DNA of 63,855 nucleotides, the filler included, from Octopus bimaculoides (taxonomy: Eukaryota): NCBI RefSeq assembly GCF_001194135.2. It is 6 parts of 6 records of this genome, joined end to end, with 100 filler letters (N's around TTAATTAATTAA, not from the genome) between each part and the next. Parts side by side here need not be neighbours in the genome. Positions count along the whole stretch, not along the records: positions 27,548 to 43,122 come from NC_068986.1; 5 more parts are not named here. One strand, written 5' to 3'. Both the position numbers and the translations under genes were made by a program. The notes beneath the pieces were generated by a model. That model was not told where the DNA came from. It did no database searches and saw only the letters and a program-made list of their open reading frames with translations. The stretch's first letter is position 1; each line of letters begins with the position of its first letter. This document shows positions 1-63,855 of this stretch, piece by piece.

Positions 1-46
<46 letters not shown>

Positions 47-160
47 GTGTACATATGTTTGTGACTATATGTGTGTGCGCGTGTGTGAGTGTATGTCTGT
101 AAGTACATACATATATTACATTATATATGCGTACAAATCTGTGTGCGCGCGTGCGAGCGC
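1..160. repeat. (TA)n/(TG)n microsatellite block
   Basis: Directly visible dinucleotide runs at the window start. Confidence 0.95.
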
Positions 161-1158
161 CTTCCCGCACCTGAGTGGGTGAATGCTTAAATAAATTTGT
201 AGAAACTTTCTGAAACATAACAGTTATGGAAGACTGTCAAGATTTATTATTTTGAAAGCTAGACCTTTCAGCCACTCATAAACAAAATGTGCCTACGTTT
301 CATTTAACATCTGTCATTTCATTTCACCCACACCAATCAAACTAGCAATTTGGCTTGTATGTGTTAGCTCAGCCTGCTGGATATCATGGTCAGATCTCAC
401 TCAAATTAAACCCCAACACCGTCATAGAACAGACCATATTGGATATCTTCATTGGTTTACTGTACATGGAAAAGACTGAACGGTCACGACTGGAATGATT
501 TAATCATAAATTTGTTCGATCAGTGCTGAGCTGTAGGTACATAACAACAACTTCTGTCGATGTTAATCTTGAGAAATACCTTAACGTTGCATATGAAATT
601 CCTCTAAATTTGGTTACATAGTGTTTACCAAAGCTTAAGATAAAAAAAAAGACGATATAGTTTAGTTTGACAGAAAAAACTATTGTACGGAAAAATATTA
701 TTTTCCTTTCTAGAATGAGACAGGCTACTTAAAGAAAGAATCGTTTGGTGTAATGAGACACAAAGAAAAAAATACGGCCAGGAAATGGTAGCTATTTCCT
801 GACTGTCCACAATGACTAATAAATAATGTTTTTGCCGATGGAATCATTGAAATTAGACATTCATAGCAAAACGTGACCAGTGTAAACATAATATCATTGT
901 ATGGTAATAAGTTCTCCCAAAACTTCACTGACCATTTCCTACTTGTAGTCGTTAATTACTTACTTTTGTTTTATCTGCTCACAGTTGTTGTTTCATTTTG
1001 TTTTGTTCTTTTGTTTTGTTGTTGGTAGTTTTTGTTTGTTTTTGTTTTTTGCTTTGCCTGTTTGGTAGGGCTAGGAATTTTTTCCTATTTTACTTTCAAT
1101 TTCTACAGTTTGAGTTTTGAATTAGTATCAGCAAATGTTATCCCTCCTTTTGTTAATT

Positions 1159-1161
1159 TGT

Positions 1162-1229
<68 letters not shown>
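1159..1229. repeat. (TG)n microsatellite
   Basis: About 35 TG units; accounts for the CVCV run in ORF 1032..1439. Confidence 0.95.
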
Positions 1230-1231
<2 letters not shown>

Positions 1232-1289
1232 CGACCATTCTTCTCTTCTTCCACCAACAAAGATATTAAATTCAGGTTCGTTTTGGGGG

Positions 1290-2120
1290 TTAATAAACCT
1301 GTATCTCAGTTTGTCAAAGCGATTAGCTAGGTGGAAATGTGACTTACAAACGGAGACTATACCCGCTCACCTTCTAAAATGTTCTGTAGGTGAAACAGCC
1401 CCCGAGTATGTCTGTGCATCGACAACTACGGCATGCTGAACCAACTTTGCAGAAGGTATTTGCAGCAGATGGATCACACAGCTAATGAAATGCGTCCATC
1501 TTCTCAGCTCATTTCTGGTAAAGCAAGCCACCTTGTTCATAACGTCATCCCAGATTTGATCCTCTCGAGGTAGGGAACAAATCAGACCACGAGCAATTTG
1601 ACCTATCCGTTTGTTCTGTTATACATGACACTGTCATACAGAATGGGCCTGCCTCATTAGGGGCCGACCTTTAAGCCTACCCCCTTATGAGGATTTGCAT
1701 TTATTCTTACCATCGCGTCAAATTCTTTTAGAATGGTATCATTCATCTCAGTGGTATGCGACGCCATTACGGTGACATCATCACCATACAATGATATGGC
1801 CCTTCGGAGTACCAACTCGAAAGTGGTATCCTCCTCAACACTTTTAGCTCCTGCATCAATGGCTTGAGATCCAGCAAGTTAAAGAAGAGGTGAGAGAAGA
1901 CACTCTCGACGAACCGAGCGTGCCATATAAAATGATTCTGCGTCGACATTTCCTCTGCTTTCTTATCAATGAGCTGTGCATTGCTACGAAGTAACCACTG
2001 AACATGGGTCAGAAACTGGGCGCTTTCAGGACGGTAGTCAAATAGAAAAAGTTCGTTCTATCTAAAGCTTTTGACTTATTCAGATTAAACAAGGCCTCCT
2101 CCGAAGTCAGGTTAACTTCC
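1290..2120 (-). mobile_element. Decayed non-LTR retrotransposon reverse-transcriptase fragment, L1/Tx1-like
   Basis: Minus-strand frames give SKALDRTNFFYLTTVLKA (cf. SKAFDRV.H.YL..VL), a degraded QGCPLSPLL..LEPL region (LLDLKPLMQEL) and SLYGDDVTV (YADD box). Frameshifts and stops are present. Confidence 0.75.
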
Positions 2121-3519
2121 TACCCCCGCTATGATGTACTGCAACCATTGTTCCTTTGTTGTTGCTGATTTTCAGGTTGTTGTAACTGTTGTTGTTGCTT
2201 TTAGCGATTTCGCTATTGTTATTGTTGATGTTTCCACGTTGATGCTTCCAGCGACACCTAAATTCACCCCTGAAGAAGTGACATCAACATCTCATTGATA
2301 AGCAAAGTTCACACATTTGGTCGTGACGTTGTAATTGATTAAGTCGATCACGTGTTTTACAAAAATTCACTTTGTTAGTATTTGATATCGGAACGTGAGG
2401 GTTCGAATGTAAAATATAACGATGCATTGAATCTGTCCTTCTACCTGTTCTATCACTGAATAACTACAACGATATCAACAATGACACGGCTTTCTGTTAT
2501 TGACAAGACAATGTAATTGGTTCAATTTTCTTGTTGTTTCAGCTATTTTACAGACTTAGACATGCCTAATATCGCTAGGAAATTGTCATCTAATCTGTTC
2601 TTTTTGATATAAGCCCATGAAAAATAGTGCTTGCATCATTCCCATGACACTGTACATTATTATACTACATGATAGCTGTGAATTAATGTATTTATCTGCA
2701 ATCGAATGTAAAAAAATAAAAAGACGTCGAAATATTGCAAATCCACATTCTTTCATTTTCTCCGCTTCTTCTATATTTCAAAATATGAATGAATATTTTG
2801 GCATACTATTTAGAATTACATGCCTTTGGTAACGTCTTCATCACCACCATCCTGTTTCTGCTACTGCTGCTATCGTTATTTCGCTCCAAAAAGAAGAAAA
2901 GAAATTACGAAAGACTTGCTTTATGGACATCATACTCATATTTCATAAAGATATTTTGGGGTTTCTTTTGGTTTTTTTTTTTTTTTCGTTGTCTCCATAA
3001 ATGCTTTTGAAATCTTGTTCTGGTTCTTCTGAATGATGACCAAAAACTATCTTAAAAATCCAATTAAGTTTCCATTAAATATATGTCAACTCTGTACCAT
3101 TTAGCTCAGTCTTAATCTTTCGTTGACAATCATCTTTTAGCTATTTTACATTAATGGCTTTCCAGGCAATTTCTTGTGCCTGGAACAGTTTTTGTTGAAG
3201 GGCACGCCTCAGAATATTGATTATTCGTTAAATTTGTTTTTCTATTTTGTTATTTTAGTTTCAATTCATTTTCCTTGCTAGAGGCTGTTGAAAATTTCAA
3301 CATAAGTAATCTCTTTTGAATTGCAAAAGTAAAGAAGCGACGTATTTCATCCGTTGAATGAAATTCTCTCATTTGCTGCATAGTTAATGTATGTTTAGTC
3401 TGAGAAGAGCAGCAGGTTGATAGAAGAGATACTACAGTAATAACTGTTTCTAACAGAGGCATAAAACCTGAAATTTGGCTGAGAGGGTCTGTTACACTGA
3501 CCCTAGTATTTTATTTTAT

Positions 3520-3780
3520 TTATGAAAGTTATGAGAGGCAAAATAGTCCTAATATGGATTTGAACTCATAATGTAAGGAATCGGAAAAACTACTGCAAGG
3601 CAGTTTGCCCAACGCTCTACTGATTCTGCCATTCTACCACCGTATGTTTCTCAGATAAGCACAAGGACTAATATATCTTGAGGAAAGCGTGTTAGTCGTT
3701 TAAATCGACCCCAGGAATTTACTGTTACCGAAACCTTATCCACCCCGGGGGGATGAAAAGTACAAGTTAAACGCAATAAA
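3520..3780 (-). mobile_element. Degenerate copies of SINE family B
   Basis: The reverse complement resembles the ggcagaa..gttag..gagttcaaat..ggggtcgat..aagtacc units at 14387-15255. Confidence 0.6.
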
Positions 3781-4974
3781 GAATAAAATGTTTTGCGCAG
3801 AGCAGGCACTGAAACTGGTTCAAAAAGTTTCAATTCATAATACTTAGTAAGGTGTCGACCGTCTCATATCCGCAAAATATCTACTTTCAATCTAATTACA
3901 GTCCCACTGTGATAAAACCTCGCTAAACTTTGTTTGACTTCATTCCGGCAGACATCGTAAATATGTGAACCAGTAATATATTGAAACGACGGTCCACGTT
4001 AAACGTCCACATCCTATTCTGGTGAATATTAATTTCTCACATTGGAGTACAAATCCACGAGTTCCAGTAGTGAAGCATAGTCAAGTCAATAAATTTCGTC
4101 TCGCACTAAAGACTTCATTTAATCCTTCTTCACTAGTTGTCAGCAATTTCATCACAATACACCTTTATTTAATTATTCGTTTATTTATTTATTTACTTAT
4201 TACACACACACACCAACGTGCAAATGATGATATTGAGCATCATTGCAAATGTCTCATCTATTTGCAATGATCTTCATCATTGCTTGTCTCATTTTTACTA
4301 TAAAAAATAGGCTTATTTTATCTACACCGTATCGAATGAAGTCCAAATCAGAAAAGGGCATAATTTAACAACACAGAGCACCTTTGGTCGACATTCTGTC
4401 AGTTTTACAGTATCCCTACTCTCCTATCAACTAAAGAAACAAACCTAAGTATAAATGTTAAAATATAAAACATATATAAGGCAAAAACATGATTTGTAGA
4501 TGAGCCTGATAAATCTAAAGGATTTTCTGTGATCTATTGAGCTCAATACATAATTCTCTATAGATCTCATTAATAATATATTTACATCCAGTAAAACAGA
4601 AGAACGGCAGCATTGTTAAGGTTCATAGTCAAAACTATATGTAGTATTTAGTTGCGACCCTTTAGGCTTTAAATTCAAATTCTGTCGAGGTGGATAAAAT
4701 AAGTTGCTATTCAAGTACTGATTTCAATCTTATGGTTTTGTGTCTAAGTCAGAAATCAACACTAGTTCCCTTGCTAGATACTGTAAACAGTATACCTCTT
4801 ATGATAACTTTTTAGCACTGACAACGAAATGTTAAGTGCTTGGACTATAGACACTGCGAGGTGTGATGATAATAGACCAGCCAATAATCCTTCGGCTGGA
4901 AGATCGATAGCCGGTTGACTCCGCTGTCTGTGACACTAATATTATGTTTTTAAACATAGTATTATTTTAAATGA

Positions 4975-5305
4975 TGTGAGGACGCATGGCCTAGTGGTTA
5001 GGATTTTACACTCGCGATCGTGAGGTCATGGTTTCAATTCCTGGACCGGTGGGTGCATAGTGTACTTGAGAAAAAAACACTTCATCTTACGTCAATCACC
5101 TCTACGATTACTTCGACACCTGACGAACGGTACACTGTGCACCTGTTCAGGAAACGTCGATTTTATGGAGGAGGAGGGAATTAGCCAATGTATAGTACAA
5201 ACATCTGACCACTATAAACAAAAAATCTATAAACCATTTGTGCAGGTTGTTCAGCAAGAAATTGCAGAACTGTCTTTTTCTATAGCAACTGAAAGACTGT
5301 ATTTC
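4975..5305 (+). mobile_element. tRNA-derived SINE (family C)
   Basis: Head gcatggcctagtggttagg (A box) ... ggtttcaattcc (B box), followed by a non-tRNA body with no cloverleaf 3' end. Confidence 0.7.
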
Positions 5306-6254
5306 ACCTTATTTTAAAATGTATTTAGTATAATTTGCTCGAATCCAATTTTAAAGATAAGACTTTTTCTCGTTTATCTGCTTTATTTAATCATATTATA
5401 TCATACTTAAATGTAGATACTGAATGGAATTTGAAAGTATTAGAAGATATAATCTATATTCGCTGCAGCAAGTCTGGATATTTTTAGCTATTTAATTTCA
5501 GTCTTTTGAGAATTTTGTTCTTTTAGTATTTTGGAATTCAATATTACTAGTTACATAACTTAGTGATTGCTGTAATGTAAGAGATAATTTCTCGATTAAG
5601 AGAATCCGCGACGCTGTTCCAATATCTCGTTGAAGCATTTTCGCTTCACTTCATTTTTATAGTTAATGTCCTTTGAAAAAGCGTGACGCCACAATCTCGT
5701 ATTTCCCTTCTTCTAAATCATAGGTGCTGATGTTAAAAAAAGCAATATTATTAATAACATAATGCAGTGAGAGCCGTTAAACAATAGATGGTTCCCAGCG
5801 AGCAAACCTTCTACGATGTAGTTTTTATCGCTTTGTATGGTAGACCATTTCACTTGAATTATGGCTATAATTTTAAAAGAAATGAATGAATTCCAGAACC
5901 ACTGTTTTCTAAAGTATATGGTGAAATGAAACCAAAATTATGATGAATACAACCTTATAAGAAGTCAATATTTGAAACAGGTTACCTTCATACTAAGTGA
6001 TACAACAAAGATGTCATTATGTTGTTGGTCCTTCCCTTTCACGCCTGTCAAAATGTCCTCAGCATATTTCAAAGACAATGCAGATTAATCCAACTTTTCT
6101 GATAGTATGACCAAACTAAATTAACTTCTTAACTTAAAACAAAACACTAGGGCTTACTTTCTTTTCCATTCCAAATGGAGTCGATTAAATAAGTACACGT
6201 AGCATAATGAAATAGAAAAAATATCGACAATGGTCCTTGCTAATAATGCATCTT

Positions 6255-6480
6255 GAAAGCTTTATGATTAAACTCCTTCATTACCTTTTCACTGCTTGAT
6301 AATTTTGTAACTATATTCCTTGATGTGGTTAACATCGCTAACGTTATGATTAAACTCCCTGACAATTTTATGCCTCCCCCCTTTGATAATTTTATGACTA
6401 TACTCCTCGATAACTTTGTGACTAGACTCCTTTATATATTTGTGACTATACTCGTCGATGACTTTGTGACCTCGTGACAA
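6255..6480. repeat. Degenerate 24-bp minisatellite
   Basis: Minus-strand units ~agtcacaaagttatcgaggagtat translate as HKVIDEYS/HKYIKESS/HKVIEEYS/HKIIKGGR/HKIVREFN. Confidence 0.75.
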
Positions 6481-7054
6481 CTGAAAATCATTAGTATTTT
6501 CATTAAAAGAGAAACGCACGTATGGGTAGACTCGGTAGAAGGAGGAAAATACCATGAAACATTTAGTTATGTCTCTTTCATTCTGAAGTGAAAATTTAGA
6601 AGATTTACATTACCGTATTTTATCCTTTCAGAATCGATAGAACATATCTGTCTTGCCTTAGTTTCGAGATAATTGTCCACATCCTTTCTAAACTTTTCTA
6701 GAAATCGTTCTAATCTTTCCCAATAACTAATACAAGCACAGGCATTCCGAAAGCTTTTAGAATATAGTTTTATAGAATTTAGACAGCTTCAACTGTCTAG
6801 ATTCCGTCTGGAATCTGCTGAAGTACTTTTCACTTTAGCTTTACTTATAACACCAACACATGCAATATTTACGTTGAGCCCGAGGTATTTCTAATATTCA
6901 TCACTTCTGGTAGAAGAGAAAAATACGTCATTTATATTTACTTCCCTTAACTGATTGACAAAGTTGCCTCGTTTGATTACTAAATATGAATAATTATCCT
7001 GACCTACCTCTATTCCAATGGTCCATGAGATTGTTGTAACCAGTTTTGTTTCTT

Positions 7055-7069
7055 CGTGACGTGAGTATG

Positions 7070-7100
<31 letters not shown>

Positions 7101-7565
7101 GTATGTCATTATTCAGTTTTATTTCAAGATTCCTTGCCAATATAGAAAGAGTCAGCTTCTAACCTAGATCCAGTCTAGATTCCAATGAAGGTCATTGGAA
7201 TTTCAACAGCACCAACAGGGTATTTATGGTAGGTATGTGTGTATATGTGCAGACTTGTATGCTTTGTTTTATGTATCTATTCTCATGCACGTAGTTGCAT
7301 GTCTAGACACGCTCATAGATACGCAAATGATAAACTTCTGGGAAGTTTCACAGATTTTTACAATTCCAGTGATGGCTTAGATTTGTAGTCTTCGAATCAG
7401 CTTTCTCTTTTCTAGTTTTGAGAAACCTAATTTCTCAAGATTTATATTTGTATGTATGTATGTTTTTTATGTATGTATGTTTGTATGTATGTATGTTTGT
7501 ATGTATGTATGTTTGTATGTATGTATGTTTGTATGTATGTATGTTTGTATGTATGTATGTATGTA
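7055..7565. repeat. (TATG)n tracts with intervening interspersed-repeat-like sequence
   Basis: Tetranucleotide runs at ~7065-7100 and ~7445-7565. Confidence 0.8.
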
Positions 7566-8309
7566 TTGTGAGTTTATGCTTACGGTCTAAGGCCTGTGTT
7601 GTTCAAGTTTATGACCTTGTATGGTTCCTAACCTGCCATTCGACAAACCTAGATGCAAACATAAGAAAGAAACTGAAATATGTAACGGGGTTACATATTT
7701 CAAACAGAATTCTTGAGGTCTATAACCCTACATGACCATATTCCAATAATATATGAGTGCGTGTATATGCGCGTAGTGGTGTGTGCGTTGCTGCACGAGC
7801 GTGCGTATGCGTAATAAATAAACGCATTAGAAAACTTAACCAACTGCTTGACATGGTAGATCAAAGTGAAGATACATAGATTATCCTTACCTCTTCAAAT
7901 GGATGAGTTTAAATGGGAAGATGGAGCAGTAAAACTAATCTTTGTTATTTCAGTTGCAGAACCGTTGTGTGACAAAGGCAGATTCGTTGTCGTAGTGATA
8001 TATGTGCTAACAGATATTGCTAATGAAAGGTGAAGAGACTTGATGCAAGATAAGATAAACGTATTACTTTGTATAGAGTGGTCACCTAACTAGTCTTCAA
8101 TCAATGAGATATACAACACAACAAAAGAAATTATTTCTACCTGGTCTTTCTACCGTCTAGAAATAGCAGAAAATCTCTCCCGCCCTTCCACTCTTTCTCT
8201 CACCTCCTCTCTCTCACCTCTCTCTCTTTCTTTTACGTTCTCTCTCCCAAATTATAGCCATTTATCATAAGAAGTAAAGTAGATGAATACATTAATCCCA
8301 AAACACAAG

Positions 8310-8486
8310 AGGCGCTGGAGTGGCCGTGTGGTAAGAAGCTTGCTTCCCAACTGCATGTTTCAGAGTTCAGTCCCACTGCATGGCATCTTGAGCAAGTGTC
8401 TTCCACTATAGCCTCGAGGTCGACTCTGCTGTCTGTGACATTAATATTGTGCGTAGATTTGGTAGGCGGCAACTAAAAGAAACCTG

Positions 8487-8553
<67 letters not shown>
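8310..8553 (+). mobile_element. SINE family A, 5' half running into (GT)n and a gap
   Basis: ggcgctggagtggccgtgtggtaagaagc..cagagttcagtccc tRNA-like head. It matches the reverse complements of 25958-26083 and 55560-55712. Confidence 0.8.
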
Positions 8554-9407
8554 NNNNNNNNNNNNNNNNNNNNNNNNNNNNNNNNNNNNNNNNNNNNNNN
8601 NNNNNNNNNNNNNNNNNNNNNNNNNNNNNNNNNNNNNNNNNNNNNNNNNNNNNNNNNNNNNNNNNNNNNNNNNNNNNNNNNNNNNNNNNNNNNNNNNNNN
8701 NNNNNNNNNNNNNNNNNNNNNNNNNNNNNNNNNNNNNNNNNNNNNNNNNNNNNNNNNNNNNNNNNNNNNNNNNNNNNNNNNNNNNNNNNNNNNNNNNNNN
8801 NNNNNNNNNNNNNNNNNNNNNNNNNNNNNNNNNNNNNNNNNNNNNNNNNNNNNNNNNNNNNNNNNNNNNNNNNNNNNNNNNNNNNNNNNNNNNNNNNNNN
8901 NNNNNNNNNNNNNNNNNNNNNNNNNNNNNNNNNNNNNNNNNNNNNNNNNNNNNNNNNNNNNNNNNNNNNNNNNNNNNNNNNNNNNNNNNNNNNNNNNNNN
9001 NNNNNNNNNNNNNNNNNNNNNNNNNNNNNNNNNNNNNNNNNNNNNNNNNNNNNNNNNNNNNNNNNNNNNNNNNNNNNNNNNNNNNNNNNNNNNNNNNNNN
9101 NNNNNNNNNNNNNNNNNNNNNNNNNNNNNNNNNNNNNNNNNNNNNNNNNNNNNNNNNNNNNNNNNNNNNNNNNNNNNNNNNNNNNNNNNNNNNNNNNNNN
9201 NNNNNNNNNNNNNNNNNNNNNNNNNNNNNNNNNNNNNNNNNNNNNNNNNNNNNNNNNNNNNNNNNNNNNNNNNNNNNNNNNNNNNNNNNNNNNNNNNNNN
9301 NNNNNNNNNNNNNNNNNNNNNNNNNNNNNNNNNNNNNNNNNNNNNNNNNNNNNNNNNNNNNNNNGTGTGTGTGTGCGTGTGTGTGTGTGTATGTGTGTGT
9401 GTGTGTA

Positions 9408-9455
<48 letters not shown>

Positions 9456-10739
9456 TGACTACAAAGCAAATTTCTATACCACACAGACAAGTTTAAACAT
9501 CGTTTCAGATCCAGCTAGAAAGATTTGTAGATATACCCACATACTTAATGGGTGTTCCGTAATGTTCCTCGACCACAAATTACTAAATACCGCCATTTAT
9601 TATCGATATTCACTGATACATAAACAGTGAAAGTTAAGTAAATGGTGACTCTCATTGCAAGTTAGGAATACATCAAAATTATGACTCCTAGATTTTTGTC
9701 AAACCTGCTTGGATAATAGAACGAAGAGTTTTTATATAGATAAAGATTTACAAAGAATTTTGCCTGGTATGAATGGAATATGTATATGGGTAATCACTTC
9801 TTGAATAAGACACAAATCTATTGTGCACAAAGTACCATTCTCAATCAACTTACCACATCTCGTACTATAGCGCCTTTCCTGAGCATTGGCGTGAACGTTA
9901 GTCTACTTTGTAAAACTTTAATATTTATGTCACAGATATAACACAAAATATGTTTAATTCATATGATACACAGCTTATTTCATACATAACTATATTCAGG
10001 TATCAATTTTATTTGGATTTTGTTTTTAGTTTGGGCTAGCATCTATAATTCAAAACACGCAATGAAATCGAAAGCTTTTACGGCTGATATTTTATTATAA
10101 TAATTCTGTTCTTCACCAAATAGTTTGAAATTAGCTATTAAACAAATTAGCTTTTACACTTATTCATGATCATTCTGTAAAGTGTGATCTATAGAATTCT
10201 AATGCAAACGTACAATTTCTACTAATTAATGCGTTATAATAGGATGCCAAATACGACCAGGTTTGTCGCTATCTGTCTTCAGAGAGTGTTAAACATTCAT
10301 CTCCATAGATATTCTTAATACTAACCAGTTGACTCCGAAACCGAGGTTCTCGCATCACATACAATCTACGACACATCATATGCCGATCGCGAGTGCATTT
10401 AAGATAACAAAATGTAAGGAGCGAAATGGAAAATAGTTTTCAGAAAGTATATATAGTATCCGGTCATGTATATCCACTTGTCAGTAGGTAATGTTTTTGT
10501 TTAAATCTGTTTCATCTCTAATTTCAGTCTGTGTGGAGGAGAATGGACTAGCAATAAATTACCATTGTTCATCATTTTTAATTAGTTATTCGTTATCGAG
10601 GATGACCAACAATTGGTGATTTAATCTAGTTATATCTGCTAAAGCGAAAGTCTAGTTATGAAATACACGCTTTCCTTAATGATGCAGTTCACATACGTAA
10701 AGGCGATCGATTGATAGAGTTTGCAAAGCGTGAGATTAA

Positions 10740-11055
10740 TAACTGGCACTCCGTCGGCTACGATTACAAGGGTTCCAGTTCATCCCATCAACGGAACAGC
10801 CTGCTCGTGAAATTAACGTGCAAGTGGCTGAACACTCCACAGCCACGCATACCTTTAACATAGTTCTCTGGGAAATTCAGCGTGACACAGAATGTGATAA
10901 GGCCGTCCCTTTGAATTACAGGTACAACTTTTTTTTGGTAGCTGAGTGGACTGGAGCAACGTGAACTAAAGTATCTTGCTCAAGAACACAACGCGCAGCC
11001 CGGTCCGGGAATCGAACTCACGATCGTGAGCCTATTACCCTAATCACTAAGCCAT
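10740..11055 (-). mobile_element. SINE family D, internally deleted copy
   Basis: Colinear with 13193-13580 (ggcactccgtc..aacggaacagcctgctcgtgaaattaacgtgcaagtggctg..gggaatcgaac). Confidence 0.85.
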
Positions 11056-11494
11056 ACCTTCCGTCAGATTAATAGCATGGCAGTATTTACTTAAGTCTAT
11101 TGCCATTCTTTGTTCGAAATCTGCCAAAATGAACTTCACCTTACATCATTCTCGTATCGATATAATAAGTACCATTCAAGTACTGGGGTCAATATAATCG
11201 ACAATACTCTTCCGCCATGTTTGTGGACTTTTGCTGATGTCAGAAACAATAATCAACATAACTAGAGAGAAGGTCATACATAATAAAATTATTACAGTTA
11301 TGTTTATCATCGTGGTAACATATACTTTGTTATTCTATATATCCAATGGCATAGATGCATCTGCAAATACATCTACAATACTCAATAGTATGTTTTAAAA
11401 ATACAGTGATTCCTTCTCGTATTCATATTAGCTAGAATTACGTGTTTGTTTACAAATACATACACATATAAGCACTCATACACACACACAGTTA

Positions 11495-11736
11495 TATATA
11501 TTCTTTTATTCTTTTATTTGTTTCAGTCATTTGACTGCGGCCATGTTGGAGCACCGCCTTTAGTCGAACAAATCGACCCCAGAACTTATTCACTGTAAGT
11601 CTAGTACTTATTCTATCGGTTTCTTTTCCTGAACCACCAGCACCGGTTGTCAAGCGATGGTGGGGACACAAACATATACATACATACATACATACATACA
11701 TACATACATACGTATATACATATATATATATATATA
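11495..11736 (-). mobile_element. SINE family A, 3' half plus (TACA)/(TA) microsatellite
   Basis: tttcagtcatttgactgcggccatg..gcaccggttgtcaagcgatg matches 55320-55520, the tail of the full-length copy. Confidence 0.75.
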
Positions 11737-12467
11737 NNNNNNNNNNNNNNNNNNNNNNNNNNNNNNNNNNNNNNNNNNNNNNNNNNNNNNNNNNNNNNNN
11801 NNNNNNNNNNNNNNNNNNNNNNNNNNNNNNNNNNNNNNNNNNNNNNNNNNNNNNNNNNNNNNNNNNNNNNNNNNNNNNNNNNNNNNNNNNNNNNNNNNNN
11901 NNNNNNNNNNNNNNNNNNNNNNNNNNNNNNNNNNNNNNNNNNNNNNNNNNNNNNNNNNNNNNNNNNNNNNNNNNNNNNNNNNNNNNNNNNNNNNNNNNNN
12001 NNNNNNNNNNNNNNNNNNNNNNNNNNNNNNNNNNNNNNNNNNNNNNNNNNNNNNNNNNNNNNNNNNNNNNNNNNNNNNNNNNNNNNNNNNNNNNNNNNNN
12101 NNNNNNNNNNNNNNNNNNNNNNNNNNNNNNNNNNNNNNNNNNNNNNNNNNNNNNNNNNNNNNNNNNNNNNNNNNNNNNNNNNNNNNNNNNNNNNNNNNNN
12201 NNNNNNNNNNNNNNNNNNNNNNNNNNNNNNNNNNNNNNNNNNNNNNNNNNNNNNNNNNNNNNNNNNNNNNNNNNNNNNNNNNNNNNNNNNNNNNNNNNNN
12301 NNNNNNNNNNNNNNNNNNNNNNNNNNNNNNNNNNNNNNNNNNNNNNNNNNNNNNNNNNNNNNNNNNNNNNNNNNNNNNNNNNNNNNNNNNNNNNNNNNNN
12401 NNNNNNNNNNNNNNNNNNNNNNNNNNNNNNNNNNNNNNNNNNNNNNNNNNNNNNNNNNNNNNNNNNN

Positions 12468-12524
<57 letters not shown>

Positions 12525-12953
12525 CATACGTATACACACAGGCACACAGACACACATACACACACAGACACACATTTATAGCAAGGATAAAGCACTGAAA
12601 AAACATAACCACTTATTCCTGAAATTTTTCACACTCGTAAAACAATTCTTTATATATTCATGCGCAACTAATTATCTCCATTTGATTGGTCTCTATCTTT
12701 TTATGAATAAGTGTGCTTATTCAAAATTCGATTACATAGAAAGCAGTCGCTATATCGGCTTCATAAATGCAAAAATACATTTAATAATTCAGAGAGGGAA
12801 ACCCTTGGTTGCTGTATTTCACAAGACTTTTTTTGTGGTTTTTATTATAATAATATTTGTACTCTCGTAACGGATCGTGTGCTAGTCTACATGTTGAATT
12901 TTACACCACAAAGATATAGATATATACCTATATATACGTATATCTTACATATA

Positions 12954-13170
12954 CGACAGGGTGCTGAAAAGTTCCTGGCTTTGGGTAAAAGAAAATACAA
13001 GAAGATCAGTTAATTATGATTTTATCCAACACATTCCCCTCTCAGATTCACACACTTATTTCAATAGTCCTTCAAGTTTTCTAATCCCTGTAAAAGAACT
13101 CGGAAGATTAGGCTTCCAGCCCGTCCTCTCGTGACACCCATAAAGCCAGGAACTTTTCAGCACCCTCGCG
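12954..13170. mobile_element. mariner-type MITE (~217 bp)
   Basis: 29-bp TIRs cgacagggtgctgaaaagttcctggcttt / aaagccaggaacttttcagcaccctcgcg (27/29 match), flanked by TA. No coding capacity. Confidence 0.9.
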
Positions 13171-13192
13171 TAACTTCTGTGGAACAAGGATT

Positions 13193-13580
13193 GTTGTTGT
13201 TGGCACTCCGTCGCTTACGACGTCGAGGGTTACAGTTGATCCGATCAACGGAACAGCCTGCTCATGAAATTAACGTGCAAGTGGCTGAGCACTCCACAGA
13301 CACATGTACCCTTAACGTAGTTCTCGAGGATATTCAGCGTGACACAGAGTGTGACAAGGCTGACCCTTTGAATTACAGGCACAACAGAAACAGGAAGTAA
13401 GATTGAGAGAAAGTTGTGGTGAAAGAGTACAGCAGGGTTCGCCACCATCCCCTGCCGGAGCCTCATGGAGCTTTAGGTGTTTTCGCTCAATAAACACTCA
13501 CAACGCCCGGTCTGGGAATCGAAACCGCGATCCTATGACCGCGAGTCCGCTGCCCTAACCACTGGGCCATTGCGCCTCCA
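13193..13580 (-). mobile_element. Full-length tRNA-derived SINE family D with 12-bp target-site duplication
   Basis: Minus-strand head tggaggcgcaatggcccagtggttagg..ggtttcgattccc and an (AAC)n tail. TSD ggaacaaggatt at 13181-13192 and 13582-13593. Confidence 0.92.
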
Positions 13581-14054
13581 CGGAACAAGGATTAGAACGA
13601 GATGTAAATCCAACTTTCTCCACGTGACAAGCTGATACGTTATCCATTCAGCCAACAACCTTTTTCCAGGAGCATAATTTTATAAAAATCGAAAGCAAAC
13701 AAATGCTATGTATGGCTGTATGGCTGAGGGCGTGTGATTTGTAAATCTTCCACAACACAAGACATTATTCATATATTTATTTTCATTTTCATTTTTTTTT
13801 TTTTCATTATAATCTTCCCAGAAGCTCTGGTGTGCGTTCCAACCTTCCGACAGCGCGGGAAATCAAGCTAATGGCAGAATAAGGTATTCACTGTTAAACT
13901 TGAACGAATCGCCTACAGCTATAGAAATTCTGTGTTTCTTTACTACTGATAATCAAATATTTTATTCACTCTTGTCATTATGTCTGTTTCTTTTCAATAT
14001 TGACAATAAGAAACACATGAATATGTATATGAAATCTTAATCGTATTGTTATTA

Positions 14055-14215
14055 CTCCCCATCATCGTTATTATCATCAGCATCATCAGCATCATAACCA
14101 CCACCACCACCATATACATCATCACCATCATTACCATAATCCTCGTCATCAGCAGCAGCAGTAGTAGCAGCAACACCATCATCATGAACAGCAGCATCAT
14201 TATCATCATCTTCAT
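14055..14215. repeat. (CAT)/(CAC)/(CAG) low-complexity tract
   Basis: Directly visible; source of the poly-M and poly-I ORFs. Confidence 0.9.
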
Positions 14216-14386
14216 TCTAGTGACAAGAATATTTTACAATTAATATTATCAATCCATCATCAAAACAACATTTACAAAAACGCAGCGTGTGGAAAATGTT
14301 TTGACTCACTCTTAACTTCGTTTTGTCCTCCATCAAATAGCAAATGTCTTCCTAAGTCATGACCTTTTTCAATATCTACAGCTTCT

Positions 14387-15255
14387 AAGGCAGCGCGCTG
14401 GCAGAAACGTTAGCACGCCGGGAGAAATGCGTAGCGGTATTTCGTTTGTCTTTATGTTCTGAGTTCAAATTCCGCCGAGGTCGACTTTGCCTGTCATCCT
14501 TTCGGGGTCGATTAAATAAGTACCAGTTACGCACTGAGGTAGATATAATCGACTTGATCCGTTTGTCTGTCCTTATTTGTCCCCTGTGCGTGCAACCCCT
14601 TGTGGACACTAAAGGAATAAGAAACGTTAGCACGCCGGGCGAAATGCTTAGTGGTATTTCGTCTGCCGCTACGTTCTGAGTTCAAATTCCGCCGAGGTCG
14701 ACTTTGCCTTTCATCCTTTCGGGGTCGATAAATTAAGTACCAGTTACGCACTTGGGTTGATATAATTAACTTAATCCGTTTGTCTGTCCTTGTTTGTCCC
14801 CTCTGTGTGTAGCCCCTTGTGGGCAGTAAAGAAATAAGAAACGTTAACGCCGGGCGAAACTTATATCGGTATTTCGTCTGCCGTTACGTTCTGACTTCAA
14901 ATTCCGCCGAGGTCGACTTTACCTTTCATCCTTTCGGGATCGATAAATTAAGTACCAGTTGCGTACTGGGTTAATCTAATCGACTGGCCCCTTCCCCCAA
15001 AATTTCGGGCCTTGTGCATAGAGCAGAAAAGAATATATACAGCTTCTTCAAGGGGGCGAGCTAGTAGAATAACATGCTTAGCGGCACTTCGTTTGTCTTT
15101 ACGTTCCGAGTTCGAATTCCAGCAGCGTCGACTTCTTCTTTCTTCTATTTTGGGTCGATAAAATAAGTGCCAGTTGAGTTCTAGGATCAATATAATCACC
15201 ATGCCTCCAGTACCGAAATTACTGACTTTGTGCCAAAACTTGAAATCAATATATA
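14387..15255 (+). mobile_element. Head-to-tail array of four SINE family B units (~217-bp period)
   Basis: Units start at ~14387, ~14622, ~14838 and ~15050. Each has gttagcacgccggg..gagttcaaattccgccgaggtcgact..ggggtcgataaattaagtaccag, with A/B-box-like heads. Confidence 0.9.
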
Positions 15256-15434
15256 GTTTCATTCGAAAATTTTTAGCCGATTGTCAGGGATGTCTATTTC
15301 TATGGCTAGCACTGAAATATGTGAGGAGTTATAGTGCCATCTTTTTAAACTATAGCCGGCAAATCTCTCCCCACTCTCTCTCCCTCTCTTTCTTTTTTTC
15401 TCTTTCTCTCTCACTCTCTCATTCTTTTTCTTTG

Positions 15435-15477
<43 letters not shown>

Positions 15478-15524
15478 GCTAATTCTGTTATCATAAGCAA
15501 ATACATGTGCATTCGCTTGTGAAA

Positions 15525-15652
15525 CGTCGAAGCAGGTAGTAATAAACAGTCGACAACTGAGGAGGAGTTACACTTCCTTTGGTATTTTTTCCTGTACTTA
15601 TCTCTGGGTGTTTACGTATATTTCACTCGTTCGTGATATCCTGCACTTAATG

Positions 15653-15692
<40 letters not shown>

Positions 15693-16560
15693 TATTTCTT
15701 TTTATTTGTCCTGTACTTATCTCTCATGTGTTTACGTATTTTTCACTCGCTGATAATGTCCTGTACTTAATGTGTCTTTTTAATTATTTATAATTGAACG
15801 TCACGCAGCCTTTGTCAACAGTAAGTTTTTACATTTATATATATAATTTTTGCGATTATACACTGTTCTCTGCTTATTTTCTTTCTTTCTCTCTATACTT
15901 CTCTAGTCCCCTATATTTCTTTTTCTCCCCCTCCTTCTTTACAGTCCCTTGTCTATCTTTCCTTTTCCATCCTCTTCAATTCCTATATTTCTTTCCCTTC
16001 TCCTCTCTCTTTCCCCCTTCTCCTCTGCGTGTTGATCACATGTGACTACAAGTCAGTTTCCCCGTCTCTCTGTGTTTTGGTTGATGGAATGGGACATCCA
16101 TCCAGCTGGACGTAATTTATCTCGCCTCTCGATATTTTTTCTCTTCTACTATTTTTTCTCTTCTATTTATTCTATATCCTTTCAAAATTTCTCCCATGCG
16201 TCACCCATTACAATTCGTCTTGCCCTAACAGTCCTTAATGTCTGTCTTCATCGATTGTTTACTTTGTACGTCCACTCTTATGTCGTTTGTTCGTTCGAAT
16301 CCGTAACTCTTCATAAACTTTATTTTCTAAAATTTCTGCAAGCTGCGGTCTTATGAAGTTTTCCTGTCGTATTGAAAGTTCGAAACAGGTAGTAATAAAC
16401 AGTCGGCAACTGAGGAAGAGTTAGACTTTCTTTAATATTTTGTCCGTACTTATTTCTGTGTGTTTATGTATTTTTTAATCGTTGGTGATATCCTGTACTT
16501 AATGTGTATTTTTTGCATGTTTTTTTTTTGTAAGTATTCGTCCTGTACTTACTTCTCGTG
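15525..16560 (+). mobile_element. Direct-repeat element (Penelope pLTR/retrozyme-like) with a pyrimidine-rich spacer
   Basis: The ~170-250-bp repeat cgaa(g/a)caggtagtaataaacagtcg.caactgagga.gagtta..cctgtactta occurs at ~15528 and ~16380. The first copy carries an internal duplication. The family assignment is inference. Confidence 0.5.
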
Positions 16561-17203
16561 AAGTAAGTACAGGCACCTCACCCCAAAGAAATCTATTCCA
16601 TGTGCGTCACAAATAGTCCTGTATGAAAAAAAGTCCCGTGTGGAGGGATTACGGTTTAACCATCCAACTTAGAGATATCAAATATAAAATATACAAGAAT
16701 AAGGGCAGGGAATCGTCAATTAGTAATAGAATTAATAATTAACAATTTTGCCAAGTAGTTCAGTATGAAAAAACCTTTATCGGTAAAACCATTTATCATC
16801 ATAAATATACAGGGATTAGCATTGAGTTGCTTCTCCAACATACTGAAAATTTAGAAATAGCAGTCAAATAACTACTGATTCTAAACTACAAATTTTTCTC
16901 TAAAACGGATGGCGATATTTATGGCACACATNNNNNNNNNNNNNNNNNNNNNNNNNNNNNNNNNNNNNNNNNNNNTTAATTAATTAANNNNNNNNNNNNN
17001 NNNNNNNNNNNNNNNNNNNNNNNNNNNNNNNTATATCCTGGAAATGTGCCACACAGGGCAGATTTCAGTCGCACAAAACTTGCACCAGAGAGTCTACAAG
17101 TTGTTATACAACTTTGTATATAAAATAAATTTTACAAACAAACTTTTTAAAACATGAAAAAGGCAAAACTTACAGAGCCGACACGTCTACCGTCCGTCCA
17201 TAG

Positions 17204-17267
<64 letters not shown>

Positions 17268-17499
17268 TGATAGATAATATGCTTGCATTCATACACGCAC
17301 ATATACACGCTTATACACACATACACGTGTATACATTCATTCATAGGTTCCAGTAATTCAACTCCTGTCATGCAGGAGCACTGCTTTCAAAGAGTGTCTG
17401 TTCGCGTGTGTATCTGTGTGTATCTGCGCTTGGTGCATATGTGTGCGTGTTTGTGCATGTGTAGGGCCTTTTCATCATATTGAACCGTTAATCCTTACA

Positions 17500-17690
17500 C
17501 ACTTTTTTCGCTCTTCGCTTCTTCAGTTCTCTCTCCATTTATTTGTTTTTCATCTCAACCCTTTCTGTCGAAGTGTATAGGCTCGAAACGTCGAACACTT
17601 TTCCATCCTTCCTGAGTGTCAGACTAATACACCTTCTTGTTGTTATCTCACCTGTCTTCGTCTTTTGTTTTCCATAAATTTGAACTATAT
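17500..17690 (+). mobile_element. Short interspersed repeat with an aggctcgaaacgt motif (Penelope-derived-like)
   Basis: taggctcgaaacgt..actaatacacct..cacctgtcttcgtctt..aactatat is shared with 46918-47040. Confidence 0.6.
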
Positions 17691-17691
17691 A

Positions 17692-18549
17692 AAGGGTGTT
17701 TCAAAAAATTTGATATTTCGCAATCTAATAACTTTGCCAGTTCTTGTTCAAATGACTACAAATTTTAACGGCATGTGTAGAAACAGGTCAAATTTATACG
17801 TTTAATGTTTGATATGTTTATCTTTCAGGTATAGAAACGGCATTCACTGGAAGAGAAAAGGCGTTTGTGTGTTGGAGTATGCTTGAACACAGTCGAACAA
17901 GAGTGTGCATTGGTGAGCGAGTTCTCTAAAAGGTCACCAACAGCAATACAGATTTGGGCATGGCACAAAAAATTCAAAGAGGAAGGCTATCTTTGCAGGG
18001 CAAAAAGATCTGGACGACCCACTAACATCAGAAGAGATGGTCGAGCAGGTTCGCCAAGAACTCATGTGAAGCCCCAAGAAGTCCATAAGAGGAACAAGTC
18101 TGGAAACCCAGATTCCTCCAATGACTGGAGCTTCCTCAGGAAACGCTTGCTAGGGAAACCCTACAAACTGCGGCTCTTTCAGACCATAACGGCAGATGAC
18201 GTGCGAAAGCGCAAACATGGGGCTATGTGAATGGTCTGGTGTATATCCCTCCCCTTCCTGCAAACCTAGAGGAACACGAGCAGGGAATCACTACCGCACT
18301 GGAGACTGTTACCCAAGACATGCTGGACTATCTACTTGACGTGTGCCGTGTCTCAGACGGTGCACGTGTTGAACATTTGTGAAATAAATCATTCATGGAA
18401 TCCATATACCTTTGAATTTCTCATTCAAATTTGGAAGAATAGGTCATATGAGGCTCAACATTAAGCCTGTTTCAGTTTCATTTGCTTTGGCCATGTAGTT
18501 TCTGTGATATTTACATCTCAAATGATATCAAATATTTTGAAACACCCTG
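17692..18549 (+). mobile_element. Internally deleted Tc1/mariner transposon (~860 bp)
   Basis: 25-bp TIRs (a/c)agggtgtttcaaaa.atttgatat (23/25 match) with TA flanks. The transposase N-terminal remnant reads SKRSPTAIQIWAWHKKFKEEGYLCRAKRSGRP..FLRKRLLGKPYKLRLFQ (HTH region). The catalytic core is missing. Confidence 0.92.
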
Positions 18550-18614
18550 TATGTATGTATGTATGTATGTATGTATGTATGTATGTATTAATGCATATAT
18601 GCATATATATATGA

Positions 18615-18680
<66 letters not shown>

Positions 18681-19389
18681 NNNNNNNNNNNNNNNNNNNN
18701 NNNNNNNNNNNNNNNNNNNNNNNNNNNNNNNNNNNNNNNNNNNNNNNNNNNNNNNNNNNNNNNNNNNNNNNNNNNNNNNNNNNNNNNNNNNNNNNNNNNN
18801 NNNNNNNNNNNNNNNNNNNNNNNNNNNNNNNNNNNNNNNNNNNNNNNNNNNNNNNNNNNNNNNNNNNNNNNNNNNNNNNNNNNNNNNNNNNNNNNNNNNN
18901 NNNNNNNNNNNNNNNNNNNNNNNNNNNNNNNNNNNNNNNNNNNNNNNNNNNNNNNNNNNNNNNNNNNNNNNNNNNNNNNNNNNNNATATATATATATATA
19001 TACGTATGTATAGATATATATTTAACCGTTTAAACAATAGATGTGGTCGACCCGACCCCATGGTGAAGCATAAATGCACACAGTGCCATCATACAGTGTT
19101 ATCGACCCCAGAACTTTGGGACTTGCGAAACGATCTTCTTATCTACACGACCTTACTTGTTTGAATTGTATGTATTTAAATCAAATTCCCAATATTAGCG
19201 TATGAGTATAAGTACGACTGCATTGATATCGGTAGTAGTTTTGGTGGTTGTAATGGGACTGGGAGCAGAAATAAAGATAATGACGTTGAAAACAGAGCGT
19301 GTTGAGTTTATGATTTAGGTGAGTGGTAATAAAAGACGTGGAGTAAGATAGTGTTATTGTGTGCCTATGTTTTTACGTTGACTACGAAT

Positions 19390-19556
19390 GTTACTTATGT
19401 ATGTACCCGATTGCTATTTTCCGTCTGTGATGTATGCATATTTTTAAGTATATTTGTATGTATATATGAATGTAAGTATGTATGTGTATATGTTTCTGTA
19501 TATAAGTAGGTACAGGTGTATATGCTCCTGTGTATATATGTTTACTAGCGTGCATA

Positions 19557-19602
<46 letters not shown>

Positions 19603-20142
19603 CTCTCAACATGCTTCTCTACATACGTGTATATTTGAGTGTGTGCGTGCGTGTGTGTGTGTATGTATGTTTGTATGTATGTAAATATCTATATCTATAT
19701 TTACATCTCTCTCTCTCTTTTTATATATATATATATATATATATATACAGAGAGAGAGAGAGAGAGAGAGTGAGAGAGAGAGAGTGAGTGAGTGAGTGAG
19801 AGAGAGAGAGAAAGAGAGATAGATATAGATATATACATACATAAACGCACACATACACACATATATATATTTCTATTTATATATATAATATGCATGTGTG
19901 TGTGTGTGTGTGCGTGTGTTTCCCCCTCTTACTTTCACTTCCTTGTCAAGCATTCACTCAGTTATTGCACATATCCTATTATCTAATTATATATATTGGT
20001 CACACTCCTTACCAACCGGCCTACCTACCAACATACCAAGCTATCTACTTACCTACCAATATTTCGACCTACCTCGTACCCACTACGCCAGTCGCTGTTT
20101 CTCCCTATACATACATACACTTATACATAAACATACATAAAT

Positions 20143-20181
<39 letters not shown>

Positions 20182-20224
20182 CATATATATATATATATTT
20201 ATATATATTGAGAGAGAGAGAGAG

Positions 20225-20271
<47 letters not shown>

Positions 20272-20305
20272 CAGATATACATACATATATATATATGCAA
20301 GTATC

Positions 20306-20352
<47 letters not shown>

Positions 20353-20462
20353 TTGTGTAAGCGTGTGCATATTTATATGTATATATGTATATATATACAA
20401 AATGTATGTATATATGTATGTATTTTTGCCTGTCTATTTGTCTATGTACCTATCAGAACGCC

Positions 20463-20494
<32 letters not shown>

Positions 20495-20570
20495 TGTATG
20501 TATGTATGTATGTATTTGTATATGAATTTATGAGTATATATATATATATTTTCATCTATGAATGTATATA
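19390..20570. repeat. Compound microsatellite field (CT, TA, GA, CA, GATA, TATG)
   Basis: Directly visible alternating simple repeats. Confidence 0.9.
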
Positions 20571-22008
20571 TGTTTGTATATCTGCCAGTAACCCCTATCT
20601 AACTGAACAGCTTCTCTTGACTTCAACCCCTAAACCACCCTCGACCATATTTCAATGTAACTTCTATTGAAATAGCAGGCTTCAGTGATTATCATTGTCT
20701 TGTTAGCAACTCGTCTTTTGATAAATTTCACAGGTTTTGTTGTCACTTCAAAATTACATTCAATATGGCACCCATAATTGAAAAAAATATATATATAATG
20801 ATAATAATAATAATGATAATAAACTTTACAAGTTATGTTCACTTGTTCTGCAGACGAATGTCCGATATGTATGAGCGTATATGTACGTTCTATATGTGTA
20901 TTCTCGTCTATTTATAATTTTGAATAAGTATTCTAGTGTAACATGTCGTTGGTTTTTTTTTTTTACAATCTAAACTAGACTGCGAAGTAAACAATATTTA
21001 ATATAAATGACACATCATAAATAGAAAAGATTTTCTGTTCGTTTTTTCTTTTTTCAAAATATTAAATTCTATTTCTTTTCATTTATTCATTCAAAATACT
21101 AATAATTTATTTAGTTATTTATTTATTTTAATTTCCGTTTTATTTGTTCTCCTTGTTGGTTACCCTTTTCATTATTTTGTTTTGTTAAAATGTTTGAAAA
21201 ATTTTCGGTAAAGATTTTTAACTTTCTGTTTGCAAACTTTAGGCTTGAAATGAGAACTTTATAGTAAATATTGATTTTTAACTATGGTACACTTGCTTCA
21301 GATAATAGGTTCGGATTTTGCTTTTATGTACAGTAAATTAAATTAAACTTTAGTACTTATGTGTTGTTTCTTTGTAGTTGTTATTATTATTATTGTTGTT
21401 GTTGTTGTTATATAGCATCATACCATTCCTAATCGAGCAGGTCTATTATCAAAGACACTCCAATCATGCCCATCGTATGCTAACATATACTATACGTTGC
21501 TCGACGTCAATGGTTCTTAAATGTTTTTCTCAAACACACACATTTTATATAGCTAATTAAACCCTTTTACGTGTGTTGTTGTCGCTGTTGTTTTTGTTGT
21601 TGTTTAGCTCTATATCAGTTCTTATTGAGCAGATATATTACCAAAGACGTTCCACCCATGATCATCCTATATTGAAGCACACAATACGCTGGGTCAACAT
21701 CGGTGGTTCTCAACCGTTTTGCTCTAACACAGATTTTGATCCTTGAAACCAAACAAGAACCCGATAGTACAGCAGATATTTTTCTCCCAGCATTCTCTAC
21801 TCATCCTCGATATGAAGCATAGATATGTTGTTTCAAATATAGTTAAAATTAATGCCTCACATGTGCATTACAGTCCCTTTGAAAAACACTAGCCAACATC
21901 ATCCTAACTTTTCTTCCTTCATAAGGTCCCTTGATTATGTTTGCATGGCAATTTACTTGTGATGTCCAGCGGGTTGATCACAAAGAAACTCAACGCATTT
22001 TTTGTTGT

Positions 22009-22068
<60 letters not shown>

Positions 22069-22286
22069 AATAATACAGAATGGGACAAGAACGCAAAACA
22101 TTCAGAGAGTTAGGTGATACAATAAAGGGACAAAACATCCAGATAGACGATACAAGAAAAACACGGACAGGTCATTCGGAGTTTATCTTTGCAATTTCGG
22201 CTGCTTATTCTCGATATTGCTCCAATCTGGCCAGCCCCAAGGAAAGACTAAGCTAAGAGCATATATATGTATATAAATATATATAT

Positions 22287-22636
22287 AGTGGAGGCGCAAT
22301 GGCCCAGTGGTTAGGGCACCGGACTCACGGGTTCAATTCCCAGACCGGGCGTTGTGAGTGTTTATTGAGCGAAAACACCTAAAGCGCCACGAGGCTCCGA
22401 ACCCTGCTGTATTCTTTTACCACAACTTTCTCTCATTCTTTCCTCCTGTTTCAGTTGTGCCTGTATTTCAAAGGGTCAGCCTTGTCACACTGTGTCACGC
22501 TGAATCTCCCCGAGAACTACGTTAAGGGTACACGTGTCTGTGGACTGCTCAGCCATTTGCACATTAATTTCACGAGCAGGCTGTTCCATTAATCGGATCA
22601 ACTGGAACCCTCATCATCGTAACCGATGGAGTGCCA

Positions 22637-22637
<1 letters not shown>
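22287..22637 (+). mobile_element. SINE family D copy
   Basis: gtggaggcgcaatggcccagtggttagg..gggttcaattccc..gtaaccgatggagtgcca; the reverse complement of 13193-13580 with small deletions. Confidence 0.9.
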
Positions 22638-22684
<47 letters not shown>

Positions 22685-22805
22685 AAGTGCGAGAGATATT
22701 TGAGAATATATTTGGTAATTTAATAGACCAAATACCATCTTGCAAAACCCAAACATATTTTAATAAAAATATGCGCACATATTCCCGACGAGCTTTCTTT
22801 AAAAA

Positions 22806-23275
22806 TTATTCTATAAATCCGCCTTCGATGACTGAGACAATGCGGGTTCAAGATCAATTAAAATCAGTGGGCCTTATTCGTTTCGGACATCACCTGGACA
22901 ATGGTGATCTTCAGTGAAGGTATAGTATTGTAAGGATATCGATTAGTCTACCATTCGACAAAGCTTCAAGCGTGGTAGTCAAAGCGATTTATATCTGGCT
23001 TGTTTGGAGACCACAAGACTAGTATTATCGTAAAAATCGTCTGACAAATATTCTGGAATTACGTGGGGTTTGTGAAGGGGTGCTGAGTCTCGTTGAAACA
23101 TGTACGGCCTTCCACTGTGTACTTCATCCATTCAGAATGTAACAAATGTCTCTAGCATTTCAGCAGTATCAAATTTAAGACCCTTTGAAAAATGGTGGGT
23201 GCCATCTCATCTATCATTTATACTGTTAGACATTTGGTCATGGTCGAAGTTTATTTCATCAGATATGGGTCATTA
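22806..23275 (-). mobile_element. Decayed Tc1/mariner transposase C-terminus, maT/DD37D-like
   Basis: Minus strand gives MAPTIF (cf. MPPHFF), MFQRDSAPLH, WSPNKPDINRFDY (D as third catalytic residue), TNRYPYNTIPSLK and VIEGGFIE*. Frameshifted. Confidence 0.75.
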
Positions 23276-23337
23276 TCATTCATATCTATTTTATATCTAT
23301 ATTAATTAATTTATCTATCTATCTCTCGCTCTCGCTC

Positions 23338-23444
<107 letters not shown>

Positions 23445-23469
23445 GTATATATATGTATATATGTATATG

Positions 23470-23500
<31 letters not shown>

Positions 23501-23501
23501 T

Positions 23502-24571
<1,070 letters not shown>

Positions 24572-24861
24572 GATATCTTATTTTTTTTATAAGGCTATTC
24601 CTTAATTCTTCCTCCATGAAAATAGTATATATTTGCACCATATACAGCAATTCCAGAAACAGCTGTAATAGACTTTATGCATTATTTCTTAATCCTTAAT
24701 TTAATCTAACTTCTCTGGAATTATGTTTGAATAATAAAATGACATACTCGAAAGTGATTTCACATGTTTTGTTTGTTCATTCTCTCTTTGTATTATATAT
24801 ATAAATAAAAAAATAAATATATATATATATATATATACATGTGTGAGTGAGTGTGTATATG

Positions 24862-24921
<60 letters not shown>

Positions 24922-25559
24922 GATACATATATGTATATACACATATATATATATATGTATATACATATATGTGTATACATATATATGCATACACACACAC
25001 ACACACACACATATACACGTACAAACATACATACAACATACCCTGCTGTTCATGTTAAAACTCCAGGTTTGAAACCATTTCTTTCATTATTGGCAAGAAA
25101 TCTCAAAATAAACAGAATAGTGACTACATACATACATGCATACATACAAATGCATATGAGTGTACATAATAACAATCTATTTAGTCGTTTGTGTGATGAT
25201 ACTAAAGTATTTCAATAGGTTTCACTGAGTTTCCAGTTTAGAATAGAATATTCCACCCCGAAGTATTCAATTAATATGTAACAATGTGAAAATATTTCAA
25301 GTAACGACGCACGTCTGTAACACCGAGACAAAGCTCTAAATATAAAAAAAAGAAAATCCCTCAAAAAATATATGCTGCTAACTCCTAATTTACTGGACTG
25401 GATGAGATCGTTGCAAAACACCCATATACATATACATACACACAACACGCATACACACTTGCACACACACACACACACACACTCACACGCGCGCACACAT
25501 ATACACATATATAATTCTATATATATATATATATATATATATACATACAGACACACAGA

Positions 25560-25653
25560 GAGGGTGATTCAAAAGTCACCGTACATAACAATATTTTTCT
25601 ATAAGAAACAGTTTCCTATAAAAAATAAATTTTTCCTATGTATGGTGACGTTT
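25560..25653. mobile_element. Small Tc1/mariner-type MITE, right TIR running into a gap
   Basis: agggtgattcaaaagtcaccgtacata ... tatgtatggtgacgttt[N] are inverted. Confidence 0.6.
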
Positions 25654-25957
25654 NNNNNNNNNNNNNNNNNNNNNNNNNNNNNNNNNNNNNNNNNNNNNNN
25701 NNNNNNNNNNNNNNNNNNNNNNNNNNNNNNNNNNNNNNNNNNNNNNNNNNNNNNNNNNNNNNNNNNNNNNNNNNNNNNNNNNNNNNNNNNNNNNNNNNNN
25801 NNNNNNNNNNNNNNNNNNNNNNNNNNNNNNNNNNNNNNNNNNNNNNNNNNNNNNNNNNNNNNNNNNNNNNNNNNNNNNNNNNNNNNNNNNNNNNNNNNNN
25901 NNNNNNNNNNNNNNNNNNNNNNNNNNNNNNTATATATATATATATTTATATATATAT

Positions 25958-26083
25958 AGGCTTTGGTCAGCCCGAGGCTATAGTGGAAGACACTTGCGCA
26001 GAGTGCCACGCAGTGGGACTGAACCCGGAACCATGTGGTTGGTAAGCAAGCTACTTACCACACAGCCACTCCTACGCCTACAG
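25958..26083 (-). mobile_element. SINE family A, 5' half
   Basis: Reverse complement taggcgtaggagtggctgtgtggtaagtagc..ccgggttcagtccc. Confidence 0.85.
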
Positions 26084-26126
26084 GTGGCTATAATTTCTAT
26101 AGAAAATCTTTAGAGATAACCTTATA

Positions 26127-26330
26127 CAGTGACCTCCGAAAGATATATACACACTTCAAGAAAGGAAAAAAAATCTGTATAAATATTTAACTTGTATAAG
26201 GACCTCTATAAATATAAATACCTCTTTCGATTGTTTATCAAATTGCGACAACACTGAATGAATTGCAATAATTCTCAATTAAAATATTCATACAGGTTTT
26301 TCCTTCCCTGAAGTGTGTATACATTTTCTT
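26127..26330. mobile_element. Tc1-type MITE with degenerate ~55-bp TIRs
   Basis: atacacacttcaagaaaggaaaaaaaatctgtataaatattt is inverted as aatattcatacaggtttttccttccctgaagtgtgtat. It starts ta|cagtg. Confidence 0.7.
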
Positions 26331-26707
26331 TCTTTCTTTCTTTATTTATTTATTTAATGCAGTAGTTGTCAGATATTTCAGATTCATTTTTAGATCGACA
26401 TTTCAATCTTATACGCTTATTGCGTTGTAGTTTTATTATTTATGCAGGGCTAGATAGACTGTTAGAAACATGAGTTCTATAACTTTTTGAATAATAAGAG
26501 GAACCACTTATTGATAGTTCGAATGCATTTAATGGTACGCACGTACGTACGTACGTACGTATTTTGCTTCATATGGTCGTAGAGAACGGATTTTTTTTTC
26601 TGTGCAACAACTTGTTACGAAACCTCTGGAAATGGATGTGTCATTAAATGCATTCCAAATATCAATAACTGTATTCTATCACCTTTCCTACATATTCATC
26701 TATCTAC

Positions 26708-26789
<82 letters not shown>

Positions 26790-26879
26790 GTGAGAGATGA
26801 ATACAGTCCACCACAAGGGATTTTAGCTTTCGAGAGAAGAGTCTATGGAGCTGCTATGATGTTGCCTGCAACAGGAAGA

Positions 26880-27290
26880 TAATGGCGTGCAGTGCAGTAT
26901 TCCCCCTTTCTTCCTCTACGCCACGGAGTGCATGACCCCCCCCCCCTACATCAAGCACATCAAGATCCTGATATGAGTTCACCTTCGTCATTCACGCTCC
27001 ATTTTGTATTTCAAATAGCAGGATCGTTCTTGATGTACAGGTCCTGCACTGCAATAGCGCAATTAGCGTGGAGGCCCTCTTTGCTTCATCGCGGTTATGC
27101 TAGGTAGGACATCGTTGCAGAATGGCAGAAGGAAGTTTTTTTTTTTGTTAAGTTGAACTGCATCAAGCCAGGAGGAACCGTACTGGTCAGAGGTTGTGAT
27201 ACAAGGATGTGCTGACCAACTCCGGCATTTCCCAGATACCTGAGTGTAGGAGGTCTTGCGGTGCGATGAATGACACTAATGCCTGAAGCG
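26880..27290 (+). mobile_element. Decayed RTE-like LINE fragment (region downstream of RT)
   Basis: FLYATEC..YIKHIKIL (cf. LLYG.E.W..Y..HI..L) and ISVEALFASSRLC*VGHRCRM (cf. SIEA.L...QLRW.GHV.RM). Confidence 0.65.
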
Positions 27291-27298
27291 ATATGTAC

Positions 27299-27329
<31 letters not shown>

Positions 27330-27547
27330 ATTATGCATATGCCGAAAAATATGTATAATTAAATACACGCTTGTATATGTGTATTTATGTGTGTATTCAT
27401 ATACCTATATGTATGTATATGCATATGTATAACGATTTATATATATANNNNNNNNNNNNNNNNNNNNNNNNNNNNNNNNNNNNNNNNNNNNTTAATTAAT
27501 TAANNNNNNNNNNNNNNNNNNNNNNNNNNNNNNNNNNNNNNNNNNNN

Positions 27548-27628
<81 letters not shown>

Positions 27629-28442
27629 TTTTTAATTAAATTCTTTAGAAGTTGATTCTCTTTGAGACCTGTTATTACTGTTTGGCGTTCATACATCTGA
27701 AACTTAAACTGAAAATTAAAGAGTTGTTAAAACCACATCGTTCATTCAAGTGTAGGAACAGAATGTTGTAAGATTTTACATTATTTCGTTTTCTGAATTT
27801 ATATTTAGTTAGATGATAGACGATATGAGGTAAAATGAGTTTGGAGGCTGCAAGTGACCTTCACATCATACGGTTACTGTGGAAAGTATGTGGGTAATAT
27901 AGAAACCATATGGTCAACTGACAATGTATCTGACCGCCAGATAAAACTTGTGACCAACAGACACATTGTGTGACTACATGAGCGTGTTGTCACTGTATAT
28001 GATAATGTGAGACTGTTATCTCTGATATTTTGGTTACTACTGGCTCATAAGTAATTTTCTTCGAAAGGAAAGATATGAAATAATTGTGGTCTGTTTTGTT
28101 TTCCTGTTCCATGAAAGACTCGGAGTGTCAGCAAGCGAAGTTAAACTTGTAAGACTGTGGTTAGTTAAATGTGTTGCAAAGACCAGGAGACTCGGTTAGA
28201 ACATATGAGTCTATGTTTGATTAAGTGTGTTTCAAAGATTTCTTCTTGATGTTACTCGTCACCTTAAGCAGTGAAAATAGTGAGTTGATTCCTAGAGAAT
28301 TGTATTTATGCCATAGGGAAATTTTCTGCAGAAAGCAATAGAATTGGGGTCTGTTTCATCTTGGTACGCTCAAAAGGAATCGGTAAATATTTAAGACTAG
28401 AGTTCAATTGGATAGGGAGGTGAGACAAAAGGTAGGTTTAAG

Positions 28443-28690
28443 ACAGGGTTTCTCAACCGGAATCCATATGACCTTTGGGGCTCCATATAAGATTTTATTG
28501 TTAAAATTTGTGTGTAATAAACTTCTTATACTTCTACAACACACGAAATATTTTAGCTTTTTTACACAATTCCTAATATTTAATTATAGAAATGCGGTAG
28601 GGTTTTTTATACACATCAAATAGCTACGTAGGTCTAGTAGAGTAAAATAGGAACCCAAAGGGTCCATAGGCAAAAAATGGTTGAGAAGTA
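28443..28690. mobile_element. hAT-like MITE
   Basis: cagggtttctcaaccgg ... aatggttgagaag termini resemble CAG.GGTTCTCAAC hAT-type ends. Related single ends occur at ~21703 and ~42227. Confidence 0.55.
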
Positions 28691-28939
28691 TTTATTTCAG
28701 ACAATGATAAAGGTTAAATTTGTTAAGAGCAGAAAATGCCAGTCACCTAAACTGGACGTGGTTCTATATCAAGAACAGAGCAAAAAGGGTAAAGATGTGT
28801 AGTGAGTAGAAAGTAATCGGAGTTCGAATTTTGTGTAGAGTAGTTCTATGAGTAAAAGACACAGTCTGGATATCTGAAAATAATTCGGAATTAATGTTTG
28901 GAAAAGAAAGAAAACAAACACAAAACATTCGTTTATAAA

Positions 28940-29115
28940 CTGTTAATTATTGAATGACATAACTCTTAATTATCGCATGACATATCATAGTTAATTACTG
29001 AATGACATATAATTTCTTAATTATTATATGACAATCTTTTGTTGATGATATGAATGACATAAATTGTTAATTAGTGGATGACACATCATTTTGATCATTT
29101 ATGTATGATGTCAAT
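28940..29115. repeat. Degenerate ~22-28-bp tandem repeat (ttaattattgaatgacata core)
   Basis: About 6-7 imperfect copies of taatta..atgaca. Confidence 0.65.
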
Positions 29116-31296
29116 TATTTTACATTATCAAAAGTTTGAAGTTAGTGACCTTGGTCATTTTTGGTCAGTTTTGACCAGATCGTTTAATATAGATAATCAT
29201 TAGTTCTGGTCATGTGTATCAATAAATTTATATTAACATATAAATACATATAGGTATATGGCGGGGAGATGAGGATTTAGAGGGAAAAAGACATAATCAC
29301 ACATTTCATATAAACACACGGACACATATACACACACACGCACGCACGCACGCACGCATGCACGCAATCATATGTACACATATATTTTCATATAAGCACA
29401 CGCACACACTCATACGCACGCACACGTTAACGGAATTGTTTTAATGAATTGTACACTTGATTCTAGGAAACATGAGTAACAATCAGTTGACATGTGTGCA
29501 TATATTGACTTCAGAGTATGTTTATTTGTAGTTGTGTAGGTGATGTGTGTGATTTCTATCAGAACTAAACTTTTATTTCTAACTTAGCAATGTCATATGA
29601 CCCTTTTTTACCAAGGGACGTCACAAATCTACAGAGCAAACTGTTCTGAAAGACCCCAAAATCTAAAGTGAAACCAACTTTAGAATATTCAATGAGAAAT
29701 AGGTTTAGTTGATCTCCATTTTACAAATGACAACTACATATTATCAAAGAAGGCTGGAACTTTCTACAAAATGTAAAGCATTCTTGTCACCTATGATAGC
29801 ACGAGATGATTCTATTAAGTCTTTTGCTTTCGACTTCCTGTAACTCAGAAATTGATAATTGCCAAATACATTCATTTCAAATAATATAAACCAAGATAAT
29901 GTTTATATAACGCATGAATGTCTCGTGTATTAATATTATATGGATACATGCACTAAATATCAAACAAATGTAGTATGGCACTTGAGGTGTGCTGCATATA
30001 GCATGAAGGATGCAATCGGAATAGTAAGTCACACAAGAGATATTAGCAGGAGACGTGTGGTAATAAATACGTAGAGTTGCTAAACGATTTAGCACAATGC
30101 ATGTAGTGGAAATGTGTGTCTAATGGAAGCCAAAGTTTGACTCTTTCCTGTAGCATGTAAGAAATTCACCTTCATGAAATGTTGCTTTACATCCTTGTGT
30201 TCACCTGACAACTTCGGATTATATACAGTTAGGACTCACGTTACGGATTTATTTTGATAATAAGTGAATATGACATTATGATTTTTATGGAAACAGTAAC
30301 AATATGAGTGTAATTAACAAGAAGAGTTGTGTTAAGAAACTATAGTTTAACAAGAATATGGTTAACTTGTACAAATATAACAAATGATTTCTACCACAGG
30401 CACAGGGTCACAAAATTTAGTGAGTTGGGTACAGTCGGTTTTAATTATACCAGTCCTGGAACCGGTATTTGTTTTATAGATTCAGAATAATATGGCGGGA
30501 TTTGAAATCAGAATGTAAATAAATAGCGCAAAACATTTTCTCCCGTGCTCTGTCAATTCCACCATCTACAGCTCTCAGACGGTTGTATCTAGTCCAAATA
30601 TGTAATATGATCCAATATAAACATACAACAATCTAAACTGATACATTTCACTAACAACTATATAGAAGTAAGTCTAACAAGTGTACAACTAACGATTTCA
30701 CGTCTGGTGTTTCCTCATAACACTATTCTTGCCAAATCTCCGGCCACGAATTTAATTTTAAGACAAATATTTTGGGAAGGGTACAGTTGATTTAAACAAC
30801 CCAGGTTTTTGACTGGCATTTATTTTATGAACACTTCTGTAAATTTAATGTAAAATTATATAACTAAATTACGACTATGAATTTACCAATTCTATAACAT
30901 TGCTTTCACTAGTTAATAAAATGAAGATATGATACAACGGCTCAGGGATTCTAAAGGAGGAATGTGGCCGGTTCATTGGACTTCACTACATAACTAGTAC
31001 TTAACTATTGATCTTGTTTAATTGATTCTGTCTTACATCAATGGATAATAATTCCAACGAGGTGAACTTTGATTTCCATTATTTCAAGATGGATGGAATA
31101 AATACCAGTCATGCACCCAGGCCAATTCATCTTACTATGTCTCTCCTCTACCATTGATAAATCAATATGTAAGTAAAGAGCAAGGGAGCTGCTTAAAACT
31201 ATAGTTTGGGTCAACTTGGCATAAAGTTGCCTGGACTGCTATAAATTAGAAGCAATTGGAATAAAATTGACAAGACTACAAATAAATAGACTGGAG

Positions 31297-31544
31297 ATTG
31301 CTGTGTGGAAGACACAAGTTAGCCATTCAGAAACACACAAAGACCGTTAACTTCATTGAAACATTTATTTGTAATACTGTGCCAAAATTTTCGTCGCTCG
31401 AAACTGCGCAAAATTTTGTCGGTGAACCGATCGCAGTTTCGAGCGACGAAAATTTTGACACAGTATTACAAATAAATGTGTAAGCGAAGTTAACGGCCTC
31501 TGTGTGTTTCTGAATGGCGAACTTTTGTCTTCCACGCTACAATC
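31297..31544. repeat. Near-perfect inverted repeat (foldback hairpin/palindromic MITE)
   Basis: Arms of ~110 bp (31297-31408 and 31432-31544), ~90% complementary by eye, with a 23-nt loop. Confidence 0.92.
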
Positions 31545-32014
31545 GCTTTAGTTTCAGCACACAATTTCAGATCAAAAGACGTGTTAAAGACGTACATCTT
31601 CTTAAATAGACTGGGTTATTGTAAAAAGACTGTACATTTATATACATATATGTACATTTATAAATTGTAATGGACAACTAAAGAGTAGATTCTGGATTGC
31701 TAAAACAAAATAGAATTGACCAACCTCTTATGATTTAACCACCTTGTAAAAAACTATTGATTTAAAATGATCGAAGACACTCCAATCATATCCACCCTAT
31801 CTGTAACTCGGACATAGTCTACCTAGGATTACATTATCCTATTTGCTTTAAGATTGTTGCGTGTAATTTGAGGGATATTGTTTGTTACTTTTCATATGTT
31901 GAGTTGCAATATAGAAGCTCTACCTATAAACTCGTTGCTATTGCTGTGATGGTTGCTTGAGTTACTGTTAATGTTGTAGTTGTTGAATTTGTTGTAATTA
32001 CTGTGTAGCTGTTG

Positions 32015-32046
<32 letters not shown>

Positions 32047-32487
32047 GGTGGTGGTGGTGGTTTTGGTGGTGGTGGTGGTAGTGGTGGTGGTGTTTATCTC
32101 AGATCTTTCATCAAAATCATTCCAGCCGTGATCATCTCGTCTTTTCCTTGACACAGTTCACCTACAATTCAGTGTAGCATTCTGTTCTAAACCAGATATT
32201 GATGGAAGATTTAGCTGCTTTTTCAAGCAGATCAAGCGACCGCGTTGATGTTCTTTTGTTGACGATTTTGTTGCTGATATAGTTGTTGACTATATGTTTT
32301 TGATGTTGTTGATGGTGTTTACCATACCATTATATTTAACCGCTTCGCAACGTCAATCAACTCCGAGGCATGAAGAATAAATTTACACCAGTTTCCAATT
32401 CCTTAAAAAGTAATTTTATTAATTAATTATCATATTTTATTTTTATCATCGCCAATCATCCTCGTCGTTATCATCGTCGTCGCCTAC

Positions 32488-32518
32488 TCACCAATTCCCC
32501 ATGTTGGTGTCGTTGTTG

Positions 32519-32592
<74 letters not shown>

Positions 32593-32667
32593 GCTATTGA
32601 TGTTTTCTGGTCGTTTATTCATGTTGTCACATTTACAAAGTTGCCCTGCTTGAATCTGCTGCTGTTT
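32488..32667 (-). CDS. Possible C-terminal continuation of the PERCC1-like ORF after the gap (KQQQIQAGQLCKCDNMNKRPENINS-polyN-DTNMGNW*)
   Basis: Open frame whose poly-Asn composition resembles the upstream ORF. Its frame relative to the upstream part is unknown because of the 740-N gap, so it could instead be 3' UTR. Confidence 0.3.
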
Positions 32668-33407
32668 NNNNNNNNNNNNNNNNNNNNNNNNNNNNNNNNN
32701 NNNNNNNNNNNNNNNNNNNNNNNNNNNNNNNNNNNNNNNNNNNNNNNNNNNNNNNNNNNNNNNNNNNNNNNNNNNNNNNNNNNNNNNNNNNNNNNNNNNN
32801 NNNNNNNNNNNNNNNNNNNNNNNNNNNNNNNNNNNNNNNNNNNNNNNNNNNNNNNNNNNNNNNNNNNNNNNNNNNNNNNNNNNNNNNNNNNNNNNNNNNN
32901 NNNNNNNNNNNNNNNNNNNNNNNNNNNNNNNNNNNNNNNNNNNNNNNNNNNNNNNNNNNNNNNNNNNNNNNNNNNNNNNNNNNNNNNNNNNNNNNNNNNN
33001 NNNNNNNNNNNNNNNNNNNNNNNNNNNNNNNNNNNNNNNNNNNNNNNNNNNNNNNNNNNNNNNNNNNNNNNNNNNNNNNNNNNNNNNNNNNNNNNNNNNN
33101 NNNNNNNNNNNNNNNNNNNNNNNNNNNNNNNNNNNNNNNNNNNNNNNNNNNNNNNNNNNNNNNNNNNNNNNNNNNNNNNNNNNNNNNNNNNNNNNNNNNN
33201 NNNNNNNNNNNNNNNNNNNNNNNNNNNNNNNNNNNNNNNNNNNNNNNNNNNNNNNNNNNNNNNNNNNNNNNNNNNNNNNNNNNNNNNNNNNNNNNNNNNN
33301 NNNNNNNNNNNNNNNNNNNNNNNNNNNNNNNNNNNNNNNNNNNNNNNNNNNNNNNNNNNNNNNNNNNNNNNNNNNNNNNNNNNNNNNNNNNNNNNNNNNN
33401 NNNNNNN

Positions 33408-34279
33408 CACTTATCTTCATAAATATCACAAGAGTCCTCGTCACCATGCTTACGACCGAAAAACTTCTGTATATCGGCACTGATCAACTGAGCAAAATCT
33501 ATCAGTTGTTTACTTGCATTTGGGGATTCAGGTCTTCGAGGATAGTTGAGAACTGGAAAGTAAACTTCTTCGAGGTCAGCCGAATAATGTGAATCATGAT
33601 CACTAAAATCATCATCGTCAGCAACGCAATCATCATCATCATTATTATCATTTTTATTATTATTATTATTATCATCATCATCGTCGTCGTTGTTACTGTT
33701 GACGTTTGTGTGACCGTCGTGGTAATTGCTTTTCATGACATTATTGCAAATAACAGTTGAATTTGCTAAGTTGCTGTGATTTCTGAAATGGCTAAATCCT
33801 TGGAAGTGCTCACCATTGAATACATTGTTGCTAACATGTGCAGCAGTTGCAGAAGACATCTCAGCTGTGCTAATACTGCATCTATTATTGCAATAAATGT
33901 CTGTGTCTTCACTACAACTATCATCAAAACCATCCTCATTATCTTGTCCGTCGAGAGAGGCAGCCTTAGCTAGAGCTTGAAAAGATTTTTTAAATATCGA
34001 TGTTGGTGTAGTCCTCAGTTCAACAGGCCTCAAAGACGGTAGGTTTGCTCTGTGAAGACTCGCTGTCACGTTACTGTCATGCATAGTAGCACCAATGGAA
34101 GCAACTGCTGTCATAGCTGAAAGTTTATCGTCTGGCTCCAATGATACACCACGTCCTCTCTGTTCTGGGTGACTAAATCTAAACAAACGATCATCGCTGC
34201 CTGAACACTGACTATTCAATGGCTTTCTGAGTGTTTCCTTTTTTAGTAATCTTCGTTGATCGCTTCTTCGAACGCACAT
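33408..34279 (-). CDS. PERCC1: PERCC1-like protein, N-terminal ~290 aa (3' end lost in gap 32668-33407)
   Basis: The only long, non-repetitive open frame in the window. An acidic D/N tract precedes PESPNASKQLIDFAQLISADIQKFFGRKHGDEDSCDIYEDK, which matches the PERCC1 core as I recall it (human ~[42 protein letters not shown]). An in-frame TGA lies immediately upstream of the ATG. Confidence 0.85.
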
Positions 34280-34296
34280 TCACAATACTCGATCAC

Positions 34297-34312
34297 CTGA
34301 AAATAACAATAA
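34297..34312 (-). other. Predicted 3' splice acceptor 17 nt upstream of the PERCC1-like ATG (5'-UTR intron)
   Basis: Minus strand attgttattttcag|gtgatcgagtattgtgaATG. Confidence 0.55.
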
Positions 34313-36799
34313 TATAATATTACCATTAATTGAAACATTGACAGAAATTGCATTAGTAATTATTATAAGGCGTTGACAGTTGTAATAAAACAACGGCCTT
34401 TATAAGCAGTCAAGATAAGGATATCAGTTATATGAATGTTAGCAGTCATAAAATTAATGATAGTTAATACAAGAAAAATAGCAATAATTTTGAAAATATT
34501 ATCAATCAGTAGAATGTTATCATTACAATAGGGTTTCATATATGTAATATAGCGAGATGAAAAATATTGATCAACTGAGGTTATCCAAATACATTGGAAA
34601 CAAAAACTTCCTCTGAGTGTGTTTAAAACTTGAAACCGAACAACTCGGATAAGATCAGTGGTGATCGAGACATGTGATCAATATAGACAATGTATGTTGC
34701 AGGGAACTTGGTCTTCAGAAGCATTTAGACAGTGCGGTGAACGTGTTTCGATCATATTAGACCTCCTCAGCGGAACAAATTCTATTCATCTGGAATATAT
34801 ATATATATATANNNNNNNNNNNNNNNNNNNNNNNNNNNNNNNNNNNNNNNNNNNNNNNNNNNNNNNNNNNNNNNNNNNNNNNNNNNNNNNNNNNNNNNNN
34901 NNNNNNNNNNNNNNNNNNNNNNNNNNNNNNNNNNNNNNNNNNNNNNNNNNNNNNNNNNNNNNNNNNNNNNNNNNNNNNNNNNNNNNNNNNNNNNNNNNNN
35001 NNNNNNNNNNNNNNNNNNNNNNNNNNNNNNNNNNNNNNNNNNNNNNNNNNNNNNNNNNNNNNNNNNNNNNNNNNNNNNNNNNNNNNNNNNNNNNNNNNNN
35101 NNNNNNNNNNNNNNNNNNNNNNNNNNNNNNNNNNNAAAAGTTATTTTATAGTTCACGGTTAGCAGCCAGGAGTATTTCTTAAACCGTTAGCTTCACATTT
35201 CAACAGCTTAACTGAAATTTAGCCCAAGTAACAAGAACTGAGAGGGATATAGTGGAACAGAGAAACTGTGGTTGATACAGATAATTTGACATTATTTTTG
35301 ATTTCTGCATCCAAAAACATTTAACAGACAAGTATTCTTTTTCTTGGGACAAATTCTTTGTTGATCAGTGTTATTCTTATCGTAGTTTACAAATCCAAGC
35401 ATGAAAACTTTGAAGGTTTGGAGACAGAGCCCCCTTTTCACACACGCACACACATATGCACTTATATATTAATGATGTACACAAATACATGGCATGTATA
35501 CATAATACTGAAATACGCATAAAATAAACCCATGCAGACAAACATATTAATATAACAAATTTTAAAAAATAAATACATAAATCAATGAAGAAACAAAAAA
35601 GAAACAGTAAGATTATACATGTTGACTTTATTGGGTATTTCTGTTTATTTAGAAACCTACAATGAAAAGGTCATTTCACNNNNNNNNNNAGAAACCTACA
35701 ATGAAAAGGTCATTTCACAGACGCTAAACGATAAATTTCAAAGGGTACAACCTTAACGTTGATACCGCTCCTCTTAACGCAGAAAATTTATCTCGCTTTT
35801 GGCTTAAAAATACAGTTTTTTTCTATTTTTAGACCTCTGTAGCTTTTCCTCCAATTTTGTTCTCCACAACATCATACCTTCATAGCAATAAGACTGGAAG
35901 ACTACATTATTATAGCTGATTTTCAGATGTTTTACTGTCTTTTAAAAAACGCATATTTTGCGAATAAAAAAGAAAACTAGATCCCACCAAAATTGAAAGC
36001 AGTCTGAGCAAAATTAAAGGGGGCTGATTTGGCGAATGAAACTAACTAGATCCGAACTTTCAAGCAAAGGTATCGAGTACGTTAAAGCACTGACAGATAG
36101 GGTAATAAAGTTAGACAAACGTTGGAAGCCACTGGTGAGTAAGAACTGGGCAGACCTAGGGCTAAACAACAACAGTAACAAGCAAACCGTCACACAAGAG
36201 AGCGTATATAATGGTCACTATCAACCTCATGTTATCTATCATCTGATGGTCAGTGTAAACACAGGATGTCCACACTGTCTGGTTTGACAGACATGTAAAT
36301 TGTTTCACTGTCGCCATTCCCGCCTCTGTCTCTCTCTCTCTAACTATCTCTCTCTATCTATCTCTCTCTCTCTATCTCTCTATCTATCTCTCTATCTCTC
36401 TCTCTCTTTCTTTCTCATATACGCTCGCGCACGCACACACATGCACTCACAGACTCATTCTCGAACTAGTCTATATTTTTGTTTGTAGTACGACGAGGTT
36501 CTGTGTTATCGGAAGTCCAGGTGATAAGACCATCAAAATATGTGTATGCGTATGTGCATGTGTGTGCGCGTGAGAGAGTGACAGAGAGAAAAGAAGGAGA
36601 GAGAGGGACAGTGTGTATGTGTGTGTGGAGGGAGGGAGCGAGTATGTACCTGCATGCGTGTAATGGACTAGATGCTGGTTAGCGCCATCTAATGCTCTGA
36701 TATCTTCGGATTAAATTCAACTCTAACCCTAAAACTAGAAGACTTAATACGTGTGTGTGTGTGTGTATGTGTGCTTGTGTGTGAGTACGTATGTATGTA

Positions 36800-36845
<46 letters not shown>

Positions 36846-38679
36846 NNNNNNNNNNNNNNNNNNNNNNNNNNNNNNNNNNNNNNNNNNNNNNNNNNNNNNN
36901 NNNNNNNNNNNNNNNNNNNNNNNNNNNNNNNNNNNNNNNNNNNNNNNNNNNNNNNNNNNNNNNNNNNNNNNNNNNNNNNNNNNNNNNNNNNNNNNNNNNN
37001 NNNNNNNNNNNNNNNNNNNNNNNNNNNNNNNNNNNNNNNNNNNNNNNNNNNNNNNNNNNNNNNNNNNNNNNNNNNNNNNNNNNNNNNNNNNNNNNNNNNN
37101 NNNNNNNNNNNNNNNNNNNNNNNNNNNNNNNNNNNNNNNNNNNNNNNNNNNNNNNNNNNNNNNNNNNNNNNNNNNNNNNNNNNNNNNNNNNNNNNNNNNN
37201 NNNNNNNNNNNNNNNNNNNNNNNNNNNNNNNNNNNNNNNNNNNNNNNNNNNNNNNNNNNNNNNNNNNNNNNNNNNNNNNNNNNNNNNNNNNNNNNNNNNN
37301 NNNNNNNNNNNNNNNNNNNNNNNNNNNNNNNNNNNNNNNNNNNNNNNNNNNNNNNNNNNNNNNNNNNNNNNNNNNNNNNNNNNNNNNNNNNNNNNNNNNN
37401 NNNNNNNNNNNNNNNNNNNNNNNNNNNNNNNNNNNNNNNNNNNNNNNNNNNNNNNNNNNNNNNNNNNNNNNNNNNNNNNNNNNNNNNNNNNNNNNNNNNN
37501 NNNNNNNNNNNNNNNNNNNNNNNNNNNNNNNNNNNNNNNNNNNNNNNNNNNNNNNNNNNNNNNNNNNNNNNNNNNNNNNNNNNNNNNNNNNNNNNNNNNN
37601 NNNNNNNNNNNNNNNNNNNNNNNNNNNNNNNNNNNNNNNNNNNNNNNNNNNNNGTGTGTGTGTGTGTGTATGTGTGCTTGTGTGTGAGTACGTATGTATG
37701 TATATGATGGATTCTCCCGTAGAGATTTCGACGTATGAGATCTAACAGCATGTCTGGGGTTTGAGTTTTTTCTTTTGTTTTAGCTCTGTTTGAGCATTAT
37801 GTCTCTTACGAGACTTTAACCCACCCAACGATTTACAGACAAGTCCACAGATTGGTCATAAGAATGGGTTATTATGTAAAGCAGCTGGCATGTTAATTCG
37901 ATACTTTGCCTTTGCTCCCATCTCTTTAAGATGATCCAGACAGTCCAATTCATAGTTCTTTATGGCTTTATCACAAGTCAAACTTAATTCGTTGTGATTC
38001 AATGTTCCCAGGGAATCTTTGTCACTCTCAGGTTAGCTTTGAGCTTATTCATGGTCTTCCTTTATTTCTCATGCATAAATTTCATTTTATTTATTTTAGT
38101 CTTTTTCATTGGGAGAATTCATGCTGCTCACTAACCACATGACAAGACTCTTTTGTTCTAGTCAAGCGAAGTGTTTGTTTTTGGTTGTCTGAATCGGTTG
38201 ATGTGTATATAAATGCATGTATGTACGAATAATATATTTGCTTGGAGGGTATGTGTTCACTTTAATATACAAGTGTCTATGCTATTTACTTTTTTCTCTT
38301 TAATAATACAAGTATTTATGCTTCACCCTCGTGTGCGCAGATTGATGCATTCCCATAGGCTCAGGAACTGGGCAGGGGGTGCAAGCGCATCCCTTAATTT
38401 TTTTTTTTTTCTGTGACGAGTGAGCAATGAAAATGCTTTGAACCTCCTACTGAAAAACTTCGTCACCAAAACAAACGAGCATAAATCCATTTTTGGACTG
38501 ATTTTAAATATTACTTTTTCATTTTTGGATTTATCTGATTTAGTTATGATAATTAGTATTATTAAATCTGATTGTTTTGCATTTAAAATTGAAAAAAATC
38601 GACATTGTAAAAACTTTTGAACCTGGATTTGCACCCTCTAAGCAAATTTTATTGCTTCACTTATGTGCATGTGTGTGTG

Positions 38680-38761
<82 letters not shown>

Positions 38762-39139
38762 AGAGAGGAAATTCACATAAGAGTAGGATTCTAGAGCATT
38801 TCACATGCTTTTCATGTTTAGCATGGAAAACTCATGGAGAATCTCTGAAAGGTTTTGCATCACTGGTTGATCGTATTACGAGAACACAGATTAGTTTGCT
38901 TTGTTCTTCTGTATATATGTATAAAAGTACGTTCAAACAATTTCAGTTTGACGAACAACATGAATATGAAATTTCAATATGCAGCGTTTTTGACGGATAC
39001 GGAATGATACTAAGTGATGAGATTAAATAATGTAGTCGTAGGTTAGATGCATTATGACTAACTAAAGAAGTAGATCGGATGGTTTACAGCTGGTTTGCCT
39101 TTATCCAAAGGATTATCTACAACAACAATAATACTAATA

Positions 39140-39950
39140 ATAATTCTTTTTTTGTAATAGGCATAAGGCCTGAAATTTTGTGAGATGGAGGCAAGACGAT
39201 TACATCGACCCTAGTACTTTGATGGAGTTATTTGGGATGTTTGGTGTGTTTAACAATATCATATTCTATACGTATATCTATTTGTATGGTGTGGGAAGAT
39301 GTGAAGAGTGTAATTTATGAAAATATAGGTGATGATTTATTTGTTATTATGTCAATAATAATTTTGTGTATTGACACTTTATTTGAGGGATTTATTTTTC
39401 AAAATGTGGTGATTTGTTTTAATGAAGTAATTAGATCGTAATCAGATAGTAATCAGAGCGTACAAATGAGCGAAATGCTGGTAAGCTTTTTGCCCGACGT
39501 GCTAACAATTCTTTTCTACTCTAGGCACAAGGCCAGAAATTTTGGGGGAAGGGGCCAGTTGATTAGATCGATCCAGAACGCAACTGGTACTTAATTTATC
39601 GACCCCGAAAGGATGAAAGGCAAAGTCGATCTCGGCGGAATTTGAACTCAGAACGTAAAGACAGACGAAATACCGCTAAGCATTTCGCCCGGCGTGCTAA
39701 CAATTCTGCCATCTCGTCAGCTTAATCATAATAATAATCCTTTCTACTAAGGGCACAAGGCCTGAAATTTGTGGGGAGAAAGTAAGTCGATCACATCGAC
39801 CCCGTGCGTAACTGGTACTTATGTTATCGACCCTGAAGAACGAAAGGCAAAGTCAACCTCGGCGGAACTTGAACTCAGATCGTATTGACGAACAAAATGC
39901 TGCTAATCCCGACGTGCTAACAATTCTACCAGCTCGCCACCTTAATCATG
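39140..39950 (-). mobile_element. Cluster of three SINE family B units, the third interrupted by a NUMT
   Basis: Reverse complement of the 14387-type unit. Heads at ~39945, ~39720 and ~39510; tails at ~39735, ~39515 and ~39150. Confidence 0.85.
39219..39436 (+). pseudogene. nad5: NUMT: fragment of mitochondrial nad5
   Basis: Invertebrate mitochondrial code gives LTMSYSMRMSICMVWEDVKSVIYENMGDDLFVIMSMMILCIDTLFEGFIFQNVVICFNEVI. This resembles the ND5 segment LT..YS.RL....M.G....... N..D......M..L....GG. The strand is T/G-rich, as expected for mtDNA. Confidence 0.72.
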
Positions 39951-40363
39951 ATAATAACATCAACAATAACAACATCAACAAAATCAGCAGCCACAGTAGT
40001 ATCCAAACAGCAATTGAACAAAAGCAAAGGGCCAGCGATCACAACTATTACAACACGAATAAAAACAACACCAACAGCAACAATCGATAAGTTCGAGGAA
40101 TGGACAATTATAAGTGAGATGTTGTATATTGAGGGTTTAAGTTGACGCCCTTAAGATCTATAAAATTTGTCGGTGTGTATACAGTGAGGTGAATGCAATA
40201 CTCTACGCAGTAATAAATTGTTCCAACAAAGCTTAAAAACAGATTAAGTAAATCCTCTCACGTTTCCGTCTGTTGTTGTTACTGTTGTTTATCTTAATAA
40301 TTTCCCTCCTTGTTACACTGGTTACTCATCTCTTAATTAAATACCCTCTTTCCTTTTCTCTTA

Positions 40364-40414
<51 letters not shown>

Positions 40415-40593
40415 NNNNNNNNNNAGAGACAAACAGAGGCGGAACATGCATATATACGCACAGATGATATAAACACACAAAGACACATAACTGAGTGTAT
40501 GTTATTTGCACGCTTGGTAATTTGTATGCGCATGTATAAGCATATATCTTTGTATGTGTAATATATATCTACATATATGTTATCACATACAAA

Positions 40594-40654
<61 letters not shown>

Positions 40655-41149
40655 NNNNNNNNNNNNNNNNNNNNNNNNNNNNNNNNNNNNNNNNNNNNNN
40701 NNNNNNNNNNNNNNNNNNNNNNNNNNNNNNNNNNNNNNNNNNNNNNNNNNNNNNNNNNNNNNNNNNNNNNNNNNNNNNNNNNNNNNNNNNNNNNNNNNNN
40801 NNNNNNNNNNNNNNNNNNNNNNNNNNNNNNNNNNNNNNNNNNNNNNNNNNNNNNNNNNNNNNNNNNNNNNNNNNNNNNNNNNNNNNNNNNNNNNNNNNNN
40901 NNNNNNNNNNNNNNNNNNNNNNNNNNNNNNNNNNNNNNNNNNNNNNNNNNNNNNNNNNNNNNNNNNNNNNNNNNNNNNNNNNNNNNNNNNNNNNNNNNNN
41001 NNNNNNNNNNNNNNNNNNNNNNNNNNNNNNNNNNNNNNNNNNNNNNNNNNNNNNNNNNNNNNNNNNNNNNNNNNNNNNNNNNNNNNNNNNNNNNNNNNNN
41101 NNNNNNNNNNNNNNNNNNNNNNNNNNNNNNNNNNNNNNNNNNNNNNNNN

Positions 41150-41186
<37 letters not shown>

Positions 41187-42429
41187 TAATAACAATAATA
41201 ATCTTCGAATGGAGTTTATAAACATCCTAATGCATCGCTATGCGCGTTTCCACAGATTATATGTTTTTTTAAGATCATAGACCGTATTCTTGGAATGGTT
41301 ACAGTGCAGTCCGTAGTGTCCATGGACATACGGGTAGAGCATGTTCATGCATTCTTTCTTGGTGTTTGTCTTAAAGGTATTTATTAGTGAGTGAACTCGG
41401 CGCATCTTTGTTGTTGATGTTGGGTAACTTTCTACAGGTGTTAGCAGAGTTCTTGACCTGTAAACCTAAATTAGAGCAATGGAATCAGAGAGACGGTGAA
41501 ATTGAAAATCGTTTCGTGAAGAAAATGAAATGGATCTGTTTTGTTAGAACATCTATTTTGTTGGAAAGATTTCCCAAATTGCAGTAGAGCCTTTGCTCCC
41601 TTCCTCAAGGCAATTATTTGCTAAAGGCATCTCGATCAACGTTGCAAAGTCCTCCAACTAGCAACTTCTCGATCAATATGGCTTTATAAGAAACGGTTCT
41701 GCTGATAGAGACACCACATATATTTCAACCCTTAACACTGCTGCACTGAACACACACACATATAACAAAATACTGCCAGAATCAATATTTCCCACCTACT
41801 TTCCACATCATCACGGGTACATTGTAGCTAAGTGTGAAAGTGTTTCCGATCATTAAAAGGCAACAAGGCAGTCGCAGTCCAGTTGATGATGTTCCTCCCA
41901 TGCTTTTCGAAGACTCCGGTCGTCAACACCTATTATCGCCAACATCACTCTTTGTCTAAAAAGTATCCACCTCTAGTCTATAGAAAACTCTTGACAGTTT
42001 GTCTCATTTCAAAAGAGATCTCTGACAATTTAACTTACTCCCAGCATTTCAAATACAGTACCGGACATTTCATCCAGTTTCCAGAAATCTGGAATTTCCA
42101 GAAATTCTGGAATACTGAGTAACATCATATATGATACTGTACCCTGTATTCAATAATCTGACCCTCTTTTGGGAGTTGCGTAATTTGCATCCGGTGTGTC
42201 AAAATTAGTTTGTTCTTTACTTTTTGCGGTTCTCAAACTGGGGTCCACGGTCCCCTAGGGGACCGCGAATGGACACTGAAGTATTGTGAAAACGGGTGGC
42301 TTGAGACAGTTAAGTTAAAAAATTTTTAAACTTCCAATTTTTCGCATGCTATCATCCAAAAGGAAGACTTCTAAAACCCACGCCACGACACTCTTTTGCT
42401 AATCACACATATGTTGTATAATAAGTGTG

Positions 42430-42830
42430 ATTGTCCGATGGAAAATATGCAGGTATAACGGTTGATCGTGCATTTGCTGTCGCTATTCTACGCTCACATG
42501 ATTCACCACTCTACTATTGCAATCCACACGTTTGCATGTCTCGCCGTTATTATCCTCACCGGTGCATGTTCCCGCATGACTTTGCCCTTTGCCAGACATC
42601 CATTCTCATCCTGCATATTGGCTGGGCTTTGTAAGGCATGGCTGTTTTTCATGGCAACGTGTTCCGACAAAACTGTCTTCTCAACGGTTATCAATTCACG
42701 GAAGTTTATCTACGAAAAAACAACGTTCATATACGCTTTGGTTTTCTTCCAAAGATAACAGTGAGATGTAAGCTTTATTGCTAATTAGTACACCCAAAAG
42801 CTGACTACAATAAGGCATATATGCACACCC
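42430..42830 (-). mobile_element. Highly decayed mariner 5' fragment
   Basis: Minus strand has a gggtgtactaattagcaataaagc TIR-like start and weak similarity to a mariner HTH region. Confidence 0.4.
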
Positions 42831-43699
42831 GTAGTATATAATAAATACGAAATAAATATACGATGTAGTTATATTAAATTGGTTTACTGAATCTTATTTC
42901 TTTTAACCATGCCCCCCCCCAAAAAAAAAGAAGTAAAAGAAAATGAGATATGTTCAGTCTTATTTGAAATTCGATTTTACAGTGATAAAGTCTTGACGGA
43001 GAAGAGAAACCACATTGAGTTTTGTGCTCCAAGGTTTTGGTGTCTACTTCACTAAAGCCCAGCAAGTTAAAGAGCCACTTCGAAACGAAGCATCCCAGTT
43101 CAACAAATAGAGATGTCGACTTNNNNNNNNNNNNNNNNNNNNNNNNNNNNNNNNNNNNNNNNNNNNTTAATTAATTAANNNNNNNNNNNNNNNNNNNNNN
43201 NNNNNNNNNNNNNNNNNNNNNNTATATATATGTCTATGTATATATATGTATGTATACATATGTGTGTGCATGTATTAATTGATTGATTAATTAATTAATT
43301 TGTACACGAGTGAAAATTTATACGTGAGACTGTCATTGTTAATGACATGTCTTTACCAAAGAAATGCCCTTTTGTTGCTCAATTTGCGGTGCTTTTCCGC
43401 AAAATAATTTTTGCGCTCATGATCAGAAGCAGCGACGAATTTAGATGAAGAGAAAATGAAAGCTGTTAATCTTGAAATTCCCCTTCGAAGGCCTTTAAGA
43501 ATGTAAAAGGAACATACATCTTGACAATGTAGCTCCTTTTTCAGCATCCCAAACACTTCGGTAAAACTATACTGAATTGATGGGTTTCAAATACGAAGGG
43601 CTGGTCAAAACTGTATGACTAACCACTTCTGTAAAGGCAAAAAGGCCTTATGGGCCAAAAGAACCCGTCCACATACGCACATATTCACACACACACGCA

Positions 43700-43749
<50 letters not shown>

Positions 43750-43798
43750 TATATATATANNNNNNNNNNACACACACACACACACACACACAGATATA

Positions 43799-43841
<43 letters not shown>

Positions 43842-44229
43842 TACATACTCATGCATGCATTTGTTTGTAAGCATGTTTATATTTGATGACATAGATATCT
43901 TGGAGGACATTGCTCACACCTAAAGATCGCTGCGGCATGAAACTCAAGTTGCATACAAGAGGGCAATTGATATCTATCCATGTCACTGTACCGTCTTGTT
44001 AGTTGATGATGTATCATTCTTAGAATCGTCGAACATGAAACAATTTCTCACTGATGTATTTCGTTACCTTTTGTCTCTGATACTGTGCATTGACTGTTTT
44101 CGATATTATCTCATACTTGTTACCATATAGATACACAGGCACCATTTGCTGTGTGTGTGTGGTGTGTGAGTATGTATATGTATACTGGTATGTGTATGTA
44201 TATGTATACTGGTATGTGTGTGACTATGT

Positions 44230-44470
44230 ATATGTATACGGGCCCTGATGAATTTCCCAGCAATCCTTCTAAAGTCATGCAACAGAGTCCTAGCAAGACC
44301 ACTGCACTCTCTCTTCCAGAGTTTCCTTGCAATTGGCAAACTTTCAAGCAAGCTGAGAGAACCTAAAATATGCCCCATTCATAAAGGAGGTAGAAGAGCA
44401 GAATGTAACTGCAAACTCTAGTTAAACCTGCATATCAAACGTTTGTTGGTATTATGAATCAATAACCAAT
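44230..44470 (+). mobile_element. CR1/L2-like LINE reverse-transcriptase N-terminal fragment
   Basis: GPDEF-PAILLKSCNRVLARPLHSLFQSFLAIGKLSSKLREPKICPIHKGGRRAE (cf. GPD.IP..LLK.C...LA.PL..LF..SL..G..P..WK.A.I.PIHK.G). One frameshift. Confidence 0.75.
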
Positions 44471-44779
44471 AAATATGTAACACAGGGTGCATAAGGCTAA
44501 TTTATAGCAGTAGAAGTCCCGTTTATAAGTCTTTGGAAATGAAAATCTAGAATTTCAGACGTCACATATATCTTTTACCTTTTACTTTTTTCAGCCGGTC
44601 TAAAGAGAAGTTCGTGACCACAAATATCACTTTTAATGCAAAACTAACAACATCAAATATTTTTGTGCGTACTAACTAGGATTATCTAAGCTAATGAACT
44701 TGATAATCCGGTATTACTCAGTTCTTAAAGGTTTTAATCGAACAAATGGGACCCAGTAAATATTTTTAAATGTCATATT

Positions 44780-44905
44780 TATTCTATCGGTCTCTTAGAG
44801 GATGTCTTAATTTACGGCTGCATAAACAAAACAAGCGTTGGTTGTCAAGCGGTGGCCGGGGACGAGGACAAACACAGACACACACACTCACACAAACATA
44901 CATAC

Positions 44906-44940
<35 letters not shown>
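44780..44940 (-). mobile_element. SINE family A internal fragment plus microsatellite
   Basis: attctatcggtctc..ggttgtcaagcg..ggacaaacacagac, as at 11610-11680. Confidence 0.6.
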
Positions 44941-45204
44941 NNNNNNNNNNNNNNNNNNNNNNNNNNNNNNNNNNNNNNNNNNNNNNNNNNNNNNNNNNNN
45001 NNNNNNNNNNNNNNNNNNNNNNNNNNNNNNNNNNNNNNNNNNNNNNNNNNNNNNNNNNNNNNNNNNNNNNNNATATATATTATATATATATATATATGTA
45101 TATATATGTATTTATGGATGTATGTATATAGATTCAGATGAATATGGTACTTAAGTTGAGGCACCAGAATTTAGTACTGTATTATCCATACAATTTCAAA
45201 GTAA

Positions 45205-46905
45205 GGTGATTAAAATCAAAATAAGCAACAAGGATATCCAGAGGTAACGCAGTACGATCGCTTCATGCAACTCCATATAACTGAACAATGCAATCATTAC
45301 ATCAATTTAAAATACAGAGCAATCCTCAGCTACACAAAGACATGCAATTTATTAAATTAGAACACATGGACACATTAGTATAATTATGCCTAAAATCTCC
45401 AAAAAGTTAAGGAGATAGACAAAGAACATGCTGTCTTCACTCCAGCATAGAAGATGCTAAGTTTTCAAGAAGATACACATTGTTACAGACTCTGCCGGTC
45501 ACTGATTGTTTTGTTTTATGGGGTCAGATTTAATTTATAGACTAATTTAATCCTTGTATATCTAAGGCTGAGAGAACAAAGACGAAGTATCTGTTTTGGG
45601 TAGGGCTGAGAGAGCAGACAGAAATCATCGTTGGTATAGTCATAAAAATCAAGTTTTATTAGAAGCAATATCATGAGGTTTGTTAAAGGAAAACTAAAAA
45701 CAAGATGTTAGCTGACAATTAAGGCGGTTGCCCACTAGCAGACCATTGATAATGAAACAGGGGAAGTCTTATTGTGTAGTACTATAGTTAGAAGTACTAT
45801 AGTTACAGAAGATTTATAGAAAAATATAATTCAAAATATATTAGACTAAACATTATATATTTACTTATTTGGCTAATATCAATAAAAATCTTCTCTATTG
45901 CCACACATACTCTATACTTTGCCATATACTTTGCCATAGTATTAGTAATTAAGCTATTTTATTCCTTTTCTATGGTGTTCTGCCCTACTTGATTATTTTA
46001 TTTTATTTCTTTATCATTTTATAATTAGCCTTTATTTGTTTACGAAATTAATATAATTTTTGCATCTTTATATATTCATACTTAGCTTATATAAAACTAT
46101 GCCGGTGTATTCACTACTTAGATTATAATTTATTAATATATAATTAGTATGTTCTTTTACCTCAATACTCCTTTATTAATACCAGTATATACGAATTAAT
46201 CAATTTTCACAGATAGCATCAGATGAGTTAGTATTTAAGTGTACAATACGTATAAATATCAAGCTATTTCTGGATAATTTCTTTTCCTCACTCTATTGTG
46301 GCAAAAGTTTGGTATATACTCAAAAGTATTCAAACATTTTTATCCTTTGTTATAATATTCTTCTTAATAATCCTCTGAATAACCCTAAAGTTTAACTGTA
46401 TACAATATTGTCAGTTAACATCTTATTTTAAGTTTTCCTTTACCAAACCTTATGATATTGCTTCTAATAAATCTTGATTTTTATGACTATACCAACTATG
46501 ATCTCTGTCTGCTCCCTCAGCCCTACCCCTAACAGATAATTCCCCTTTGTTCTCTCAGCCTTAGATATGCAAGGATTTGATAAACTCGTGCATAAGTTAA
46601 AACTGATGCCATAAAAACAAAAAAAAACAGTGACAGGCAAAGCCTGTAACAATGTATATCTTCTTGAGAACTTAGCAGCTTCTATGCTGGAGTGAAGACA
46701 GCATATCCCTAACTTCTTGGAGATTTTAGGTATAATTATACTAATGTGTCCATCTGTTTTAATTTAATTAAATTCCATGTCTTTGTGCAGCTGTGGATTG
46801 CTCTGCATTTTAAATTGATGTAACGATTGCATTGTTAAATTAAACGGAGTTGCATGAAACGATCGTACTTCATTACGTCTGGATATTTTGCTCATTTTAA
46901 TTAGA
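45205..46905. repeat. Long inverted repeat: ~500-bp arms around a ~690-bp AT-rich spacer
   Basis: 45205-45720 is the reverse complement of 46408-46900 (e.g. ctgtcttcactccagcatagaag / cttctatgctggagtgaagacag), roughly 85-90% identical by eye. Confidence 0.92.
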
Positions 46906-46917
46906 TATATATATATA

Positions 46918-47040
46918 TGTAGGCTCGAAACGTAAGAGACTTTCTCACCTTCTCGACCGTCAAACTAATACACCTGCCTGTTGTTTTACACCTGTCTTCG
47001 TCTTCTGTTTGTTTGTTTATTTTTGTAAATTTCAACTATA
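46918..47040 (+). mobile_element. Second copy of the aggctcgaaacgt repeat (5'-truncated)
   Basis: Colinear with 17578-17690. Confidence 0.65.
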
Positions 47041-48688
47041 TATATATATATATATATATAATTATCCGCATATATTAAATGTAAGAATTCTGCTTGTTCG
47101 CCAGTACGCTAGCGTAAAGTGCATCGGAATAACGCCCTCAAAAAGGCTGGATATTAAAACACGCGCGTAGAGACATGTGTATATATATATATATACATAT
47201 GTAGATGTTTGTGTATGTATTTATGCATGTTTGTATGAATGCATGTATGTTTCTATATTGATATACCTTTATGCATGGCTATATATTTATATAAAGGCAG
47301 AAGTGCATATATACACGTATACAACAATGTATATATATGTGTGTATGCGTGTGTGAATGTATTTATGGACAAACACTGCGCGTGTGATTGTATGTATTGA
47401 TACTCACACACACACACACACATTCACACATACATATATATGTTTATAAATACAAGCTTAATCAAAATCACACACGTATAATGTGTGTGCGTGCCTGTGT
47501 GCATGTGAATATACACAATGGGTCAATATGTATATATATATATATATATATATNNNNNNNNNNNNNNNNNNNNNNNNNNNNNNNNNNNNNNNNNNNNNNN
47601 NNNNNNNNNNNNNNNNNNNNNNNNNNNNNNNNNNNNNNNNNNNNNNNNNNNNNNNNNNNNNNNNNNNNNNNNNNNNNNNNNNNNNNNNNNNNNNNNNNNN
47701 NNNNNNNNNNNNNNNNNNNNNNNNNNNNNNNNNNNNNNNNNNNNNNNNNNNNNNNNNNNNNNNNNNNNNNNNNNNNNNNNNNNNNNNNNNNNNNNNNNNN
47801 NNNNNNNNNNNNNNNNNNNNNNNNNNNNNNNNNNNNNNNNNNNNNNNNNNNNNNNNNNNNNNNNNNNNNNNNNNNNNNNNNNNNNNNNNNNNNNNNNNNN
47901 NNNNNNNNNNNNNNNNNNNNNNNNNNNNNNNNNNNNNNNNNNNNNNNNNNNNNNNNNNNNNNNNNNNNNNNNNNNNNNNNNNNNNNNNNNNNNNNNNNNN
48001 NNNNNNNNNNNNNNNNNNNNNNNNNNNNNNNNNNNNNNNNNNNNNNNNNNNNNNNNNNNNNNNNNNNNNNNNNNNNNNNNNNNNNNNNNNNNNNNNNNNN
48101 NNNNNNNNNNNNNNNNNNNNNNNNNNNNNNNNNNNNNNNNNNNNNNNNNNNNNNNNNNNNNNNNNNNNNNNNNNNNNNNNNNNNNNNNNNNNNNNNNNNN
48201 NNNNNNNNNNNNNNNNNNNNNNNNNNNNNNNNNNNNNNNNNNNNNNNNNNNNNNNNNNNNNNNNNNNNNNNNNNNNNNNNNNNNNNNNNNNNNNNNNNNN
48301 NNNNNNNNNNNNNNNNNNNNNNNNNNNNNNNNNNNNNNNNNNNNNNNNNNNNNNNNNNNNNNNNNNNNNNNNNNNNNNNNNNNNNNTGTATATATGTGTG
48401 TGTATGTATATATATATATACATATACATACATATACGTGCATATATATATACATATATATATCTATATGTGTGTGTTTAATGGGTATATGTATTTTGGA
48501 ATGCTCATGTGTGTGTATACCTACATATGTCTACGTGTATATATATAAGCATATATAAATATGTATGTATGTGCATAGATATATGCATGTCCATGTTTGT
48601 TTGTGTGTGTATATATACATATGTACACGCACAAACACACATGCACACACACCTATATATATACATATATATGTGAGTGTGTGCGGCG

Positions 48689-48721
<33 letters not shown>

Positions 48722-49387
48722 ATATGTTTGTACGTATACATATGCATACATATTTGTATATATGCATAAGCATATTCACACATGCACGAAAATATACACG
48801 CAAGGATGTAGACATATTCCTAGTCACACACACATGCACACACACGTGTATATATTTATGTAGTCATGTACATGTACGTGTGAGTATGTGTCTGTGTGTG
48901 TGAGTGTGTGTGTGTGTGCTTGTGTGTACATTCATACATATATGCATATATGCATGTATGCATAGATATATATATAGAAGAAGTTTTGTGTGTTTCGAGC
49001 GTAGATACACATCCTGCAATTCATGTGTTTAAATACAAGCGAAATTCCTTTCCTGTAAATATGCTTTATACTCAATTCGCCCTCTATGCATATTTACATG
49101 TAGCATCATTTACATTCTCATTTGCATAAAACCGTTTGGTTTTCTTTTGTTTGCATGTGTTGGGGGTGGGAGAAGGGACTCTATGTTTTGTGGAGCAGGG
49201 GGCGGTCATTTCGTTTTTTGTCCCTTTAACTATTTATTTGTAAAAACTGGCCATACTGTAGCGATGTTGGAATTTCACACCCTATCATACACAAACTCAC
49301 ACAACATACACTTGCACTTTTCTCATCTTTAACATATTCTTATATAAATATGTATATTAAAAATGTGTGTATGTAAATATACATATG

Positions 49388-49422
<35 letters not shown>

Positions 49423-49832
49423 NNNNNNNNNNNNNNNNNNNNNNNNNNNNNNNNNNNNNNNNNNNNNNNNNNNNNNNNNNNNNNNNNNNNNNNNNNNNNN
49501 NNNNNNNNNNNNNNNNNNNNNNNNNNNNNNNNNNNNNNNNNNNNNNNNNNNNNNNNNNNNNNNNNNNNNNNNNNNNNNNNNNNNNNNNNNNNNNNNNNNN
49601 NNNNNNNNNNNNNNNNNNNNNNNNNNNNNNNNNNNNNNNNNNNNNNNNNNNNNNNNNNNNNNNNNNNNNNNNNNNNNNNNNNNNNNNNNNNNNNNNNNNN
49701 NNNNNNNNNNNNNNNNNNNNNNNNNNNNNNNNNNNNTATATATATATCTTTATGTATACATATATATATATGCATATTTGTGAATAGTTCTCTCTCTCTC
49801 TCTATCTATCTATCTCTCTCTCTCTCTATCTA

Positions 49833-49865
<33 letters not shown>

Positions 49866-50030
49866 CTAAATATATATATATAGGTATATGCATATACCAC
49901 ATGTATATGCATATGCATGTCCTCAGAAATATATATATATATATATATTCATGCATACATACATAGATACATACATATAATGAATACATTTGTTTTGAGA
50001 AGCATCGCATTGTGAAAGTAATGTGTTTGG

Positions 50031-50068
<38 letters not shown>

Positions 50069-50078
50069 NNNNNNNNNN

Positions 50079-50117
<39 letters not shown>

Positions 50118-50605
50118 TTGCACTTTAATTATATATTCATTTAATACACGTGTAACGTAACAGCATGCGGGGGAATGTAAGGGAATGTGAAATGTTGACT
50201 TTGCATCGATCAACTTACCAATCAAAAGTTTGCATAAGATTCCAGATGCACTCAGTATTTTTACAGAACCCTTATTACTAGCATTTGAATTTTGCATATC
50301 TCACTACATTTGCATAATACGCTCTCAGTGTGTATTCCTTACGTGGCGCATACGATATGCCTTACGTGACAGCACCTTCCACGCGTTTATTTAATATGAG
50401 CTTGCGTGTAACATGGATGTTTACTCAGAATGCTCTCAGCGCATAAATTTGTTTGCTTATCGTTTATTTTTGTCTTGCTTACAACAGGGATTATGTTGAT
50501 ATTTAATGCACATGTCATGGAACATTCAAACAAAGCAGTTACGGATGTTTATATATTTTTTTATATAACTGAATGTATACACACTCACGCACACACACAC
50601 ATACA

Positions 50606-50692
<87 letters not shown>

Positions 50693-50829
50693 TTATTTAT
50701 TTCTTCTTCCATAATAACTAAGCAAGCGCTGAGATCAGTTTGTCACAGGTTACTCCTTGTTTTTAAGATGGTCAGAGTTGAGTTTATTATGATAAATATC
50801 TTCGACTACCTCTTATCGTGCACCTCCTC

Positions 50830-51296
50830 CTCATTACCGATGTGTTGCCGCTGTTGTCGTCGTCTTTGTTAACCTCCTCCTCCCCTTCATCATCATTATT
50901 TTCATCATCGTCATCAGGATCATCATCATCATAGCTATCGTCGTCGACGTCGCCGCCGCCGTCGACATCATCAACATCAACATTATCATCATCATTATCA
51001 TCATCATTATCATCATCATCATCATCGTCTTTATCATCATCATCATCATCATCGTCATCATCATCATCATCGTTGTCATCATCGTCATCATATTCATCAT
51101 AATCATCAACATATTCATCATAATTATCATCATAATGATCATAATCATCGCCATCATCGTCATCATCGTCTTTATCATCATCATCATCATCGTCGTCTTA
51201 ATCATCATCATCATTATCATCATCATCATCATCGTCTTTATCATCATCATCATCATCATCATCATCATCGTTATCATCATCATCATCATCGTCTTT

Positions 51297-51338
<42 letters not shown>

Positions 51339-51540
51339 GTTGTCATCATCATCAATATATTCATCATAATTATCATCATAATGATCATAATCATCGCCAT
51401 CATCGTCATCACCATCATCACCATCACCATCATCACAATCATCATCAACATCATAATCATCATCATCATCATCATCATCCTCATCACAATCTACATCACA
51501 TTCATCATCGTCGTCGTCGTCGTCGTCGTCGTCATCACCT
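50830..51540. repeat. ~700-bp (CAT)n-derived low-complexity array
   Basis: Directly visible; explains the poly-M and poly-I ORFs. Confidence 0.95.
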
Positions 51541-51659
51541 TAGACATCATAAAAACACTGTGCTAAGCCTAGTAGTGCTATTTTTATAAAATTATGTCTT
51601 GTGACTATTTTATTGGTTTACTTTTGTATACGCCCTTCACATTCGGAAGGTGATCAGCT

Positions 51660-52545
51660 GTGAATATCGTTATCACGCCAAAGGAAATGTTTAGCAGCAT
51701 CTTGTCCGTCTTTGCGTTCTGTGTTCAAATTCCGCTGATGTCCAGTTTAACTTACATCCTTTTAGAACGATGAAAAAGCTATCAACCGAGCACTAGAGTC
51801 GCTGTAATCGATTCGCCTCCTCCGCCAAATTTCAGGCCTTGTGCCTATCGCAGAAAAAAGTATCATCATCAATATTAAGTCGGTGAACTCACAGAATCAT
51901 CTACACGCCGGACAAAAGGCTTTGGGAACTTTCAAAATAATAAGAAAAACTTTTCCCAAGGCACATTTAAATATATCGCTTTCAAAACGTGGGCGGATAA
52001 GCAAGTTAACATTCCTGTGGTGATGTGGATTCTTTATCCCAATTGTCCCCTTGATTATTTATCTTCAAATTATATTTGCTTCTAATTATGGTATAGGTGT
52101 TTACATATAATTATCTATTCAGTGTGTTCATTTTATCGAGCATGTCCAAATATTTACTGAATAACGTCTCATTCTTTCCCGAACTACTGTGTTCAATATA
52201 ATTCAGTTGCCACTTCCTCCAAGTTTCTGGCCCTATGCTCCTGTTAAAATACACTGGCAGAATCGTTAGTGCGTCAGACAAAAAGTATGTAGCCGCAAAT
52301 CTTCATATCTCTAAACCTTTTGGGAATGTATGAAATATGCAATCGAGTAAACCTGCAACCGAGTAAACACTACCCACCGCACTTGTCCCAAATTTAAAGC
52401 AATTGTTATTACAAGTAATGATTCTACATGTTGGACAAAATGCCTTTCATCATCTCGGTTGTCGAGAAAATAAGTACCAGCTGGACACTTTGTCGATGTA
52501 TCCAACTACTCTACACGACAAAAATTTCGAGCCTTGCTATAACAT
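51660..52545 (+). mobile_element. Two degenerate SINE family B copies (~51665-51860 and ~52255-52545)
   Basis: gttcaaattccgc..catcctttt..aaatttcaggccttgtgcc and ggcagaatcgttagtgcgtcagac..aataagtaccag..aaatttcgagcctt. Confidence 0.65.
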
Positions 52546-52777
52546 CATCACAGCAGTCATAATATCGGCGTTTCGATTACCAGCGGCAATCGTGATGATA
52601 CAGGTGAAAATTTTCCAATATGCAGATGGTTTCTATTCATCCATGTTAGCTAACCTTTTCTCAACTGCAACTTCAATCTTTTGCTTTCTAATGCCGTTGA
52701 CTGTTCACCAATGCATCCTGATATTCTTGAGAAAGGTGAGATAAAAGTCGTCAAATTTAGACCGAAAATCTTGTCTA

Positions 52778-52813
<36 letters not shown>

Positions 52814-53603
52814 CAATGTTAATTCTATATACATTAATAAATCTCAGGTAGCAAAAGAAATTGAGAATTTGTTTTTGAATTTCTAAAATTTTTGGGCTAC
52901 TCTGAGATTTATTAATAATGATATAATGATTTTTAGGTTAATTTCTGGAAGAAAATCAGCATTTTTTTTGTATTTGGTGTCGATAAGAAAACCGTACATG
53001 AGCGGTAGTTATGAAAAATTATAGCATACAAGCACGCGGCATGTTTCTATGGATTGTCTCGTTTATATGTTAATCTTCGCTTTCCTGCTGACGATAGCTG
53101 GCCTAGCAAATTATATTATTTTGGTGAGAAATAGATGGTAAATGTTTTTAGTTTTCATTCCATTTCGAAATTATCTCTAATTGTGGTTTGGAGTTTTGAC
53201 TGCTCCCTCTAGCGGGTTAGATATCCTATTATGAACATCTCTCTTAAGTGATAATGTAAACTTTCATTTCTTCACGATATAGTTAGTCTGCAGATTAGCT
53301 TACAGTATAACCCTCGTTTGGATATTTATCACTTCTCAGATTCTGCTCGCTATGAAACATATGCAACCCGGATCTTGTCTACTCCATTCCATAACTCTTG
53401 TATTCTTATTCGTACATCCGACAAACCTGGTTGCCTACCGTGGAATATAAAATGAACATTGTTCTCTTCTTCAACTTCGATACGAATAAAAACAAAAAAC
53501 CTTCCGTTTCAAGAAACCATTGTTGTCCTTGAAAGTTATTTTTAGTACGGATACCTTGAAACTAACTTCCTTCTTACACTTCGATCCCTGGATCTTATCT
53601 GTA

Positions 53604-53642
<39 letters not shown>

Positions 53643-53836
53643 NNNNNNNNNNNNNNNNNNNNNNNNNNNNNNNNNNNNNNNNNNNNNNNNNNNNNNNNNN
53701 NNNNNNNNNNNNNNNNNNNNNNNNNNNNNNNNNNNNNNNNNNNNNNNNNNNNNNNNNNNNNNNNNNNNNNNNNNNNNNNNNNNNNNNNNNNNNNNNNNNN
53801 NNNNNNNNNNNNNNNNNNNNNNNNNNNNNNNNNNNN

Positions 53837-53869
<33 letters not shown>

Positions 53870-54044
53870 TGTTTATATACATATATATACATACCCTTAA
53901 TCTTTAATATTTCGATAATTATTCAAAACTATATTTGGATGTGTTTGTCTTGCATAAGGATTTATCTGTCATATGTATTCTACTTACATTTACTGTTATC
54001 TAATTGTTGAATATTTATAACCACATTCTTTTAATACTGAGTGC

Positions 54045-54395
54045 CAGGGTTCGTGAATCCCGTTTTTCTAACAGCAACTATAATAATAGTATTATTATGG
54101 GATTTTATGATTCAGTGCGACCATGAAATAGAGAATAGGAAACCTGATATAGTGTTAATTGAGAAAGAAAGCAAAAGATGCTGGATCGTAGATATAGCAT
54201 GCCTAGCTGACAACAAGGTATGCGATAAGAAAGAAAGAAAAATCGATAGATATGACAGGTTAGCTTGTTGGGTAAGCAGTGTAGTCGCTGAAAAAGGTGG
54301 TAGTAGTACGAATAATTGTCGAAGTCCTGGGAACAGTGAGTAAAGATCTTGAGAAAGACATGGAACAAATAGGGGCTGCAATAAGGCTGGAGCAT
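54045..54395 (+). mobile_element. Fragment of a non-LTR retrotransposon with a restriction-like endonuclease (R4/Dong-like)
   Basis: LLWDFMIQCDHEIENRKPDIVLIEKESKRCWIVDIAC...K..RYDRL (R/K-PD..D..K RLE motif), then IVEVLGTVSKDLEKDMEQIG after a frameshift. Confidence 0.8.
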
Positions 54396-55319
54396 ATATA
54401 CACAAGCACACACACATATATACACATATATCCATATATATGTGTATATATATATATATGTATACATTTATACACCTACATATATGTATATATATATATA
54501 TATANNNNNNNNNNNNNNNNNNNNNNNNNNNNNNNNNNNNNNNNNNNNTTAATTAATTAANNNNNNNNNNNNNNNNNNNNNNNNNNNNNNNNNNNNNNNN
54601 NNNNTATTCATAAGTCCTGGGATTAATTCGTTCGACTAAAATTTTTCGAGCTGATGCATGGCCGCAGTCTAATGAAAGAAACGAGTAAAAAAAAATGAAC
54701 GAAAATACAATATATGACCGAAAGAACAAACGATCGTGAGATGTGAGAAAATATAAAGTTGATAGAATATCCGATTACAGGAATATACACCTGAGGTAAG
54801 AGCTTACAATCCCGCGAAACATCAAGGTGTGTAAAACAAAAATAAAAATCAATAAGCAACGAAACGACAAAAACAAACGCAAAAAAATATACACTTAGTA
54901 AAAAGAGCAAAAAAAAAAAAAGAAATTAAATTAGACTCAACTTACTGCGAATCATATTTTCTTGTATACTCTATAATTCCTTAAATAATTTATTTTTTGT
55001 ACAAGAATTAAGATTAGGTTTTTATCTTTTAAAACGTCCAAATTCTGTTTGTCAGGAAAATAGTAACATCGTAAATTTAATCTGCAATTTAATCCACACT
55101 TGAAACTCAGAGAGAAATTCTCTTCCGACAACAAGGAAAATGCTGTTTATACGATATTAATCCGGATTTTCAATCTAATCTTTAAGAATATTTGAATAGC
55201 GTCTATTGTGTATTTTTTGTTTTCAAATTATTTTCTCTATTCTTAGATAGACAACACGTTCAATTCCAGTTCTAAATTCTAACACTTCAAATGTGTTAAA
55301 GATATCGTTTTTCGTTTTT

Positions 55320-55712
55320 ATCTTTTACTTGCTTCAGTCTTTGAATGCGACCATGCTGCAGCACCATTTTAAAGAATTTTCTTTTAGTCGAATGAATAGG
55401 CTTTAGTACTTATTTTTTAAAATTATGGTAATTATACTAACGGTCTCTTTTGCTGAACTTCTAAGTTATAAGGAGTGTAAACACACCAACACCGGTTGTC
55501 AAGCGATGTTGGGGAACAAACGCACACTCACACATACATGTATGTGCGACAGGCTTCTTTCAGTTTCCCTCTACCAAATCTACTCACATGGCTTTGGTCA
55601 GGTCGAAGCTAGGGTAGAAGACACTAGGCCAAGGAGCCACGTGGTTGGAATGAACCCGGAACCATGTGGTTGGGAAACAAACTTCTTACCACACAGCCAC
55701 GCCTGCGCCTAT
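55320..55712 (-). mobile_element. Full-length SINE family A with internal (TG/TA) microsatellite
   Basis: Minus strand: head ataggcgcaggcgtggctgtgtggtaagaag..ccgggttcattcc, a central simple repeat, and tail ..gctgcagcatggtcgcattcaaagactgaagcaagtaaaagataaaa. Confidence 0.85.
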
Positions 55713-56107
55713 ATTTGCTATTTTTTTGGTTTAAGATTCAAAATCATGAGGAAACAATTTGAAGATCAGAAGCGAAGCTGTTGCCGTAGAAATATTCACA
55801 AAAATACACTTGTTCAAAACAGAAAATATTAATTCAAATCTGGAACGTTTCAGGTACAGAATAATTTTGAAACAATCTGAATTAAACGATATTTTCAAAT
55901 TGTAGTATTGTCCTCTATTAGAATTCCATTGACATCTAAGATGTATTTTAGAGATACTTATGAACTCGGAATTAATGCATGAATAGAAATTCTGACACTT
56001 ACAGTGGAGGAGGGAGTATATTCTACGAAATTTCAGACATCATCATATCGGTATGTTTAGAACCTCATCTTTATCCATGCACACACACACAGACACACAC
56101 ACACACA

Positions 56108-56159
<52 letters not shown>

Positions 56160-58393
56160 NNNNNNNNNNNNNNNNNNNNNNNNNNNNNNNNNNNNNNNNN
56201 NNNNNNNNNNNNNNNNNNNNNNNNNNNNNNNNNNNNNNNNNNNNNNNNNNNNNNNNNNNNNNNNNNNNNNNNNNNNNNNNNNNNNNNNNNNNNNNNNNNN
56301 NNNNNNNNNNNNNNNNNNNNNNNNNNNNNNNNNNNNNNNNNNNNNNNNNNNNNNNNNNNNNNNNNNNNNNNNNNNNNNNNNNNNNNNNNNNNNNNNNNNN
56401 NNNNNNNNNNNNNNNNNNNNNNNNNNNNNNNNNNNNNNNNNNNNNNNNNNNNNNNNNNNNNNNNNNNNNNNNNNNNNNNNNNNNNNNNNNNNNNNNNNNN
56501 NNNNNNNNNNNNNNNNNNNNNNNNNNNNNNNNNNNNNNNNNNNNNNNNNNNNNNNNNNNNNNNNNNNNNNNNNNNNNNNNNNNNNNNNNNNNNNNNNNNN
56601 NNNNNNNNNNNNNNNNNNNNNNNNNNNNNNNNNNNNNNNNNNNNNNNNNNNNNNNNNNNNNNNNNNNNNNNNNNNNNNNNNNNNNNNNNNNNNNNNNNNN
56701 NNNNNNNNNNNNNNNNNNNNNNNNNNNNNNNNNNNNNNNNNNNNNNNNNNNNNNNNNNNNNNNNNNNNNNNNNNNNNNNNNNNNNNNNNNNNNNNNNNNN
56801 NNNNNNNNNNNNNNNNNNNNNNNNNNNNNNNNNNNNNNNNNNAATGTTTGAGTGTTATATTCTCGAGCAATTTGTTCAAAGAAACAAAATTACAATATAG
56901 AAATCAAACACATCACCAACGTTACTTTACCCTTTACGGCTGGCTCCGCGCCAAAATAATGTATTTACTTGTCAAATATGTCGATATAGATTTGGCCACT
57001 ATGGGGTAGATACAAAACGGTGAAAGGAGTTTATTGTATGGCGTCAAAGCAATTTAGCAAATGTGCCAAATAGCTAGAGTTTAAAATGTAGTTTTTGAAT
57101 TGCCGTCTTTAGCACGTATTTGATAAGAGGAAGAATGATGCGAAGGCAATGATGATAGATTTGATATATGTTCTCACGATGTGAGAATATATCTTACACA
57201 ATGAATATATATTTCATGCGTAATTGCTCTCTCACAAACGTTCAAACACGAAAACATGCTTCGTACACAAACATACACCAGAATGCCAGATCCACGCGCA
57301 CTCGCGTATGCGCATACGCTTAAACGCGTACACAAATATTCATGAATATACACGAATCTTTCTCTCTCTCTTTCTCTCTCTCACCCTCACTATTGGAACC
57401 ATTTGGCCGTGTTTTCACTTCATATGTTCTCCGATGCTATTGTCCACAAATGCAAGTATTTCCTACGAAGCTATTGTTCAATAATAATAATGGCAACAAT
57501 GAATGCATGCCTCCCTGCTTCTATCTGTATACGCATAGAATATTTATATATATACGTTCTTGTTCTTGTTCTTGTTCTTGTTCTTGTTCTTCTTGTTCTT
57601 CTTCTCCTCCGCCTCCTCCTCCTCCTCCNNNNNNNNNNNNNNNNNNNNNNNNNNNNNNNNNNNNNNNNNNNNNNNNNNNNNNNNNNNNNNNNNNNNNNNN
57701 NNNNNNNNNNNNNNNNNNNNNNNNNNNNNNNNNNNNNNNNNNNNNNNNNNNNNNNNNNNNNNNNNNNNNNNNNNNNNNNNNNNNNNNNNNNNNNNNNNNN
57801 NNNNNNNNNNNNNNNNNNNNNNNNNNNNNNNNNNNNNNNNNNNNNNNNNNNNNNNNNNNNNNNNNNNNNNNNNNNNNNNNNNNNNNNNNNNNNNNNNNNN
57901 NNNNNNNNNNNNNNNNNNNNNNNNNNNNNNNNNNNNNNNNNNNNNNNNNNNNNNNNNNNNNNNNNNNNNNNNNNNNNNNNNNNNNNNNNNNNNNNNNNNN
58001 NNNNNNNNNNNNNNNNNNNNNNNNNNNNNNNNNNNNNNNNNNNNNNNNNNNNNNNNNNNNNNNNNNNNNNNNNNNNNNNNNNNNNNNNNNNNNNNNNNNN
58101 NNNNNNNNNNNNNNNNNNNNNNNNNNNNNNNNNNNNNNNNNNNNNNNNNNNNNNNNNNNNNNNNNNNNNNNNNNNNNNNNNNNNNNNNNNNNNNNNNNNN
58201 NNNNNNNGGGCGGGGGGGTTCTTGGATTTCATATCGACCCTACTACTTGACCGACCGGTACTTTATTTCACCACCGGATTATCTGGGATTTTATTTTACA
58301 CATTCAAGAAGGATAAAAAACAAATTTGATCTCAGTAGGATTAAACGCAGAGCAGAGAAACAGAAGAAATACTTCAATAGACTTTGACCAAAT

Positions 58394-58443
<50 letters not shown>

Positions 58444-58444
58444 A

Positions 58445-58585
58445 AAGGGTGTTCAAAAAGTCTCTCCGCAGTAAGTATTTTATTGCAAAATAAATATTTA
58501 TAAGATAGTATAAGACTACAAAAGAATATCAGACTTTACGAGATTGATTTCCGTTTGACTGCGGAGAGATTTTTTGGACACCCTG
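58445..58585. mobile_element. Tc1/mariner-type MITE (141 bp)
   Basis: 28-bp TIRs aagggtgttcaaaaagtctctccgcagt / actgcggagagattttttggacaccctg (25/28 match), with TA flanks. Confidence 0.9.
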
Positions 58586-59296
58586 TATATATCCTTCCAA
58601 AATGCCTGAGTAACCTGCTTAGTGTGGCTGTAGGTGTCTATGAAACAAAACAGGGTCTTCTCCTGTTAAGGGTTCCAGATGAACCCACCTCACGGCAGGA
58701 AACACAGATGAGGGCAGCGGTATTAAACTCCTTTATTAACCAAATGCCACTTCTCAGAGGAGGTTTCAAATAATGGTGTAGCACAGCCGGCGGTGGTGCC
58801 CCAGCATGACCACAGCTTTGAAGCTAAAACAACTTAAAGATGTGTATACGTATGCATGTATGTATACATTGAAGAATTACTATCTTCGTGTGTGTTGATA
58901 GGTAACTACATTAACGCAAGAATGGGCAAGAGAAAGAAGTAAAGAGACAATTAAAAGAAATAAGAGCAATTAATTGGCTGATTAACTTTAGCATAGAATA
59001 TTAATATCCTCTGTATTCTTAGTCTTGGAAATGTATACCATTTGGAATCAATGTTGATGATAGATCAAATCAAAATGAAATATTCAGCAATATTATTGAT
59101 TTAAAAGTAAATACCGAATTCTGATTGGAATAAATGATTTAAGAAATGATTTTTGATTAATACTTGACTCTAAAGGTAAAAATGCTTTTAAATGTAATGA
59201 AGAAAGTAAATAAAGATGGTGAAGTGACTACGTCTGATGCAACGACCAAATTGTTTGAACAGACCCCACGACATACTTAGAATCCATGGCACCGAA

Positions 59297-59553
59297 ATGG
59301 CAGAAACGTTAGCAGGCCGGGCGAAATGCTTAGCGGTATTTCGTCTGTCTACGTTCTGAGTTCAAATTCCCCGAGGTCGACTTTGCCATTCATCCTTTCG
59401 GGGTCGATAAATTAAGTACCAGTTACGCACTGGGGTCGATGTAATCGACTTAATCCCTTTGTCTGTCCTTGTTTGTCCCCTCTATGTTTAGCTCCTTGTG
59501 GGCAATAAAGAAATAAGAAACGTTAGCACGCCGGGCGAAATACTTTGCAGTAT
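59297..59553 (+). mobile_element. SINE family B tandem (one unit plus the start of a second, running into a gap)
   Basis: Near-identical to 14622-14860, including the aaagaaataagaaacgttagcacg junction. Confidence 0.9.
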
Positions 59554-60074
59554 NNNNNNNNNNNNNNNNNNNNNNNNNNNNNNNNNNNNNNNNNNNNNNN
59601 NNNNNNNNNNNNNNNNNNNNNNNNNNNNNNNNNNNNNNNNNNNNNNNNNNNNNNNNNNNNNNNNNNNNNNNNNNNNNNNNNNNNNNNNNNNNNNNNNNNN
59701 NNNNNNNNNNNNNNNNNNNNNNNNNNNNNNNNNNNNNNNNNNNNNNNNNNNNNNNNNNNNNNNNNNNNNNNNNNNNNNNNNNNNNNNNNNNNNNNNNNNN
59801 NNNNNNNNNNNNNNNNNNNNNNNNNNNNNNNNNNNNNNNNNNNNNNNNNNNNNNNNNNNNNNNNNNNNNNNNNNNNNNNNNNNNNNNNNNNNNNNNNNNN
59901 NNNNNNNNNNNNNNNNNNNNNNNNNNNNNNNNNNNNNNNNNNNNNNNNNNNNNNNNNNNNNNNNNNNNNNNNNNNNNNNNNNNNNNNNNNNNNNNNNNNN
60001 NNNNNNNNNNNNNNNNNNNNNNNNNNNNNNNNNNNNNNNNNNNNNNNNNNNNNNATATATATATATATATATAC

Positions 60075-60490
60075 ATATGTAGGACCGCCTCTGGTAGTAA
60101 ATACAGCTTGAATTCTACGAGGTATGGACTCGTACAAAGTACGAATTGTTTCCAAAGGAATTTTTGTCCATTCTTCAGCTAATACAGTCTCTAGTTCTTG
60201 TAGTGATGATGGTGGAGGATATCGCCTCCTTACTTGTTTTTCTAAAATGCACCATAAATATTCAATAATATTGAGATTTGGGGTCTGAGGTGGCCAGAGA
60301 GGATGTTCAACTTCACTAGAATGATACTCGTGGCATTCAGTGACAACTTTAGCTGTGTGAATTGGTGCATTATCATCTTGAAAAATTATGCAAACAGCTC
60401 CGCAGGCATAGGGTGTATTTGATCAGATAAAATGCTTAAATAATCTTGGCTATTAAGAAGAGAAACCATTGGACCGGTGGATTTCCAAGA
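60075..60490 (-). mobile_element. Tc1-family transposase C-terminal fragment with D(36)E spacing
   Basis: IFQDDNAPIHTAKVVTECHEYHSSEVEHPLWPPQTPNLNIIEYLWCILEKQVRRRYPPPSSLQELETVLAEEWTKIPLETIRTLYESIPRRIQAVFTTRGGPTY, open for ~105 codons. Confidence 0.9.
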
Positions 60491-61126
60491 TATATGTCTG
60501 AAATTCATTTATTTTCTATGAAATGTAACCAGGATCGAAAACTTTAATTTAAAAAAACAGAAGACCGTTTCCGAATAAATGAATAAATATTAAAACTGTA
60601 AATAGTTGTTGCTCAATAATTAAGAGTATAAAAATCCTGAACAAATATAGTTTTATTATTACATACAGAACATTCTAGCTGATAAGTATGTGTCAATTTG
60701 ATCACTAAACGGTAAAACGAAAACTCAGTAAACTGGTGTTGGTTGTTGTTGTTGTTGTCATCGCTGGCGTCATTATCGATGTTGTCGTTATTGTTGTTGC
60801 TGATGATGATATTGTTTGTCCCTAGTTTAACCTTGTTCGGGCAAACCTTTGACGAAAGACTTTCTAGCCATGACAATCTCGTCTATTTTTTTTTCCATTT
60901 TTTGTTTTGCAGCCATTGTGCTACCATGTCTATATTAACTTGCATGCATTTTGTAGTGGCGTTATACACATATTTTTGAGGAACATATAACTGTTATTTC
61001 TAGATAGTCAAGCAACCACATAGAGTCTCCCATCAGGAGATTTATTAAAAAAAAATGATGAGTATGAAAACAAAGACTGCTGTCGAAGTTGAATAATAAG
61101 AACAATTCAAAGATCACGATAACCTC

Positions 61127-61188
<62 letters not shown>

Positions 61189-62656
61189 GGGCATGATTAA
61201 GATTGCAGAGACAGTTGATAAAGTGTCTTAGATGAATGTGTGCAAATAATAAGTAAGGAAACAATCTAGTGAATCAACACTGATGAATTGTTTTTGTTGT
61301 TGATGTTGTTGTTGTTATTATTTTGAATTAATCAAAAGGTACCGGGTTCATTTGACCAACATGGCGGATACAAATGACCTTACAGCTGACATATTAGTTC
61401 TAACGTAAAGACTACTAGTTCGACACACAAGCAAACAAGATGGGATGAAACCGTTACAGTATTTTAATTAGAATTTTCCAGAAGCTAGTCGCCAGCTTGA
61501 CCGTATGTTCCATGCAGTTTATTCCACGGCATGGAAGACATTGGTTTAGTTTGACCTTCGAACTTGGTAGTAATTCATCAAGATCGGATAGGTTGGAAGA
61601 TAGAAAAAATAAAATAGCTGAAGAAGCTATATTTAAACACCAGTAAACGATAGAAAGAGAGAGAGAAAAAAAAAAGAAACATCAAAACAAAACAAACAAC
61701 GTCCTGAAGATATGCTTCTACTAAAAGAAAGTTCTTGCTCACCGTTATTTTTCCTTAAAAAGATAGTTTCCATAAAAACCTAAAAACATGTGTAATACAT
61801 CGTAGAATAGATTCGGAAAAATAAATACATATCAGAAACCATACCATATTAATCTATATTTAATAACAACATTTTGGCATGCGCTCTAGAATTGAGATCC
61901 TTGTGAGTTGAGTCTGTGAACGAACAACGTTTCGATTCCACATTCCTGCCGTTTATGTTTTATTTTCTTTCATTTATTTGAACATTTTGCTTGGCATAGT
62001 CCAAAAATGAAGCGTCCGTCATCTTTTTGAAGCGCTTCTGTGAGTGGTTGGTGAAGGAGTGGGTGGAAGGTAGGAACAAGAGGTCACGCCGTACTTGTTA
62101 GTGCTCTAACAAATAGCGTAAGCATGTCAAGATATTGATTATTGATTACAACAAAGTGAACACTGCTAAAGTATGCAAAGACCAGGTGTTGGAGGAGAAG
62201 GAGACTTGGTTGAAGTTTCAAGGATGCTGGCCTAGGAATAAGTACAGTCAAGCCGGTGTTGTTCTGCACAATGTTTGTGTAATTCGATTCTACTCACTGG
62301 CTTGGGTTGACCCAAAACTGTAACAGAAGACACTTGTTCATGGTCATGCGCAGTAGAATCCATTTCAGAGCCACGTGATGTCGTAGCAAACTTCTCAACC
62401 ATTGTCGTTTGTTAAAAATCTGTGAAATGGTCTGAACAATAACCGACGTATTTTTGCATAATCTCTCAAAATTGATTTCAAATTTTCACACAAGACCAGA
62501 AATTTCGGGTGGTGGTGGTGGTGGTGGTGGGGATAAGTGGATTACATAGACCCCAGNNNNNNNNNNNNNNNNNNNNNNNNNNNNNNNNNNNNNNNNNNNN
62601 TTAATTAATTAANNNNNNNNNNNNNNNNNNNNNNNNNNNNNNNNNNNNNNNNNNNN

Positions 62657-63295
62657 AAAAATTTTCTGCACTTTCGTCATAAAATATCTTTATTATTGTC
62701 ACATGGTTTTCTGCGCATGCATGCTTGTAGTTGGTACTATTGTGGTGACATGATCCAAGTTGGAGCCAGATCGTGCCATTTTTCTTTCTGGTTTTACAGT
62801 GTAAGCATGGCTGCTCCCCTAGCGATGTGCACCAAAGAAGAACAAAGAGCGGTGATCCAAGAGATGATTAATGGTGAGCCAGTTCATCATTAGCATCTCT
62901 CGAGCTTGCTGAATCATCTCATCAGTAGTGAAGATTGATGGGCATTTTGCTCCCTCTTTGTGCGTCACGCCTTTCCAATCACAACTAAACTTCTCAATCC
63001 ACCCCCACACATACACTTCTACATGGTAGTTCACTGTCCCGATGTTGTGCTAAAACCTCACTTTGAATTCCAGCACCTGACACACCTTCCGACCAGAGAA
63101 ACTGGATCACTGCTCTTTGTTCTTCTTTGGTGCACATGGCTTGTGGAGTGGCCATGCTTATGTGGTACAATCAGGCTCAAACTTCATTTACGTGAGCTTA
63201 ATAGTACCAACTAGAAGCAAGCATGCGCATAAGGCAGTGTGACAATAATAAAGATATGTCGTAGCAAAAGTACAAGATAATTTTGACTTCCCCTT
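62657..63295. mobile_element. mariner derivative made of two inverted 5' ends
   Basis: Plus strand: leader plus MAAPLAMCTKEEQRAVIQ. Minus strand: TIR (aaggggaagtcaaaattatc), the same leader and MATPQAMCTKEEQRAVIQFLWSEGV..WIEKF..TTDEMIQQAREM. Confidence 0.85.
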
Positions 63296-63706
63296 GTGTG
63301 TGTGTGTGTATGTATGTACATACACACATATACATTCACACATACACACATAGAGTGTCATCTTACCTTAGGTGCATGAGGATTAAATTCCACAGCTCTG
63401 TGAATGGCTTCAACAGCTGACATTTCTGCTGAGCTGAGACCTCTTTTAGAAGCAACATCTGGGGAAAATCTGTAAAGAAAATCAATAACAAAATAAACAG
63501 CCACAAAACCTTATTGACCAGACAGAAACTGGGCAGCTTTGGGTGGGAATTGATTTGAGCTGGGATGACCTGTTGGGTGAACACTCCTTCCCGATTAGAT
63601 CACTGAGAAAAACTGAAGTAAAAATGATGACGTTTTCATAATAATGATGATGGTGATGATAATGATGAAACAATGAGCAAGTAACAATAACAATGAGAGA
63701 TACAGC

Positions 63707-63840
63707 TGTGAAATGTGGCCAGTGAGAGAGGCAGTTGGGAAATGTGGCCAGTGAGAGAGGCAGTTGGGAAATGTGGCCAGTGAGAGGCAAATGTGAAATG
63801 TAATCAGAAAGGCAGGTGTGAAATGTGGCCAGTGAGAGAA
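63707..63840. repeat. 29-bp minisatellite (gggaaatgtggccagtgagagaggcagtt)
   Basis: Two exact periods at 63721-63778 plus degenerate copies. Confidence 0.85.
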
Positions 63841-63855
63841 GAAGATTTGATCAAA

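Follow-up and report, generated by a model that had tools for sequence, protein, structure and literature searches.

The study of Sanchez-Pulido et al. (2022, PMC9710580) described PERCC1 orthologues in molluscs, annelids, echinoderms and chelicerates, and cephalopods are not in the species it lists. In the human protein the first part of the N-terminal conserved box (Nt-P) covers residues 79-106 and interfaces 2 and 3 (I2 and I3) cover residues 173-222, and remote homology of Nt-P to the N-terminal helix of FAM181 and C19orf85 has been reported (PMC9710580). Binding of PERCC1 to TEAD and its role as a co-regulator are in silico predictions, human PERCC1 included (PMC9710580). A 2025 study in human beta cells found exogenous PERCC1 in the nucleus and no up-regulation of YAP/TAZ pathway genes. 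The original prediction for the locus analysed here knew of no functional work in cephalopods, and our literature search likewise returned no paper with both 'PERCC1' and 'octopus'.

Here we analyzed a window of 63,855 nucleotides (filler included) of Octopus bimaculoides DNA, in which the piece at positions 27548-43122 carries an open reading frame (ORF) that belongs to the PERCC1 family. The original prediction had called it a candidate. Mollusc PERCC1 was published in 2022 (PMC9710580) and the word therefore overstates the novelty; the locus is a mis-annotated octopus gene in a family already published for molluscs, and it adds coleoid cephalopods to the published range.

Compared with known PERCC1 proteins, the visible part of Nt-P in the window ORF is 47% identical to shark and 66% identical to amphioxus, and the cephalopod orthologues keep the shark order of Nt-P, I2 (LxxLF), I3 with its serine and PDFSDLLxSW. 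Unlike in these proteins, an insert found in coleoids puts the helix of the visible protein at about residue 200 instead of about 80-130, and the mollusc-wide motif DDFSDHDSHYS is not evident in shark. FAM181A/B and C19orf85 are likewise small and mostly disordered and have an N-terminal helix for which remote homology to Nt-P is reported; FAM181A/B also have a TEAD-binding omega loop, solved as 6l9f, that our family profile matches at E=0.0011. The similarity to FAM181 that can be detected is, however, limited to the omega loop of the relatives and does not extend to the FAM181-type N-terminal box (Nt-F), and the FAM181 name is absent among the 78 proteins matched by the profile. YAP, TAZ and Yorkie resemble the cephalopod orthologues in the omega loop (PMRLRKLPDSFF vs. 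PMxxRKLPxSFW) and in the LxxLF helix of interface 2, whereas these orthologues are without interface 1 and a PDZ-binding tail. Pfam found WW domains neither in the window ORF nor in any complete cephalopod orthologue, and TEADIR3 was the sole family matched in the latter. None of the motifs in common with YAP/TAZ/Yorkie lies in the visible window sequence.

The reading frame and its family

The ORF comprises 290 codons on the minus strand (34279..33410) and ends at a gap of 740 N. It starts with the ATG at 34279-34277, directly downstream of an in-frame TGA, and its last codon, AAG (K) at 33412-33410, is followed by TG at 33409-33408 and then by N at 32668-33407. The peptide runs from an N/D-rich tract to DDDDFSDHDSHYSADLEE and then RPESPNASKQLIDFAQLISADIQKFFGRKHGDEDSCDIYEDK, exactly as quoted in the original prediction, ending at the gap after the acidic tract. 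The TG at the gap edge is compatible with a W codon (TGG), W being the residue after EDK in all 38 aligned relatives. The features of the locus are, in the direction of transcription:

34297..34299, minus strand: candidate splice acceptor tattttCAG/GTG, with which the exon would begin at 34296; aligned in Argonauta hians
34115..34279, minus strand: upstream extension MCVRRSDQ...DDKLSA, 55 codons, from the NCBI-model start; probably 5'UTR
33950..34114, minus strand: conserved start and N-terminal box MTAVASIGATMHDSN...TPTSIFKKSFQALAKAASLD, with MHD and TS[VI][IF]K[KR] across molluscs; dN/dS 0.155
33626..33949, minus strand: low-complexity insert of ~108 residues, N/D/S-rich, solely in the 4 cephalopod rows of alignment A1
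33629-33681: imperfect ATCATT/ATCATTATT tandem repeat with a period of 6/9, inside the insert
33563..33625, minus strand: acidic motif VADDDDFSDHDSHYSADLEEV, in which DDFSDHDSHYS is nearly invariant in molluscs; dN/dS 0.126
33410..33535, minus strand: visible half of the Nt-P box, RPESPNASKQLIDFAQLISADIQKFFGRKHGDEDSCDIYEDK, matched by BLASTP in shark and amphioxus; ten columns invariant in A1; dN/dS 0.047
33458..33517, minus strand: helix ASKQLIDFAQLISADIQKFF, by AF2 the sole confidently structured element of the visible protein
32668..33407, no strand: assembly gap of 740 N, with ~184 remaining codons expected
30477..30588, minus strand: terminal exon of the public model, YNRLRAVDGGIDRAREKMFCAIYLHSDFKSRHIILNL and a stop, joined across the gap; probable annotation artefact

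The original prediction had seen the only real ORF in 64 kb, which holds within 27548-43122, where no other long ORF was found: the next longest N-free ORF from an ATG is 89 aa, the longest N-free ORF with any start codon (137 aa) comes from a TG microsatellite, and all other listed frames span stretches of N or microsatellites. At the GC content of the piece (~34%) we estimated that ~7% of random codons are stops and that the chance of a 290-codon open frame is ~5e-10 per start. This is far too low for 31 kb of two-strand sequence to produce such a frame, which is not a chance event. The Pfam scan of the window ORF gave chance-level matches only (Tir_receptor_C, E=0.34; DNA_pol_phi, E=0.59), and the family was therefore assigned from sequence and profile searches.

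These searches showed full identity (100%) between the ORF and residues 1-290 of the NCBI protein P0001 (327 aa, Octopus bimaculoides), encoded at ~81.16-81.19 Mb of the chromosome record CM046606.1 (GCA_001194135.2). The closest relative is P0002 of Argonauta hians (426 aa, E=1.4e-86), and two further relatives, P0003 and P0004 (412 aa), are squid-like; a squid-like Logan contig (SRR20545814, L003) lacks a poly(A) tail and was not counted as transcript evidence. Besides P0002 the first search matched ~38 mollusc proteins with E from 6e-37 to 2e-5, ~35 of them other than the squid-like pair, several of which are named 'protein PERCC1-like' (in Mya, Dreissena, Saccostrea, Pecten and Liolophura). 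A profile built from A1 extended this to 78 proteins, and every informative name among them is PERCC1 or PERCC1-like, with matches in Aplysia, Biomphalaria, amphioxus, the hemichordate Ptychodera and the brittle star Amphiura, so that the named homologues span bivalves, a chiton, gastropods, amphioxus, a hemichordate, a brittle star and a shark. The profile reached the 'protein PERCC1' of the shark Pristiophorus with E=1.8e-49. By BLASTP the window ORF alone matched residues 124-172 of shark PERCC1 (47% over 49 aa, E=4e-10) and residues 89-123 of an amphioxus PERCC1-like protein (66% over 35 aa, E=5e-14). The mollusc PERCC1 orthologue proposed earlier was thus borne out by the named homologues as well as by direct comparison with shark and amphioxus. 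Membership of the PERCC1 family is clear from these results, and with regard to both identity and anatomy we are highly confident that the window ORF represents the 5' portion of the one coding exon of the O. bimaculoides PERCC1 orthologue, cut by the 740-N gap.

The start of the protein is probably not M1, as Argonauta and both squid-like proteins begin with MTAVA, which corresponds to M56 of the ORF (34114), the Argonauta sequence aligned to 34115..34279 is broken by several in-frame stops and by indels of lengths not divisible by three, and the context of the ATG at 34279 is weak (T at -3, T at +4). We therefore take 34114 as the conserved start and 34115-34296 as probable 5'UTR. The pyrimidine-rich CAG/GTG at 34299-34294 is common to the octopus and Argonauta hians loci and is likely the acceptor of the ORF exon, which would imply an upstream non-coding exon. 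When the Argonauta locus was compared with the window DNA, alignments were limited to the CDS, the ~110 nt before it and microsatellites, and the DNA 3' of the gap had no match. Positions 5890-6000 of the Argonauta locus (L001) align to 34115-34220 within a 70%-identity match that also spans the CDS. The proximal 5'UTR seems to be constrained, in that these ~110 nt align despite nearly saturated synonymous sites in the CDS.

Selection on the coding sequence was estimated by the Nei-Gojobori method for octopus vs. Argonauta over 235 codons. Synonymous sites of this pair are near saturation and the ratios are therefore rough: dN/dS was 0.14 for the whole visible ORF, 0.155 for the N-terminal box, 0.126 for the acidic motif and 0.047 for Nt-P. 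The insert is the fastest-evolving segment, with a pN of 0.27 and saturated synonymous sites. The direction is clear, and the coding sequence is under purifying selection that is tightest in the helix box.

The insert measures ~60-110 residues in coleoids (~108 in O. bimaculoides and ~60-80 in the squid-like sequences) and is placed between the TSIFKK box and the acidic motif, where no other mollusc in A1 has one. In octopods it is rich in N, D and S and in squid-like sequences in D, H and P, and AF2 predicts it to be disordered (pLDDT 35-50). The much longer N-terminus noted in the original prediction is real and is due to this cephalopod-only insert. Its figure of ~250 aa before the motif is right when counted from M1; from the conserved start M56 the distance shrinks to ~195-200.

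Conserved boxes and the position of the helix

The order of conserved boxes in alignments A1 and A2 is common to octopods through shark and agrees with the Nt-P, I2 and I3 and C-terminal boxes of PMC9710580. The boxes are, from the N-terminus:

Box 1: MHD...TS[VI]IKK
Box 2: acidic tract with DDFSDHDSHYS, mollusc-wide
Box 3: Nt-P, PDxTKQLLxFAxMVNxDIQKFFGRKKGDEDSCDIYEDKWxxxKSGRELYYADLLRIAQG
Box 4: interface 2, LGPLNELFEYGL
Box 5: basic KRLK..KK stretch
Box 6: interface 3 omega loop, PMxxRKLPxSFWxEP
Box 7: C-terminal box, PDFSDLLxSW

Structure prediction by AF2 of M56-K290 gave a single helix at residues 200-219 (M56 numbering, pLDDT ~95) and disorder elsewhere. The Argonauta protein was predicted with helices at 207-226, 249-261 (second of Nt-P), 314-325 (I2) and 396-403 (C-terminal) and with an ordered omega-loop region (I3) at 347-365, and the window helix corresponds to the first of these, 207-226. 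The window thus shows one of the five structured elements of the PERCC1 family, and with it the GRKxxDxDxCDIYEDK/R sequence that characterizes this part of Nt-P. In every complete relative interface 2 (LGPLNELFEYGL, LxxLF) lies ~85-100 residues downstream of the helix, and in complete relatives the interface 3 omega loop (PMxxRKLPxSFW) lies ~140 residues downstream. For interface 2 the Argonauta and squid-like orthologues have LGPLNELFE[FY]GL; neither the visible ORF nor any other part of the piece contains this interface, and the PDFSDLLxSW box, found in all complete relatives including shark, is likewise outside the visible window sequence. TEADIR3 (PF15238, the Pfam family of the omega loop or TEAD interacting region 3) matched Argonauta 353-368 with 26.9 bits (cut-off 26) and the squid-like protein 334-349 with 30.1 bits, as well as other relatives, and had no match in the window ORF or P0001. 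Taken together, the predicted TEAD-binding part of the octopus gene is not visible in the window, and both I2 and I3 are absent from the visible sequence.

The original prediction had identified the helix KQLIDFAQLISADIQKFF as one of the proposed TEAD-contact elements, and it is indeed amphipathic with L and F residues and belongs to a family predicted to bind TEAD. That it is itself interface 2 is nevertheless highly improbable, as a separate canonical interface 2 and an omega loop lie downstream of it in every complete relative. Moreover, the helix aligns to shark PERCC1 124-172, and in human Nt-P begins at residue 79 and I2 and I3 at 173-222. A profile search of the PDB matched the TEAD-complex peptides of FAM181A (6l9f), YAP (3kys and others), Vestigial (6y20) and Yorkie (4re1), and these matches run solely through profile positions 221-256, the omega loop; no TEAD-complex peptide matched the helix region of the profile. 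TEADIR3 and the PDB peptides thus both point to the downstream loop, and the helix is the first helix of Nt-P, with no proposed TEAD contact. The estimate of roughly 80 residues before the motif in human, given in the original prediction, agrees with the first part of human Nt-P and suits Nt-P, not I2. The same profile search had FAM181A as its best PDB match, and FAM181 has mollusc members, the same I2/I3 motifs and an N-terminal helix of weak homology (HHpred E=0.28, as published), all of which would speak for placing the gene in this sister family instead of PERCC1. This assignment is hard to credit, since the FAM181A match covers just the 16-residue omega loop that is common to the whole superfamily, the named profile matches are all PERCC1 and none FAM181, and the PERCC1-specific boxes EDSCDIYEDKW-KSGRELYYADL and PDFSDLLxSW are common to the cephalopod sequences and shark PERCC1. 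The best-conserved visible element is hence the Nt-P helix of PERCC1 and not a TEAD contact, which is relevant to the design of binding experiments.

Public gene model at the assembly gap

The Argonauta CDS occupies a single exon of 1281 nt (426 codons) without interruption, with 552 nt and the stop after EDK, a length that fits within the 740-N gap. Because the Argonauta orthologue is a single uninterrupted exon, I2 and I3 of the octopus gene would fall in the gap, and by analogy we expect the gap to hold the second Nt-P helix (KSGRELYYADLLRIA), LGPLNELFE[FY]GL, KRLK, PMxxRK[LM]PxSFWKQP, DFSDLLESW and the stop. A tblastn search of the Argonauta protein against the piece gave nothing past residue 242. 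Among the profile matches in a collection of 5.8 billion proteins there was no C-terminal-only octopus fragment, and every match also covers Nt-P. The C-terminal 45% of the gene is thus missing from this assembly, and tests of TEAD binding in octopus need the missing half to be recovered (with GATATTTATGAAGATAAGTGG as seed) or the use of Argonauta or squid sequences.

The public model of the gene, P0001, is named 'GATA zinc finger domain-containing protein 14 [Octopus bimaculoides]' and crosses the gap by a splice from the GT at the gap edge (33410-33409, in the K codon) to the exon 30588-30477, so that residues 290-327 map to 30590-30477. The resulting 37-residue tail YNRLRAVDGGIDRAREKMFCAIYLHSDFKSRHIILNL has no counterpart in the aligned relatives, which continue with W..KSGRELYY, and no Pfam match. 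This 3' exon is probably a prediction artefact caused by the gap and lies outside the true gene. With E limits of 10 for the window ORF and 1 for P0001, Pfam gave no match to a GATA or zinc-finger domain, and the name presumably came from the N-rich low-complexity stretch.

Read literally, the public model describes a 327-residue, lineage-specific truncated form in which EDK is spliced to 30477-30588 and the TEAD-binding half is lost. The splice is formally possible, with GT at 33410-33409 and AG before 30588, and paralogues in the related FAM181 (C19orf85) and Vestigial families are reported to have lost interface motifs (PMC9710580). Such a form is nonetheless very unlikely: the donor would sit inside the invariant K-W junction and exactly at the edge of the gap, the tail is without homologue or domain, Argonauta as the nearest relative reads through EDK in one exon, and the splice would halve Nt-P with loss of the invariant KSGRELYYADL. 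The public name fares worse, and together with the view of the ORF as a chance or low-complexity frame its probability is close to nil. The middle third of the ORF is N/D-rich simple sequence, but the ORF has no GATA or other zinc-finger domain in Pfam, and outside the low-complexity part its conservation is strong and specific, with a dN/dS of 0.05-0.15. The gene publicly named 'GATA zinc finger domain-containing protein 14' is accordingly corrected to PERCC1, with a 3' exon and a start that are both probably wrong.

Predicted mode of action and flanking DNA

The visible protein consists of a disordered N-terminus with the N/D-rich insert, followed by the acidic DFSDHDSHYS and the first Nt-P helix. 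The full protein is expected to continue with the second Nt-P helix, the LxxLF helix of interface 2, a basic stretch, the omega loop and the DFSDLLxSW C-terminal helix; this layout is drawn by analogy, because the complete orthologues of Argonauta, the squid-like sequences, other molluscs, amphioxus and shark show such elements. PERCC1 would then act as a small, mostly disordered nuclear co-regulator, in which interfaces 2 and 3 may dock on the YAP-binding domain of TEAD/Scalloped, and the Nt-P helices and acidic tracts may recruit or compete for other partners. I2 and I3 of the complete orthologues correspond to the elements that YAP, TAZ and FAM181 use to bind the YAP-binding domain of TEAD, and the I3 omega loop includes a serine aligned with YAP Ser94. 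Binding of TEAD by the octopus protein is a double inference, that the motifs are in the gap and that they bind TEAD, and we regard it as somewhat favoured.

Judging from the invariant columns per box in A2, the two-helix module of Nt-P equals the TEAD motifs in its degree of conservation from octopus to shark. Possibly, Nt-P is a docking site for a second partner, and PERCC1 would then work at least partly without TEAD; we consider this rather unlikely. If true, docking of a second partner at Nt-P would fit the absence of YAP/TAZ target induction in human beta cells. The disordered coleoid insert upstream of Nt-P might tune Nt-P function in cephalopods.

Scans for Rfam families and tRNAs gave no matches in the piece 27548-43122. 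The remainder of the piece is AT-rich non-coding DNA, and the gene is isolated within these 15.6 kb. One ORF of 69 aa, at 39232-39441 on the plus strand, matched NADH5_C with E=5.4e-5 and 23.3 bits, below the cut-off of 28.2. As a mitochondrial insert it was rejected, as the frame does not extend under the invertebrate mitochondrial code, and the match is probably due to chance.

Microsatellites of (TTA)n, (TA)n, (GT)n and (AC)n adjoin at least one side of most long assembly gaps in the piece. The exception is the CDS-side edge at 33408, which breaks in ordinary coding sequence. The microsatellites at gaps are:

32522-32592
34795-34811
36803-36845
37654-37700
40366-40414
40597-40654
41150-41186

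On the plus strand, 39453-39957 holds two to three head-to-tail copies of a repeat with ~195-228 nt spacing and 76-88% identity, which resembles an interspersed repeat. The unit contains GGTACTTAATTTATCGACCC and GGCGGAATTTGAACTCAGAACG and looks SINE-type, and the ORF 39821-40090 is read from this SINE-like repeat. Towards the 3' side, about 1.1 kb past the gap, a near-perfect inverted repeat (31296-31408 / 31432-31544) has arms of 113 nt with 89% complementarity and a 23-nt spacer; it could be MITE-like or form a long hairpin.
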